DNA of 63,633 bases, the filler included, from Chrysochromulina tobinii (Eukaryota): assembly GCA_001275005.1 (NCBI GenBank). It is 6 parts of 6 records of this genome, joined end to end, with 100 filler letters (N's around TTAATTAATTAA, not from the genome) between each part and the next. Parts side by side here need not be neighbours in the genome. Positions count along the whole stretch, not along the records: positions 41,438 to 54,053 come from JWZX01001067.1; 5 more parts are not named here. One strand, 5' to 3'. The notes beneath the pieces are model-generated. The model was not told the origin of the DNA. It did not search any database and saw only the letters and a program-made list of their open reading frames with translations. The translations under genes were made by a program, and so were the position numbers. Below are positions 1 through 63,633 of the stretch, in pieces. Numbering within the stretch: the stretch's first letter is position 1; every line of letters begins with the position of its first letter.

Positions 1-827
1 CGGCGGCTGAGGAGGCGGCGGCGGAGGAGGCGGCGGAGGAGGAGGCGAAGGCGAAGGCGGAGGCGGCGGCAGCGGAGGTGGAGGCGGCGGCGAAGGCGAA
101 GGCGAAGGCGGAGGAGGCGGAGGCGGCGGCAGCGGAGCGTGCCGACACACATGGACCACGCACCTGGACTCGCGCCGAGATCGAAGGCTTACGTGCCGAA
201 GCGTTCGCCGATGACGTCGTCATCAGCCCCGCCATGTGTGAATGGACCCACGCGCAGCTCGTCGCCCACTTCGAATCGGGCGGCTCAGTGGTCCCGGTGT
301 CTACCTCGGAGGCTATCTCGGAGGCTATCTCGGAGGCTATCTCGGTGTCTACCTCGGAGGCTATCTCGGAGGCTATCTCGGTGTCTATCTCGGAGACTAC
401 CTCGGAGGCTATCTCGGTGTCAGCGGTCCCTCCAGCACCAGTACCAGCACCGGTACCGCCGCCACCGGTGCCTTCCGCGGATCTCGAGACGAGACGCGAT
501 CTCGAGACTATCTCGGTGCCTTCCGCGGATTTCGAGGTGCTGCTCGCCAAGGCGAGGGAGGAGGCGCGAGAGGAGGCGGCGGCGGCGGCGGCGGCGGCGG
601 CACAGGTCATCGCCCGGCAGACGATGGAGGTGCAATCTCAGATGCTTGCCCTCATCGCGGAGCAGCATGCCATGCTCCTGAAGGCTGTGGGAGAGTCGAC
701 GTCGAAGCTCTCCCAACGGCTCGACAGCCTCGAAGAGGCGCCGTCGCGAGCGCCTGGCACGACGCTCTCCCAACGGCTCGACAGCCTCGAAGAGGCGCCG
801 TCGCGAGCGCCTGGCATCACGCCCGTT

Positions 828-865
<38 letters not shown>

Positions 866-1412
866 CTCGCAGCCTGTCATGTCTGTTCCGCTTACGCCGC
901 CGCCGCCTCCGCGCCGCCGCCCATCAAATGAAGTGATGCAGATCCCCGCGTCGCCATCTTCGGAATCTCCGGAATCTCCGGAATCTCCGGCGCCCGTCAC
1001 GGCGCCCCCACCGCCCTCGACACTCTCCCAACGGCTCGACAGCCTCGAAGGTGGCGCTGGGGGCATGGAAGAACGCGGCGCGGGCAGCGGCGGCGGTGGC
1101 GCGGCGGGCACGGCTGGCTGCGGCGCGGCGGTGGAGACCAGTGCGGCTGCGCCGCAAACGAGTGCTGAGGAGGCGCCATCACGAGAGCCCGGCACCACGC
1201 CCGCAGCGCCGGAAGCACCGAGCGAGGCGCTGTCTTGGGCGCTGGGCGTCAGGTCCGTCTCAGTGGTGGAGGCGGACGCCACTGCGGCGAGCGATGGCGT
1301 TGGCGGCAGCGGAGGAGAAAGCGGTGGTGACGGTGCTGATGGTGGGGATGGCGGCGGCCGTAGGAGCGGCAGCACGGCGGCTGATGGCGACTCCGTCTGG
1401 TCGGACGCCTGA
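1..1412 (+). CDS. 5'-partial hypothetical protein (Ala/Glu-rich coiled coil, Pro-rich, internal repeats)
   Basis: Open frame of 444+ aa that appears to run in from the window edge. EAAAKAKAK coiled-coil, a WT...HFESGG motif, SEAI repeats and three LSQRLDSLE repeats. Confidence 0.55.
297..420 (+). repeat. 12-bp-unit tandem repeat (CTCGGAGGCTAT) encoding SEAI
   Basis: Repeated ctcggaggctat / ctcggtgtctac units seen directly. Confidence 0.9.
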
Positions 1413-1498
1413 TGACGCCTGATGACGCCTGATGACGCCTGATGACGCCTGATGACGCCTGATGATAGCCTGATGATAGCCTGATGACGCCTGATGAC
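1404..1498. repeat. 10-bp tandem repeat (GATGACGCCT)n, two units GATGATAGCCT
   Basis: About 9 tandem copies; they supply the TGA of the upstream ORF. Confidence 0.9.
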
Positions 1499-2379
1499 GG
1501 CCGAGGGACGTGCGTGAGCAATCGTGAGGATACGTGCCGTGCCGGTTGTGAACAAGCTATGAACGAGGTTGATGTCTTGGTAGGGTTCGTCGGCGAGCGG
1601 TGAGTGGGGGCTGGTCTTGAGTGAAGGGCTTGGCGGCACAGGGGCGAGGGCATCGACGGCTGCGACACACCGAGGCCCAGGGGATGTGCGGCGTCCGTCG
1701 ATGGTCCTTGGTGATTGTCAATGTGTATTCTGGGAGGGCGGGGGCCACCAGGCGGGGAGGGACGGTGTTATTTTACAGAGAATCTCCGAGCGCCCGGCCG
1801 CCAGGCTCGTGCGCCAGAGCTGGCTAAACTAGACACGGCTGAGGTGAGGACCGGGCGTTTCCGGTTCTCGCGGTTTCCGGCTAAAAACCTAAAACGCTCT
1901 ACATGATGCATGACATGATGTCCAGAGCCGCAGCCCCGACCCGCGCTCTGGAGACTGGACTGTCACTAGACGTCATAATATGTACCTCACAAAGGTTCGA
2001 GCCGGCCGCATGGCCGGCCGCGAGTGCGGCGGCGAGAGAGGCCCAAGGGAGGAATTGTCATGGGAATTGTGCCAACTCTCGACTGCACACCTGACACCAC
2101 GCGTCATTTTGACGATGATGCGCACACATCCCGATGCCACATCGATCGTATGACACATCGCTGGACACATGGGTTACATCATACATATGATTCTTGTATC
2201 GTCTTGCATCTCTGTGAAATATGTCTGAGAGGGAAGAAGCTCAAGCTTTACGGCTTTACTAAGGGATCTACTACCTTAGTATCACAATGATAGAATTGAC
2301 TGCCATCTTGATCTGCCACACTTATCAGGATATCAATTTCCACATTCCACTGTTGAGGTTGATTCGGCAATTTGGCACA

Positions 2380-2895
2380 TCAAATGTTTGACAAATGAAT
2401 CACACCCACGGGAGTCACTCCCCCGGGTGTGCCCGGCGTCTTCGACGGCGTCCGTCTACTTATTCGCCCATTCATCGGAGCAGCAGCAGGTGTCGCAACA
2501 GATGCCTTCGCCGCCGCTTCCGGCGCCGTTTCGGCATCGTACCGCGGTGTGAAGGCCTTCACAAACGCGTTCATCATGGAGGAGAGCGGGTTCTGCATCT
2601 CGGCCCCCGCCTCTGCCGGCGCCGCCTCTGCCGGCGCCGCCTCTGCCGGCGCCGCCTCTGCCGGCGCCGCCTCTGCCGGCGCCGCCTCTGCTGGCGCCGG
2701 CGCCGGCGCCGGCTTGGGCGGGTGCTGCATCACCGCACCCGGTGCCTGTTTGCGTGCGGCATTGCCTCGATGAATCGCCGCTATCTTGGTCGCCGCAGCA
2801 GCTTTGTTCTGGCTCTGAAGCAGCGTTGCGGCGTAGGTCTCACCGGGTGACAAAGGCGGGTCATTTGGCTTGGTCTTGGATGCAGCGCAACCCAT
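2380..2895 (-). CDS. Small N-acylated IQ-motif (calmodulin-binding) protein with PAEAA repeats
   Basis: MGCAASK myristoylation/palmitoylation motif; IQ-like AATKIAAIHRGNAARK; 15-bp tandem repeat encoding PAEAA. Confidence 0.7.
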   Translation of the reverse strand: MGCAASKTKPNDPPLSPGETYAATLLQSQNKAAAATKIAAIHRGNAARKQAPGAVMQHPPKPAPAPAPAEAAPAEAAPAEAAPAEAAPAEAAPAEAGAEMQNPLSSMMNAFVKAFTPRYDAETAPEAAAKASVATPAAAPMNGRISRRTPSKTPGTPGGVTPVGVIHLSNI

Positions 2896-3093
2896 TGCTG
2901 CACCGGACCAAAGGATTTTGGATCCTCGTTTCGATCTTTTCGCGAAACTTGCGTTTCGTCATAGAATCAACCATTCGAACCACCAACGGCACAATTCTCC
3001 GATGACGGCTCCGCTCCCTACGTCAACACAAGAACTAAACCTGTTGTGCAAAAAAGAAAGTAAGAAGCCCGAAACGGCGCGTGAGTGGCGACG

Positions 3094-5433
3094 ATGGTGG
3101 ACGACTTCGTAGATCTCGCCGCCCAGGCCCACGCTGCGTACGCTGCTGGGGATCATCGTGCCGCCGAACAGCTCTATACGTCGGCACTTGACGCTGCACC
3201 GGCATCGGACACCAGCACAGAGCTCCTCGCGACGCTCTACGCGAACCGCGCGGCCGCGCGCCTGCGCGGCGATGAGAGCTCTCTGACAGGAATGCACGAC
3301 GCGGGGCTCGCACTGACGCTGAGCCCGAATCTTCCGCGCCCACGGCTGCGGCTGGCCACGGCGCTTGCGGCCGCCGGCCGCGAGGCGGAAGCGAGCGAGC
3401 AGGCGACGCTCGTGCTTGGTCTGCCCAACCTGTCTGCCGCAATGACTCGGGAGGCGACTGCGGTGCTGCGACAGTCCGCCGCTCGGACCGCCGCAAGCCA
3501 CTCAGCGAGCATGAGCGGCGTGACGGACGCGCGTCGCCGCCTGGTGCAGCGCACGCAGCTGCTGCGCGTCCATCTGAGCCCGCCCGCCGACGGCGTCGTG
3601 CGATCCGGCCGTTGGCACACGATCTCCGTCCGTCTGTCGAACGAAATGGGCCTCTTCGACGCTGCGTGCTTCGCGGCGGAGGCGAGAGCGCGGGTGCGGC
3701 TGGAGGTGGTCGCGCTCTCCCAAGGGCCACGCCCAGCGAGCCTCCGCATGAGCGTGCGGCAGGCGCACGAGCCGCCACCGCCACCCGAGGCGGCAGCGCC
3801 CAACACGGCGGCAGCGGGCCGCTCGGCGGCGTCGCTCAACACGGCGCGTGAGGCGACCGGCGGCGGCGCGGGTGTGTGGTTGCGCCTACACCGCGGCCGC
3901 GCGACAGCGGAAGTGCGCGTCGATGTCGAGGGCGATGTCGAGGTCGGCGGCGAGGGCGGCGGCGAGGGCGGCGGCGAGGGCGGCGGCGAGGGCAAGGGCG
4001 CGTCACTGCCGTCGTCGGTAGCACTGTGGGCGGAGATGTGGGCAGACGCCGCGCCGGGCGCCGATGAGGGCGCCGTGCCGGGCGCCGCCTCGCCGACGGC
4101 CAATGTGGTTTGGTCCCTTGAGGGTGCGCGCCGTGCTGAGCGCTGTGGTGAGCGATGGTGTGTGGGGCTTTCTCCGGCGCTCCCCGCTCTCAACCTACCC
4201 ATGCCCTTTGTCACCTCCGCCACCTCCGCCTCCTCCTCCGACGCCGCCGCCGCCACCCTCCCCCCCGCCGCCTCCGCCTCCGCCACCCTCGCCTCCATCA
4301 CCTCCGCCACGAGCCCGCTTGAGCAGCTTCGTCATTGCCTCGAAGCCATCACCTCGCCCCAGGCCCTCGCAGCAGCCGCCATCACGCTTACGGCCCTACC
4401 CACCATCGTCCAAGGCTTGCGGCTGCTGCCGGCGCGCGCGCACGCGCCGTATCGGGCTCCACTGAGCGCGCCGTATCGGGCGCCACTCGTACTTGCGGAG
4501 TCGGCGAGCGACATTGCCGGACGGCTGTGGGATTCTGGCGCGCAGCTCGCGGCATGGCTCAGCGAAGGCGAGCTGCTCGAGACGACGCGTCGCGAGGCGG
4601 CCGCCTCCCCGAGCGTCGTGTCGAGCGTGGCCTCCCCGAGCCTCGAGATCTCGCCGAGATATGCTCCGTTTGGGGTCCTCGAGATCTCGCCGAGATATGC
4701 TCCGTTTGGGGTCCTCGAGATCTCGCCGAGATATGCTCCGTTTGGGGTCCTCGAGCTCGGCGCGGGGATCGGAGTGGCCGGCCTTGCTGCCGCCGCCCTC
4801 GGTGCACGCGTGCTGCTCACCGATTTGGAAGGCGCCCTGCCGTTGCTCAAGCTCAATGCGGCGGCGAACGCACCGCTGTGCCGCTGGCGGCCGGCGGTGG
4901 CGGCCCTTGAGTGGGGATGCGGGGATGCGGCGTGGCGGGCAGCGCTTCAGGTGGTGGAGGAGGCTGCGGCGGTGGAGGCGGCGGGGGTGGAGGAGGAGGC
5001 GGTGCCCGCTCCTCCCCCTACCCCCCCCTGGCTCGTCCTCGCGAGTGACGTGGTGTATGAGCCGCTCGCATATGAGCCGCTGCTCCACACCCTGCGCCAG
5101 CTGGGGGCAATGGGCGTCGCCACCCGCACGCTCATGGCGCACCGCAGCCGGCACCCGGATGAAGGCGCCTTCTTCACGAGCGCGGCTCGTCACTTTGCAA
5201 TCACTCAACTACGCGGGCCGCACCCGTTTGTGCCCATCGGGGCATGCACTCCCGTTCCGTGCGCGCCAGGCTTGTTTGGGTCTGCTCGCGGCGACGGCAG
5301 CGGCGGAGGCGGCGGCGACGGAAGCGGCACGAGCGGCGGCGAGGATTGCACGGAGGCGAGCTTGCCGAGTACGTCAGCGCCAGAAGGGGCCATCTACCTG
5401 CTGGAGTTCGAGTACATAGGAGTTCGACGATAG
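3094..5433 (+). CDS. TPR domain + class I SAM-dependent protein methyltransferase (METTL21/Methyltransf_16-like)
   Basis: N-terminal TPR (AEQLYTSAL...LYANRAAARL); GRLWDSG, VLELGAGIGVAGL, LLTDL, LEWG, LASDVVY motifs. Confidence 0.8.
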   Translation: MVDDFVDLAAQAHAAYAAGDHRAAEQLYTSALDAAPASDTSTELLATLYANRAAARLRGDESSLTGMHDAGLALTLSPNLPRPRLRLATALAAAGREAEASEQATLVLGLPNLSAAMTREATAVLRQSAARTAASHSASMSGVTDARRRLVQRTQLLRVHLSPPADGVVRSGRWHTISVRLSNEMGLFDAACFAAEARARVRLEVVALSQGPRPASLRMSVRQAHEPPPPPEAAAPNTAAAGRSAASLNTAREATGGGAGVWLRLHRGRATAEVRVDVEGDVEVGGEGGGEGGGEGGGEGKGASLPSSVALWAEMWADAAPGADEGAVPGAASPTANVVWSLEGARRAERCGERWCVGLSPALPALNLPMPFVTSATSASSSDAAAATLPPAASASATLASITSATSPLEQLRHCLEAITSPQALAAAAITLTALPTIVQGLRLLPARAHAPYRAPLSAPYRAPLVLAESASDIAGRLWDSGAQLAAWLSEGELLETTRREAAASPSVVSSVASPSLEISPRYAPFGVLEISPRYAPFGVLEISPRYAPFGVLELGAGIGVAGLAAAALGARVLLTDLEGALPLLKLNAAANAPLCRWRPAVAALEWGCGDAAWRAALQVVEEAAAVEAAGVEEEAVPAPPPTPPWLVLASDVVYEPLAYEPLLHTLRQLGAMGVATRTLMAHRSRHPDEGAFFTSAARHFAITQLRGPHPFVPIGACTPVPCAPGLFGSARGDGSGGGGGDGSGTSGGEDCTEASLPSTSAPEGAIYLLEFEYIGVRR
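4641..4756 (+). repeat. 3x 36-bp in-frame tandem repeat (LEISPRYAPFGV)
   Basis: ctcgagatctcgccgagatatgctccgtttggggtc x3, directly before motif I. Confidence 0.9.
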
Positions 5434-5638
5434 TTCGAGTTGCGAGTCGTTGAAAAGTCGGTAGCCGCGTAATCCCCGACCCCCCGGGACGGCGCCGGTT
5501 CGGCATCTATTTACCTATAAGCTATATACGACAGCTGCACACAAGTTGGACGAATGATAGTCTCTACAATAAATCTACAATATAGTGACACGCCGAGCCT
5601 GATTCCTCGCGAGCTGAGTCAGCTTATATTCGATCGCG

Positions 5639-6559
5639 TCATTCCTCGCGATCCACGTGCACATAAAAGTCTCGCGTGATCAGCTCATAGTGCTTCCAGA
5701 TCACCTCTTCGCTCGCGAAGGCACATGGTACCTCGAAGACCGCGCAGCACCCGACGGCGCTCGCACGCACGCGCAGGCAGTGTGCCGCTTCGAGGAAATC
5801 GGGCTCGAAGAGCATCGAGGCATGCGCGGGGAAGCACACATCGCTCAGTAGCGCCAGCTCCAGCGGCATCAGCCGCACAGGCGGCGCGCGAGCCGGAGGC
5901 GCCAAAGTCGTCCTGTCCCGACTCCCGTCAGCCCCGCCGTCCACAGCGCCGCCGCCGCCATCCGCGCCTCCGCTGTTCTCGTCGACTTTGCCGTCCAGCC
6001 TCGCATAGAACGCGTACCCGCGCGCGTCCAGAGGCCGCGTGACGGCGCTGTCCCGCATCGTGATCGACAGGCAGGAGGCAACGTCGATGTCGATTGGACC
6101 CTCGCGCAGGTTCTGCACGGCCACGCGGCAGCGGAGCACGTGGCGCACGGCGCCCTCGGCCCCGGGTAAGAGCTGCTGCGAGAGCCGGCACGCCGGCTGG
6201 TGGTTGATCAGAAGCCATGCCGAAACGCCGTCCCGACGACCGGCCGCGTAGATCACCTCGCGTTCGCCAATGCCCGGACAGGTCGGGATACGGTTGCGGC
6301 GATGGAAGACACGGTAGACCTCGCGCCAGGAGCGTTCGCCGAACTTGTACCGGCCGCTCTTGCTCGGCAGCTGCCAACGGGTCTGCGCAGCACGTCCCCA
6401 AAGGCCGTCATCAAGTGAGACTGTACGCCACGCCTTGCATACGGCCACCATGCGCACGAGCGCAAAGGCGCTCAGGTGTTCAAAGATCTGCGCGAGCGTG
6501 TCCGCGCACAGCATCGCCGCGCCCTCTTCCTGCAGCAGCTGCGGGGCCACGCTTGTCAT
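5639..6559 (-). CDS. F-box protein
   Basis: LCADTLAQIFEHLSAFALVRMVAVCKAWR...LW F-box signature, followed by SWREVY. Confidence 0.8.
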   Translation of the reverse strand: MTSVAPQLLQEEGAAMLCADTLAQIFEHLSAFALVRMVAVCKAWRTVSLDDGLWGRAAQTRWQLPSKSGRYKFGERSWREVYRVFHRRNRIPTCPGIGEREVIYAAGRRDGVSAWLLINHQPACRLSQQLLPGAEGAVRHVLRCRVAVQNLREGPIDIDVASCLSITMRDSAVTRPLDARGYAFYARLDGKVDENSGGADGGGGAVDGGADGSRDRTTLAPPARAPPVRLMPLELALLSDVCFPAHASMLFEPDFLEAAHCLRVRASAVGCCAVFEVPCAFASEEVIWKHYELITRDFYVHVDREE

Positions 6560-6794
6560 CGGCGGCCGCCGCCCTGGATGCCTTTCTCATCCTTTCTCTG
6601 AACTTTCCTTTGCCGAGGGCCGGTCTGCTCCCCCGGTGCCTCGTGCCGAGAGACAGTTTCAAAACTTGGCAAGTTGCCACGCTCTATTTCTTTGCCACAT
6701 GGATCAATGCTCGTGGGCGCGTCAGCTGCACTTTTACCCGCGGCGGGAGCCGCTCCAGCATTCAAGGGAAGGGTTTCCACAGTTCTATGCCGGC

Positions 6795-7226
6795 ATGAGG
6801 CGTATGCACCCTGTGGATACGGCGCCGATGCTCGACAGGCACCAGAACCGCATGATGCGCACAACCAAAACGCCAGCGCCCGAGCTCGAGTTATCGCATG
6901 GGCTGGCCGGATCGCGGGCGTGCCTATGGGACACGGGCAGTCGACTGCTCGCCTTCCCCGGTGCGACGGACGATTGCTGGGCAGTCGGGGGGGTCAAGAC
7001 GCTCTCGCGTTCGCGAAGCAGCAGCAGCATGCTCGCGTCTCCTCTTGCGCCCGTGCGTCCGCGCACCTCGTACGATCAGTTCCGCACGACGTCGATGGAG
7101 ATTGGCTCACATTACGAGAGCGCGCTGCTTCCGCCGTCGCCGCCCCACACCCGATCCTTGCGAGTGCTCCAGAGCCAAGGTTGCACTCGGATGCACCAGG
7201 CGCAGTGCCTTGCAGGTGGATATTGA
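6795..7226 (+). CDS. Hypothetical protein
   Basis: ATG-initiated 3' part of ORF 6345..7226, divergent from the F-box gene; no recognised domain. Confidence 0.3.
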   Translation: MRRMHPVDTAPMLDRHQNRMMRTTKTPAPELELSHGLAGSRACLWDTGSRLLAFPGATDDCWAVGGVKTLSRSRSSSSMLASPLAPVRPRTSYDQFRTTSMEIGSHYESALLPPSPPHTRSLRVLQSQGCTRMHQAQCLAGGY

Positions 7227-7629
7227 GACTCGTGTTGCACTAGGCTGGTGATCTAACATTCATGCACAGGGTCCCGCTCGAGTCACAGCACACGGGTCCG
7301 TCTCTCTCACCCCTCACATCACACACGTACCACAGATGAGCAGCACAGCCGCGACGGCTCTCGACGCCACATGTCTCGACGCGTCCTAGTCTCGTCCCGG
7401 TCGCGTCCGGGTCCACTCACGCGCCCGCCGGCGCCATCTCTCGAGGGTGTGGGGGTAGACAAGTGGATGTAAAGTAGCCATGTAAAAGTGTGTCTCGCCT
7501 GCATTTTCACATTTTCGCGGTTTCTGATGAGGGCCTCATCATCCCATTCAAGACCTCGTGTCCCACAACTCGTCTGTTGCGCATTTCTGCACTCTCGCGT
7601 CTACCCGCGCCCCCCAACAAAGAAGGCAG

Positions 7630-8991
7630 ATGGGCAGCGGAGCATCTTCTCTGGTTGCCACCCCGCTGGGGTACCGCGCGAACGTGCTCCTGCCGTCGCC
7701 GGCGGACGCCAAGTACCAGGTGTGCGTCGTCTAGTTCAAGGTGCCGGGCGCCAAGAACGGCGGCTCGGACAAGGGCCCCGATGGCAACCGCGTGGACTCG
7801 ATCCCGATCGCGAACAGCGTGATCAAGGCGGGCGGCGCGTGCGATCTCATCCTCTTCGATTCGGAGAAGAACAAGGACGACGTGAAAGAGTTCGAGGCGC
7901 TCACTGCGAAGTACGACGCCCTCATCGTGCGCATCAACCCGGGCCAGCTCTCGCAGGGCACCGCCGACGGCACGCAGAAGCGCTTCGATGACCTCATGAA
8001 CTCGTACATTGCGAAGGGCAAGCTCATCTGGTCGTCGCCCAAGATCCAGATGCAGATGGGCGCCAAGGACGCGCTCGTCAACATCGGCAAGCTCAACTGC
8101 GGCCTCATGGACACGTACGCGTACTACACTAATGACGAGTTCATCTCTGGCTTCAAGAAGACGTGCGCCTTCCAGCCGCGCGTGATCAAGCAGAACCGTG
8201 GCTCGGCGGGCGAGGGCATCTGGCTCTGCTGGCTCTGGGACAAGGCGAAAAACGAGAAGATCGAGATCTACCCCTCGGCTGCGCTCGGCGACAAGTCCCT
8301 CGGCGACGACGACTACGTCAAGCTCATGGAGATGAACGACAACCACGTCGAGTACCACACCGTCAAGGAGTTCACCGTCTTCTGCATCGATGGTCCGACT
8401 GGCGCGGGCGCGGGCGAGTGGAAGTCGACCTTCCCGGGCCAGTACCTCAAGGGCGGCAAGGAGGTTGGCGGCCAGCTCGTCGACCAGCGCCTGCTCCCGC
8501 GCATCGACGAGGGCGAGGTGCGCATCCTGATGGCGGGCGACACGTGCCAGATGGCCATCCACAAGAAGCCGATTGGCGGCGGCCTCTCGGCCGTCGGCGG
8601 CATGTCCGACTACACGTACTACAAGCCGACCGACGCCAAGTACAAGGGGCTCGTGCAGAAGCTCTACGCGGACATCCCGCTCCTCCTGCCGTCGCTCCAC
8701 CTCGGCGACGAGCCGCTGCCGCTGATCTGGACTTGCGACTACATCCCCAAGAACCCCGACAACTGGCCGAAGGGCCCGTACGACCGCTCGTGCCCTGACG
8801 ATCAGACCGAGTACACCGTGGGCGAGTTCAACTGCTCGTGCGTCGGCATCTCCAAGTTCCAGGCCGTGTGCGGCGGCGAGAAGACGCTCGCGGACGTGCC
8901 CGACGAGGACTACTTCGACGCGTGCGCTCTGACCGACCTCATGGGCATCAAAGCCATCGAGATGATCAAGGCCAAGAAGGGCCACGCTTGA
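7630..8991 (+). CDS. Cj0069-family ATP-grasp-like protein, with in-frame TAG at 7732-7734
   Basis: GGSDKGPDGNRVDSIPI, RINPG, MGAKDAL, RVIKQNRGSAGEGIW, LPRIDEGEVR, IWTCDYI, GEFNCSCVG. Strong GC3 codon bias. In-frame ATG at 7630 (MGSGAS). Confidence 0.8.
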
Positions 8992-9798
8992 GTCTCGCTT
9001 GAGCGTCACAGACGCAGTGAGCGGGCAGCCTTGCCATCGACACAGGGAGCGAGGCAAAAGGTGCACGAGGGGGGACGCCCGATCATACTTGCATCGCTCT
9101 TCTGAGGGGGGAGTAAGGGGGGGAGGGGCAAAATCACCAATCGGGGCGTGGCCGCCCCCCGTCGAGCGGGGGCGCAGGGCGTAGGCGAGAGCGCAGAGGG
9201 GCGAACAGGAATAATTAATGCGCGGGTTGTCGCGGCCGTCAGTGGGGCGGGGGGGCGGAGGATCATCATGGGTGGCGCATGGGCTCGACGCTATGAACGT
9301 TGTCGATGCCCCATACATTTGCCAAGCTGCATTCACTGATTCGGTTGCGGCCGTTGCACCGCCGTTTATTGATAAATTATTATACACTCCACCGTTTTGT
9401 GTTATTCTGTTAAGAAACGGCGTTTCTTATTCACTTATTTCCTAGATTCCTACTACTAAGTATGCATTGCCCGTTCTGAGGTTATGCTTATGGCGAGCGG
9501 GGCCGTGGGCCTGGATGGCCGGCAGCGAGGTGCGGGCGGGCCGAACACGACTGTCTCGTGTCTCTTCCGCTAGGGGATTCGCATTTCGCAAGTGGGGAAT
9601 CGATGGACGGAATCAGTAAGGACCTATAAGAAGGACCTATAAGAAGGCGTCCTAACAAAGTAGTAAGTAGGACCCTGCAAGCCGGCGGTTCTTCGTCTTG
9701 CACGTGTAACGGGCGGCCTTGCTCCTATGGGGACCACGTGACGCGGGAAGATTCGTTTGTACTCCCAGGGTGGATCCTTCATCTACCATGGTACTCCA

Positions 9799-10656
9799 AT
9801 GGCCTCCGTGGGTGCGGAGTGCGGCGTCTGCCTGCGCCCGTTCTCGGTCCATCAGGGTCAACCGTGTCCGAGCGAGCAGGCCATCGCGGCGCTGGCTAGT
9901 TGCGACGCCACCCACCAAGTCCACGAGCTTTGCGAGGCTGACGGAGAATGTGGCACCTCGAGGACCTTGAACAACTGCGGCAGCCACGACGTCTACGAGC
10001 GCTGCCTGGTCCCGGGGCTGCGCCAACCACCGTGGTCGCCACCCCGGCCGCCCGCTCAGCCCCCGAACCCAGCGTTCCCTCCCTCGCCGCCCCGGCCGCC
10101 GTTTACGCCGCTGCAGCCGTGCGAGCCGGGCGTGTGTGTGGCCGGCATTGAATGTGGCATGTGCTTGCGCCGCCTCGGGTCGAACGCGGACGATCAGCCT
10201 TGCCCGGATGAAGGCAAGGTCGCTGCGCTGCCGATGTGTCTCACGGGTATGCGCCTCTCCGCCGAGTGCGAGGGAGACGGCGAGTGCGGAACCGACCGGA
10301 CGCTGAACAACTGTTTGTGGCACGACATCTACGTGCGCGAGGCATGCATCCCGCCTGCACCACTAACCCTAACCCTAGCCCCTAGCCAACCCGGGCCTAA
10401 CGGCGGAGTCATCGCCGTCGTCGTGCTCGGCCTCCTCTCCCTCGCCCTCGCCCTCGCCGCATACTGCTGGGTGCGGCGGCGCAGCGCGTCCGGACGGCGC
10501 AAGTCGTTTAAAAACATGCTGGGCGCCCCCTTCTCGGCTGGGGTCACGGTCAATACCGAGTCGACGTTTCAAGTGCACGTGGCATCTCCGCTCTCGGGCA
10601 TGCCACGTGGCATGCCCGCCGAGGTTAGGCGCGTAGGTGGCGAAGACGGGCTCTGA
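9799..10656 (+). CDS. Single-pass membrane protein with two Cys-rich CE(A/G)DGECGT-x3-LNNC domains
   Basis: Duplicated Cys domain, Pro linker, TM segment VIAVVVLGLLSLALALAAYCWV followed by RRR; 5' end uncertain. Confidence 0.65.
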   Translation: MASVGAECGVCLRPFSVHQGQPCPSEQAIAALASCDATHQVHELCEADGECGTSRTLNNCGSHDVYERCLVPGLRQPPWSPPRPPAQPPNPAFPPSPPRPPFTPLQPCEPGVCVAGIECGMCLRRLGSNADDQPCPDEGKVAALPMCLTGMRLSAECEGDGECGTDRTLNNCLWHDIYVREACIPPAPLTLTLAPSQPGPNGGVIAVVVLGLLSLALALAAYCWVRRRSASGRRKSFKNMLGAPFSAGVTVNTESTFQVHVASPLSGMPRGMPAEVRRVGGEDGL

Positions 10657-11132
10657 GCGCCGTAGTGAGCGACGTGGCCGTGTGTGCGTCGATTCACTCG
10701 CCCTCGAGCTCATCGACATCCCAATCGAGCGGAAGACGGGGAGCCAGTCCGTGTATTTGTACATGGACCACCCGTTGCCGTGACAGTGGACCCTGAGGGT
10801 TTTGTCGATTGTGGGTTGAGCGGGGACCAGTGGGGAGGGATTAGGGAGGGACAAAGGCGAAAGCTCCGACCCCGGTGGTAGGTGCCGTCTAGATCGGGTC
10901 CATGCACCTCCATCGAATGGTCGGGTCGCGTCGCGGGGGCGGTGAGACGGGTGAGAGACACACAGGCAAGAGACGAGAGATAGCGTAAAGTGAAATGTAC
11001 AAAAGGACCGCGGACATCATGACATACGTGATCGGATCCCGCGTCTAACGCTTCCACGCTTCCAGGGTGACCCCGTTACCTGATACCTCGGGCCTCTACA
11101 ACTGTGGCTCTCGTCTCGTTCGCTGCTTCGCT

Positions 11133-12522
11133 CTAGACGACAATCCCGCGCCGGCCCACATCGGCGTGCCAGCGCTCGAACCGTTCGGCCAGCCGCGTGC
11201 GCGCGCGCTCGAGCGTCGTCTCGAGCGCAACGCCGGCCACCGGCTCGAGCCGCATATCGACCGGCGTGTAGCCGCGGTACTCGCCCCCGGTCGAGAGCTC
11301 GAGTGGCCCATACTCGACCGTTGCGCTCAGGCGCGTGTCACGGGCCGAGATTGACGAACGTTCACGAGCATCCCAGACGATCTCCCACCATTCGTAGAAG
11401 CGCTCGGCCTGATGAGTGAGGCAATCAGGTGCACTCAGACCACTCTCAGAGGTCATCAAGTGCAATCAGGTGCACTCAGACCACTCTCAGAGGTCATCAA
11501 GTGCAATCAGGTGCACTCAGACGCACTCAGACGCACTTAGAACTCATCATCAGACGCACTCGGGGAGGCCCTCAGAGCTCTTCAACGTACCGCTTGAGCG
11601 ACCGCCGCGTGCTCGACGTCGGCGACCTGCGGCGACTGCGCCGTACCGATGCGAGCATGCACGTGGTCAACGGCGGGCGCGATCGTGCTCGTGAGCAGGC
11701 GGTGCTCTTCGGCGCTGTCGAGGAGCCGCTCGCACTTGACTACCCAGTGCGAGAAGTCGGACGTCAGGCGGAGCGATGGCACTTTGGCGAGCAGGCGCGC
11801 CGTCGCAAACGGGCAGCAGAGATACCTGACGAGGGACCCAATCAGAAGTCATCAAGTGACAATCAAGTGTGCAATCACATGCAATCAGCAGAGATACCTG
11901 ACTACCTGACGAGGGACCCAATCAGAAGTCATCAAGTGTACAATCAAGTGTGCAATCACATGCAATCAGCAGAGATATACCTGACGAGGGACCCAATCAG
12001 AAGTCATCAAGTGTACAATCAAGTGTGCAATCACATGCAATCAGCAGATATATACCGGCCGCGGTGCGTCTCGTGCGACACGGCAGGCAGCACGTCGAGG
12101 GCGCGCACGTCCGCGACTGCTCGCTCGAAGTACTCGAGCGCCTCGCTCTCGCTCCATGCATCGCTGCCACTGTGGGCGTTCACACGGATCAACGGCGAGG
12201 AGCCCTGCGTCGACGAGGAGAGCTCGGCGATCTGGCGCAGCTGTGCCAGCAATGCGTCGCCGTGGCTCGCCACAGTCCTCGCCGCGTCAAATGGTCCCTC
12301 GTAGTTGGTCCACGAGCTGTATGCTGAAAGGATGAAACTCATGCCCTCGGATTGCGCCGCAGCCAGGCACTCGCGACGCTCCTCGTAGGTGCCGCCGATG
12401 TCGTCGAGGCTGGCCTCGACGCCGTGCCAACCGCTCGTGCGGAGCGCGGCCATCGTGCGGCAACGGTCACCCGCGCGCAAGTTGGCCAGGCCCCACGCCG
12501 AGCGGAGCTGCAGCAGCCGCAT
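11133..12522 (-). CDS. Xylose-isomerase-like TIM-barrel (sugar phosphate isomerase/epimerase family); exons 12522-12056, 11825-11591, 11408-11133
   Basis: NAHSGSD, HETHRGR|YL, LTSDFSHW, HVHARIG, VEYGP motifs join in frame after removing two GT-AG introns. Confidence 0.8.
11409..11590 (-). other. Repeat-rich GT-AG intron ending in CTGATTGCCTCACTCATCAG
   Basis: GTACGT donor; splicing joins VAQA|AERFY. Confidence 0.8.
11826..12055 (-). other. Intron made of three tandem GT..AG units
   Basis: Units 11826-11897, 11906-11980 and 11981-12055 are near-identical. Confidence 0.8.
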
Positions 12523-12625
12523 GCGTCCGATTAGATGGCGAGAAGTGGTGGGGCGCGGTTTCCGACCATTTTCGGACGAAGTGGACGAAAGTGGGGCGGT
12601 GATTTTCGAACGTCCGTCTGCGGAA

Positions 12626-14350
12626 TGAATGGCAGGATCTTCACAAGCTTGCTAGAAATGCGGCGAGTGCTGACTCCGTATGAGGCGAGCGAGGAGCTGC
12701 TGCTGCAGCAGAAGCCCGCCAAACGCGTGGCGCGCTGCGCGCCGAGCAATGCGCAGTGGTATGCGTTCGCCAACCTGCTCAAGACGATGATCGGCAGCGG
12801 GCTGCTCACGCTTCCGTGGGCGACTGCCCAATTCGGCCTGGTCCCATCGCTGCTCGGGCTGCTCTACCTGGCTTACCTGTCGCAGGCGGCGATCCGGCTG
12901 ACGGTGCGTTGCGTCGCCTTCTCGCCCCTCGAGCGCAAGACGCTCGTGGACGAGCTGCGCCACACGGGTAGCCTGCACAGCTCGCGGCGCCAGTCGCGCG
13001 CGACAGAGGCGTCGCGCGCGACGGACGACGAGGGGAGGCGCTCGCGCGTCTCCTTCCTTGCAGACGCGCTTCGTGACAAGCCCCGCGCCACAGTCGTCAA
13101 CGACGGGCACGGCGCCGGCTCGTGGCAGATCATCTCGACCCAGGCGTTTGGTGAGCCGGCGCGCGTGTTCACGATCGTGCTGCTGATGGCGGCGCAGGCG
13201 GGCGCGAGCGTGTCGTACTTTGACTTCGTGACGGCCGCGCTCGGTACCTACCTCGGCACGCCGCGCCTTGTCAACATCATCTCGGTCTGGGCGGTGCTGT
13301 GCGCGCTCTCACTGCTCAAGCAGCTCAAGAGCGTCGCGTGGCTTTCGGCGGCGGGGCTGCTGACTTACCTCTTCGTGCTGGCGCTGTTGGGTTACTTTGG
13401 TGCCGAGCAGATGGTCAGCGAGGGCGTGCTGCCGGCCTACCAACCGTCCGCCCTCGCCAAGCCTGCCGGGCTAGGCGCGTGGTTCGGACCGGCCATCTTT
13501 GCCTTCGAAGGGATGGGAACGGCCCTCTCGATTTATGAGGCGATGGAGGATGCGGACCCGCGCCCCTTCTTTTCTGTCGTCTCGTCGACATACCTGATCA
13601 GCTACGTGCTCTATGGAGGCGTGGGCGCGTTTGGGTACTTGGCGTGGCAGGGGGGCGTGTGCCCTGTCATCATCGACTGCTTCCCAACGTACAACACCAC
13701 CCCGGGCGCTGTGAACTCGGTCAACGCGGACCTGGCGATGGCGGCGCACGTGGCCCTCTCTATCATCCTCGGCCTCTCGTTTGTGTTGCAGGTGCACGTG
13801 TTGCCTCTGATTGCCTCAGAGAGGATTCCCTCTGATACCTTCTGATACCTTCTGATACCTTCTGATTGCCTCAGAAGGGGAGTACCGGCCTCTCGTTTGT
13901 GTTGCAGATGGCCATCAGAGGGCCATCAGAGGGCCATCAGAGCACACTCGCTGCTTGCCTAAGATTGCAACGCTGATGGCCCTCTCCATCAACCTTCGTC
14001 TCCTCCCCTGCTGCATGCAGATGACGCCCGTGTACCATGTGATCGAGGATCTTCTCCACCGGCGCAACACCGGCGTGCTACCGCACAGCTTATGGCCGTT
14101 GACACGCGCGCTCGTCGTCGGTGTGGTCGCCCTCGTCGGAGCCCTAGTTCCCGATATGGAAACGATGGTGAGCCTCACCGGTTCGATCGCGTTCTCAGCG
14201 ATCGGCTTCATCCTCCCTGGGGTCTTCTTTCTGCGCCTCCAGCCTGCAGCAGGCCCTCCCTCCTGGTCCGCTCAGCTCCCTAGGGAGGGGACGGCAGGGC
14301 TCCCCTCCCCCACTGGTCACCCCACTAGTCACCCCACTGGTCACCCGAGC

Positions 14351-14381
<31 letters not shown>

Positions 14382-14494
14382 CTAGCGGCTTCAGCGTGCG
14401 CCGGATGCGCCACTGGTGGGACCAGATTGTGGCGGTGCTGCTCATCATCACGGGCCTCATCGGCGGCACCCTCGGCGTCCTCTCCAACCTCTGA
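12626..14494 (+). CDS. Amino acid transporter (AAAP/Aa_trans, SLC36-like); intron 13792-14020
   Basis: NLLKTMIGSGLLTLPW, FAFEG, FGYLAW, SLTGSIAFS...FILP; multiple TM helices; start codon uncertain (12626 or 12658). Confidence 0.85.
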
Positions 14495-14539
14495 AGGTTC
14501 ATTCTGAAGGTGGGTGCGGCGACGGCGGACGAATGTGCG

Positions 14540-14617
14540 ATGACGAATGTGATTCGACCGCTACTAATGAGCTACTAATGAGCTACTAATGAGCTACTAA
14601 TGACGAATGTGATTCGA
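14540..14617. repeat. (GAGCTACTAAT)n array flanked by TGACGAATGTGATTCGA direct repeats
   Basis: Seen directly in the 3' intergenic region. Confidence 0.8.
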
Positions 14618-14968
14618 ACCCTACAGACTACACACCCCACCAGGTCTTCGCATCAGGTCTTCACTAGCCATGTCACAGCAGGTCTTCACATCACCTCTTG
14701 TACACTTATCACGATGGACTATGGACTGATGTGTGCTGTGCGCTGCGCGGCGCCACCGTCTATGTGCGGATCAGAATGAGTACACAATGTATAATTCCTG
14801 AAGCGTGGTCCGTGTACAGTGTCTGCACCGGCACGCGGCAGTGCTCTTATGACCGGAGCTTATCTAATCCTTGTATGCGCAGTGATACCGTACAAGGGCG
14901 ACCCAAGCCCTCTGCGATCGAGCTGAACAACCCAACCTGCACATGAGATCAGAGTCCTCATTCTATGA

Positions 14969-17425
14969 CTATTTGGAGTGATTTCGTGATCGGCCTGCAG
15001 CGCCAAGACGGTCTCGGCGCGAGGCGCGGCGGCGGCGGCGGATGGTCGTGTACGAGGCTGAAGCCGCATGACCGGTGCGCCCGTCGCCCATCAGCACCCT
15101 CTGAAATCCGGCGGTGCGCGGCACAAAGTCCTCCAGCGGCGCGAGGGCGCTGAGCAGCTGCCACCAGATGCATGCGAGCTCGTGCCGGTGCAATCGCCTC
15201 GCCAGCCGCTGCCCGTTGTTCGCAATGTGCGCGGCGGCCTGCGGGTTCGTCACGAGCCACGCGACCCTCTCGGCGAGATCGGCGAGATTGTCGGCGACTG
15301 GTACGTAGTGGGTCCAGGGCACGAGCAGCCGTGTGAAGGCTTCCTCGTACGGCGACGCCTGACGCAGCACGGTCGCACCCCGAGCGAGGGCGGCAAGCAG
15401 TCCGTGTGGTGGCCCCTGCCCATCGAGGATCAGTTCCCAAGCGAAGGCACAAGGGTTGAGCTGCGATCTGGGCGTACCCGCCCTCGCCCCCTGCGGCAGG
15501 CTTGTCACCACCTCGGGCGCGCCGGCAACCGCCTCGGGCGACGCCCATGCCTTGTCCGCGGCGGCGCTGACGACGCCGCCGGCGGCGGCGATGGCGGTTG
15601 CGGCGGCGGCGGTGGTGGCGGCGGCGGCACGCGTCTCCGCCCTGAGCTCGGCCGCCGCCTTGGCATCCCATGCCGCCTCGAGAGCCAAGCCCTCCGCCGC
15701 AGGGCCGGTGCATGCTTCGCCCGGCGCGCTGATTACGATCCGTCCGAGCAGCGGCGGCGTCGCCGCGAGGAGCGCGGCGCGGTGGTGCGTGTAGAAACGC
15801 CACAGTGGGCCGCGGAAGCCGTCCACCGATCCACGGCATTCGCTCTGCAAGAGGAGCTGCTGGCGGCGCGCTGTCGAGGGATGCTCGGGGCAGCTCGGCA
15901 GCGCACTACTGCCGCTCCCTCCTCCACCGCCGCCGCCGCCGCCGCTGACACTGCCGCCGCCGCTGCCCCAAAAGTGGTGCGGTGCGGGGGCGGGCACATC
16001 GTTGTGGGCTGGGTCCGTGGCGGGGGCGAGTACCAACTCCAAATTCTGCCCGGGCACCTTGGGCAGTGGCGCCGTGTGCGCGACCCACTCGACATCCGGC
16101 AGCCGTACTAGTGCCATCACCTCACGCACCATCGAGAGGTACGCAGCGTCTTCCGAACCAGCAGACGGCTCCCCACGAGTGGAGGCGACGGCGGCCGTCT
16201 GCCCCGCGCGCGGCGCGCTCGGCTGCCATCGGAAACCGAGCACTCCGTTGCGGATGCTCAGGTGCAGCGAGGGTCGTTCGTAACGGTTCGCGTATGGATA
16301 CATTTCGTGCCAGAATGCAATGTCGAGCGCCGTCGCACTCACGCCGCCGTCAGCCCAAGGTGCCAACGCGCGCTGGAGGAGCGGCGCGTAGTCGGAGGCA
16401 TTGTACTCCCATGCCGACGGCGCGCTCCCGCGCACCGGGCAGCGCGCCGTCCCGTCGAGCATCCGCGCCCTCGCCTCCAGCTCCGCGGCGAGCTGTTCCG
16501 CCGGCTTTGGTGCCGCCTTCGCGACTTGACTCAGACCCGAGTAACCGTCAAAGACCGGATGCTCGTCGCCGACCATGCGTAGCAGGCCGCCCGTGAGCAC
16601 GGAGCGGACGACGCCCCACTCGGCCATCCCGTCGGCTGCTTCGATAGCAAACAGGCACGCCGGCTCGTCCGTGCACGAGGTCATCGCGCTCGCCAGCCCA
16701 CCATCGGCCTCCACGTGGAGGTATGTATTCGTCTTTTGGAACTTGAACGAGTAGTACGCGGGCGCCCACACGCACGCACGGGTCTCGGTCGCGGCGGCGA
16801 AGCGCCCGTATGGCACTTCGGTCCGGATGAGCGCCGTCGAGTCCGCCCTTGGCGCCGGCCGCCAGGGTGGGTGGTTTCCGTGGCCGCGTACGAAGCCACC
16901 GGGCCGTGAGTTGACATGGCCTTTGCTCCCCTTGTTGAGCAAGTGGCCGCCGCCGCCTTCCGGCACCCACCGCCACAGCGTGTCGGGGCCCACGCGCCGC
17001 CCGTCGACCACCAGCACCCAGTCGCGATCCGCGCTGAAGTGCGAATTGTCCCACGCGTTCGCCTCGATGCATGGCCGCAGCTCCTTGCCCGCAGGCGGCG
17101 GCAGGCTGGAGCTGGGACGCCAGGTCGCGACTGGCTTTTGCGCCGCGGATGAGGGTGCAGCGGCTCCGCTCAACGTCTGCACGACTGTCCCTGAGGACAG
17201 TCGTTGAGGCGAGGGTCCCACCTTTGCTGGTGGCGGCGGCGGGGCTATCGCGTCTACGGCGGCGGCGGCGTTGGGTGCATCAGCGACGAGGCTCTTTGCG
17301 GGCCGCAAGACCACCAATCGCTGCTCGATTGAGTTGGGGAAGTTGCACAAATAGTAGATTGCGCACGCGAAGACCAGGAGCACCGTGTATTGCGCGAGGG
17401 TCGTGAGAAGGGCGGCCGACGCCAT
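14969..17425 (-). CDS. Type II membrane glycosyltransferase family 90 (CAP10/KDELC-like) with an upstream putative beta-trefoil region
   Basis: N-terminal TM; LILDGQG, VLRQASPYEEAF, LVPWTHYVPV, DLAERVAWL...AAHIANNG GT90 C-terminal pattern. Confidence 0.75.
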   Translation of the reverse strand: MASAALLTTLAQYTVLLVFACAIYYLCNFPNSIEQRLVVLRPAKSLVADAPNAAAAVDAIAPPPPPAKVGPSPQRLSSGTVVQTLSGAAAPSSAAQKPVATWRPSSSLPPPAGKELRPCIEANAWDNSHFSADRDWVLVVDGRRVGPDTLWRWVPEGGGGHLLNKGSKGHVNSRPGGFVRGHGNHPPWRPAPRADSTALIRTEVPYGRFAAATETRACVWAPAYYSFKFQKTNTYLHVEADGGLASAMTSCTDEPACLFAIEAADGMAEWGVVRSVLTGGLLRMVGDEHPVFDGYSGLSQVAKAAPKPAEQLAAELEARARMLDGTARCPVRGSAPSAWEYNASDYAPLLQRALAPWADGGVSATALDIAFWHEMYPYANRYERPSLHLSIRNGVLGFRWQPSAPRAGQTAAVASTRGEPSAGSEDAAYLSMVREVMALVRLPDVEWVAHTAPLPKVPGQNLELVLAPATDPAHNDVPAPAPHHFWGSGGGSVSGGGGGGGGGSGSSALPSCPEHPSTARRQQLLLQSECRGSVDGFRGPLWRFYTHHRAALLAATPPLLGRIVISAPGEACTGPAAEGLALEAAWDAKAAAELRAETRAAAATTAAAATAIAAAGGVVSAAADKAWASPEAVAGAPEVVTSLPQGARAGTPRSQLNPCAFAWELILDGQGPPHGLLAALARGATVLRQASPYEEAFTRLLVPWTHYVPVADNLADLAERVAWLVTNPQAAAHIANNGQRLARRLHRHELACIWWQLLSALAPLEDFVPRTAGFQRVLMGDGRTGHAASASYTTIRRRRRASRRDRLGAAGRSRNHSK

Positions 17426-17573
17426 CGTGTGAGAACGCTACCCTGACCAGCCTGTGAACCGCGTCTCAAAATCTCTCGCGGACTCTCTATAATTGTGTAG
17501 GCCACAGCCTCACTTTCTACCTTTTCGTGTTTCTCGCAAGTCTCGCTTTGTCTGCGGATTCGCAAACGGCTGC

Positions 17574-18839
17574 ATGGAGGCGACTAACGTCGCGCGGTCG
17601 GCTTTCTCGCCTGGTATACACATCCTCACGGCCGCGGACGGCGAGCGGCTGGCCAAGGACCCGAGTGGCTCGGGCCAGAGCTTCGGCCAGGCCATCGACG
17701 AGATGGGCAAGCGCTCCGCTCGCGCGCAGGGTCTCAAGAAGCCGATCACGACCTGGATCGGCTTCCGCTGCAGCGACAACCGGCTGATCGTGTCCATGGG
17801 CGGCCCGACGGTCCCTCACGGGCCACCTACGATCCGCGGTATTCTCCGCGTCGGCAGCCGGCAGCTCTTCGTGCGCAAGGGTCCGGATGCGCCCTACTCG
17901 CAGATCTCGCCGCTGTGCGTGCTGGACTTCTACGTGCACGAGTCGTGCCAGCGGACGGGCGACGGCCGGCGCATGTTTGACGCGATGCTCGCGCACGAGC
18001 ATCGGCAGCCGCACCAGCTCGGCTACGACCGCCCCTCGCCCAAGCTCATGGCCTTCTGTGCAAAGCACTACGGCCTGCGCGACTACATCCCGCAATCCAA
18101 CAACTTTGTGGTGTTTAGTCAGTACTGGAGCGGCAGCGCAGCGCCGATGGGCGGCGGCGGCAGCACCGACCGTCCTCTCCGGATCGGGCGCAGCAGCGTG
18201 CATAGGCTGCGGCATGAGGTGGCGGCATCCCGTGGCGCCCAGTACGACGCCAAGCTTCCAGAGCCTCAGCGGCACGAATGGCCCGAGCAAGTACCGCCGC
18301 CGCAGCAGCAGCCGGAGCCGCCGTCGCCGTTTGCGGCGCAGCAACACTCGTTTGCGGCGCAGCAACACTCGTTTGCGGCGCAGCAACACTCGTTTGCGGC
18401 GCAGCCGCACTGGTCTCCACCGCCGCAGCCGTCCGTGCCCGCCGCGCCGCCGCCGCCCGCGCCGCATGCTTCCGCGCCACCTTCGGACTTCCATATTAGG
18501 CAACCGCCCTCGGACTATTGCGGGTTTGCGGCGGCGGCCGTGCTGGGCGCGCCGCTGTCCTCTCTGGGCCCTCTGACTCGGCGTGACTTGCCAGCGCCGC
18601 CGCCGTCGCAGCCGGCGAGGGCGGGCAGCGTCGGCGCCCTCCTCTCCGGCGCTGGTGGCGCTAGTGGCGCTGCCGCTGGCTGGTTGCAGAGCGGCCGCGC
18701 GCCCATCTCGGCGTCCATGACGCCGCCGCTACCGACACCGCTGGCGCAGCTGCCGCTCTCCTCGGCGAATATGAGCGCCGATGCGCGCGAGCGATACCAG
18801 CGCGAGGCGGCTAAACGCATCCACGCACGCCCGTTCTGA
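17574..18839 (+). CDS. ATAT1: Alpha-tubulin N-acetyltransferase (MEC-17/ATAT1 family)
   Basis: IDEMGKRSARAQGLKKPITT, PLCVLDFYVHESCQRTGDG, YDRPSPKL, PQSNNFVVF. Confidence 0.92.
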   Translation: MEATNVARSAFSPGIHILTAADGERLAKDPSGSGQSFGQAIDEMGKRSARAQGLKKPITTWIGFRCSDNRLIVSMGGPTVPHGPPTIRGILRVGSRQLFVRKGPDAPYSQISPLCVLDFYVHESCQRTGDGRRMFDAMLAHEHRQPHQLGYDRPSPKLMAFCAKHYGLRDYIPQSNNFVVFSQYWSGSAAPMGGGGSTDRPLRIGRSSVHRLRHEVAASRGAQYDAKLPEPQRHEWPEQVPPPQQQPEPPSPFAAQQHSFAAQQHSFAAQQHSFAAQPHWSPPPQPSVPAAPPPPAPHASAPPSDFHIRQPPSDYCGFAAAAVLGAPLSSLGPLTRRDLPAPPPSQPARAGSVGALLSGAGGASGAAAGWLQSGRAPISASMTPPLPTPLAQLPLSSANMSADARERYQREAAKRIHARPF

Positions 18840-18990
18840 GCGATGCCGTCGGCGAACTGTACCCCCAGAGTGCCGTCCGGACTACTTGTACGGTACATCG
18901 CGAAAAAGCCGGATTGCTTCCGCGGCTTCCTCTTTCGTGAAAACTTCGCGATGAAAGTGCTCGGAAAGTGCTCGAAGACTCGTGCGGGTC

Positions 18991-20460
18991 ATGGCCCTTC
19001 TCGCGCCAGGCCCGCCGGCCTTCCCAATTATTGGGTCACTACCGTTTGTGGGCCTCGGCAAAGTATCTTCCCAGCTTGGCCCGCCGCTACATCGTCGCTT
19101 GGCGCAGCTTCCGTATGGCGATGTGATGACGGTCTGGATGGGCCGCGAACCGTGGCTGGTCCTTCAGAGCCCCGAGGCGGTGCATGAGGCGTTCGTCGAG
19201 AAAGGCTCTGACTTTAGTGGCCGCCCGATGGTGACCTCGATGGGCATATCTGCTGGTGGCGGCGAGGCAGGCTTTGCCAAAGCCGTCCCGGATCGTGCGC
19301 TCGGCCAGCTGCGCCGTACGGCGTTCTCGCAGCTCTTCTCGGCAGCGCAAGTGGAGCGTGCACAGGCCGAGTTTGACGCGGAGGCACGGTTGCTGGCAGA
19401 GCATCTGCTCGCCTCGAGCGACAGCGCTTCGCTGCGCTCGAGCCTGCGCCGCTGCGTTCAGAACATGGTGCTTCGCTTCGCATTTTCGACACGAGTGGCG
19501 CACCCGACAGAGGAGCCGCCGTCCAGGCTGAGCACTGACACGGCCCCCTTTGGCACGCTGCTTGAGCTGACCGACGCCATCTGGTCCGAGCTCACCGCCA
19601 CCTCCACCTTTGTGTCCGACCTGCTAGGTGTGCCTGCGGACTCGGCCGTTCGCGACAGGCTGCGGAATCTCGTCAGCGAACGTAACGCTCTGCTCGTCGA
19701 GCTGATCGAGGCGCGACGCGTGGCACACGCGCGCGGCGGAAATGGCGCTCGCGCGGACGCACCGCGCAACGACATGCTCGACGTACTGCTGGTCTCGGGT
19801 CTGCCTCCAGAGGATGTGCTCTTCACACTCGTCGACCTCTTCGTCGCCGGTGTGAATACGGTCAGCACGACGCTCGAGTGGACGTTACTTCTCGGAGCCG
19901 AATTCCCGCTCGAGCAGGCTCGTGCACGCGCGGTGGCCACACGCAGCGTCGGCGGTGGCAGTGGCGGCGCGCCCACGACGGCGCTCTCATACGTGGACGC
20001 GCTCACGAATGAGGTGTTGCGCTACAAGCCGCCGCTGCTGCTCCCTCGGATGGCCGTGCGCGACACGTCCGTGGGCGGCTTCGCCGTGCCCAGCGGCCAC
20101 GTCGTCTTTGCAAACCACTGGGCGCTCACGCGCTCCGAGGCCCACTGGCGCGATCCAACGGCGTTTCGTCCGGAGCGCTGGCGCTCAGCTGACGAGGAGG
20201 CGGGCTTCGGCGCGGCGCGGGGCGCGTCAGCATGCAAGTTCCTGCCATACTCAATTGGGCAGCGCGCGTGCCCGGGACAGCGCCTCGCGCAGGCGGAGCT
20301 GCACGCCGCCACCACGGCGCTCCTGGCCACCGTGCGCTGGCGCCGCATGGCGCCGATCGACCTGTCTGAGGATTTTGGACTCACGCTCACGCCCGCCGTC
20401 GAGCAACAGCTGCGCTTTGAGCGAGTCGAGCGCCGTGCTGCGCCTCGACGGCTCCTTTAG
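18991..20460 (+). CDS. Cytochrome P450
   Basis: PGPPAFPIIGSL hinge, LFVAGVNT I-helix, EVLR, FRPERW, PYSIGQRACPG heme motif. Confidence 0.92.
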   Translation: MALLAPGPPAFPIIGSLPFVGLGKVSSQLGPPLHRRLAQLPYGDVMTVWMGREPWLVLQSPEAVHEAFVEKGSDFSGRPMVTSMGISAGGGEAGFAKAVPDRALGQLRRTAFSQLFSAAQVERAQAEFDAEARLLAEHLLASSDSASLRSSLRRCVQNMVLRFAFSTRVAHPTEEPPSRLSTDTAPFGTLLELTDAIWSELTATSTFVSDLLGVPADSAVRDRLRNLVSERNALLVELIEARRVAHARGGNGARADAPRNDMLDVLLVSGLPPEDVLFTLVDLFVAGVNTVSTTLEWTLLLGAEFPLEQARARAVATRSVGGGSGGAPTTALSYVDALTNEVLRYKPPLLLPRMAVRDTSVGGFAVPSGHVVFANHWALTRSEAHWRDPTAFRPERWRSADEEAGFGAARGASACKFLPYSIGQRACPGQRLAQAELHAATTALLATVRWRRMAPIDLSEDFGLTLTPAVEQQLRFERVERRAAPRRLL

Positions 20461-21263
20461 GAAATTCATCTACGTCGGTAATTGAATTTCTCAGATAAGT
20501 CCCAGGATTATAACCACACATGAAATGATAGACAGAATCGTTCCGGATGTACACCCAGGACACGAGACCGGGCTGAACGTGTTCGTGAGCGGTCGGAGCG
20601 GGCGAGCCCCGCCACCTGAATACAGTTACAGAACACTGAACAGTCGAGTGAATTGCGGAAGAATCACGGTGGAAAGGGGGGTTAATATTCAAGGAGTAGG
20701 AGGTGTCGGCGTGAGACGGTACGTTATGGAGCACGTCATGGTGACGACGCCGGGACACGCCGGGATGACTCGCATGCGAAACACCGTAACACCTAACACG
20801 ACGGGAAGTCCGTCGACATCCTCCAACATGTGCCGTCGTGCACGTCCATGCATCCTCCACGCTTGATCCCACGTAACCGGATCTCTTCAAGTGTGTGAAC
20901 ATGTGTGTGAAGCACAAAGAAGACCCACAGCAGACAGAGAGTTAGCATACAAATCCATAAACCATAATCGACGGGTCACTCCTCGTAGCTTGAGACACGA
21001 ACAGAGAATTTGTACTGAACCCTGTTTCTTTGTGCCACCTTGACAGTTAACAGCCACCCCGCGGCCCGCGTCGCCCCACCACGGGGAGCACGCCTGCCAC
21101 GCCGCGCACCGCCCCGGTGGCCGCTCTCCGCCGCCCTCGTTTCTACCCGCCACGGCACCGCCCCGGTACCGATGCCGCCACCGCCGTCGCGGCAGCACCG
21201 TGTGGGGAATGCAGGTGGGTCCAGAGCGCGTGCACGCTGCGCCGTGTTCGCAGCGTGCCGCGT

Positions 21264-22480
21264 TCACAGCGTGTACTCGAGGTTTGCGCGTGAAGGGGCC
21301 TCGCTAATTGCCTCGCTAATCGGCCGGAGCCCATCAGAGCTCGCGAAGGCAGCTTCCGAGTCGTCATCTGGCGCATCATACCTGATGAGGGACGCAATCA
21401 GATGCAATCAGATGCAATCAGATGCAATCAGATGCAATCAGATGCAATCGAGTCGTCATCTGGCGCATCATCATACCGATCGCGCTGCCGGCTGCCGAAG
21501 CGTAGGCACAGGCATCCACGCCTCTTTGGTGGCGGCGGCATCGGAGGCAGCACGCCCAGCTGCCCGTTGAAGCGCGCGCAGCTGACCAGCCCGCGCCCGT
21601 CGACGCCCACCAGCTGAAAGAGGTGGTCGACCTGGGATTGCTCGAGAGGACGCTTGAGCAGCAGGGAGGACATCATCAGCCGGCGGAGTACCTCCACTCG
21701 AGCATGGGCAGGTGCCTCCTCCGCCTCGAGCAGCCCAAAGGCGGCCTTGACCTCATCGGTCGTGACGATCCCGAAATCCTCGGGCGGGCCGAGCCAGCCC
21801 ACGCAGCGCGGCGGGTCCGCGTGATAGACGCGCGCATTGGTCGGGCAGCCGTCGGCGGCACTCGTGGGCATGATCATGCCGGTCGCGCGCAGCCGCTGCA
21901 GCTGGCGAAGGGCCGCTGCGCACCGTTCCGTTCGAATCAGATGCTCGAGTGCCTGTAACTCCTGTGTGGGGAGCACTACAACTCCCGCGCTATTCCAATA
22001 GGATCCACCAGCATGCGCGACGTCGTGGGCGGCGCCGCTGAACGAGGCGGCGGCGCCACTAGCGATGCCAAAGTCAAGGGCGACACCAGCGCCGCCCTCG
22101 CCGCCGGCGCCGCCATCGTCATCGTCGCCGCCGCCGCCGCGGTCGCCACCGGCCGCGCTGGTAGCGAGGGCGTGCTCGGCGTCGGGAGAGCTGAGCCAAG
22201 GTTGGAGCACGCGGCGGTTGGAGGCGGTGGCAGCGGCGGTCGGGGGCGAGGGCGGCGGCGAGGGCGGCTTTGTGGCCTGAGCCATCAGCGGCGTCAGTTG
22301 CAGACCTTCGCCGTGAATCTCCTCGCCACCTCCGCCGCCACCGCCGCCGCTGCTGCTGCTGCTGCCGCCTTCCACAGGTGCGACCACAGGTGCGATGCTG
22401 CCGAGTGAGATGCCAGCCCGGTCGGTGGGCGCCGTCGCACTCTCCGATCGCTGCTGCTGCTGCTGCTGCTGCATCTTCTG

Positions 22481-22516
<36 letters not shown>

Positions 22517-23914
22517 GAGCTGCTCCGCCGCCCGCGCGGCCTGCGCCGCGAGCGCAGCGGCCGCGGCCGCCGCAGCCCTCTCCGCGATCCCCTCTCGCTG
22601 CATCCGAGGCACGGCACCGGCCGGCGAGCGCGACTCCGCCATCGCCTGCCTATGCCACGAAAAGGCGAGGTGCTGCATGTATGCATGTACCAGAGTCTCG
22701 GCCGCCCGACGCAGTGGACCGAAATTGGAGTTGATGACGAGCTCATCAGCGAGGACGAGCGGCACTGTGGGCACGGGCGATGCGAGCATCCGAAGCTGCT
22801 GGCAGCGCCAGAGGAGCGCGCAGAGCTTCGAGAAGGCCGCCGGGTGGTCGGGTAACGGCGGGTTGCCCGAAAAGTATCCGGGTAGGATGGTAGTTGAGTA
22901 CTCATGGCCAGGGAAGATGAGCGTGTTCTGCGGGCACAGTCGCCAGATCTTGGCAAAGTTGTATGCCATCTCGGTCTGGGTGCCTTCAAACGGAGCGCCA
23001 CAGCCGCCACAGAAGAGTGTGTCGCCCCCAAAGAGAGCGGGCGTCGGGCCGGCGATGACGAAGCAGAGGGAGCCTCGCGTGTGGCACGGCGCGTGCAGCG
23101 CGCGCACCGTGAGGTTGCCCACCGTCAATGCGTCTCCATCCGACAGCGTATGGGTGCACCCCGCGACCGAATCGTCCTTGCCGCCGTAGACGCGCACCGG
23201 CGCGAGGCGCTTGGCGAGCACGCGGTTCCCACCCGCGTGGTCCCAGTGGTGGTGTGTCGTGAGGATCGCCTCCACACGCACACCACCATCGGCCACGTAC
23301 TCTTTCTCGGACAGCTTCGTCAGCGCGAGCAGCACCGCGCTTGCGTCACATGGATCAACGAGGGCGGCGGGCCGTGGGCGGCCGGCGGGCCCAGAGCGGT
23401 CGACGATCAGGTACGAGTAGTTGTCGACGAGGCACGCGATCGTATGAACGCTGTACGGCCACAGCGGAGCCGCGGCCTCATCAGCTGCGCGCGCCGGCGA
23501 TGCGGGCGCGCTGCTGCCGCCACCGCCGCGCTCCTCGCGCATGCTGCTATTGTCGGCCGCATCGAGGTCGATGCGGATCGAGCGCGAGTGACCGTCCTCG
23601 CCCATGAAGCACTGGCGGTAGGTGCCGAGGAACCATGAGTGCAGCTGGCCGACGCGAGACGGGTAGACGAGCTTCATGAACGAGGGCATCACAAGCATCA
23701 TGGCGAGCATGCCCATGCCCTGGAAGATGCCGACAAACATCATGTAGAAGATCGCCGTCAGGAACGCAAGGACCGTGCACAGGTAGCGCACCGGGTACAG
23801 CAGGCGCCAGAGCTGCGCGCGGCAGGTCATGCGCTTCGGGATCTGCGACGCGTGCAGCGGCTCGACGTACCCAGCCTCGGCGTCGCCCACATCTGCGACC
23901 GGCGCGTCCAGCAT
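21264..23914 (-). CDS. Membrane-anchored hydroxyacylglutathione hydrolase (glyoxalase II/PNKD-like) with a degenerate C-terminal EF-hand; intron 21382-21476
   Basis: DNYSYLI, LTTHHHWDHAGGN, PCHTRG, GDTLF, FPGHEY; two N-terminal TM segments; last exon restores frame to TGA at 21264. Confidence 0.82.
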
Positions 23915-24415
23915 CACCCTGTCGTAGGTGATGGCCGAAATTTAGGACCTCCGTGTGCCCGCGCCGCAGCAGGGCGAGAGGTGCCTTTTTCCTTTTCTGG
24001 AGTTCTGGTGTGAAACATTGGTGTGAAAACGCGTAAGTCAAATCATGTCTACTTGACGTGGGCAGACCCGAAATGGTCCAGATCCGGATGGCCATGCGGC
24101 GGTTCGGAGATCGCTCGAGATCGAGGTGTGACTTCACTGCCACTTGTCTGAAGCGCCTGATGGCTCCCATGCGGCGGTTAGGAGATCGCGCGAGATCACA
24201 GACAGACAGACTTTGTAGACGGAGCGTGCCTGTTTGAATTTCGAGTAGTCTGTGTGAGTGAAACTCGATCTAGCTAATTACGGAATGAGCGATTCGGACC
24301 CCCCCTGGAACTGGAACGCGAGCGCTATACGCTGAATGACAATGACGCTCGATTTCCTCCCCCAAAAGAGGAGACACTCCACGCTACTGGACTCCACTCG
24401 CGCGTCGACACTTGC

Positions 24416-24515
24416 NNNNNNNNNNNNNNNNNNNNNNNNNNNNNNNNNNNNNNNNNNNNTTAATTAATTAANNNNNNNNNNNNNNNNNNNNNNNNNNNNN
24501 NNNNNNNNNNNNNNN
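24416..24515. other. Assembly spacer (N + TTAATTAATTAA + N)
   Basis: 100-nt linker with stops in all six frames. Confidence 0.97.
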
Positions 24516-27011
24516 AGGAGCCGCCGCGCCACCTCCCGTAAGAACTGATCGACGAAGACCGAGTCTTCGTACGGTACGCGCTGGAGCTCGAGCTGCGTGA
24601 GCGGTTTGGTGCTGTAGATGTTCATGGTCATGGAGGGGTTGCAGATGTCGCGTAGCACCTTGGAATGGTTGCGGATGAGCTTCCGAGCGGCTGCATGTCG
24701 CTCCCGGGGCGAGTAGCGAGAGAGCTCCGACACACCAACGGCCACCTGCGACTCGCCCATGTTGAGCAGCTTGAGTAGATGCAGCCACCGCTCTGCCGCT
24801 CCGGCGACCTCATCCATCACCGCCAACAATGCCGCGGCGGCCGTCGCGCTCATGAGGTGCTCACGAGGACGCGTGGACTCCCTAATTTGGGACTCCCCAG
24901 TCCGCGAGCTCTTGGGCCCGTGGATCTCAGCACTGTCCGAAGTTGGCTCGAGGGTCCTCTCGAGCATTTGCGTCTTCAAGAGTGCCGCCGCTTGCTCCCA
25001 CGCTTTCGCCTGCTGCGGCTGCGTGACGTCGAGCCGTTCCTCGAGCTCATGTGCACCGTGATGCCTGCCCAAGAGGCGACGCGTGACCTCCCGCAAGAGC
25101 TGATCCACGTGATGACGTAGCTGCGAGGGAAGGCCCAGATCATGCAGCATGCTCGTGTGCCCATGAAGGAGTGCTCTCGTGGCCTCCATCCGAGCCGTGG
25201 CCCCGAAGGTCGAAGCAATGCCGTCGGCCGCCGCCGCCCGAGAATCGTCGTTGAACATCCTCTGGAGCTTCAGCCACGCCTCCGCACCACCGGCCACCTC
25301 GAGCACCGCCCCCTTGCAGGCCGCCAGGGCTGGAACAGCCATGCTGAGGACCGTCCCGCCGCTTTGGCTCCCGCCACTGGAGAGCGAGACGGTCATGTGC
25401 TGCACCAGCTGCCTCGCCGCCAATGCCCACACCTCCGCCTGCCTCGGCTGCGACGGATCGATCTGCTCCTCGAGATCGGACGTGCAGACGCGCCGCCCGA
25501 GCAGTCGACGAGTGGTTTCACGCAACAGCTGGTCGATCCAAACTTTGGTCTTGGCGCCGCCCTGCTGGAGCTGAGCCAGCACGCCAGCGAGGCTCTTCGG
25601 CTGCTCTGGTGCTGGGATCACCAACGCATTCAGGATAGCGACCCGTTGCTCGATCAGAGCTCGTGCGGCTCCCTGGCGAGCCGTGTGCGCGTGCTCCAAG
25701 GCGAGCCGATCAGAATCCGAGCGTGGGTCATTGTTGAGGAGCCATCCGAGCGAGCCCCATGCCATCTCTGCGCTCAGTGTAGCCCCATCACGCTCGTGCC
25801 CAGCCTTCAAGATCCGACGCCAGGTCTCGTGTATGGTCCGTCGAGCGCATGAGTGCCACGCGGCTTGCAGAAGCAGTGCCGCCGTATCCCGTCGGGAGGA
25901 GGTATGCGATGGCGGCGCGAACTGTGCACACGAGGTCGGCGGCCTCTTTCTGAGATTTCTGAGAGACGACGTCGGCGGTGGCTGGTGGGACATTAACCTC
26001 CCCAAGCCCACCGGTGACCCTCTCAGTCGCCTGCTGCAGCTCTCGAGTGATGGCTGCCTGCAAGTCCTTGGCGTTGGCCGATGACGTCTTCGTGGAGCGG
26101 CCGGAGGTGGCCCGGCCAGATGGGGACCAATGGTCGCTCGTCAATGCGGCTCCGTTGGGGCGTGAGAGGAGGTTTGGCATTGCAGCAGGCGGTTCTGGCG
26201 TGGGCGACTGCATCTTGAGCGCCGCCGACGGCGCAGGCGCCGACGCCGGCGCACGGATCAGCGACGGCGACGGCACCGGCGACGGCGCATTCTGAGGAAT
26301 TCGCTCAGGAGTCCGCGCACCGCCTTGCGAACTCGGGGGTCGCTGCAGCATGATCTGCGATCGGCCTGGGCGGCGCTTCGCCGATGGCGGCGAGAACGCC
26401 TCGCTAGCGATATGCGTGGAGCTCAGCGCCTTGAAGTCGTCCAGCGCAGGTAAAAGTAAGTTGCCTGCTCGAAGCGAGGGGACTCTCGGCGATGCGTTCA
26501 GAGATGCATCTGGTGTGGCGTATGTCGAAGCCGCCGAGGACGTGGATGTAGATAGGGAGACTTGAGGTTGCCCTGGAGTAGGAACCGATGTAACGTACGT
26601 GGATTCCACCGAGGATGAGGATGTGGATGAGGAGGGCCCTCGAATAGGAACCGACCGGAGCAATCGAGTCCGCGGTGACGGCATCATCGTGCCATCTTGA
26701 GGTGCGAATAGCGGCGGTGAGGGCAGCGTTGTCTCGAACATATCTTCGTCTTCTGCTTGTGCGAGCCTCGCCGGCGCTGCCACCAGGAACTTTGCGAGGG
26801 AGAGAGGTGCCTTGGCCCGCTCAAGTTGCTCAGCATGCACGAGGCGAGGAATGGATGCACGGATGAGTTGCGCGACTTGGGCGTTTTGTTCTTGAATCAT
26901 GATCGGAAACTCGAGATGCAAAGTGGTCTGCACACGAAATCGCTGATTTTCCGCCTTTTGCGCTGTTCGGAGAAGATCTGCTGCGCAGACGACCGGAACG
27001 ATCGTCCCCAT
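24516..27011 (-). CDS. Hypothetical protein with an IQ-like motif and three helical repeats; frameshift near 25900; 3'-truncated
   Basis: Overlapping ORFs 25788..27011 and 24464..26011; AALLLQAAW; DQLLRETTRRL, DQLLREVTRRL, DQFLREVARRL. Confidence 0.55.
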
Positions 27012-27406
27012 CTTGTCACCTCAATCCACGAGATTGCGAATTCTTTCGCAATCCGCGACTCTTATTGATGAGTTTGCGGATTCTATACGAAAATTCCTCA
27101 GTACCGGTAAATTTTTTTGAGAAGGATGTTTTGGGAAGGAAGGAGGTGATGCTCGAACAACAACGATCTTATGTGAGTAATTATTTCGCGAGGCGCGCGC
27201 GCGCGCCGCCTCACGCCCGGGCTCTCGCCTGCTCCAAGTCAAGTCAAGTCAATGCTTCTCGCCTCCGTGCCATCCTGTCTATGGTGGTCCAGACACGTTG
27301 GGCGTTCTGGAGCTCGTGCTCGACACGCCGAGAACAATCTGTTGGCCTGTTCACGCAGCAGTTCACGGCGAAACGCAGTACAGTGTTAACCGTGCGTCTC
27401 GGAGAG

Positions 27407-28085
27407 ATGCTACGTGTGCCGTACCTTTTCGGACGAGCGCGCAGGATCGCACAGCCACTCGGACCGAAGCAGACCTGCGCGCCGCGCAGATGGTACAGCC
27501 CACCAATGGGCAACGCCACGCCCGAAGAAATCTCGGAGACACAGCTGCAGGTTGGGCGTGTTCTCAAAACGCTTGGCGTAGGCTGGCTCATGTACAAGAG
27601 TTACCAAATTGCGTGCGGCAGCGGTATGATCTTCACTGGCGATGCACGCTGCGCCTGCATGCCCTGGACTCACGGTGCGCATGCGCTTGGACTCTTGTTG
27701 GGCAGATACGTACCTGATTTCGCCATCACTCGTGCTGGTGCGGTCCAAGAAAGCGGCGAATCGCGAGACCGGTATCTGGCGCGTGCATCATTGGCATTCG
27801 GGCGCAGCCGCGTTGCCAGAGGTCGTTGCACAGGGCGGCGCCGAGGCGCTGCTCGCGACGCTTCCGAGCGCGCAGCCCGAGACGCGCCTCACAGTCCTCG
27901 AGCTACTGATTCGCATGGTGCCCTTGGGCAACGCGCGGGCAAGCCTCATCGCCAACGAGGCGGTCTCCCACGCCACCGCTAGCTGCACTTCTCTGCGGAG
28001 CGGCGGTGGCGCTGCTGCTGCGGCTGCGACGCGTTGCGACACACTCGTGGCCGATCTCGCGGCGGCCTTGGAGGCAAAAGCATGA
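27407..28085 (+). CDS. Hypothetical protein, possibly mitochondrion-targeted; intron 27624-27705
   Basis: Arg-rich N-terminus; GTATGA..GGCAG intron joins ACGS|DTYLISP in frame. Confidence 0.5.
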
Positions 28086-28243
28086 GCAAAGGAGGTTTAA
28101 AAGATTTCAATCTTGCCTTTTTCCAGTGTTCTCATGCAGCCGAATGTAGGACGACTCAGCTCAGAGGACGACCACCACCATTACATAGCTGTGTGTGGCA
28201 TTCGAGAAAGCGCCGTCGTGGGCATAGCGTCGTCGTGGTGTCG

Positions 28244-29206
28244 ATGGCGGCATCCTCGGCTTCTTCGGACGCCGCGACGACGACGATAGCGGTCACGCTC
28301 ACGCCGCTGGTCTCAGCTACTTGGTTTGACGAGACGCTTGTGTCCGCGCGCAAGGTCAACAAGCTGGTAGTCGTTCGCTTTGGCCGGAGCAGCGACCGCC
28401 TGTGCCAGAGGTGCGATGCGATGCTGCAGCAGGCGGTTGATGTGCCCGAGATGGCTAGCGTGCTCTCCCTGTACACGGTGGACGTTGACGCCGTGCCTGA
28501 GTTCTCTTACATGTACGAGCTATACGATCCCTTCGCCATCATGCTCTTCCACCAGTCCAAGCCGATCGTTGTCGATGCCGGCCACGGCCCTGTGCGCAAG
28601 CTGACCGAAATCAACTCGACCGCATGGCTGCGCGCGATGCTGCTGCGCGCCATCCGGACGACGCTCGATGTGCGGCTAGAGGTATCGATGGCGGAGGCCC
28701 AAAGCCGCGGTAATAGCAGCGGCGCCACTGACGCGCCCGATGCGCCAGCTTCTCTGAAGGAAGAGGCGGCGCGAATCGCGCAGGGCGCGAGCGAGTGGCT
28801 GGGGGCCAAGAGCGATGTGATCAGCCATCGCGTCGGTGCGGCCATGGAACAGTCGGGCGGCTGGATCCAATCGGTCGAGGAGCGTGGATGGACGGTGCTT
28901 CAGAAGGCGAGCACGAGCGGCCTCGCAGCGCTCGAGAGCGCGCGGCTGTCCCTCGTGGCGATGCAGCGCCCGATGCAGCGCGCGACGGGCCCCGCACACT
29001 TTTTTGCTGCACCGCCAGCGGCAGCAGCCGCCGGCGGGAAGCCGGCCGATGCGCGTGCGTCGGACTCGACGCGAGCGAGCAGCCCCACGGCAGCTGCCGC
29101 TGCCCAGCAGGAAGATGAGCCTCCGGAATCTTCTGCGGCACGCATCGCCGTGCCTGTGCCAGCAGCAGAGCCAGAGGAACGCAATGTGCACGGGGAGCGC
29201 GTGTGA
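28244..29206 (+). CDS. Divergent Dim1/TXNL4 thioredoxin-like protein with C-terminal extension
   Basis: LVVVRFG..DRLC..CD, YTVDVDAVPEF..MYELYDP..IMLF....IVVDAGHG matches the Dim1 pattern. Confidence 0.75.
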   Translation: MAASSASSDAATTTIAVTLTPLVSATWFDETLVSARKVNKLVVVRFGRSSDRLCQRCDAMLQQAVDVPEMASVLSLYTVDVDAVPEFSYMYELYDPFAIMLFHQSKPIVVDAGHGPVRKLTEINSTAWLRAMLLRAIRTTLDVRLEVSMAEAQSRGNSSGATDAPDAPASLKEEAARIAQGASEWLGAKSDVISHRVGAAMEQSGGWIQSVEERGWTVLQKASTSGLAALESARLSLVAMQRPMQRATGPAHFFAAPPAAAAAGGKPADARASDSTRASSPTAAAAAQQEDEPPESSAARIAVPVPAAEPEERNVHGERV

Positions 29207-29443
29207 ACTCTAGGACAGGCGGGCCAAGTTTTGGGCGCGCCGTGTATTTTGCCCTTTTTACGAGCCGATCTTAGAATGGCTCACTGTAAAGTTCGAGTCG
29301 CAAAACAGCTCATTCACGTCTGCGCCCTCCACGTTGTGTCTCCACGGGACCGGTGGACGAGCGTCTTGCCGAGTCGGTATTCTTGAACGTGAAACAGCCC
29401 ATTCACAGCAAGAACTCGGGGAAGCCGGTGTGGGGGTGTCGCG

Positions 29444-30598
29444 ATGCGTGCCACTGCCACATTGGTCGCAACCGTGAGTGAATTAGCCCACACATTGTCT
29501 CCAGCAAACATGTCGTTCACGGCCGCATCCACACTCCAGAATATGTTCTACGACCAAGCAACGGGGCTGTGGGGTTGCAACCAGCTCGGTGCTGCAAAAC
29601 ATGACATCGGGTGGTGGAACTGTGGAAACAGTTTGACGGCCCTGGCTCAATACACCAAGTTCGCCAATGACTCCACATTTAAAGCCGACATCACCAACAC
29701 GTTCGAGGTTAACGAGGAAGCAACCGCCATTCTCTGCGCCGTCGACATGAGCACCGACGATCGTGCGTGGTGGTCGCTGGCCTGGATGGACACGTACGAC
29801 GTTCTGGGCACGCCGGAGGCTCTGGACCGCGCGAAGTGCTACTTTAACGCGGAGGCGAAGCTATGGGACACCAAGTGTGGCGGTGGGGTGTGGTGGAACG
29901 CCAAGAGAACCTACAAGAACGCGATCACCAATGAACTCTTCGCGTACCAAGCCTGTCGCCTCGTCCAGTACGGTCCGAACGACACCTACCGGGACTGGTG
30001 CCTACGGGCGTGGGCTTGGTTCGTGGGCTCTGGTATGATCAACGCCCAAGGCTTGGTCAATGACGGGCTGAACGGACCTTTTCCAAACGGAGAGTGCGTG
30101 AACAACAACCAGACTACCTGGACATACAACCAGGGGGTGGTGCTGGCAGCCGCAGCAGCGTACTTTCAGGTCACGGGCAACGCCTCGGCCATCGAACTGG
30201 CCATTGTGATCGCCGATGCCACCGCTCAGCGCCTCACCTTCGCGCCGGAAGGAGTGCTGCGAGAATCTTGCGACACGAGCTTCACTTGCGACAGCAGCCA
30301 GCAGCAATTCAAGGGGATCTTCATGCGTTCGCTCGCGATCTTAGTGGACCAAGTGCTCTCCACGCCAGCGGCCCCCGAGGAGTGGGCAGCACACGCGCGC
30401 CGCTATTCCAAGTGGATCGCCACCAACGTCGAGTCCGTTTGGACCGAAGCGCGCACGCCGGACAATCAATTCGCCGTCTCATGGGTGGGACCCCCAGCGG
30501 CCAGCACGGCGACGCCTCTGACCAGCGCGTTGGACCTCTTCAACGCGAACCTGCTTGTCAACAGCCCAGGTGTACATGTAGCCCGTCGATCGCTCTAA
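29444..30598 (+). CDS. Glycoside hydrolase family 76 (alpha-1,6-mannanase-like)
   Basis: WWNCG, DDRAWW, CGGGVWW, YKNAITNELF, WTYNQG, QFKGIFMR. Confidence 0.9.
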   Translation: MRATATLVATVSELAHTLSPANMSFTAASTLQNMFYDQATGLWGCNQLGAAKHDIGWWNCGNSLTALAQYTKFANDSTFKADITNTFEVNEEATAILCAVDMSTDDRAWWSLAWMDTYDVLGTPEALDRAKCYFNAEAKLWDTKCGGGVWWNAKRTYKNAITNELFAYQACRLVQYGPNDTYRDWCLRAWAWFVGSGMINAQGLVNDGLNGPFPNGECVNNNQTTWTYNQGVVLAAAAAYFQVTGNASAIELAIVIADATAQRLTFAPEGVLRESCDTSFTCDSSQQQFKGIFMRSLAILVDQVLSTPAAPEEWAAHARRYSKWIATNVESVWTEARTPDNQFAVSWVGPPAASTATPLTSALDLFNANLLVNSPGVHVARRSL

Positions 30599-31160
30599 AC
30601 ATCCTCTCTAGACGGCGCGTTCCGGCATTCGAGATTCCTGATCATGGAGTGACCCGAGAGAGCGAGTACTCAGCATACTTGTGTTGACCGAGGGGTCCGG
30701 AGCGGTCCGTTGAGTTGATGACGTGGAATGCACGCACTGGCCCCCGTTCCTGGGGGTCCGGAGAGCTTGCGCGTTGTGTGGAACAGCAGCAGCAGCACTG
30801 GAGGTCGTGCGCGTTGTGTTCGGAAACGTCCAGCACGGCACAGGCTCAGCAGATAGTGGCTCCAATTGAGTGGGGCTCGATGTGCTTAGGGGTCCGACTC
30901 AGTTTCGAAATTATAGGGTATGAGGAATGGGTGCAAATCGGCTGCAATCCATAGCGATAGAGGCCCTCGTGCTTGGGGGTCCGGAGAGTGTGCGCGTTGT
31001 GTTGAACAACAGCACAAGCAGCACCTCTTGTGTTGAACATCAGCAGCAGCAGCAGCAGCAGCACAGGAAGAACGATATTAACGAAAGAAAATCGACTTTC
31101 CTGGAAAATTCGGAAATCCGTCGGGGTTTGCGAAGGCTCCCTGGTGCTGTGTGGGGGGGC

Positions 31161-32714
31161 ATGGCGGCAATCTTGTGCTTGTCCGCCTTCCTCGCCGTCA
31201 ATCCGCCGCCAACGCCAGAACTCTGTTCCGATACGTGCCCCGACTACCCACTTTGGACCTCGGATGGCGACTGCGACGACGGCGGCCCCGGTGCCGAGTA
31301 CGCAGACTGCGACTACGGCACCGACTGCACAGACTGCGGCCCGCGTCTCCCGCAGCCCCCCTCTCCACCACGGCCGCCCCCCCGTCCGCCAAGTCCACCA
31401 CGGCTGCCCGGCACTGTCTGCGTTGAGAATTGCTTCTGGGGCCTCCGACGGCACGTGCGATGACGGTGGTCCTGGCGCCGAGTGGTCGGATTGTGGATAC
31501 GGCGCTGACTGCTCCGACTGCGGCCTGCGCCAAGGGCAGCCGCCGCGGGCACCGCTACCGACCCCAAGCCGCCCCAAGCCGCCCCCGTTGCCCCCTACTT
31601 CATTCTACTTGTGCACAGACTGGTGTTATTGGTTTAGCAATGGCTACTGCGACGACGGTGGCGTGGGGGCGGAGTACGATGTGTGCGACTATGGCACCGA
31701 TTGCACCGATTGCGGTGTGCGGGAACCTGCGCCGTCTCCACCACCGATGCCACCGAATTCCTGCCCAGCAGGCCAACTACAGTGCATCAACTATTGCCTG
31801 GCGCCGATTCCAAGTTCGCAATGCCCTTCAAATGCCAACCTGCAGCGCTGCTACGCCGTTCCAAACCCTGGGTACGGACCAACACCGACGTATTGCGAGG
31901 GCGACGGCGAATGTGGTACGAACCAGCTCTTGAACAATTGTAACCCTGGCCAATGGGATGTCTATCAGGTCTTCGTAATGCGGCAGCCGCCTTCCATTCC
32001 CTATCCACCATCGCCGCCACCGTTGCCACCGTTGCCGCCACATCCCCCGAGGCCACGGCCACCTCCGCCGCCGCCGCCGATGCCTCCAAACTACTGCCCG
32101 CACGCGCAGATTCAGTGCTACCAGAGCTGCCTCACTCCACTTGCACATGCCGACCCTTACTGTCCGGCCAACCCCGACTTACCTCGGTGCGACGAGATCT
32201 GGAATTTTGCACAAGCCGTACCGGGATTTTTGACGTTTTGTGAGGGCGACGGCGAGTGCGGCACGAACCAACTACTCAACAACTGCGACCCGGGCCAGGG
32301 GGACTGGGACATCTATCTGGTCCAGATCATGGCTGCGCCGCCGAGGTCCCCTCCACGCCCTCCTCCGCCCTTGACCGCGCCTCCGTACCCTCCTTTTCGG
32401 CCCCCACCGCCTCCACGGCCTCCGTACCCGCCTTCGCTGCCGTCCCCATTTCCGTACCCCGCCTGCGCCGCCGCGGCCACCTGCGCCGCCGCAACCACCT
32501 CCGCCCTCGCCCTTGTCTCCGCCACGTCCGCCATTTAGTCCGCCACGTCGGCCGCCCTCTTCACCCCCTCCGTCACCGTCGCCACCGCCGCCATCGCAGC
32601 CACCGCCGTCACCGTCGCCGCTTCCACCTGCGCCGCCGCAACCACCTCAGCCCCCGCCCTTGTCTCCGCCACGTCCGCCATTTAGTCCGCCATGTCGGCC
32701 GCCCTCTTCACCCC
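31161..32714 (+). CDS. Secreted Cys/Pro-rich protein with three CDDGG domains and two CEGDGECGT domains; frameshifts near 31440 and 32460; truncated by spacer
   Basis: Signal-like MAAILCLSAFLAV; CDDGG...CDYGTDCTDCG repeats; an extra G in a G-run breaks CFW-ASDGTC. Confidence 0.7.
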
Positions 32715-32814
32715 NNNNNNNNNNNNNNNNNNNNNNNNNNNNNNNNNNNNNNNNNNNNTTAATTAATTAANNNNNNNNNNNNNNNNNNNNNNNNNNNNNN
32801 NNNNNNNNNNNNNN
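32715..32814. other. Assembly spacer
   Basis: N + TTAATTAATTAA + N. Confidence 0.97.
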
Positions 32815-32825
32815 CCAGACTCGCC

Positions 32826-34958
32826 ATGTCGCTGGCCCCCAGGCGAGGACGGAGAGGCAGTCCGCGCGAGAAAGAGGTCCATCGAAGTAGGGGGTCGAGC
32901 GAACTGAGGCTGCTTGTCGCTCGACTCTTCACTTGTGAACGAGAGGAGAGGTGTTTACTCGACAGGTTTGTGCTGTTGTGCACAGAATTCGATGTTCGTC
33001 AGCGAGGGCCGCCGCACATGGCGGTTAGAGGTCTCAGAAATTTCCATGGCGTTGCCGCTTTTACGGCGTCAGTACAGCCGTTACAGCCAGCACAGCCAAC
33101 GGACAGCCGAAGTGGCGGCTCTGGCAGCGGCGACTCGGCTTCACCCACGGCGGCGGCGGCAGCGGCGGCAGCGAATGGAAAAAACACGATGGACGTGCTG
33201 ATGCAAGCCGGCAGAAATAAGGCGGCTAGCAAGGAGCCGGCCGGCGTCGCGCCCGTGGGCGCTGCGCTTATCCCCGCCTCCACCGCCGCTCTCGCACCCG
33301 CCGCCCCCGCCGCCCCCTGCCCCTCGCCCACCGCCACCTGTGCCACGACGGCCACCTGCGCCACCGCTTCTGTCGCTGGCTGGCTGCGCCTCGCTGGCTG
33401 GCATGCCAAAATGGTGCCGGGGGCAAGCGTGTGGCAACTCGGCCGCTCTGCTCGCATAGGCTGCCATCGGCCCGAGTCTCATCAGATGTCGAGTGCCACG
33501 CAGCAGCAGCAGCAGCAGATGCAGATGCAGATGCAAGAACGACCGCCGCCGACGCTCGCCGCCGTACCTTCGCCAACATGGGAGCCGGGCTCGTCGGCTG
33601 CGGCTGTCGCTGCGGCGCTGGCTGCGGCAAGGCACGCGCCCGTCGCCGCGGCCGCCGTCGCGCCCGCTACCGCGGCCGCCGTCGCGCCCGCTGCCGCGCC
33701 CGCTGCCGCGCCCGCTGCCGCGCCCGCTGCCGCGCCCGCTGCCGCCGCTGTTCTTCGTGCAGGCTTCTATTTCGAGGAGCGTCCTCGCTCCCAGTCTGCT
33801 GTTGATGGCGCCGTACCCTCCACTCTTGGCGCTCGTGGGCTACCCGCCTCCGTCGCTGCGGCCATTGCTGCCACCTCTTCCAACGCCTCGGCTGCGCGCC
33901 CAGCGCCGAAGTCGCATCGTGCACCGCCCACAGCCCCGAGCGTTCCCACAGCCCCGAGCGTTCCCACAGCCCCGAGCGTGCCCACAGCCCCGAGCGTGCC
34001 CACAGCCCCGAGCGTTCGGCAGCCGCCGCCGCGACCCTCGCAGCCTGCAAAGCCTCTGGCGCAGCCTTCGAAGGGTGAAGCGCCCTCACAGCCGCATTGG
34101 ATCAGTTCTTTCCAGCAGCGTACGGTGGCGCCCGTACACCGCACTGCGCCGTCGCATCGTCGTGCGCCCTCGCCACGCGCCATCGGCCAGCCATACGCCG
34201 CCGCCCCAGCCCCAGGGCGCATCCACCGCATGCCTATGCGGACGGCAGTGCGCGCCCCGCCGCCACGACAGCGCCCGACGGACCCGCTTTTGATCGGTCT
34301 GGCCACGTCCGCCACGCTCAATGCACACCCTTCGCAGCCGCCTCCGCCGAGGGAACCGGCGCTGCCGCCTACCTCGCAGCCGCCGAGCCCCACCTGCTCG
34401 CCAGAGTCGAAAGCGATCGCGTTGCTGCTCAGTGTGAGCGCGACGGTGGCGCCCGACATGGCGCCCGTTGAGGCACGTCCGCCACGGTCTGCACTGGTAG
34501 GGGGAAGGGCCGCCGCGGCCGTCGCCTCTCAGCGCATCCCCACGCCGCAGCGCCGTCGCAGCGTGACATTCGCAGACGAGGCTCTGGCGTCGCACGGCCT
34601 CGCCGTCGCCGAGGTGCGCCCGCCTTCAGCCCAGGCGCCCACCTACGGGCTCACCTTCGCCGCCTCACATCTCGATGCGAGCATGGCCATTGCGCAGCAG
34701 CAGCATCAGCAGCAACAAACGCCGCAGCAGCCACTGCAGCCCGGGGCTGTGAGTGCAGGGGCAGTGGGCAGGTATCACGGCGGCGGGAGGTGGGCCGAGC
34801 TGGGTGGTGGCGAGCTGCAGCCTAACGTCTGGATGGTTCCCGTGTCCTTCGTGCAGGGGCAGAGGGCGCCACCACCCAAGCCCATGGCCCATGCGTTGGC
34901 CAGCACAGAGGAGCGATCTGCGCTCGCGATGGTGCGGAATCAGCAAGGAGCGTCTTGA
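32826..34958 (+). CDS. Low-complexity Ala/Pro/Gln-rich hypothetical protein (5' end uncertain)
   Basis: 710-aa ORF; PTAPSV and AAAP repeats; no recognised domain. Confidence 0.45.
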   Translation: MSLAPRRGRRGSPREKEVHRSRGSSELRLLVARLFTCEREERCLLDRFVLLCTEFDVRQRGPPHMAVRGLRNFHGVAAFTASVQPLQPAQPTDSRSGGSGSGDSASPTAAAAAAAANGKNTMDVLMQAGRNKAASKEPAGVAPVGAALIPASTAALAPAAPAAPCPSPTATCATTATCATASVAGWLRLAGWHAKMVPGASVWQLGRSARIGCHRPESHQMSSATQQQQQQMQMQMQERPPPTLAAVPSPTWEPGSSAAAVAAALAAARHAPVAAAAVAPATAAAVAPAAAPAAAPAAAPAAAPAAAAVLRAGFYFEERPRSQSAVDGAVPSTLGARGLPASVAAAIAATSSNASAARPAPKSHRAPPTAPSVPTAPSVPTAPSVPTAPSVPTAPSVRQPPPRPSQPAKPLAQPSKGEAPSQPHWISSFQQRTVAPVHRTAPSHRRAPSPRAIGQPYAAAPAPGRIHRMPMRTAVRAPPPRQRPTDPLLIGLATSATLNAHPSQPPPPREPALPPTSQPPSPTCSPESKAIALLLSVSATVAPDMAPVEARPPRSALVGGRAAAAVASQRIPTPQRRRSVTFADEALASHGLAVAEVRPPSAQAPTYGLTFAASHLDASMAIAQQQHQQQQTPQQPLQPGAVSAGAVGRYHGGGRWAELGGGELQPNVWMVPVSFVQGQRAPPPKPMAHALASTEERSALAMVRNQQGAS

Positions 34959-35337
34959 CCGGGGATGTTCATGTTGCGGCTTAGATTATTGTTAGGTTAC
35001 TGACTGAACGGTATACGACGTATCGTAAGCCGTAGTGCGTGGAGTCGCGCGCGAGTCATAAGTATAAGATTTCTAGTATACCCGAGGTACACGCTTTCGG
35101 CTTTCCGGCATACGAAGCCAACACGTGACAAGAATGACAAAAGAATCTTAAACACCGACACTGCGGCTATCCTCGAGCGACCCTGCTCGTACGCGACGCA
35201 CCAGGCACCACCTATGCGTAATGTAATACTGTCTACGATACTCAACCACCTGAGGACGTGCTGGCATCATCTTGATCTTCGAAATTCCCCCACCGCCGAT
35301 CATGTAAAACCGACCGGAACGACTAAAAGAAAAAAAC

Positions 35338-35916
35338 TCATTCGCCCACGAAGCTATCCAACTGTGAGCTGAACTCAGCCCACAAGCTGCGCACCTCCTC
35401 AGCGAGCGTCTCGGCTTGATCGCGCACGGCCGCCGGTTTACAGAGGATGTGTTTGGCGCGCTTGGACCCGCCGGACTGGAGCCGCTGCAGCCTGGTCACA
35501 TTATCTGCCTCGTGGCGTAGCTTGGCGCGCCTACGTGCGACCTCGTGCGCTCTCAGCTCGCGCTCGCCGGCATCCAGTGCCAACCCATACTCAGTCTGGT
35601 CATAGCGGATGAACTCGAGTACGCCCTGCCGTGCCGAGTCTAGGGCTAGCTCGTCGCACGTGACGACGCGAACAGCCGCGTCTGCGGGAGCGCCGTCCGT
35701 TTGGCCATCGGCCCACTGCAACTGCTTGCCCACATGCCGGCGACGCGTTGTGGCTCCTTGGGGTGCGCGACTCGCCGTGTTGCCGACAATGCTGTTGGCT
35801 GCGCGGTCTTGCTGCAAGTTTTCGCCCAATGTCGTCCCTGGTCTCTGAAACTCTGTGTTGTTATGTAGAGCCTGGATTCTCTTGGCCTCGGATGCTCGCG
35901 TGCGTCGCGTCGTCAT
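35338..35916 (-). CDS. Hypothetical protein
   Basis: ATG-initiated ORF with a helical C-terminus, divergent from the CSD gene. Confidence 0.4.
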   Translation of the reverse strand: MTTRRTRASEAKRIQALHNNTEFQRPGTTLGENLQQDRAANSIVGNTASRAPQGATTRRRHVGKQLQWADGQTDGAPADAAVRVVTCDELALDSARQGVLEFIRYDQTEYGLALDAGERELRAHEVARRRAKLRHEADNVTRLQRLQSGGSKRAKHILCKPAAVRDQAETLAEEVRSLWAEFSSQLDSFVGE

Positions 35917-36359
35917 GGGAAGGATCAGGCACGAGAGCCGGGGTGGAGAGGCACCCACACACTTTCGGAGGGACCACAAACTCGAGAAAACGCAAGTCAA
36001 GTCAAGTTCAAGTACAAGTTCAAATTCAAGTCAAGACTTGACTTGACTGTGGCCACACCACGCCACACCGCGGCTCGCACGCAACGCCCGCACGCACTAC
36101 ATTGTACCGGTACCGTACATTGTCCAGGGTTGCTCAGCGATATCATGTACTGTATCGGCTCGTTAGAATTACTACATGTACAGCTCGTTACATCTGACTC
36201 GAGTGGGGGGGGTGTCGCGTGTGTAACTCAAAAACGTCGTACCGGTACGGCGTTAAGACCACTGTCGTCACGTCGCCCGAGGCGGTCGCCGTCCCTTCAC
36301 GTCGCCGTCCTGCACTTCTGCGCAGCCATCTTCTTGCACACAATCCAAACAATAGCAAT

Positions 36360-36692
36360 ATGCTCTCGCTGATTGCAAAGGCAGGCAACGCTGCGCGTCC
36401 TCGCGTCGCTTCATCCTTGCAAATCGCCACGATGGCAACGCACGCTGGAACAGTCAAGTGGTTCAACGCTGAAAAGGGGTTTGGCTTCATCACACCCGAC
36501 GGTGGTAAAGCGGATATCTTTGTGCACCATACAGGCATTCTTACCGATGGCTTCCGCTCGCTTGCAGAGGAGGAACGGGTGGAGTTTGACACTACAGAGC
36601 ACAATGGTAAGATCAAAGCCATCAACGTAACGGGCCCAGACGGCGCACAAGTCAAGGGAGCCCCGAAGCCACGCCGCGACGACAACTACTAA
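36360..36692 (+). CDS. Cold-shock domain protein with probable organellar transit peptide
   Basis: [36 protein letters not shown]. Confidence 0.93.
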
Positions 36693-37298
36693 GCAGTGCC
36701 ATCGTCCTTCTGCTCGACCGAACCGGACACTTTCGTTGTCGAGCATTTGCGATAGAGGTGCTTCAGGATGATCGCAAGAGTAGAACGTTGACCAATGACC
36801 GCGACGTTGACGTGCGTGGTACCTTGTAGGTACCGTATAAGGAAGTACAAGGTGTGTACTCGAGTACGTAATGATTTTTTGCACTGTGGACTGCACAGCG
36901 TATAGATTGAACGTGAGCCGGCACCTAGCCGTGTCGTCGGCTGTGTGTATGAGGTTTCACGCACGTGAGAGGTCAGAGGCAAGGTCTGAAGGTGTCCTGA
37001 AGGTGCAAGGTCAGAGGAGGTCTGAGTGCAGCGAGGACTGTAATCTCGAGCTCTGTATCGTAGAGGGACAGGGCCTGTCGGACGAGCACGAGCGGTAACG
37101 TAATATGTCACGCCACGCGTATTGAGACCGCTGCGACCTCGCACCTCGCACATCCCGTCCCGTCGCTCAACCAGTTTGGATGCGTTGCCCACCTCCACGA
37201 GGCATACGGCGGTGACGCAGCTGCTCCCCGCTGTCGCGAATGCATAGTTGCCGAGCGGGCGGCTGTGCTCTGTGGACTAATCACTTTGGAGTACAGTA

Positions 37299-37369
37299 CT
37301 GGAGCTGCAAGCAAGCAAGCTAATTTTAGTCGAAACAACACAAGCTTGCTTGCTTGCTTGCTGGAGCTG
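37299..37369. mobile_element. Candidate 53-bp micro-element with 13-bp TIRs and 9-bp flanking direct repeat
   Basis: ctggagctg-[caagcaagcaagc...gcttgcttgcttg]-ctggagctg. Confidence 0.4.
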
Positions 37370-37655
37370 CGGTGCTGCGCTCCCACGGTTGTCATCAGAT
37401 AGCGGCAGGTGCCGAGAGGCTCGGGGGTAAAGTTCCAGCGGCAGTCTCAAAAAGGCAACCCCTCCAGAAGTTCGTGAAACCGTCGGCATCCGATGCGGAA
37501 CATGCGAGTGGCCGTCTCTCTCCTGTGGCCACTCTGTCCGAGCGAGCTCCGCCCTGTCGTGCCACTCTGATGGGCATGCGCATTTGCTGTACAACTTCAC
37601 GATGACAACCGTCACGCAAACACGAAACTCGCCGAGGCGCGCGTGCGACCGCTGC

Positions 37656-40405
37656 ATGGCACGATCAACTTCTTGGTTGATGCGTCTGACCTTCCTCGCT
37701 ATCTCACTGGATGCCTTTCAGGCGAATCCTCCGCCGACGTCGCCGCCTCCACCATCACTATCGCCACCTCCACCATCGCCTCCTCCACCGTCACCATCGC
37801 CGCCTCCACCGTCACCACCATCGCTGCCACCTCCTTCACCACCACCGCCATCACCGCCATCACCGCCGTTGCCACCGCCACTGCCTCCGCCGCCGTCGCC
37901 TCCGCCTTCGCCACCGCCACTGCCACCACCGCCGTCGCCGCCGCCGTCGCCTCCGCCCTGGCCACCGCCGTCGCCTCCGCCTCCGTCGCCACCGCCACCT
38001 TCGCCGCCACCTCCCTCGCCACCTCCACTGCCACCACTACCAAGTCCACCACCGCCCTCGCCGCCACCGCCTTCGCCTCCACCATCGCCACCACTGCCGT
38101 CGCCGCCGCCGTCGCCACCGCCATCTCCACCGCCATCTCCACCACCGCCGTCGCCTCCGCCATCGCCTCCGCTGTTGCCGCCTCCGCCATCGCCTCCAAC
38201 ACCATCCTCTCCGCCGTCTCCACCGCCGTCTCCACCGCCATCGCCACCTCCTTCACAGCCTCCACCATCGCCTCCGCCGTTGCCGCTTCCGCCATCGCCT
38301 CTGCAGCCATCTCCATCACCCTCTCCACCACCAACACCACCACCAACACCACCACCATCTCCACCGCCTTCGGCGCTTCCGCCATCGCCTCCGCCGTTGC
38401 CGCCTCCGCCATTGCCTCCACCGCCATCCCCACCAACGTCTCAACCGCCTTCACCATCGCCATCCCCACCGCCTTCATCGCATCCGCCGTCGCCTCCGCT
38501 GTTGCCGCCTCCGCCATCGCCTCCACCGCCATCCTCTCCGCCGTCTCCACCGCCGTCTCCACCGCCGACACCACCACCATCTCCGCCGCCTTCATAGCCT
38601 CCACAATCACATCCGCCGCCGCTTCCGCCATTGCCTCCGACGCCGTCGTCCCCACCGCCATCTCCACCGCCGTCTCCACCACCAACTCCACCGCCTTCGG
38701 CGCTTCCGCCATCGCCTCCGCCAATGCCGCCTCCGCCATCGCCTCCATCGCCATCCTCAACGCCGTCTCCACCGCCTTCACCACCGCCATCGCCACCTCC
38801 TTCACAGCCTTCGCCATCGCATCCGCCGTTGCCGCTGCCGCCATCGCCTCTCCAGCAATCTCCATCACCGTCTCCACCACCATCACCACCACCAACTCCG
38901 CCGCCTTCATAGCCTCCACCATCGCCTCCGCCGTTGCCGCTTCCGCCATTGCCACCGACGCCGCCGTCCCCACCGACGTCTCCACCGCCGTCTCCACCAC
39001 CATCTCCACCGCCTCCGCCATCGCCTCAACCGCCATCCCCACCGCCGCCGCCATCGCTTCAACCGCCATCCCCACCGCCGTCTCCACCACCATCACCACC
39101 GCCATCTCCACCGCCTTCATCGCCTCCGCCATCGCCTCCGCTGTTGCCGCCTCCGCCATCGCCTCCAACACCATCCTCTCCGCCGTCTCCACCGCCGTCT
39201 CCACCGCCATCGCCACCTCCTTCACAGCCTCCACCATCGCCTCCGCCGTTGCCGCTTCCGCCATCGCCTCTGCAGCCATCTCCATCACCCTCTCCACCAC
39301 CAACACCACCACCAACACCACCACCATCTCCACCGCCTTCGGCGCTTCCGCCATCGCCTCCGCCGTTGCCGCCTCCGCCATTGCCTCCACCGCCATCCCC
39401 ACCAACGTCTCAACCGCCTTCACCATCGCCATCCCCACCGCCTTCATCGCATCCGCCGTCGCCTCCGCTGTTGCCGCCTCCGCCATCGCCTCCACCGCCA
39501 TCCTCTCCGCCGTCTCCACCGCCGTCTCCACCGCCGACACCACCACCATCTCCGCCGCCTTCATAGCCTCCACAATCACATCCGCCGCCGCTTCCGCCAT
39601 TGCCTCCGACGCCGTCGTCCCCACCGCCATCTCCACCGCCGTCTCCACCACCAACTCCACCGCCTTCGGCGCTTCCGCCATCGCCTCCGCCAATGCCGCC
39701 TCCGCCATCGCCTCCATCGCCATCCTCAACGCCGTCTCCACCGCCTTCACCACCGCCATCGCCACCTCCTTCACAGCCTTCGCCATCACATCCGCCGTTG
39801 CCGCTTCCGCCATCGCCTCTGCAGCCATCTCCATCACCGTCTCCACCACCAACACCACCACCATCTCCACCACCATCTCCACCGCCTTCGGCGCTTCCGC
39901 CATCGCCTCCGCCGTTGCCGCCTCCGCCATCGCTTCAACCGCCATCCCCACCACCGTCTCCATTGCCTTCACCACTGCCATCTTCACCGCCTTCATCGCC
40001 TCCGCCATCGCCTCCGCTGTTGCCGCCTCCGCCATCACCTCCACCGCCATCCTCTCCGCCGTCTCCACCGCCGTCACCACCACCATCTCCAACGCCTTCA
40101 CAGCCTCCGCCATCGCCTCCGCCGTTGTCGCCTCCGCCACCGCCTCTGCCGCCATCTCCACCGCCGTCTCCACCGCCGTCTCCACCGCCTTCACCGCCTG
40201 CGCCATCGCCTCCGCTGTTGCCGCCTCCGCCATAGCCTCAACCGCCATCCCCATCACCGTCTCCACCGCCATCACCACCACCATCTCCACCGCCTTCATC
40301 GCATCCACTATCGCCTCCGCCGTCCAGGGCGGCGTCGAAGGCCACGTCATCGTCATGGGCGGAGTCAGGGGCAGCATTGAGGGCGGCATCAACGGCGGCA
40401 TTGAG
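37656..40405 (+). pseudogene. Extensin-like SPPP-repeat protein gene with four in-frame TAG codons
   Basis: Signal-like N-terminus, then about 2.6 kb of SPPP codons; TAG ends at 38597, 38912, 39566 and 40235; GTAAG donor at 40406. Confidence 0.5.
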
Positions 40406-40449
40406 GTAAGCTTAAATGCCTCTCACGAACTGTCACTCGGACATCGAAG

Positions 40450-40768
40450 TCCTCTATCTGACTGCCTCTCCCTGACTGCCTCTCTCGGAGTGCCTCTCTC
40501 GGAGTGCCTCTCTCGGAGTGCCTCTCTCGGAATGTCTCTCTCGGAGTGCCTCTCTCGGAGTGCCTCTCTCAGACTGCCTCTCTCAGAGTCCCTCTCTCGG
40601 AGTGCCTCTCTCAGAATGTCTCTCTCTGACTGCCTCTCTCGGAGTGTCTCTCTCAGAGTGCCTCTCTCAGAGTGCCTCTCTCAGAGTCCCTCTCTCTCCG
40701 AGTGTCTCTCTCTGAGTGCCTCTCTGAGTGTCTCTCGCTGAGTGCCTCTCTCTGAGGGTCTCTCTCAT
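40450..40768. repeat. Pyrimidine-rich (GTGCCTCTCTCGGA)n-type array, probably intronic
   Basis: Degenerate tandem units following a GTAAG donor. Confidence 0.85.
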
Positions 40769-41337
40769 CGGTCAACTACAATGTAACTACCCCATCGCCC
40801 CGATGGGAAGATTGCTGACGCGCTTGCCTCGACTCTCGCTTGCACAAGTGCGGCTGATGCTCCAGTCAACTACAGTCGGTACGTGCCGCAGAGACCTGCA
40901 ATTTTCCCATCGCCCCGATGGGGAAATCGCTGAAGTGCTTGCCTCGACTCTCGCTCGCAAAACTGTGACGGTGACGCTCCGGTCAGCTCAATATCTCGTT
41001 AGAAGGCCGTGCACTGTGACGGCGCTGCAACCTCCTGTGCTCCCGTCGTCCCACCGTCGTCCCACCGTCGTCCTCGCCATTGTCCTCAACTTGACCGTCT
41101 CCGTCCACAGCCTCGCCGCCGCCGCCACACAGCCCGCCCTCGCCGCCGCCGCCCTCGGCATCGCCTTCGCCGCCACCTCCCATGCCCCCGTTGCCTGCGC
41201 CCTAACCCTCACCGCCGCCGCCCACACCCTCACAGCCACCGGCCTCGCCGCCGCCCTCACCCACACCGCGTGAACACAACACCGCGTGCGCGCCCTCACC
41301 CTCGCTGCTTCCGCCCTCGCGGTCACTGCCCTCGCCA

Positions 41338-41437
41338 NNNNNNNNNNNNNNNNNNNNNNNNNNNNNNNNNNNNNNNNNNNNTTAATTAATTAANNNNNNN
41401 NNNNNNNNNNNNNNNNNNNNNNNNNNNNNNNNNNNNN
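41338..41437. other. Assembly spacer
   Basis: N + TTAATTAATTAA + N. Confidence 0.97.
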
Positions 41438-41488
<51 letters not shown>

Positions 41489-43169
41489 CCAAGGCAAGGG
41501 CGGGCGGCAGGCTGGGGGCGAACGAGGCGGCGGCGGCGGGCGACGGGCCCGCGGCAGAACTTGGGGCGCTCCCCGACAAGAACATCGAGGACGGCGGCGC
41601 AGCTAGCGAGGCGACGGCGCCAGCTGACGTGCGCGGAGGCGCCAAGAGGAGCGTTCGTGGCTCTGTGGCCTCGTTGCCGAGCGCGGCCGCAGCCAGACGT
41701 AGAGCCGAGAGCGGCGAGGGGCTATCTCCGAGGGAGATCGGAACGGAGATCGGGCGGAGCTCGGGCGTCGTCCATGCGGAGAGCGCGCCCGTCGCGGGCT
41801 GCGGATGCGGCGCCTTGGCGCGCGACGCCACGAGCTTGTGCGGATGCCTCGCGCGGACACGCCGGTAGCACGAGGGGCACAGCTCATACCCGATGCACAC
41901 GCGGCAGGTGAACCACAAGTGAGCCTCTGAGGGGTGGCGCATCGCACGGCACTCGTCGCACCAGGCTCGGAAGGGCTCAGCGGTTTCCGCGACGACCTGG
42001 TGGGTCTTCGGCTCGTTGGCGCGGCGCGCGTAGCGCGAGCGGCCCTCGAGCACCGCCGCCGCGTGCTCCGCCTCCGCCGCCGCCTTGCGGACGCGCGCGA
42101 GCAGCTGATCCACGAGCTGACGCAGTCGAGCTTTGGGCGTGGTGCCCTTCGTGGCGGTCCCGAAACGACCGAGCAAGGCGCGTAGCTCGCTTGCGTTCAT
42201 CTGCTCCACATCGCTCTCGCGCGGCAGCATCGCGAGCGTCATCGGCGTGCCACCCCCAGGCTCGTGACCGCGCGCGCCCGACGTCGCGTCCTCCTCGTCC
42301 TCGTCCTCGTCCGCGTCCGCGTCCGCGTCCTCGCGCCCCTCTCCCATCTCCACGTCGTCAGCCGGAGCATCCGGCTCAAGCGCACCCGTGCCCGCAGCCG
42401 CACCGCGCCCGCCGCCGCGTGCACCCTCACGCGGCGCGTGCGCCCGCTTCACTTCGGCCACGGACGCGCGCGCCTCGGTTCGCGCCCTCTTCGACGATGG
42501 GCGCGCCACGGCTGTGCCGCCGGCCGTGTCACCAACGGCCTTCTTCTCGCGCGCGGGCGCGGGACCGCCCGCCCGAGCAGCCGCGGCGCTCACCCGGGCG
42601 GCGCTCGCCCGGGCGGCGCTCGCCGCAGCGACGGCAGCGCGTCGGTTGCTCGGCGTCGGCACGGAGCACAGGCCCGCGTGGTACGAAGGCAGCGTGCATC
42701 CCTGTATACCGCACACGAGGCGACGACCGGGCGAGGAGTCGTCTTCTTCGTCGTCGTCGTCGTCCTCCTCCTCGTCGTCGTCCTCCTCGTCGTCTTCGTC
42801 GTCGTCGTCCTTCTCGTCGTCGTCGCCGCTCTCGTCGCCCTCGCGCTCCCCAGAAGCGGCGGCACTGGCGCGGCCACCAGCATCATCGGCACCCTTGCTA
42901 GTGGCCAGCTCGGACGCGAGGGGCGTATCTTCGGCGCACTCGCCACAGGCGTCGCGGCCATCGGCCTGGGGGGCGCGGGGTGAGCCCACGGACGAGTTTT
43001 CGGCTCGATCGCTTGTCAGGCGCGGCACCACCACATTCCCGGGAAGGCTCGTCGGAGAGTGCTGCGGCGAGGACGCGACGCCTCGGGTGCGGCTGCCAAG
43101 GTCGGGAGCACGGCAGATGCCCGCGTGGTAAGGGGGCAGGGGACAGCCGTTGATACCGCACACCGACAT
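41438..43169 (-). CDS. ZZ-type zinc-finger protein with two CGxxGCxLPxYHAGxC motifs, acidic tracts and a SAP-like helix pair; 3'-truncated
   Basis: WCDEC...FTCRVCIGYELCPSCY...HPHKL; MNASELRALL...KARL. Confidence 0.7.
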
Positions 43170-43669
43170 CGACGGCGCCGCTCCTGCAGCGTGAGCGAGA
43201 AATCGGCGACCGACTTCGTCCCGACCGGTGGGAATCGACCGGGGGGCGGTCGGGTGTCCAGAGAGTGTCGGGATTCGCCGAGATGCGAGTCTCGTCGCGT
43301 TGCCCCGCGTTCAGATGTTATTTTTTGAGCGCTACCAGTCAATTTACGCATGGCGCGTCCGCGATCGGCAGGAAGTTCGGCACCCTCCGGTTTCCTCGGG
43401 GGTCGGGGCGGCCTCGGCGGCAACGACCGCCATTACGCCATTTGAAGCTGAACCCGTACCAACGTGCAACGAGCCCGGGGGCCGCGAGGCCTTTCTTGTT
43501 TACAGTCCTCTACTCGTCTCTCCTTCAGTTAATCAGTCTATACATGTATACGAGGAAGTCCGAGATTGTCCAATATAATGTTTCGTCAACTCCCCGGCGC
43601 CAGGCTCGCTTATAGAGATAGACGGCCCAGGGGCTCGGTTAGATCTCGGATGACCGACGACCGATCAGC

Positions 43670-46600
43670 TCATAGGGCGCGCCGGTAGGCGCTCTGCTGA
43701 TTGATGGCTTCGAGTCGCGCTTGGAGGATCGCGTTCGCCTCGTGCAAGCGCGCGGCGCAGGTAGGCGGCGCCATCGCGAGCGCGTCCGTCTCGTGCATCG
43801 TCTCGTGCATCGCCGGTGTGGCCTGAGGAGTGCCCCCCCCCTGAGGTGTGGCCGGGCGAGTGGGGGCGGGTGTGGGGGCGGGTGTGGGGGCGGGTGTGGA
43901 GGCGGGTGTGGCCGGGACTGGCGCTCGGTACGGCGCTCGCAGAGGAAGGAGGCTCCTGGAAGGCGCCGTCGTGGGCGCGAGCGGCGGTGGTGGAGGCATC
44001 GGAGCGAGCGATGCGGGCGAGGGGTTCGTCGGAGCGAGGGCCGAACCCAAAGCACGGGCGCCATCGTGGGCGCCATGAGCCCCCGAAGGAGTGGGATAGG
44101 GTGTGGGATAGGGTGTGGGATACGGTGTGGGAGCTGCGCCTGGGCCCACGATCACGCCTGCGCCTTCGCCGGCAGCGTCCCCGAGGGGAAGCGCGCCGCT
44201 CGGGACGGCGCCTCCAAAGCCAAGCGCGCCGCTCGGGACGGCGCCTCCAAAGCCAAGCACGCCGCTCGGGACGGCGCCTCCAAAGCCAAGCACGCCGCTC
44301 GGGACGGCGCCTCCAAAGCCAAGCACGCCGCTCGGGAACGTGCGCACGATCGCGTCTGCCCGTCGCGCCGCCGCGAGCGCTTGCTTGAGGGTGCTCATCT
44401 CATGCTGCAGCGTGTCGTTCGAATGAGAGAGGCGCTCGATCACCTGATGAGGGAGGCAATCAGCATGCACTCATCTCATGCTGCAGCGCGTGTCGTTCGA
44501 TTCAGAGTCGAATGAGAGGGGCGCTCGGTACGGCGCTCGGTCACCTCGTTCTTCTGCTCGAGCTGCGCGCCCAAGACGGCGCGATCGGCCTCGTGTGAGG
44601 CACAGCTCGCCTCAAGCCTCTCGTCCGCCTGGGCACTGACCATCGCGCACAACGCCTCGCCCTCCTCCATCAAGCGTCGGCGCTCCGCCTCCATCTCGGC
44701 GCGCATCTCGGCTTGCATGCTGATGGCCTCCTCCATCAAGCGACGGCGCTCCGCCTCCATCTCGGCGCGCCACCACGCCGCCTCATGCTCGCGCTGCGCG
44801 GTGAGCGGGAGCACGACCGCGTCGTGCCGGGCGGCCTGCCACGTCAGCCGCTGCTCAAGCTCGCGCGATCTCGTCTCACTCGCGCCCAGTTCAATTTGGA
44901 GCAGCGCAATCTCGAGCGCAGCTCGGCCGCTGAGCGCTGCGTCGCCGCTCTGCTCGCGCTCCTCCGCCGCCGCCGCCGCGATCGCCTCCATCTCGCGCAC
45001 CTGATGAGGGAGGCAATCAGCGTGCACTCAGAGCGCTGTGGTGGGCGGCGATCGCCTCCATCTCGCGCACCTGGAACGCCGCCGTCGCCAGCTGCTGCCG
45101 TAGGGCGCGGCTCACTTGCGCCGCCTCGGCCGCCTCCATACGCGCTGTGCTGAGCGCGGCCTCGGCCACGGCGCGCTCCGTCAGAGCGCTGTGGTGGGCG
45201 GCGCGCGCCTCTTCTTCCGCAGCGCGCACCTGATGAGGGAGGCAATCAGCATGCACTCAGCGAGGCACTCTGAGAATAGCCCGTCCACCCCGAGGCGCGC
45301 CCCACCTGAATGAGGGAGGCAATCAGCATGCACTCAGCGCACCTCCGCTTGCAGAGCATCAAGCATCGCCGCGCCATCACGCCGATGCGCAAGCTCCCTC
45401 GCCTCATCCTCGCGTCGACGGCCCTCGTCGGCCACGCGCTGTACCGAGCGCTCCATTGCTCGCTCATGCCTCTCCTGCTGCAGCGCGAGCTCCGCCGCGC
45501 CCGCCTCGGCGTTGGCCGCGCCCGCCTCCACGCGCATCGCCTCCACAGCGGCCTCGGCGACGCGCACACGTCCCTCGAGAGCCCCCCGCGCCTCGGCCGC
45601 CTCCTGATGAGGGAGGTCATCAGCATGCAATCAGACTCAATTAGGCTGATGGGGTGAAGCTCCTGATGAGGGAGGCCATCAGCAGGCACTCAGCACACGA
45701 CCCTCGAGAGTCCCCCGCGCCTCGGCCGCCTCAGAGCAGGCACTCAGAGGCACTCGGAGGCACTCAGTGGGCACTCAGTGGGCACTTAGAGTGGGCACTC
45801 AGTGGGCACTTAGTGGGCACTCCGAGGCCCTCCGAGGCACTCAGTGGCGATCCCCAGAGAGTGGGCTCCTTGAGCGCCGTACTGAGCGCCTCGCGCGGCA
45901 AACAATGGCAACCTCAATCGCAATCCATCGCAATCCATCGCAATCCATCGCAATCCATCGCAACCCATCGCAATCCAGCGCACCTGGAGCGCCGTACTGA
46001 GCTCGGCCTTCGAGCTGCCCATCTGCGCCTGGGTCGCCTCGAGCTGCTGCAGCGCCTGCGCCAGCTGCGCCTGCGCGCGAGCTTGGGAGCTCAGTACGGC
46101 GCGAGCTTGGGAGCGAGGTCATCAATAGGTCATCAATAGGTCATCAATAGGTCATCAATAGGTCATCAAGAGGTCATTAACGAGACTCACCTGCGCGCGA
46201 GCTTGGGAGCGTGCTGCCTTGTCGCTCGCGCCGACGAGCCTCAATCGCTCCGCCTCCGCCTCGGCCGCCGCCTCCGCCGCCGCCTTCTCGGCCTCGGCCA
46301 GCCGCCGCTTGAGCCCCTCGCTCGCCTTCTCGGCCGCCTTCTTGCTCTGTCGTGCCTCCGCGAGACCGCTCGTCAAGAGGCAATTAACGAGACTCATCAA
46401 GAGGTCATCAAGAGGCAATTAACGAGACTCATCAAGAGGTCATCAAGAGGCAATTAACGAGACTCACCTGTCGTGCCTCCGCGAGACCGCTCGTCAAGAG
46501 GCAATTAACGAGACTCATCAAGAGGTCATCAAGAGGCAATTAACGAGACTCACCTGTCGTGCCTCCGCGAGACCGCTCGCCGCAGCGCCCTCCGCCGCAC

Positions 46601-48458
46601 GCTGTCGCGCCAGCGCCGCTTCGAGCGCCCGATCCAACGCTTGCGCACGAGCGCCCTCCGCCGCCGTCGCCGCCGTCGCCTCGGCGAGCGCCGTCTCGAG
46701 AGCCTGCACTTGCGCCTGCGCACGCGCCGTCTCGAGCGCATGTACCCGCGCCGTCTCGAGCGCATGTACACGCGCCGTCTCGAGTGCGCCCGAGACGGCG
46801 CTCTCAGCCTCGGCGATCGCCGCTGCCCAAGCGCACCCTTCTGCCGCCGCGCGCGCCGCCACCTCCGCCTGCGCCCGCGCGCTCAGTTGCATTTGGTCTC
46901 GGGCTTCGGCGACGGCCCCCGCACACGCATGCAGCGCGGCGCGCACCTGATGAGGGGGGCAGTCAGCATGCACTCAGCGAATGCAGCGCGGTTGCGCACC
47001 TGGCAGGCAGGCAGGCAGGCAGACAGCAGCTAGAGGCCATATGAAGAGGGCAGGCGGGTGGATGCCAGGCAACTCGCAACCAAAGGTCCGGCGGGTAGAT
47101 GTCCGTAGGTATACGTAGGTAGTGTAGGTAGCGGCCCCTCAGTGGCCATGGGCCGCAACCGCGCATGCATTCGCTGAGTGCATGCTGATTGCCCCCCTCA
47201 TCAGGTAGCGGCCCCTCAGTGGCCATGGGCGAGGCAGGCGATTGGGTGAGGCGCTCAAAAGGCCTGTGAGAGCGCCGTACTGAGCGCGCACCGTCCACCT
47301 GGCGGCACGCGCGCGCTGTGATCGCTGCAGCCGAAGCACGGCGCGCTCCTCTGCCTGCGCCGCCGCGACCGCCGCCTGCACCGCCCCAGCGAGCCGCGCC
47401 GCCACGAGCGAGGGCAGCGCAGCGGCGTGCTGCTGCTCACACGTCAGCTTGGCCGCGAGCACGGCCGCATCGAGCTCAAGCTTGGCGCGCGCCGCCATCG
47501 CCTGCAGCGACGCCTCGCGCTCGAGGTCCTTATCTCGCACGATCTCGCGCTCGAGCTTGCGGAGTGACTCGTCCCACTTGCGCGCGAGCGCCGCGTGGAG
47601 CGCCGCGTCGGGCACCTGCATGCACGGAGCGAGGCCATCGGTCGCCATCAGCCGCACTCACAGGCAATCAGGCGCACTCAGGCGCACTCAGTGGCGTGAG
47701 CGTGTGAGCGCCGTGTCGGGCACCGAGGGCGTGCGACGCCAGCTGCTGCCCTCAGCCGTGGCCGCCGCCGCCGCCGACAACGACGACGACGAGCAGTCGA
47801 ACGGCGCCGCGAGCGCCGCTGCCGTCGCCGCCGCCTCCCACTCAGCCTCGACGAGGTCACGATGGGCGGAGAGGTTTCCATACGACTCCCGCAGCGACTC
47901 GATAGCGACGACCGAGCGTGAGCGCGCGACCTCTGCCTCGTCCAGAAGGGTGTGCGGCGGCGCGAACGAGGCCGCCCTCAGCCGCAAAATCTCCGCCTCG
48001 TCGCGCTCCGCCTCGTCGCGAAGGTGCCTCAGCTGCAGCTCGCGGTCAGTGAGCACCTGCTGCATGCCGCGCTGCAGGCCAACGAGGTGCGCGTGCGACG
48101 CCTCGAGCGCGGAGAGTTCACCGGCGAGCGCATGGCACGCGGCGGCGTGCTGAGGCTGCGGAAGCGGCAAGGCCGATGGGCCCATGCGCCTCTCCTCATC
48201 GGGCTCGCCGCTGTCGTCGTGGGTGCTGCCGAGCGCCACGATGACGCCGTTGCACTGCTCGACAAAGGCGCCGAGATCGGCCTCGGAAGGTGCACCGCAC
48301 ACGAGTGTTGGCGCAATCTCACACATGCCGTTGAGGTGCTCGACGAGGCGGCGAATGGCAGTCGGCGTCATCGAAGCTCGGGCCGGTAGGCGGCCGGGAT
48401 GCCGTGCGTCCTGGTTTTGAGGCTGATCGTGAGAAAGAAAAGGGTTCACACGAGTCAT
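43670..48458 (-). CDS. Large coiled-coil protein, about 8 introns (44444-44544, 45001-45070, 45230-45342, 45604-45983, 46071-46190, 46347-46553, 46947-~47298, 47616-47723)
   Basis: Successive Ala/Glu/Arg-rich minus-strand ORFs separated by GT-AG segments; start uncertain; phase at 47298 needs a 1-nt correction or a different donor. Confidence 0.65.
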
Positions 48459-49414
48459 TGGACTCTGCTGGCGTGAGGCATGCGCGGAGTGCTCGGCCCT
48501 TTTAACCCACTGCCACTGCGTGCTCATAGTGTCTTAGATACAGGTCAAGATACAGGCAACAGGTCTCATCCCCAACTACAGAGATCATGTTGGGACGAGC
48601 CCCGGCGGGTTGTCTTCAACTCTTCAACACAAATGAACGAATTCGCGAAATATGACATATGTACATACATCTCACATGTATGTGAACCCCGTGGGAATTT
48701 CGTTACATGTAGAGTACGATGAGGCGATATGACGCTAATCTAGATTGATAAAATATGATCAATGATAATTGCGTGATGCGCGGACTTAAGCGCGGACCCG
48801 CGGTTGCCGGTTCTGCTGGGTTGAACCTTGAAGTTTGTGTTTGAACCGCTAATGGCCTAATCTTGAAGATGATCAGGGCGGCGCAGCATACAGTCTACGT
48901 ACCATGAAGATACAAGTTTTGTGATTTCATCGACCCTCTATGTCGCACATGTGTGTAGTTCCCGGTGTACGTGACGCCTCGCTCGCCCCCATGAGCCATG
49001 TGCTATGAACCCGATCAAACACGCCTCGAGGCCTCGTGCCAGCACCCTCCACTCGGCTCCGCGGCGACGCCACGCCGGCCGCCGCGGCGCCGCCCCCCGC
49101 CCGAACCCCCGCTCTCGCCGGTCCTTCGTACACACAGAGAGACAGCTGACAACACACACACACACACTGTTCATCTACGGCCCTGCGCGCGCGGGGTACG
49201 AGGCGCCCGGCGCGGCGCGGGGGCCAGCTCGAGTGCAGCAGAGGACGGCAAGAGGCCCCGACGGTACCGACTCGATCTCGACTCGATCTCCGAGAGATGC
49301 GAGGGTTATGCTTCCAAAGGGAGCGCGCACAGCGCCGTAAAGAGCACTTGCATGCGAGGGTGCTGCTTCCAAAGGGAGCTCGCCACAGCCAACCAGCATC
49401 CGCCGCAAGCGCTA

Positions 49415-50788
49415 TCATTGCTTGTATCGAACGCTGTCGACATTGACGCGGGCGCTGTCAATCTGCGCCTTGACCGTAGAGTTGGCCGCAAGGTTCCGAA
49501 GCGCGCGCGACGCATACAACCGTTGCTTCTCGGTGCCTGCTCGAGTGAGCCATACGAGGGCGGCGACGCCGCCCGCCTTCGCGATGGCGAGGCGGTTGGG
49601 ATCATTGTTGTCTGCGAGGTTCTTGAGCGCGCCAGCGGCGTTGACCTTTTGATGGTCCGTACCCGACGTGGCAAGCGCGACGAGCGGCGGGATGCCGCCC
49701 GCGTCGGCGATTGCGATCTTGTTCTCGGGGAGGTACGCGAGGTTGGCCAGCGCGGCCGCGGCGTTCGCCTTTTGAGGCTCTGTGCCCGAAACAGCGAGCT
49801 TGACCAAAGGCGAGAGGCCGCCCGCCTTTGAGATTGCGAGGTCGTTGGCGTCGTTGCTCGCGATGATCGCAAGGGCGCCCGCGGCGTGCTTCTTCTGATT
49901 CTCCGTGCCCTTGGCGCAAAGAGCGATGAGCGGCGCAAGGGCGCCCGCCGCGACGACCTCGTCGGCGCAGTGCCCAGCGAGGTTCCAAAGCGCCCCTGCC
50001 GCGTGTTCCTTCTGGTTCTCCGTGCCTGAAGCGACCAGATCGATGAGCGGCGCGAGGCCGCCCGCCTCGGCGATGGCCACCTGGTTGGGGAGGTCGTAGG
50101 CGAGATTCGCAAGCGCCTCCGCTGCCTGCTCTTTCTGGTGCTCAGAGCCCGACGTGGCGAGCGCGATGAGCGGCGCGAGGCCGCCCGCGGCCACAATGGC
50201 GAGCTGGTTGGTCTCGTTGTTGAGCGCGAGGTTCGCAAGCACCCGCGCCGCAGCCTCCTGCTGCTCTCCCGTCCCCGACGCGGTCAGCGCGATGAGCGGC
50301 GCGATGCCGCCCGCCTCGGCGATCCCGCCCCTTGTGGCATCACTGCCGGCGAGGTTCGCAAGCGCCCGTACCGCGGCCAGCTTTTGCGGATCCGTACCCG
50401 ACGAGGCCAGCGCGATGAGCGGCGCGATGCCGCCCGCCTCGGCGATGAGGGCCTCGTTGGCGGCGTTGTAAGCTAGTATCGCGAGCGCCCCCGCTGCATG
50501 CTCCTTTTGCAGCTCAGTGCCCATCGTGGCCAACTCGACGAGCGGCTTGATGCCATTCGGGTCGGCGATGGCGACGTCGTCAGCATCCTCGACGGTGAGG
50601 TCCGCAAGCGCGATGGCTGCCTTCTGCTGCTCCTCTTCCGTGCCTGTCGTGGCCAGCGCAATGAGCGGAGCGATGCCGCCCGCATCGGCAATCGCCTGCC
50701 GTGCTGCTATGCTCGCCGCCGAGAGCTGTCGCTGCTTTTTGACGGCGGTAGCCTCGCCCTGATTCTCCTTGGAGCCCTTGGCTCCCAT
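49415..50788 (-). CDS. Armadillo-repeat protein (Vac8-like) with N-myristoylation motif
   Basis: MGAKGS; about 10 repeats of IAEAGGIAPLIAL..SGT..QK..AA.AL.NLA. Confidence 0.9.
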   Translation of the reverse strand: MGAKGSKENQGEATAVKKQRQLSAASIAARQAIADAGGIAPLIALATTGTEEEQQKAAIALADLTVEDADDVAIADPNGIKPLVELATMGTELQKEHAAGALAILAYNAANEALIAEAGGIAPLIALASSGTDPQKLAAVRALANLAGSDATRGGIAEAGGIAPLIALTASGTGEQQEAAARVLANLALNNETNQLAIVAAGGLAPLIALATSGSEHQKEQAAEALANLAYDLPNQVAIAEAGGLAPLIDLVASGTENQKEHAAGALWNLAGHCADEVVAAGALAPLIALCAKGTENQKKHAAGALAIIASNDANDLAISKAGGLSPLVKLAVSGTEPQKANAAAALANLAYLPENKIAIADAGGIPPLVALATSGTDHQKVNAAGALKNLADNNDPNRLAIAKAGGVAALVWLTRAGTEKQRLYASRALRNLAANSTVKAQIDSARVNVDSVRYKQ

Positions 50789-51241
50789 CGGCACGCCCGA
50801 CTTCCGCGAATTATTGTTCCCCGTTTTTACCCTCTGCGGGACGCGGAGCACACGCGACAGGAAAGGGGTACGTGATTGGCGCCGTTCTCTTTCCGTCGGC
50901 GGCTTCGCCGCGAGTTTTGGAACGGACGAAACTCAAACTCGACCCAAATTGCAAAACACCGCGGCTTTATTTTTGGAGAACATTTTCATTAGCCGCGTGC
51001 TGCTCTACAAGGATCGTGCTGTATCGATACTCAAGGATCCTAATGCTTCACGACACCAACATTCCAACACATGTGTGTGTACTGTCGTGTGTGACTTTTC
51101 TAACACGTATCCGGATAGTTGGTATCGAATTCTGTGGCGTTTCGCGAAGGATCGTGCCATGGATCGCGTCGTGCCTTCTCTCGGATGAGTCATGTTGACT
51201 CTCACGACGAGTGGGGGCCCCGAGCCCAGCATGTGAATCTC

Positions 51242-51647
51242 TCAGATGCGCAGCATGCCGGGCACGGCCGAGCGCGGCGCGTCGGGATTGCACGTGGGCG
51301 CCATGTTGGGCGCCTCCATGCTCCCCGCCGCGCCGCCGCTGCAGCTGTCGGGGACGCGGCCGCCTGCTGTGGAAGCGCGGCCCCCGCCGTAGCCCATGCC
51401 GTCGCCCCCGCCATCGTCCTTACCATCGTCCCCTTCTTTGCGAAGCTCATCGTCGCTCAGCTGGTGCTTGCCTGCGTCGAGGTGGTGGTCATGAAAGTCG
51501 GCAGCGACGGAGAGGTTGGGAGCGGAGCTTGCAGAGGACCACCTCCACGGCTGCTCATGCACGATCGTACCGTCTGGGCGGGACGAGCGTTCCGTTTCGG
51601 AGGAATGATGGACGAAGCGACCGCTCATCTCGATGCTAACGGTAACG

Positions 51648-51678
<31 letters not shown>

Positions 51679-54053
51679 TGGGTATGGAGGTCGCTGCCAC
51701 CGCGACGCGGCCGCCCGCGTGTGGCTGCTGATGATGAGGCTCGTCTGCGGAGACCGTGCTCACGGACATGTTGCTGAGCCAGTTGTTGACGTCTTTGCGC
51801 CGCAGCTCGACTTGTCTACGCCTCGTCCACCAGCAGACCATCGCCAGGCAGCACAGCAGCCCAACAACCGCCGAGAGCACGCCGATGACGAGGATGGTGA
51901 TGGCGTCGCCATCGGCGCTGTTCAGCGCGCCCGGCGGCCGTTGCGGGGGCGGCGATGGCGAGTGCGAGGAAGGCGGCGGTGGCGGCAATGATGCGAGGTC
52001 CGCGACGGTGGGTGGCGTCACGATTGCAAGCACGGCGATCGAGATGCCGGTGACGCTCGCGAGCATGGCGGTCGCACTGCTCGCGCTGCTCGTCGCGCTG
52101 GCCATCGTCGACTGCACCGAGGCCGCCGCTGCCCTGGTCGTCTGGATGCTCACACCGACGACGACGCTGCCCGACGATAGAGTCAACTCCACCGCCGATG
52201 GGTCGACGCTCGCCCTCGCCGCGATTGCGCTCTTCATCTCGGTCCGCACGCTCGGGGTGAACGAGGAGACGTCGCCGGCGAGCTCGAGGGTGAATCTGAC
52301 CACGCTCATCGCCGGCGGCGAGGGCGGCGGCGAGGGCGAGGGTGGCGGCGGTGAGGGCGGCGGCGGCGAGGGCGAGGGTGGCGGCGGTGAGGGCGGCGGC
52401 GGCGGGCGGGGCAAAGGTCGAAGGAGGCGGCGGCGAGGGCGAGGGCGGTGGCGGCGAGGGCGGCGGCGGCGGCGGCAGGAAAGGCGAGGGCGGCGGCGGC
52501 GGGCTCGGATCGGGCGATGGCGGTGGTGGCGGTGGCCGCGAGGGTGGTGGAGGCGGTGATGGTTCGGGCGGCTGGGGGGAAGGTGGTGGCGGCGAGAATG
52601 GAGGTCGAGGAGGAGATGGCGGAAGCGAGGGGGAGGGCGGAGGCGGCGAGGGCGGAGGCGGGGATGGTGGCGGCGGCGAGGGCGGCGGTAGCGAAGGAGG
52701 GGGTGCCAAGCAAGTTGAGACTGTTCCTGAGAGGTCGGTGAGGCTCATTGCGTGTGAGCAGATGCTACCTCCTGAGACATAGACATTTTGCCCGACCCCA
52801 CCCGAAGCTGTGTTTGAGTGGATGCCGCTGGACACGAACGCGGCGACTGTGCTTGAGCCTGAGATAAAGACGCCACCTCCTTGGCGCGGGAAGCGCACGT
52901 CACCATTTCCAGCTTGATTGTTGGAAATGGTGACGTTGATGAAAGTGGTAGTGCCACCTTCAAGGCCGACTCCACCTCCAGCGTTGGAAGCCGCGTTGGA
53001 GAATATGGTGCACGATGAGCAAGTGACGTAACCACCACTGACCAAGACACCGCCGCCATTAGATGAGCATGAGTTGGAGTAGATGTTGGTCTCCGTGAAC
53101 GTCACGGCGCCACTAGAGATGGAGACGCCACCTCCCCTGCCATTGCCAGCTCCATTATTGCGAATGTTTACGTTTGTGAATGTGGTAGTGCCACCTCGAA
53201 TGCTGACTCCACCTCCATCATAATTCCAACCGGCTGAGTTGGAGTAGATGTTGGTCAGCGTGAACTGTACGGTGCCACCATGAATCAAGATGCCGCCGCC
53301 TTGATGCCATTCACCGCAACAATAATAGTTTTTGGGACCATTGAAGTGGATGTTGGACTGCATGAACTGCACGTTTCCGCTAGTGATACGGACGCCACCT
53401 CCCCCGGTTCCCTCATCAGCTCGATTGTTGTTAACATTCACGTTGGTGAATCGGGTCGTCCCACCTTGAATAAGGACTCCACCTCCCCCCTGATGGCCAG
53501 CCTGATTGCTATAAATATTCACGTTGGTGAATGTGGTAGTGCCACCTTGAATAAGGACTCCCCCTCCCCCTCCCCCTCCCCCTGAAGGGTCCCCATTCAG
53601 CCGGATATAGGACGGGTAATAAGACGCATCCCATGTCGCGAAGTAGCCCCCCGTAAGGTTGAGTCCGATGAGTTGCACGACGCCCGACGAGCCCGGGTTG
53701 ATGTTCAGCACACGGCGCTGTATCGAGTAGCTGGCTTGTGCGTTCAGGATGACCGAACCTACCACCGCCGCCTCGAGGATGACGCTCCTGGTGATGCTGA
53801 GCTCGGCGCTGAGGTAGTAAGTGCCGGGGGCTAGGACAATACGGCCGACGGAAGTGTTGGCAAGTGCATCGGTAAGGCTGGCGACGTCGCTTACCATAGG
53901 AGGCGGTGGCGGCGAGGGCGAGGGCGGCGGCGGCGATGGTGGCGGCGGTGGCGGCGGCGAAGGCGGCGGCGGCGATAACGGCGGCGGCGGTGAGGGCGAG
54001 GGCGGTGGCGGCGAGGGCGAGGGCGGCGGCTGTGAGGGGCAGAGGCAAAGGAG
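51242..54053 (-). CDS. Surface protein: pectin-lyase-like beta-helix (polymorphic membrane protein-like), SPPP linkers, SEA-like domain, TM; frameshift near 52410; 5'-truncated
   Basis: IVLAPGTY, repeated GGGVxI.GG..TFTNVNIYSN, VVRFTLELAGDV domain, TM ILVIGVLSAVVGLLCCLAMVCWW. Confidence 0.75.
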
Positions 54054-54153
54054 NNNNNNNNNNNNNNNNNNNNNNNNNNNNNNNNNNNNNNNNNNNNTTA
54101 ATTAATTAANNNNNNNNNNNNNNNNNNNNNNNNNNNNNNNNNNNNNNNNNNNN
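54054..54153. other. Assembly spacer
   Basis: N + TTAATTAATTAA + N. Confidence 0.97.
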
Positions 54154-54377
54154 TTCTATCCGGCCGTGTCGCTGCAGCCTGCACGCTGGCATGATCTGTT
54201 GACCTGACGATTCTATTTGCTGTGCAGACATCCTTCCACAGCAGACATCCTTACTTTTGGTCTGTACTACAGAAGGATGTCTGCACTACTCTTCGGTGGA
54301 AGGACTTCTGCACTACATCCCTTCCACAGACCACTCGGCTCGCAGGGCGGCTTAACCGTGATACGTGATACCATAGT

Positions 54378-55700
54378 CTATGACACTATGTCGTGTAGTT
54401 GGCTTCGGCGACCGGCTCCTTTCGGTCTTAGCCCCCGCTTAGGTAATGCGCGTTCTCTAGCCTGCTTGGCACGCTTCAACACATCGTTGAGTACCTTGCT
54501 GCTTCCCATCGTCTCGTTCGCCGCGAGTTGGATGCCTGAGGATTGCAGCTGCTGAGGCTTGCGTTGGGTCAGTGGGTAGCTCGTCGAGGGTCGCAACCTC
54601 GAAGATTCTGCGCTCAGCACGAGATCCCTGAGCTCCACATTGTCCGTCTCGTTTTCAACCTTGTCATATGTATTGAAGTACTCCATGGTACGAATCTGTT
54701 CAAAAAGAGGTGAGTCGGCAGCCCCTCGAGTCATCTTAACCCTCTTGTACCGCTCGCGTGCGAGGATGTTGTAGTGGTTCAGGAGCACGTGCTCGGGGTC
54801 GGGCTGCTGCCATCGTTTGTACAGGCTCTTCCCAATGAATGGATGGTGGATCCACATCCAAGTCAATGCGTGTGCTCGGACAATGTACTTGGTATTGAGG
54901 TCGGGATGTGATGGCTTCAACGACGCGCGTGTGAAGTTGAGGCGCACGCTGGGAGGTTGCACGACGTGGCCGCTGCTACCAAACATCTGCCAGTGCAGCA
55001 AGATGAGCGTCGATGTGCAGTCTGTCTTCTCCACGTGGCGAAGGTACGTTGGGATATCTGAGAAGCCAGAGCGTGGTGATACATACACGAACTCGTCTAC
55101 ATCAATTTCCAGCACCCATCGAGCGCGAGCTTGGAGGTGCTTCAGCCATGTATTGATGTGACGAGCTTGCTGGTGTCGCTCGTTTTCGGTTCGCACGGTG
55201 ACATGCTTGGCAAAAGGAGCCACGGCAGTTCGCCAGTCGTCCGTCGAGTTGTTGTCGATCAGGAAAAAGTGCTCGACGCCTTGCCACAGGTGGTGCTCGA
55301 GCCACTCGGACAAAACATCGGCCTCATTCCGGAAGATCGCAACCACAACGAGAAAGTGATGCTCTGATCCGATCGGAATCGCGCACAGCTTCTCAAGCGT
55401 GTATGGAGTCCATTCGTGGGTGACGTTGACGGTGGAGCCACACTTGCGTTGCCACGCCGAGGCAGTGTCAAGGCAAGAAGAAATCGTAGCGTCTGACCTG
55501 CCCCCTGACCATTCAGGATCGCCTAACAGATTGTGGCCTGGGCAACGACCAAAAGAGGAGAGCCGAAGCTGGCACACGCCGTTCGGTTCGCGAGCATACC
55601 TGATTCCATCTTCAGGCTTCTTGCGCATCAGCATCCAAAGGCACACGGCCGTGGTGACAGCAAGGACTGCGGTGGCGGCGAGCTGGCGCGTTGAGGGCAT
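54378..55700 (-). CDS. Type II membrane glycosyltransferase, GT-A fold (GT92/GT2-like)
   Basis: AIFRNEADVLSEWLEHH..GVEHFFLIDNNSTD, IDVDEF, WQMFGSSG, LNHY. Confidence 0.85.
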   Translation of the reverse strand: MPSTRQLAATAVLAVTTAVCLWMLMRKKPEDGIRYAREPNGVCQLRLSSFGRCPGHNLLGDPEWSGGRSDATISSCLDTASAWQRKCGSTVNVTHEWTPYTLEKLCAIPIGSEHHFLVVVAIFRNEADVLSEWLEHHLWQGVEHFFLIDNNSTDDWRTAVAPFAKHVTVRTENERHQQARHINTWLKHLQARARWVLEIDVDEFVYVSPRSGFSDIPTYLRHVEKTDCTSTLILLHWQMFGSSGHVVQPPSVRLNFTRASLKPSHPDLNTKYIVRAHALTWMWIHHPFIGKSLYKRWQQPDPEHVLLNHYNILARERYKRVKMTRGAADSPLFEQIRTMEYFNTYDKVENETDNVELRDLVLSAESSRLRPSTSYPLTQRKPQQLQSSGIQLAANETMGSSKVLNDVLKRAKQARERALPKRGLRPKGAGRRSQLHDIVS

Positions 55701-56143
55701 TTGCAGAAAGCTCCGCGCGTCACGCTCGGCGTCGCTCGAAGCGATGACGCGAAAGAACCGTTTTGTAGAGAGAGGAGACGTTTTGTTGCATTCTAGTTTT
55801 CAGCAATTTATCCGGATCTTAGCATTTTGGGGGGGTATGCATCCATTTTCCGCGTTCAAAAAAACCGTGTGCTAAGTTCTGTAGCGCCATATCGGTGCCT
55901 ACCCGTCTCCTGAGAGACAGTTGCATGCAAGCCGACACATTAACCAATTAGGGAACACCTAGAATCGTGGGACCCGATTTAGGTTGAATCGAACTGAGAC
56001 CAAGGCAGATCGTCCTCACCGACTCGTCCCAACTCGGCGCTATTAGTTCCACAACCCATGCCATCCATACGGAGAGGTTGGCAACTCAACAGTACGGTAC
56101 AGTCTGTGAGCCGCTCCGCGCCGCACCAAGTTGTCCAAGGGCC

Positions 56144-58197
56144 TCACGCAAAGACGCAATAGCCGTGCCGTTCCAAGATTTGCAGCACGGCAGCCACCGT
56201 CTTGAACCGCACCTTGAGCAGCGCACCATCCGGCCTCGCGCCCTCTGAATTCGCACCTCTCCATGCCTGCCTCGCGCTGAAGTTGCTGGGCGCCGTACGA
56301 AGCCATTCCATCAGGGGCACCAGCGCGACCGGCGTACACAACTCCAGACGTAGCAAAGAGCCAAGCTCCTCATGTCCGAAATGGGAGTGAACCACGAAGA
56401 TCGCGTCGCTCGCGCTGGCCGCCGCGCATGTGTCGACAAAGAGGTCGGACGCGCCGGTCAGTCTCTCGTGCCCACCGCAGCGCGTCGGCAAGAGCCGCCC
56501 GCCACCCTTTTCTTGCGAGCCCAAGCTCGCCTCTGCCCCGTCCTCGCCCTCCTCGTACCCACCGCCCCTCCCCATCCCCAGCCCACCTCCCTTCCCCCTC
56601 CTTACCCCTTCCCCCTTGTACTCACCTCCCTTCCCCTTGCCTGCGCCCTTGGCTTCCTTGCCTTCCTCCTCCTCTTCCTCCTCCTCCTCCTCCTCGTCCT
56701 CCTCCTCGTCCTCCTCCTCCTCCTCGTCGTCCTCGTCGTCGTCGTTCAAGGTTCCGGGCGCCGTCTCGGGCAGTCGTATCAGGACGGCGAGCGGGCTGCG
56801 TGCGAATCGCGTGCCTCGCGTGATGGTGGTAGGATGGGCCGTCCCATCGCTTGATAGGCCATCGGATAGGCCGATGGCCGATGACGGTGGTAGGCGCATT
56901 CGAACCGTTCGCGGCAGCCCCAAACCCTCGGGCAGCAGCAGCGCGGGCGAGAGGGCGTGCAGTTCAGCCTGAGCGAGGGACAATAGAGGACCGAGCTGCC
57001 GCCGCCCATCGCTCATCGAATGCATGCAGAGCGGCGCCCTCGCGTCGCCGTGGGCGAGCAGCCGTTGGCGTAGTGCGTCCACGATGAGGTCGGCCCAACA
57101 CGTGCCCATCAAACTGATGTTGATCGAGACGGGGTCAATCAGCATGCAATCAGCATGCAGTCAGCATGCAGTCAGCATGCAGTCAGCATGCAGTCAGCAT
57201 GCAATCAGCATGCAATCAGCTCGCCCACCTGATGTTGATCGAGACGGAGTCTTCGACGCATTGGACGCGGTGCCACATGCCCGCGGGCACGTAGAGAACC
57301 GAGCCGGGGCGCAGTGTCACCTCCTCCGCGTCGTCGAAGAAGCTGCTTGGTGGCGCTGCATCGAAGGGACCTCTCGCATGCTGCGCATGCACCTGCACTC
57401 GGACGCCATCGGGCGTGCCATCAGATGGGCACTCGGATGCCATCAGAGGTGCACTCAGATACGCAACCAGACGCCCCCATCAGAGGCCCTCAGCGGCGCG
57501 CGTGCACCTTGGCCTGTTGCTCGGCGGCGGTGCGCACGGCGTGCGTGCCGTGACCCCACTGCGGCGTGCAGCCTCGGACCGGCACGCGCACCGCCGAGGG
57601 CTTGAGCCGCCAGCGCTTCTCGCCGCTCAGCTGAAGCGTAAAGTTCTCCATGAAGTCAAAGTGCCACTCGGTCACGTGGCCGGCGCGCGACACGAAGGTC
57701 TCCACCTCGCTCCGCGGCGCGCCGTCGGCGTAGAGCGCGCCAAAGGAGAGGCCCACCTGCTGCGATAGCGCCGTCACCAGCAGCTCGGACAGCTCCTCGG
57801 GCGCGCGGAAGTAGAGCGAGCCGCCGGCTCGGTGGCAGGCGAGGGCTGCCTCGCGGTCGGCCGTCTTGATGCTCTGGTTGGCGCCACGCGCGCCGCCACC
57901 ACCGGCGAGGCCGCGTGCAAACCACACGTGCACCTCCTCGGATGGCGACTCGCGCAGCAGTCGTCGCACCGACAGCTTGTGCAACTGCTCACGCACGAGG
58001 GCATCGATCCGACCACGGCCGCCGTGGACGGCGAGGGCCTTCTGACGCCAGTGGCGCCGCAGGAAGAGAGCCGGCGTGAGCGGATGGCACAGCTGCGCGA
58101 GGAGAGGGCAACGCGCGCCCTCGGAGCTGCCGATTGCCGGGCACGCGCGTCGCGCCGCTCGGCTCGCGAGCCGCTTTCGCGTGACGAAGACACCCAT
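56144..58197 (-). CDS. JmjC/cupin 2-oxoglutarate oxygenase; introns 57393-57507 and 57114-57228
   Basis: [52 protein letters not shown]. Confidence 0.85.
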
Positions 58198-58548
58198 TCT
58201 GTGGAATTTGGCGTTGGAATAAGTATGAATATGTGGGGGCGGTGGAGGAGCAGGGTTGCTGCTGCTGTTCAACACAACGCGGGAACACAAACACGAGGGC
58301 CACTGTCGCTATGGACGGAGGTGTGGCCGACACAACCCGTGCTAACACAACCCGTATTAACACTGGCCGTTAATCAGCGAAGCTTGGGGGAAGCACAGCA
58401 GGGCTCGTGGGTCCGAGTTCCATTAAAAAAAAGTCGGAGGGGAGGGGGGGGAGGTCGCCTGGACCGGGGAAGGTCAACGGCTTCCTCCGTCGCCTTTCGG
58501 AGTGCGTTCTTCAGAGTCTTTTTTCGCCGCGCCGCGACCAACTGCTCC

Positions 58549-60132
58549 ATGGCTACCCCCGCCGTCAGGAACACCCCGAAGGCGACTGACCGGACACAGG
58601 AGAGGAGCGTGCGCGAGAGCAACATCATCGCCGCCAAGGCGGTCGCCGATGCGGTGCGCACGTCCCTCGGCCCGCGCGGTATGGACAAGATGATCCAATC
58701 GCCGTCGGGCGAGGTGGTGATCACCAATGACGGGGCGACGATCCTGAAGAAGATGCAGGTGTCGCACCCGACCGCGAAGATGCTCGTCAACCTCTCTGCA
58801 TCGCAGGACGTCGAGGCCGGCGACGGCACCACCACCGTGACCGTCATTGCCGGGGCGATGCTGAACGCGGCCGAGCTGATGCTCAAGAAGGGCATCCACC
58901 CGACGGTGATCTCGGAGTCGTTCCTGATGGCGTCGAAGAAGTCGGTCGAGATCCTCAAGGGTATGTCGGTGCCCGTCGACCTGGCCGACCGGGACCAGCT
59001 CATCAAGGCAGCATCCACCTCGCTCAACTCGAAGGTCATCTCGAACAACGCGAGCTTGCTCGCTCCCCTGGCAGTGGATGCGCTGCTCTCGATCCTGCAG
59101 CCGAACGCGACGAATGTGGACCTGAAGGACATCGCCGTCGTCAAGCGGCTTGGTGGCACCATTGACGACACCGAGCTCGTCAAGGGCCTCGTCTTCACGC
59201 AGAAGGCGACCCATGCGGCCGGCGGCCCAACCAAGGTGGTCGACGCCAAGATCGGGCTGATCCAATTCTGCCTGTCGGCGCCCAAGACGGACATCGAGCA
59301 GAACATCGTCGTCTCGGACTACTCGCAGATGGACCGTATCCTCAAGGAGGAGCGCAAGTACATCCTCGACATGTGCAAGACCATCTCGAAGAGCGGCTGC
59401 AACGTACTCCTCATCCAAAAGTCGATCCTGCGCGACGCGGTCAATGAGCTCTCGCTGCACTTTTTGGCGAAGATGAAGATCTTGGTGGTCAAGGACATCG
59501 AGCGCGAGGACGTCGAATTCATCTGCAAGACGTGCGGCTGCGTGCCCATCGCAAACGTCGACACGTTCCACGCGGAGAAGCTCGGCAAGGCCGACCTCGT
59601 GCAGGAGCAGACGACAGGCGAGGGCAAAGTGATCCGCATCGAGGGCGTGCCCGGCGCGGGCAAGACGTGCACGCTGCTGTGCAAGGCGTCGAACAAGCTC
59701 GTGCTCGACGAAAGCGAGCGCTCCCTCCACGACGCTCTCTGCGTGCTGCGTTGCCTCGTCAAGCAGCGCTTCCTCACGCCCGGCGGCGGCGCGCCCGAGA
59801 TGCAGCTGAGCTATCAGCTCTCCAAGTGGGCGAACACGCTCGAGGGCATGCAGCAGTACTGCGTGCGCGCGTTCGCCGAGGCGATGGAGGTCGTGCCGTA
59901 CACCCTCGCCGAGAACGCGGGCCTCGATGCCATCCAAGTCGTCACCGAGCTGCGCAACCGCCACGCCAACGGCGAGACCAACTGCGGCATCAACGTGCGC
60001 AAGGGGCGCGTGACGAACATCCTCGAGGAGCACGTGCTCGTGCCGTTGCTGGTGCACACGTCGGCCATCTCGCTCGCCACCGAGTGTGTTCGCCTCATCC
60101 TCAAGATTGATGACATCGTCATCACGCGCTGA
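58549..60132 (+). CDS. CCT4: T-complex protein 1 subunit delta
   Basis: [65 protein letters not shown]. Confidence 0.96.
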
Positions 60133-61396
60133 GCGGCCGAGAAAGTGAGGCGCCGGGCAGACACCGCCGGGCGGCAGAGCCAAGGACGTGGGCGACGCCG
60201 CCGGATGGCGCGGACAAGGTGGGGACGATGAGAGCGAGAGTCCCCGAGCTGGCGGGAGAAATGTCGAGGTGGAGAGCCCCCCCGGGACCCATCTATGAGG
60301 GGCGGGCTCTCTCCGTCCCTCGCAACGCGTTCGAGCGTCGTCGGTCCGCCAAGCGTCAAAGAGAAGTAAAAAGTGTAATCAGCAGGACTGTGGAGCCGTG
60401 AGGCTTGCCCTGTTTTTAAAGGTGATGTCACTGGAATCTGGTCCAAATACCAAAATCAGGTCGTGGAGGGGAGCGGATGCGAGATGGCCGAACTCGCACA
60501 CGGGACAGGGGTGACCGGTCCTCGTGTGCGCTAACCCTGCAGCCAGCAGGAACGCGTCTTCCACCGCGCCTTCGCCCGGCTTCCCCTCGCCTGGTGCACA
60601 TTTCCTGTCGAGTTCGCACCGCGGTCCGCGCCCGTCCCCGACCAGCACGCCGACCCTCGGCCCCGCGGCCGCGCCCGACCCGGTCGGGCTGAGTCACGTC
60701 ATGATGTTGAGGTGACGATGAGCACTGGTCACGAGGCGGTCAAAAATGATACCGACAGGCATCGCAAAGCGGCGGCGACTCACCTGCCTACATGCCTGCA
60801 GCGGCGCCCCTGTCGCCGTATCATGAAGCATGGCCTGCCGTAAACAGCTAAACATCCGGCGGTCCCCGATCAAAAGATCAAAAGTGATGGGGCCTTCCCA
60901 TCAAATGCATCCAAAGGGTAAAAGAGGTCCGCCCAGCCGACACCCGTGCAGTTGCCCGGGATCAACTTACCGGCAAACTCGAAAAGTGGGACCCAAATCG
61001 GTAAGAACTCGGTAGGCGGGACGTACGCTCATCGCATGAACACTGGCAGCCCAATGCGTACTGTGGTCGCGGTCAGATCGAGTGAGGGGTTACTATAGTT
61101 GGCGACCAGCTCAAAGGTTTTGCGCTGGTCGATCCACGAAGCGGCTGCGGTCAGTTTCATGGGCAAGCACGCAAAGAGGATCCAGGCGACGCAGCAAATG
61201 TAGAAGATCCAGTATTGGTTCATCATCCGGAAGTAGAGTGTCGCGTGGTGTAGGTTGGTGAGCGCGAGCTCCTTACGAATGTACTGAGAGATGGAGGGTA
61301 GAATTTGGTGGGGTGGGGCGAGCGGGAAACTGTGAGAAAGGCGGGGATAGGCGGGGGGGGGATGGGCGGGGAGGGGAAGGACGAGCGGCTGGGGCG

Positions 61397-61496
61397 NNNN
61401 NNNNNNNNNNNNNNNNNNNNNNNNNNNNNNNNNNNNNNNNTTAATTAATTAANNNNNNNNNNNNNNNNNNNNNNNNNNNNNNNNNNNNNNNNNNNN
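61397..61496. other. Assembly spacer
   Basis: N + TTAATTAATTAA + N. Confidence 0.97.
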
Positions 61497-63425
61497 CTGT
61501 CGTCCTCATCCAGGACCCGCTCATCGCCAAGCAGGCGTCCGACCTGCACGTCGACGCCCGCATGGAGGAGCGCAGGCTCGCAGACGCCGCCACCGCCGCC
61601 AAGGCTGGCGCGAAGCGCACCATGCCCCCCGCCGCCGCCTCCGCGCCTCCGAGCACTACCGCCGCCGCTGCGCAACCTGCGCCCACTGCGACCCCGGCTC
61701 TCAGCAAGCGCAAGGCGAAGCTCACCTTCGCCGCCGCCACGGCCGCAGGTTCGCCCGCTGCCGCCACGTCCACCGCCGTCGTCACCACCTCGGCTCCCAT
61801 CTCGTCGTCCCCGCCGCCTTCTCCGGCGCCTCACACGACCATCATCCCCCCGACCGACCCCACCGCTTGCGGCCGCCGAGTAGCTTGACAACTTCATCGT
61901 ATTTGATGTCGAGCGAGAGGAAGCCGATGGCGAGCGAGTTGATCTCCGCGCTGACTTGGGCAGCTCGGACATCAACGACGACGGTCTCGATCTGCTCCTT
62001 AGCCCATTCGAGGAGGCCATCGTGCGCATCGACGATTGAGGCGGCGACGAGGGCTGATGAGAGGGGAGGTAGAGAGAGGGAGGGGAGACGAGATGAGATG
62101 AGGTGAGACGGGATGAGTGAAGATGGGAGGAGGTGGATGAGATGGGATGGATGAGTGGAGAGAGAGGAGAGGATTGTGCGGGATGAGGGTTGTTGGGGTG
62201 CTGCCGCCAGTGGTAAGCGAGTGCGTTCCACCGCGGGCTCATGCATTTGGGGATCGGGATGGATGTGCGGGCAGATGGATGTGCGAGGAGGTGGAATGGG
62301 AGAGATGGGTGCGAGCGTACACTTGTTGGGCATCGTGCCGGACACAGTGCCGTCGGAGAGGAGGTAGGTGAGGGCCGGACCTCCGTATGATGAGTCGCGG
62401 ATCCGGCGAGCCTCGCCGATGGCGTCGGCGATTTTGGTGGCGGCGGCTTCGGCGGCGATGATGGGAGCAGCGGTGAGGCAGCCGATGGTGGCGCCGGAAG
62501 CGGCGGTGGATCGGGGCTTCCCGGAGGTGGATGCTTTCGGGATAACCGAGCGGTCCGTCTCGTCGCGGGTCGCGGGCGTGGAAGATGATCGAGGGGCTGT
62601 GCGGGCTTCGCGGGCGGCGTCGGCGGTGGAGCGCAGGCGGCGCCCGGCTTCGAGCCAGGAGGAAGGGGGAGAGAGCCACATTGGTAGCGTGGATCCCCCA
62701 GGTGCAGCGGCTTGCGCGGCGGCAAGGATGAGCATCCACTGCTCGGCGGCTTGCGCTGCCAGGCCGGCGGCGTCAGCGGAGAAGAAGGCGTCGGGAGGTG
62801 GCTTGCCGGCGGCAAGGGAGATGGCGGTGGTGAGATCGCAGTCAGGCTTGCCGAAGGAATCGGCGATGGCGTGAATGATCTCGACGGCGGAGAAGTGCTC
62901 GGAGCCGGCGACGATGAGCCCCTCGAATGAGCGAGGGGCTGGATGAGAGGTGCCCAAGGGTGCTCCGATGGGGATGGTTGGCGAGGCGAATCCCAAGTGG
63001 GGGCCGAAGCTGGATGAGGGAGGTGGGAAGTGCGGCGGCGGCGGCACGAACCCGTTGGTGCGCAGCGTTGCGCTGATGGAGGCGATGGCGGTGTCCATCT
63101 GGACGGTGGTGAGGCCGACCGCTCCGCTGAGCAGGCGGCGCGCCTCGATCTGGAAGGGATCGGGGGCGGGGATGGCGGCTGCGAGGGCGGCTGCGATGGC
63201 GGCGGGCCGGCGGCTACCGGGTCGACGGCGGGAGCCGAGGCGGGTGGGGCTGCGTAGCGAGCTGCAATGGCCTCGGCGGCCTGAAGCTGTTGGCCGATGT
63301 GACGGCCGGTCTCGGCTAGGCCGATCGCGACGCCGTGGGCAGCCAAGTTGGCGTTGGCGGTGATGATGATGGCGTGGTGTGCGGATATAGCGTCGATGGC
63401 GGCGGAGAACGCGGCGAAGAAGGGA

Positions 63426-63633
63426 GTAGTGTAGTTTTTTCCCAAAAGTGGTGTAGTTTTTTCCCATACGCATTCCAGTGCATATTATTGCATTCTGATG
63501 CATTTTCAACAATTTCATTGCATTCCATCCTATTGCATTCTTCATCTGCTGCATGGCACTGCATACTTTTGCATTTTGACGCATTCACATATGTTGCATT
63601 CTGGTATTGGTGCATTTGCTTGCCTTCATACGC
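63426..63633. repeat. AT-rich degenerate (TGCAT/GCATT)n array preceded by duplicated GTGTAGTTTTT(T)CCCA
   Basis: Abrupt compositional shift with many gcatt units. Confidence 0.65.

What the first reader, a model, noticed from the sequence alone, without database searches (positions are those of the whole stretch)
44444..47206. Intron-building system: shared ~29-nt branch/acceptor cassette plus duplicated exon supplying the donor
Seen: on the minus strand GAGTGCATGCTGATTGCCTCCCTCATCAG or a close variant ends introns or intron sub-units at 44444, 45001, 45230, 45306, 45604, 45663 and 46947. Related ends occur in other genes on another assembly piece (21382, 11409, 11826). In several cases the 5' part of the intron is a copy of the start of the downstream exon. 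In 45001-45070 both intron and exon begin GTGCGCGAGATGGAGGCGATCGC. In 44444-44544 a degenerate ~50-nt exon copy joins the cassette at a TGAG microhomology. Known: introners are repeated introns, often TIR/TSD DNA transposons. Inference: these lack TIRs and have variable, long duplications, suggesting a distinct route in which a minimal acceptor cassette is inserted by template switching or repair and the duplicated GT creates a scarless intron.
Basis: partly seen in the sequence, partly recalled or inferred. Interest (0 to 1): 0.9.

Follow-up and report, generated by a model that had tools for sequence, protein, structure and literature searches.

The report
Introns that seed new introns
In a freshwater alga, many introns consist of a short copy of the neighbouring exon plus a piece shared with an intron of another gene, which suggests that new introns are likely built when a DNA break is patched with a copy of an existing intron's end, a route that published intron-making-transposon surveys of this genome did not record.

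Summary
Observation confirmed. The window is Chrysochromulina tobinii DNA. The 29-nt cassette ends introns or intron sub-units at the stated places and recurs in 49 gene clusters from metagenomes. At 40 of 86 terminal sites the intron starts with a 14-46-nt copy of the downstream exon; exons begin GT/GC at 75 of 86. Removal restores frames without a scar. One window intron is absent from 12 genomic-type ORFs of close relatives; another is polymorphic.

The 'minimal cassette' reading needs amending. Fillers are 26-148-nt, 3'-anchored copies of other genes' introns and carry donor-specific sequence. A mirror class (upstream exon supplies AG), antisense copies and in-frame exonised inserts exist, and some sites are older introns with a replaced acceptor.

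Best model: staggered-break repair that copies another intron's 3' end, likely from excised intron RNA (0.45); DNA template switching is the close rival (0.33). No RNA junction read was obtained and no enzyme was found. Introner surveys list zero families for this genome. The scan found the same footprint before on another piece of this genome (e1-2577349). New variant of a known kind; interest 0.75.

The parts
43670..48371 (-). Host gene G3, alanine-rich protein with no informative family hit, 9 exons; 1085-aa ORF after removing 8 introns, all phase 0
44444..44544 (-). Intron 8 (101 nt): degenerate ~50-nt copy of the downstream exon + cassette, TGAG overlap; polymorphic in a sister lineage
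44661..44770 (+). Antisense, in-frame (66 nt) exonised insert in exon 8: 44-nt direct repeat (44661-44704 / 44727-44770) around a 22-nt filler whose end plus 5 nt of the repeat matches 18 nt of a cassette variant
45001..45070 (-). Intron 7 (70 nt): exact 23-nt exon-start copy + piece from exon 7 + cassette; its 3' part recurs in two unrelated genes (L044 whole, L069 partial)
45181..45203 (-). Exon 7 stretch that is the source of the non-cassette filler of intron 7 (23-nt exact match)
45230..45342 (-). Intron 6 (113 nt, two cassette units); near-identical to the intron of unrelated gene L062; 36-nt allele in L072
45604..45983 (-). Intron 5 (380 nt): older intron whose acceptor was apparently replaced by a 40-nt exon-start copy + two cassettes (45663, 45604)
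46071..46190 (-). Intron 4, mirror class: 20-nt copy of the upstream exon end supplies AG
46347..46553 (-). Intron 3, mirror class: 26-nt copy of the upstream exon end supplies AG; unit re-duplicated
46947..47291 (-). Intron 2 (345 nt), ends in a cassette sub-unit; donor at 47291 restores the frame
47128..47229 (+). Inverted copy of the neighbouring cassette sub-unit (ends 47204 at CATCAG) between ~25-nt direct repeats starting 47128 and 47205, on the non-coding strand inside intron 2
47616..47723 (-). Intron 1 (108 nt): ~18-nt exon-start copy (9 exact) + 10-nt repeats, no cassette
11826..12055 (-). Intron A of the xylose-isomerase-like gene: three related units, 12-nt exact exon copy; absent in 12 genomic-type ORFs of close relatives
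11409..11590 (-). Intron B of the same gene: cassette-like end, no exon copy; shared with the relatives that lack intron A
21382..21476 (-). Intron with 25-nt exon-start copy + 10-nt repeats + cassette-like end
57114..57228 (-). Mirror-class intron: 19-nt upstream exon copy supplies AG; filler is repeated cassette 5' half
13792..14020 (+). Intron holding a 22-nt upstream exon copy and repeat filler in both orientations

Best explanation
These are predicted spliceosomal introns of Chrysochromulina, likely built when a staggered DNA break is repaired by copying in the 3' end of another intron, probably from its excised RNA, which leaves a 14-46-base duplication of the host exon on both sides. 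SHOWN: the architecture duplication-filler-duplication; fillers anchored at the acceptor end and variable at the 5' end; fillers carrying sequence specific to other genes; both orientations; presence/absence among relatives; scarless frames. INFERRED: a staggered break; a broken 3' end primes on the last 0-3 bases (or inside the repeats) of a linear intron RNA; reverse copying stops at a variable point and rejoins; when the duplicated stretch starts GT/GC and the filler ends AG, splicing removes exactly one duplicate plus the filler; selection keeps units of about 66-88 nt that splice. Each new intron is then a template for further ones, so the cassette is the lineage mark of a successful donor family, not a self-contained element. 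The same event next to an old acceptor extends that intron, and ordinary tandem slippage multiplies units. NOT SHOWN: the enzyme, the RNA template, splice junction reads. The wider claim (duplication + copied intron end builds introns, whatever the template) I put at about 0.8.
For: Exon-start copies at 34 of 62 sites vs 4 of 310 control pairs; 40 of 86 terminal sites, 14-46 nt, median 26; GT 65 and GC 10 of 86 after the AG. Donor-specific hitch-hikers between unrelated genes: window intron 7 with L044 (whole 70 nt) and L069 (3' part), intron 6 with L062 (113 nt), L058/L052, L068/L018, L042/L036; 19 of 125 sites share 50 nt or more with another gene. The intron-7 piece is coding sequence in exon 7 of the window gene, which gives a direction of copying. 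Twelve repeat-flanked copies that are antisense, or whose end is not the working acceptor of a duplicated-donor intron (picked by eye), all stop within about 5 nt of CATCAG and only 1 is followed by GT; I saw none that clearly runs into a donor's next exon. Scarless continuity: tRNA-binding domain 25|27 across a split codon, tRNA-synthetase 253|254, SAD1 474|475, no gap against 29 homologues at sites A and B. Intron A is absent from 12 of 15 listed cluster members, which read into intron B and lie on contigs up to 41 kb. 96-nt intron with a 19-nt repeat in L010, absent in L073.
Against: No RNA contig joint matched an intron among those listed, and RNA-run contigs of X1 cover intron sequence (retention or DNA in the library; 51 joints were not shown). 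No reverse transcriptase could be sought (no genome held). Local sources (exon 7 piece ~130 nt away; inverted copy ~230 nt from its twin) and the mirror class fit DNA switching at least as well. The exonised antisense insert at 44705-44726 ends inside the cassette, 8-13 nt short of AG, at a 5-nt overlap. 5' microhomology is weak: mean 2.2 nt in 15 cases vs 1.1 null, after I dropped 5 overlaps of 12-23 nt as lineage; donors were found for only 20 of 40. 46 of 86 sites have no clear exon copy. Introns 5, 6 and probably 7 are shared with a sister lineage, and intron 8 is present in some and absent in other sister alleles, so loss is as possible as gain there. The exact-seed end survey is noisy: 30 of 83 at -3..0, with a tail of positive offsets.
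Confidence: 0.45

Rival explanations
1. Same products, DNA template: at a staggered break the polymerase switches to another intron in the genome (near or far), copies part of it and returns by microhomology (synthesis-dependent or polymerase-theta-type end joining, recalled). Fixed ends then come mainly from selection for splicing.
For: Local and multi-step templates, including an exon piece inside intron 7; mirror and both-sides classes are common; internal end with a 5-nt overlap at 44705-44726; the antisense copy at 47204 landed at an AG-GT site; it needs no reverse transcriptase.
Against: Unselected copies still end at the acceptor and mostly lack following GT (12 cases by eye); no clear copy carries a donor's downstream exon; measured microhomology is small.
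Confidence: 0.33
2. A dedicated short non-autonomous retro-element (SINE-like introner) with one or a few master copies inserts with variable target-site duplications; the cassette is its 3' end. This is close to the reading of earlier finding e1-2577349.
For: Fixed 3' end, 5' truncation, variable duplication, both orientations; positions -21..-1 are 96-100% conserved over 49 genes, partly by ascertainment.
Against: Upstream of ~35 nt the fillers trace to many different host introns, not to one body; no poly(A) tail; no Rfam match; no longer element noticed in 126 loci; none in viral or prokaryote collections.
Confidence: 0.1
3. The introns are old; exon copies and cassettes are later remodelling by slippage across splice sites and ectopic gene conversion, and the absences are precise losses between direct repeats.
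For: Intron 5 acceptor replacement; introns 5 and 6 shared with a lineage at 84-90% identity; re-duplicated units (L064, L009); intron 8 polymorphic and 3'-most.
Against: Does not explain GT/GC at 75 of 86 exon starts, repeat-flanked inserts with an empty allele (L010/L073; L021, L087 vs L019, L028, L077), intron A absent in 12 ORFs, or exonised antisense inserts.
Confidence: 0.1
4. Assembly artefact (collapsed or chimeric repeats), or the cassette is merely this species' extended branch/acceptor signal.
For: Repeats of 29-113 nt can confuse assemblers; the 36-nt allele of intron 6 (L072) and single-contig L044 could be artefacts.
Against: The same structures recur in independent assemblies; the repeats at the presence/absence sites are 12 and 19 nt, shorter than usual k-mers (k-mer sizes recalled); many introns end without the cassette.
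Confidence: 0.02

Closest known systems
Introners with one carried and one TSD-recruited splice site (Symbiodinium; Polarella glacialis classes 4/5 and 6/8/10, bioRxiv 10.1101/2020.10.14.339549; Fig. 2B of 10.1101/2022.06.06.494994)
   Same: Insert carries the 3' splice site, duplicated target supplies the 5' site, mRNA unchanged, strong phase-0 tendency (8 of 8 introns of G3).
   Different: Those have fixed 3-8-nt TSDs and family-wide bodies (Symbiodinium with TIRs). Here duplications are 14-46 nt and variable, there is no TIR, and fillers are truncated pieces of different host introns.
Introners of marine Chrysochromulina sp. MAGs (Fig. 2C of 10.1101/2022.06.06.494994)
   Same: Same genus name, no TIRs.
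   Different: 4-bp TSD, carries the 5' site and co-opts the 3' site. C. tobinii GCA_001275005.1 itself is scored 0 introner families (PMC12130899 supplement file 7).
Intron gain by staggered double-strand-break repair in Daphnia pulex (PMC4202315)
   Same: Direct repeat of an exon end at the opposite end of a new intron; secondary rounds lengthen introns; polymorphic.
   Different: Repeats are 4-12 bp and the source of most inserts is unknown there; here repeats are much longer and the source is traceably another intron.
Tandem genomic duplication of AGGT and intron transposition / reverse-transcription template switching (reviewed in PMC3443670)
   Same: Duplicated exon provides splice sites; intron sequence is shared between loci.
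   Different: Pure duplication has no foreign filler. Reverse-splicing transposition copies whole introns in sense orientation without long repeats; here most copies are partial, repeat-flanked and can be antisense.
Target-primed reverse transcription of non-LTR elements (signatures recalled, not from a call)
   Same: Fixed 3' end, 5' truncation, variable duplication, either orientation.
   Different: No poly(A) tail, no single element body, no partner enzyme identified.

Membership tests
TIR DNA-transposon introner | Terminal inverted repeats | tested here: not met
   0 inverted pairs in 3 loci, only palindromes in 2 window introns; one 22-nt 73% pair in intron 7, fold z -1.8
TIR DNA-transposon introner | Fixed short TSD (3-8 nt) | tested here: not met
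   14-46 nt at 40 of 86 sites (duplications under ~12 nt fall below the score cut)
Introner (any) | End-to-end similarity among family members | tested here: not met
   median shared 3' length 35 nt; whole-intron identity seen in 2 gene pairs only
Introner (any) | Repeated sequence creating introns at many loci | tested here: met
   (49 clusters)
Non-LTR / SINE-type retro-insertion | Fixed 3' end with variable 5' truncation | tested here: met
   one exception at 44705-44726
Non-LTR / SINE-type retro-insertion | Variable-length target duplication, both orientations | tested here: met
Non-LTR / SINE-type retro-insertion | Poly(A) or simple-repeat 3' tail; tRNA/snRNA-derived head | tested here: not met
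   Ends in CATCAG; no Rfam match in 43500-48500
Non-LTR / SINE-type retro-insertion | Autonomous reverse-transcriptase partner | not testable with these tools
   No whole genome held
Tandem genomic duplication (AGGT) | Both splice sites from the duplicate, no foreign filler | tested here: not met
   Filler of 26-148 nt in all 40 cases; some duplicates do hold AG-GT inside
Daphnia-type staggered-break gain | Exon-end direct repeat at the opposite intron end, with an empty allele | tested here: met
Reverse-splicing intron transposition | Whole-intron, sense-only copies without long repeats | tested here: not met
   Partial and antisense copies; L044 alone fits
Spliceosomal intron | Junction seen in RNA | tested here: inconclusive
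   One search lists no matching joint; indirect support from P0066 crossing site B, two annotated 325-aa models and domain continuity

The most novel reading that the evidence does not exclude
Ordinary host introns act as their own mobile templates: excised intron RNA is copied into staggered DNA breaks, each product becomes a new donor, and hundreds or more of this alga's introns form a traceable genealogy with no transposon body at all. This would be a chain-reaction route of intron gain that end-to-end introner screens cannot see.
Probability: 0.4. Interest if true: 0.92.

Novelty: new variant of a known kind. Interest (0 to 1): 0.75.

Why it matters
The source of most newly gained introns is an open question: break-repair models lack a sequence source, and introner models need a transposon. 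Here donor and recipient introns can be paired, events are polymorphic in wild populations, and the species is cultured and sequenced, so RNA versus DNA templating is directly testable. It also shows a blind spot: a survey of 8,716 genomes scored this genome as having no introner family, so 3'-anchored, long-duplication gains may be under-counted elsewhere.

Tried and rejected
No whole genome is held, so there is no genome-wide count and no search for a reverse transcriptase. Read laying on 43600-48000 (4 of 18 runs): listed joints were repeat-to-repeat; summed depth peaks at cassette bins but is no copy number; parts without cover are no evidence. Small-share runs are not used as evidence. 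Cassette absent from viral contigs and prokaryote genome contigs. No Rfam match; no stable fold of the cassette (z 0.23). Hammerhead and box C/D resemblance of the reverse strand (motifs recalled) rejected by eye: no GAAA after CTGATGA. Helitron rejected: long duplications, no hairpin. My first intron-2 donor (47298) gave a frameshift and was corrected to 47291. The L042/L055 88-nt difference is a re-duplicated unit of an existing intron, not presence/absence. Microhomology values of 12-23 nt were rejected as donor-recipient lineage. Protein searches for full-length spliced G3 found none (crowded, weak evidence). Pfam gave no usable two-sided continuity for 12 of 14 piece pairs. A recalled report of 10-11-bp repeats in Emiliania introns was not found in the library.
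Full report
Origin. The window is six pieces joined by N spacers. The spliced gene at 12522-11130 gives 325 aa; its cluster holds a 325-aa Chrysochromulina tobinii protein (KOO34867.1) on a 24,415-base contig, the length of the first piece, and a C. parva model. I take the window as C. tobinii. No whole genome was held.

Observation. The cassette occurs 8 times at up to 3 mismatches and never in 100 shuffles; one hit (47176-47204) is on the opposite strand. Removing eight GT-AG segments from the gene at 48371-43670 gives one 1085-aa frame, all phase 0. Of 14 window introns that I modelled, 9 hold an exact copy of at least 12 nt of an adjacent exon end, against 2 of 182 non-adjacent pairs. Some copy the downstream exon start (45001, 44444, 21382, 11826), others the upstream exon end (46347, 46071, 57114, and the plus-strand intron at 13792).

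Genome-wide recurrence. An exact scan of metagenomes returned 127 stretches from 42 of 64 parts, about 190 estimated; 126 were stored and fall into 49 gene clusters. An anchored copy of the exon start (score 10 or more) lay upstream at 34 of 62 sites, against 4 of 310 cross-gene controls. With a looser core and only the last unit of each chain, 40 of 86 sites in 51 genes had a copy of 14-46 nt (median 26), and the exon began GT at 65 and GC at 10 of 86. In 33 single-unit cases (7 of 40 with fillers over 70 nt dropped), copy and filler lengths were anti-correlated (rho -0.46, p 0.007), summing to a median of 76 nt, 10-90% range 66-88. I read this as selection on intron size (inference). The sample is ascertained on an exact cassette, so it gives no frequencies for the genome.

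Are they introns? Indirect evidence says yes. Domains continue without a gap across the segment in a tRNA-binding domain and a class I tRNA synthetase (2 of 14 piece pairs were informative) and in SAD1 (donor placed four codons later than first guessed). Sites A and B align without a gap at the junction to 29 homologues. P0066 crosses site B uninterrupted. Direct RNA evidence is lacking: none of the joints listed matches an intron, 51 were not shown, and contigs of RNA run X1 cover intron sequence.

Are they new? Some are. Of 15 listed members (of 23) of the 325-aa protein's cluster, 12 cross site A without the intron yet run into intron B, on contigs up to 41 kb, so they are genomic; 2 are annotated models and 1 starts after site A. 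Alleles with intron A would give shorter ORFs that may cluster elsewhere, so this is no frequency. A 96-nt GT-AG insert with a 19-nt repeat is in L010 and not in L073; a 63-nt in-frame antisense insert with a ~27-nt repeat is in L021 and L087 and not in L019, L028, L077. Others are older. In a sister lineage (84-90% identical) 9 of 14 proteins have the read-through length at intron 8 (4 read, all cross it; contigs to 10 kb), 2 begin with the translated cassette and 3 begin at the exon start, so intron 8 is polymorphic there and cannot be polarised. All 13 proteins read for exon 6 (of 29 listed) stop at the start of intron 6, so that intron is shared; 5 of them begin with a translation resembling the upstream exon end, 4 with a shorter form of it and 2 with the cassette, so the window's intron 5 appears to have had its acceptor replaced.

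What is inserted. Not a minimal cassette: fillers are 26-148 nt. 50 of 125 sites share 40 nt or more, and 19 share 50 or more, of 3'-anchored sequence with another gene (pairs count twice). The shared parts include gene-specific sequence. A stretch that codes in exon 7 of the window gene sits in intron 7 and, with the cassette, in the introns of two unrelated genes: whole in L044, and behind that gene's own 21-nt exon copy in L069. Intron 6 matches the 113-nt intron of L062, whose second unit resembles L062's own exon start. L068/L018, L058/L052 and L042/L036 are further pairs. Introns are therefore copied from introns.

Which template. Three antisense cassette copies with flanking repeats (window 47204, L019, L051) and nine sense copies whose end is not the working acceptor of a duplicated-donor intron (L010, L014 twice, L042, L045, L051, L054, L061, L092; by eye) stop within about 5 nt of CATCAG, and only one is followed by GT. 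An end fixed without selection and without downstream homology fits a template that physically ends at the 3' splice site, the excised intron. Against this: a fourth antisense insert, in exon 8 (44-nt repeat, 22-nt filler), ends inside the cassette at a 5-nt overlap; sources can be local and exonic; the mirror class has a fixed GT start and a variable end; 5' microhomology is small (mean 2.2 vs 1.1); and the automated end survey is noisy (30 of 83 at -3..0). I give RNA templating 0.45 and DNA switching 0.33. The signatures of target-primed reverse transcription and of polymerase-theta repair are recalled, not taken from a call.

Comparison with print. Gozashti et al. 2022 (10.1101/2022.06.06.494994, passages; supplement of PMC9860276, passages of one file that was cut when stored): Chrysochromulina MAG introners have 4-bp TSDs and carry the 5' site; C. 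tobinii appears once, in the list of screened genomes. Gozashti et al. 2025 (PMC12130899, passages; supplements, files 13-14 not searched): 0 families for C. tobinii; non-LTR introners are about 5% of classified examples. Roy et al. (10.1101/2020.10.14.339549, parts 1-2 of 4): fixed TSDs of 3-8 nt. Li et al. (PMC4202315, passages): exon-end repeats of 4-12 bp, sources mostly unknown. Yenerall and Zhou (PMC3443670, passages), a 2024 review (PMC11282704, passages) and the genome paper (PMC4580454, passages) do not describe this pattern in what I saw. Ten searches found no description; the library lacks most subscription papers, and bioRxiv supplements were not seen.

Verdict. Real and widespread; a new variant that joins break-repair gain with intron-to-intron copying. 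It works like a non-LTR-type or break-repair insertion and is not a member of the TIR introner families. Interest 0.75.

Noticed in passing
window 44661-44770: Antisense cassette fragment fixed in coding sequence as a 22-aa duplication-insertion; the sister lineage has the same residues (AISMH), so it predates the split.
   Followed up: partly
window 40407-40760 (+): Minisatellite of ~14-nt units of the same repeat family, ending in a cassette-like CTCTCATCGG; probably inside an intron of the proline-rich gene.
   Followed up: no
window 46553-46347 and 46190-46071: Two neighbouring mirror-class introns share the same ~17-nt donor start, a sign of local copying of the 5' end.
   Followed up: partly
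window 47291-47275 vs 46000-45984: The start of intron 2 holds a 16-nt copy of the exon end before intron 5, 1.3 kb away.
   Followed up: partly
L009:1501-1925; L064 intron 7; L052; L069: Cassette units are re-duplicated in tandem (up to 7 copies), with copy number differing between alleles.
   Followed up: partly
L072 (allele of window 45230-45342): Intron 6 is only 36 nt here; either a very short intron or an assembly collapse.
   Followed up: no
L037, L047, L014, L060: Several modelled introns would use GC donors taken from the duplicated exon.
   Followed up: no
window 56900-57800 (-): JmjC-like gene (label recalled from motifs, untested) with two repeat-filled introns, 57507-57393 and 57228-57114.
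   Followed up: partly
window 37711-40380 and 51816-53897: Long proline-rich (SPPP-type) ORFs with internal duplications; the second follows a repeat domain of GGG-motif units.
   Followed up: no
window 1409-1499 (-): Array of 10-nt units ending TCATCAG, the same seven bases as the cassette end; context not examined.
   Followed up: no
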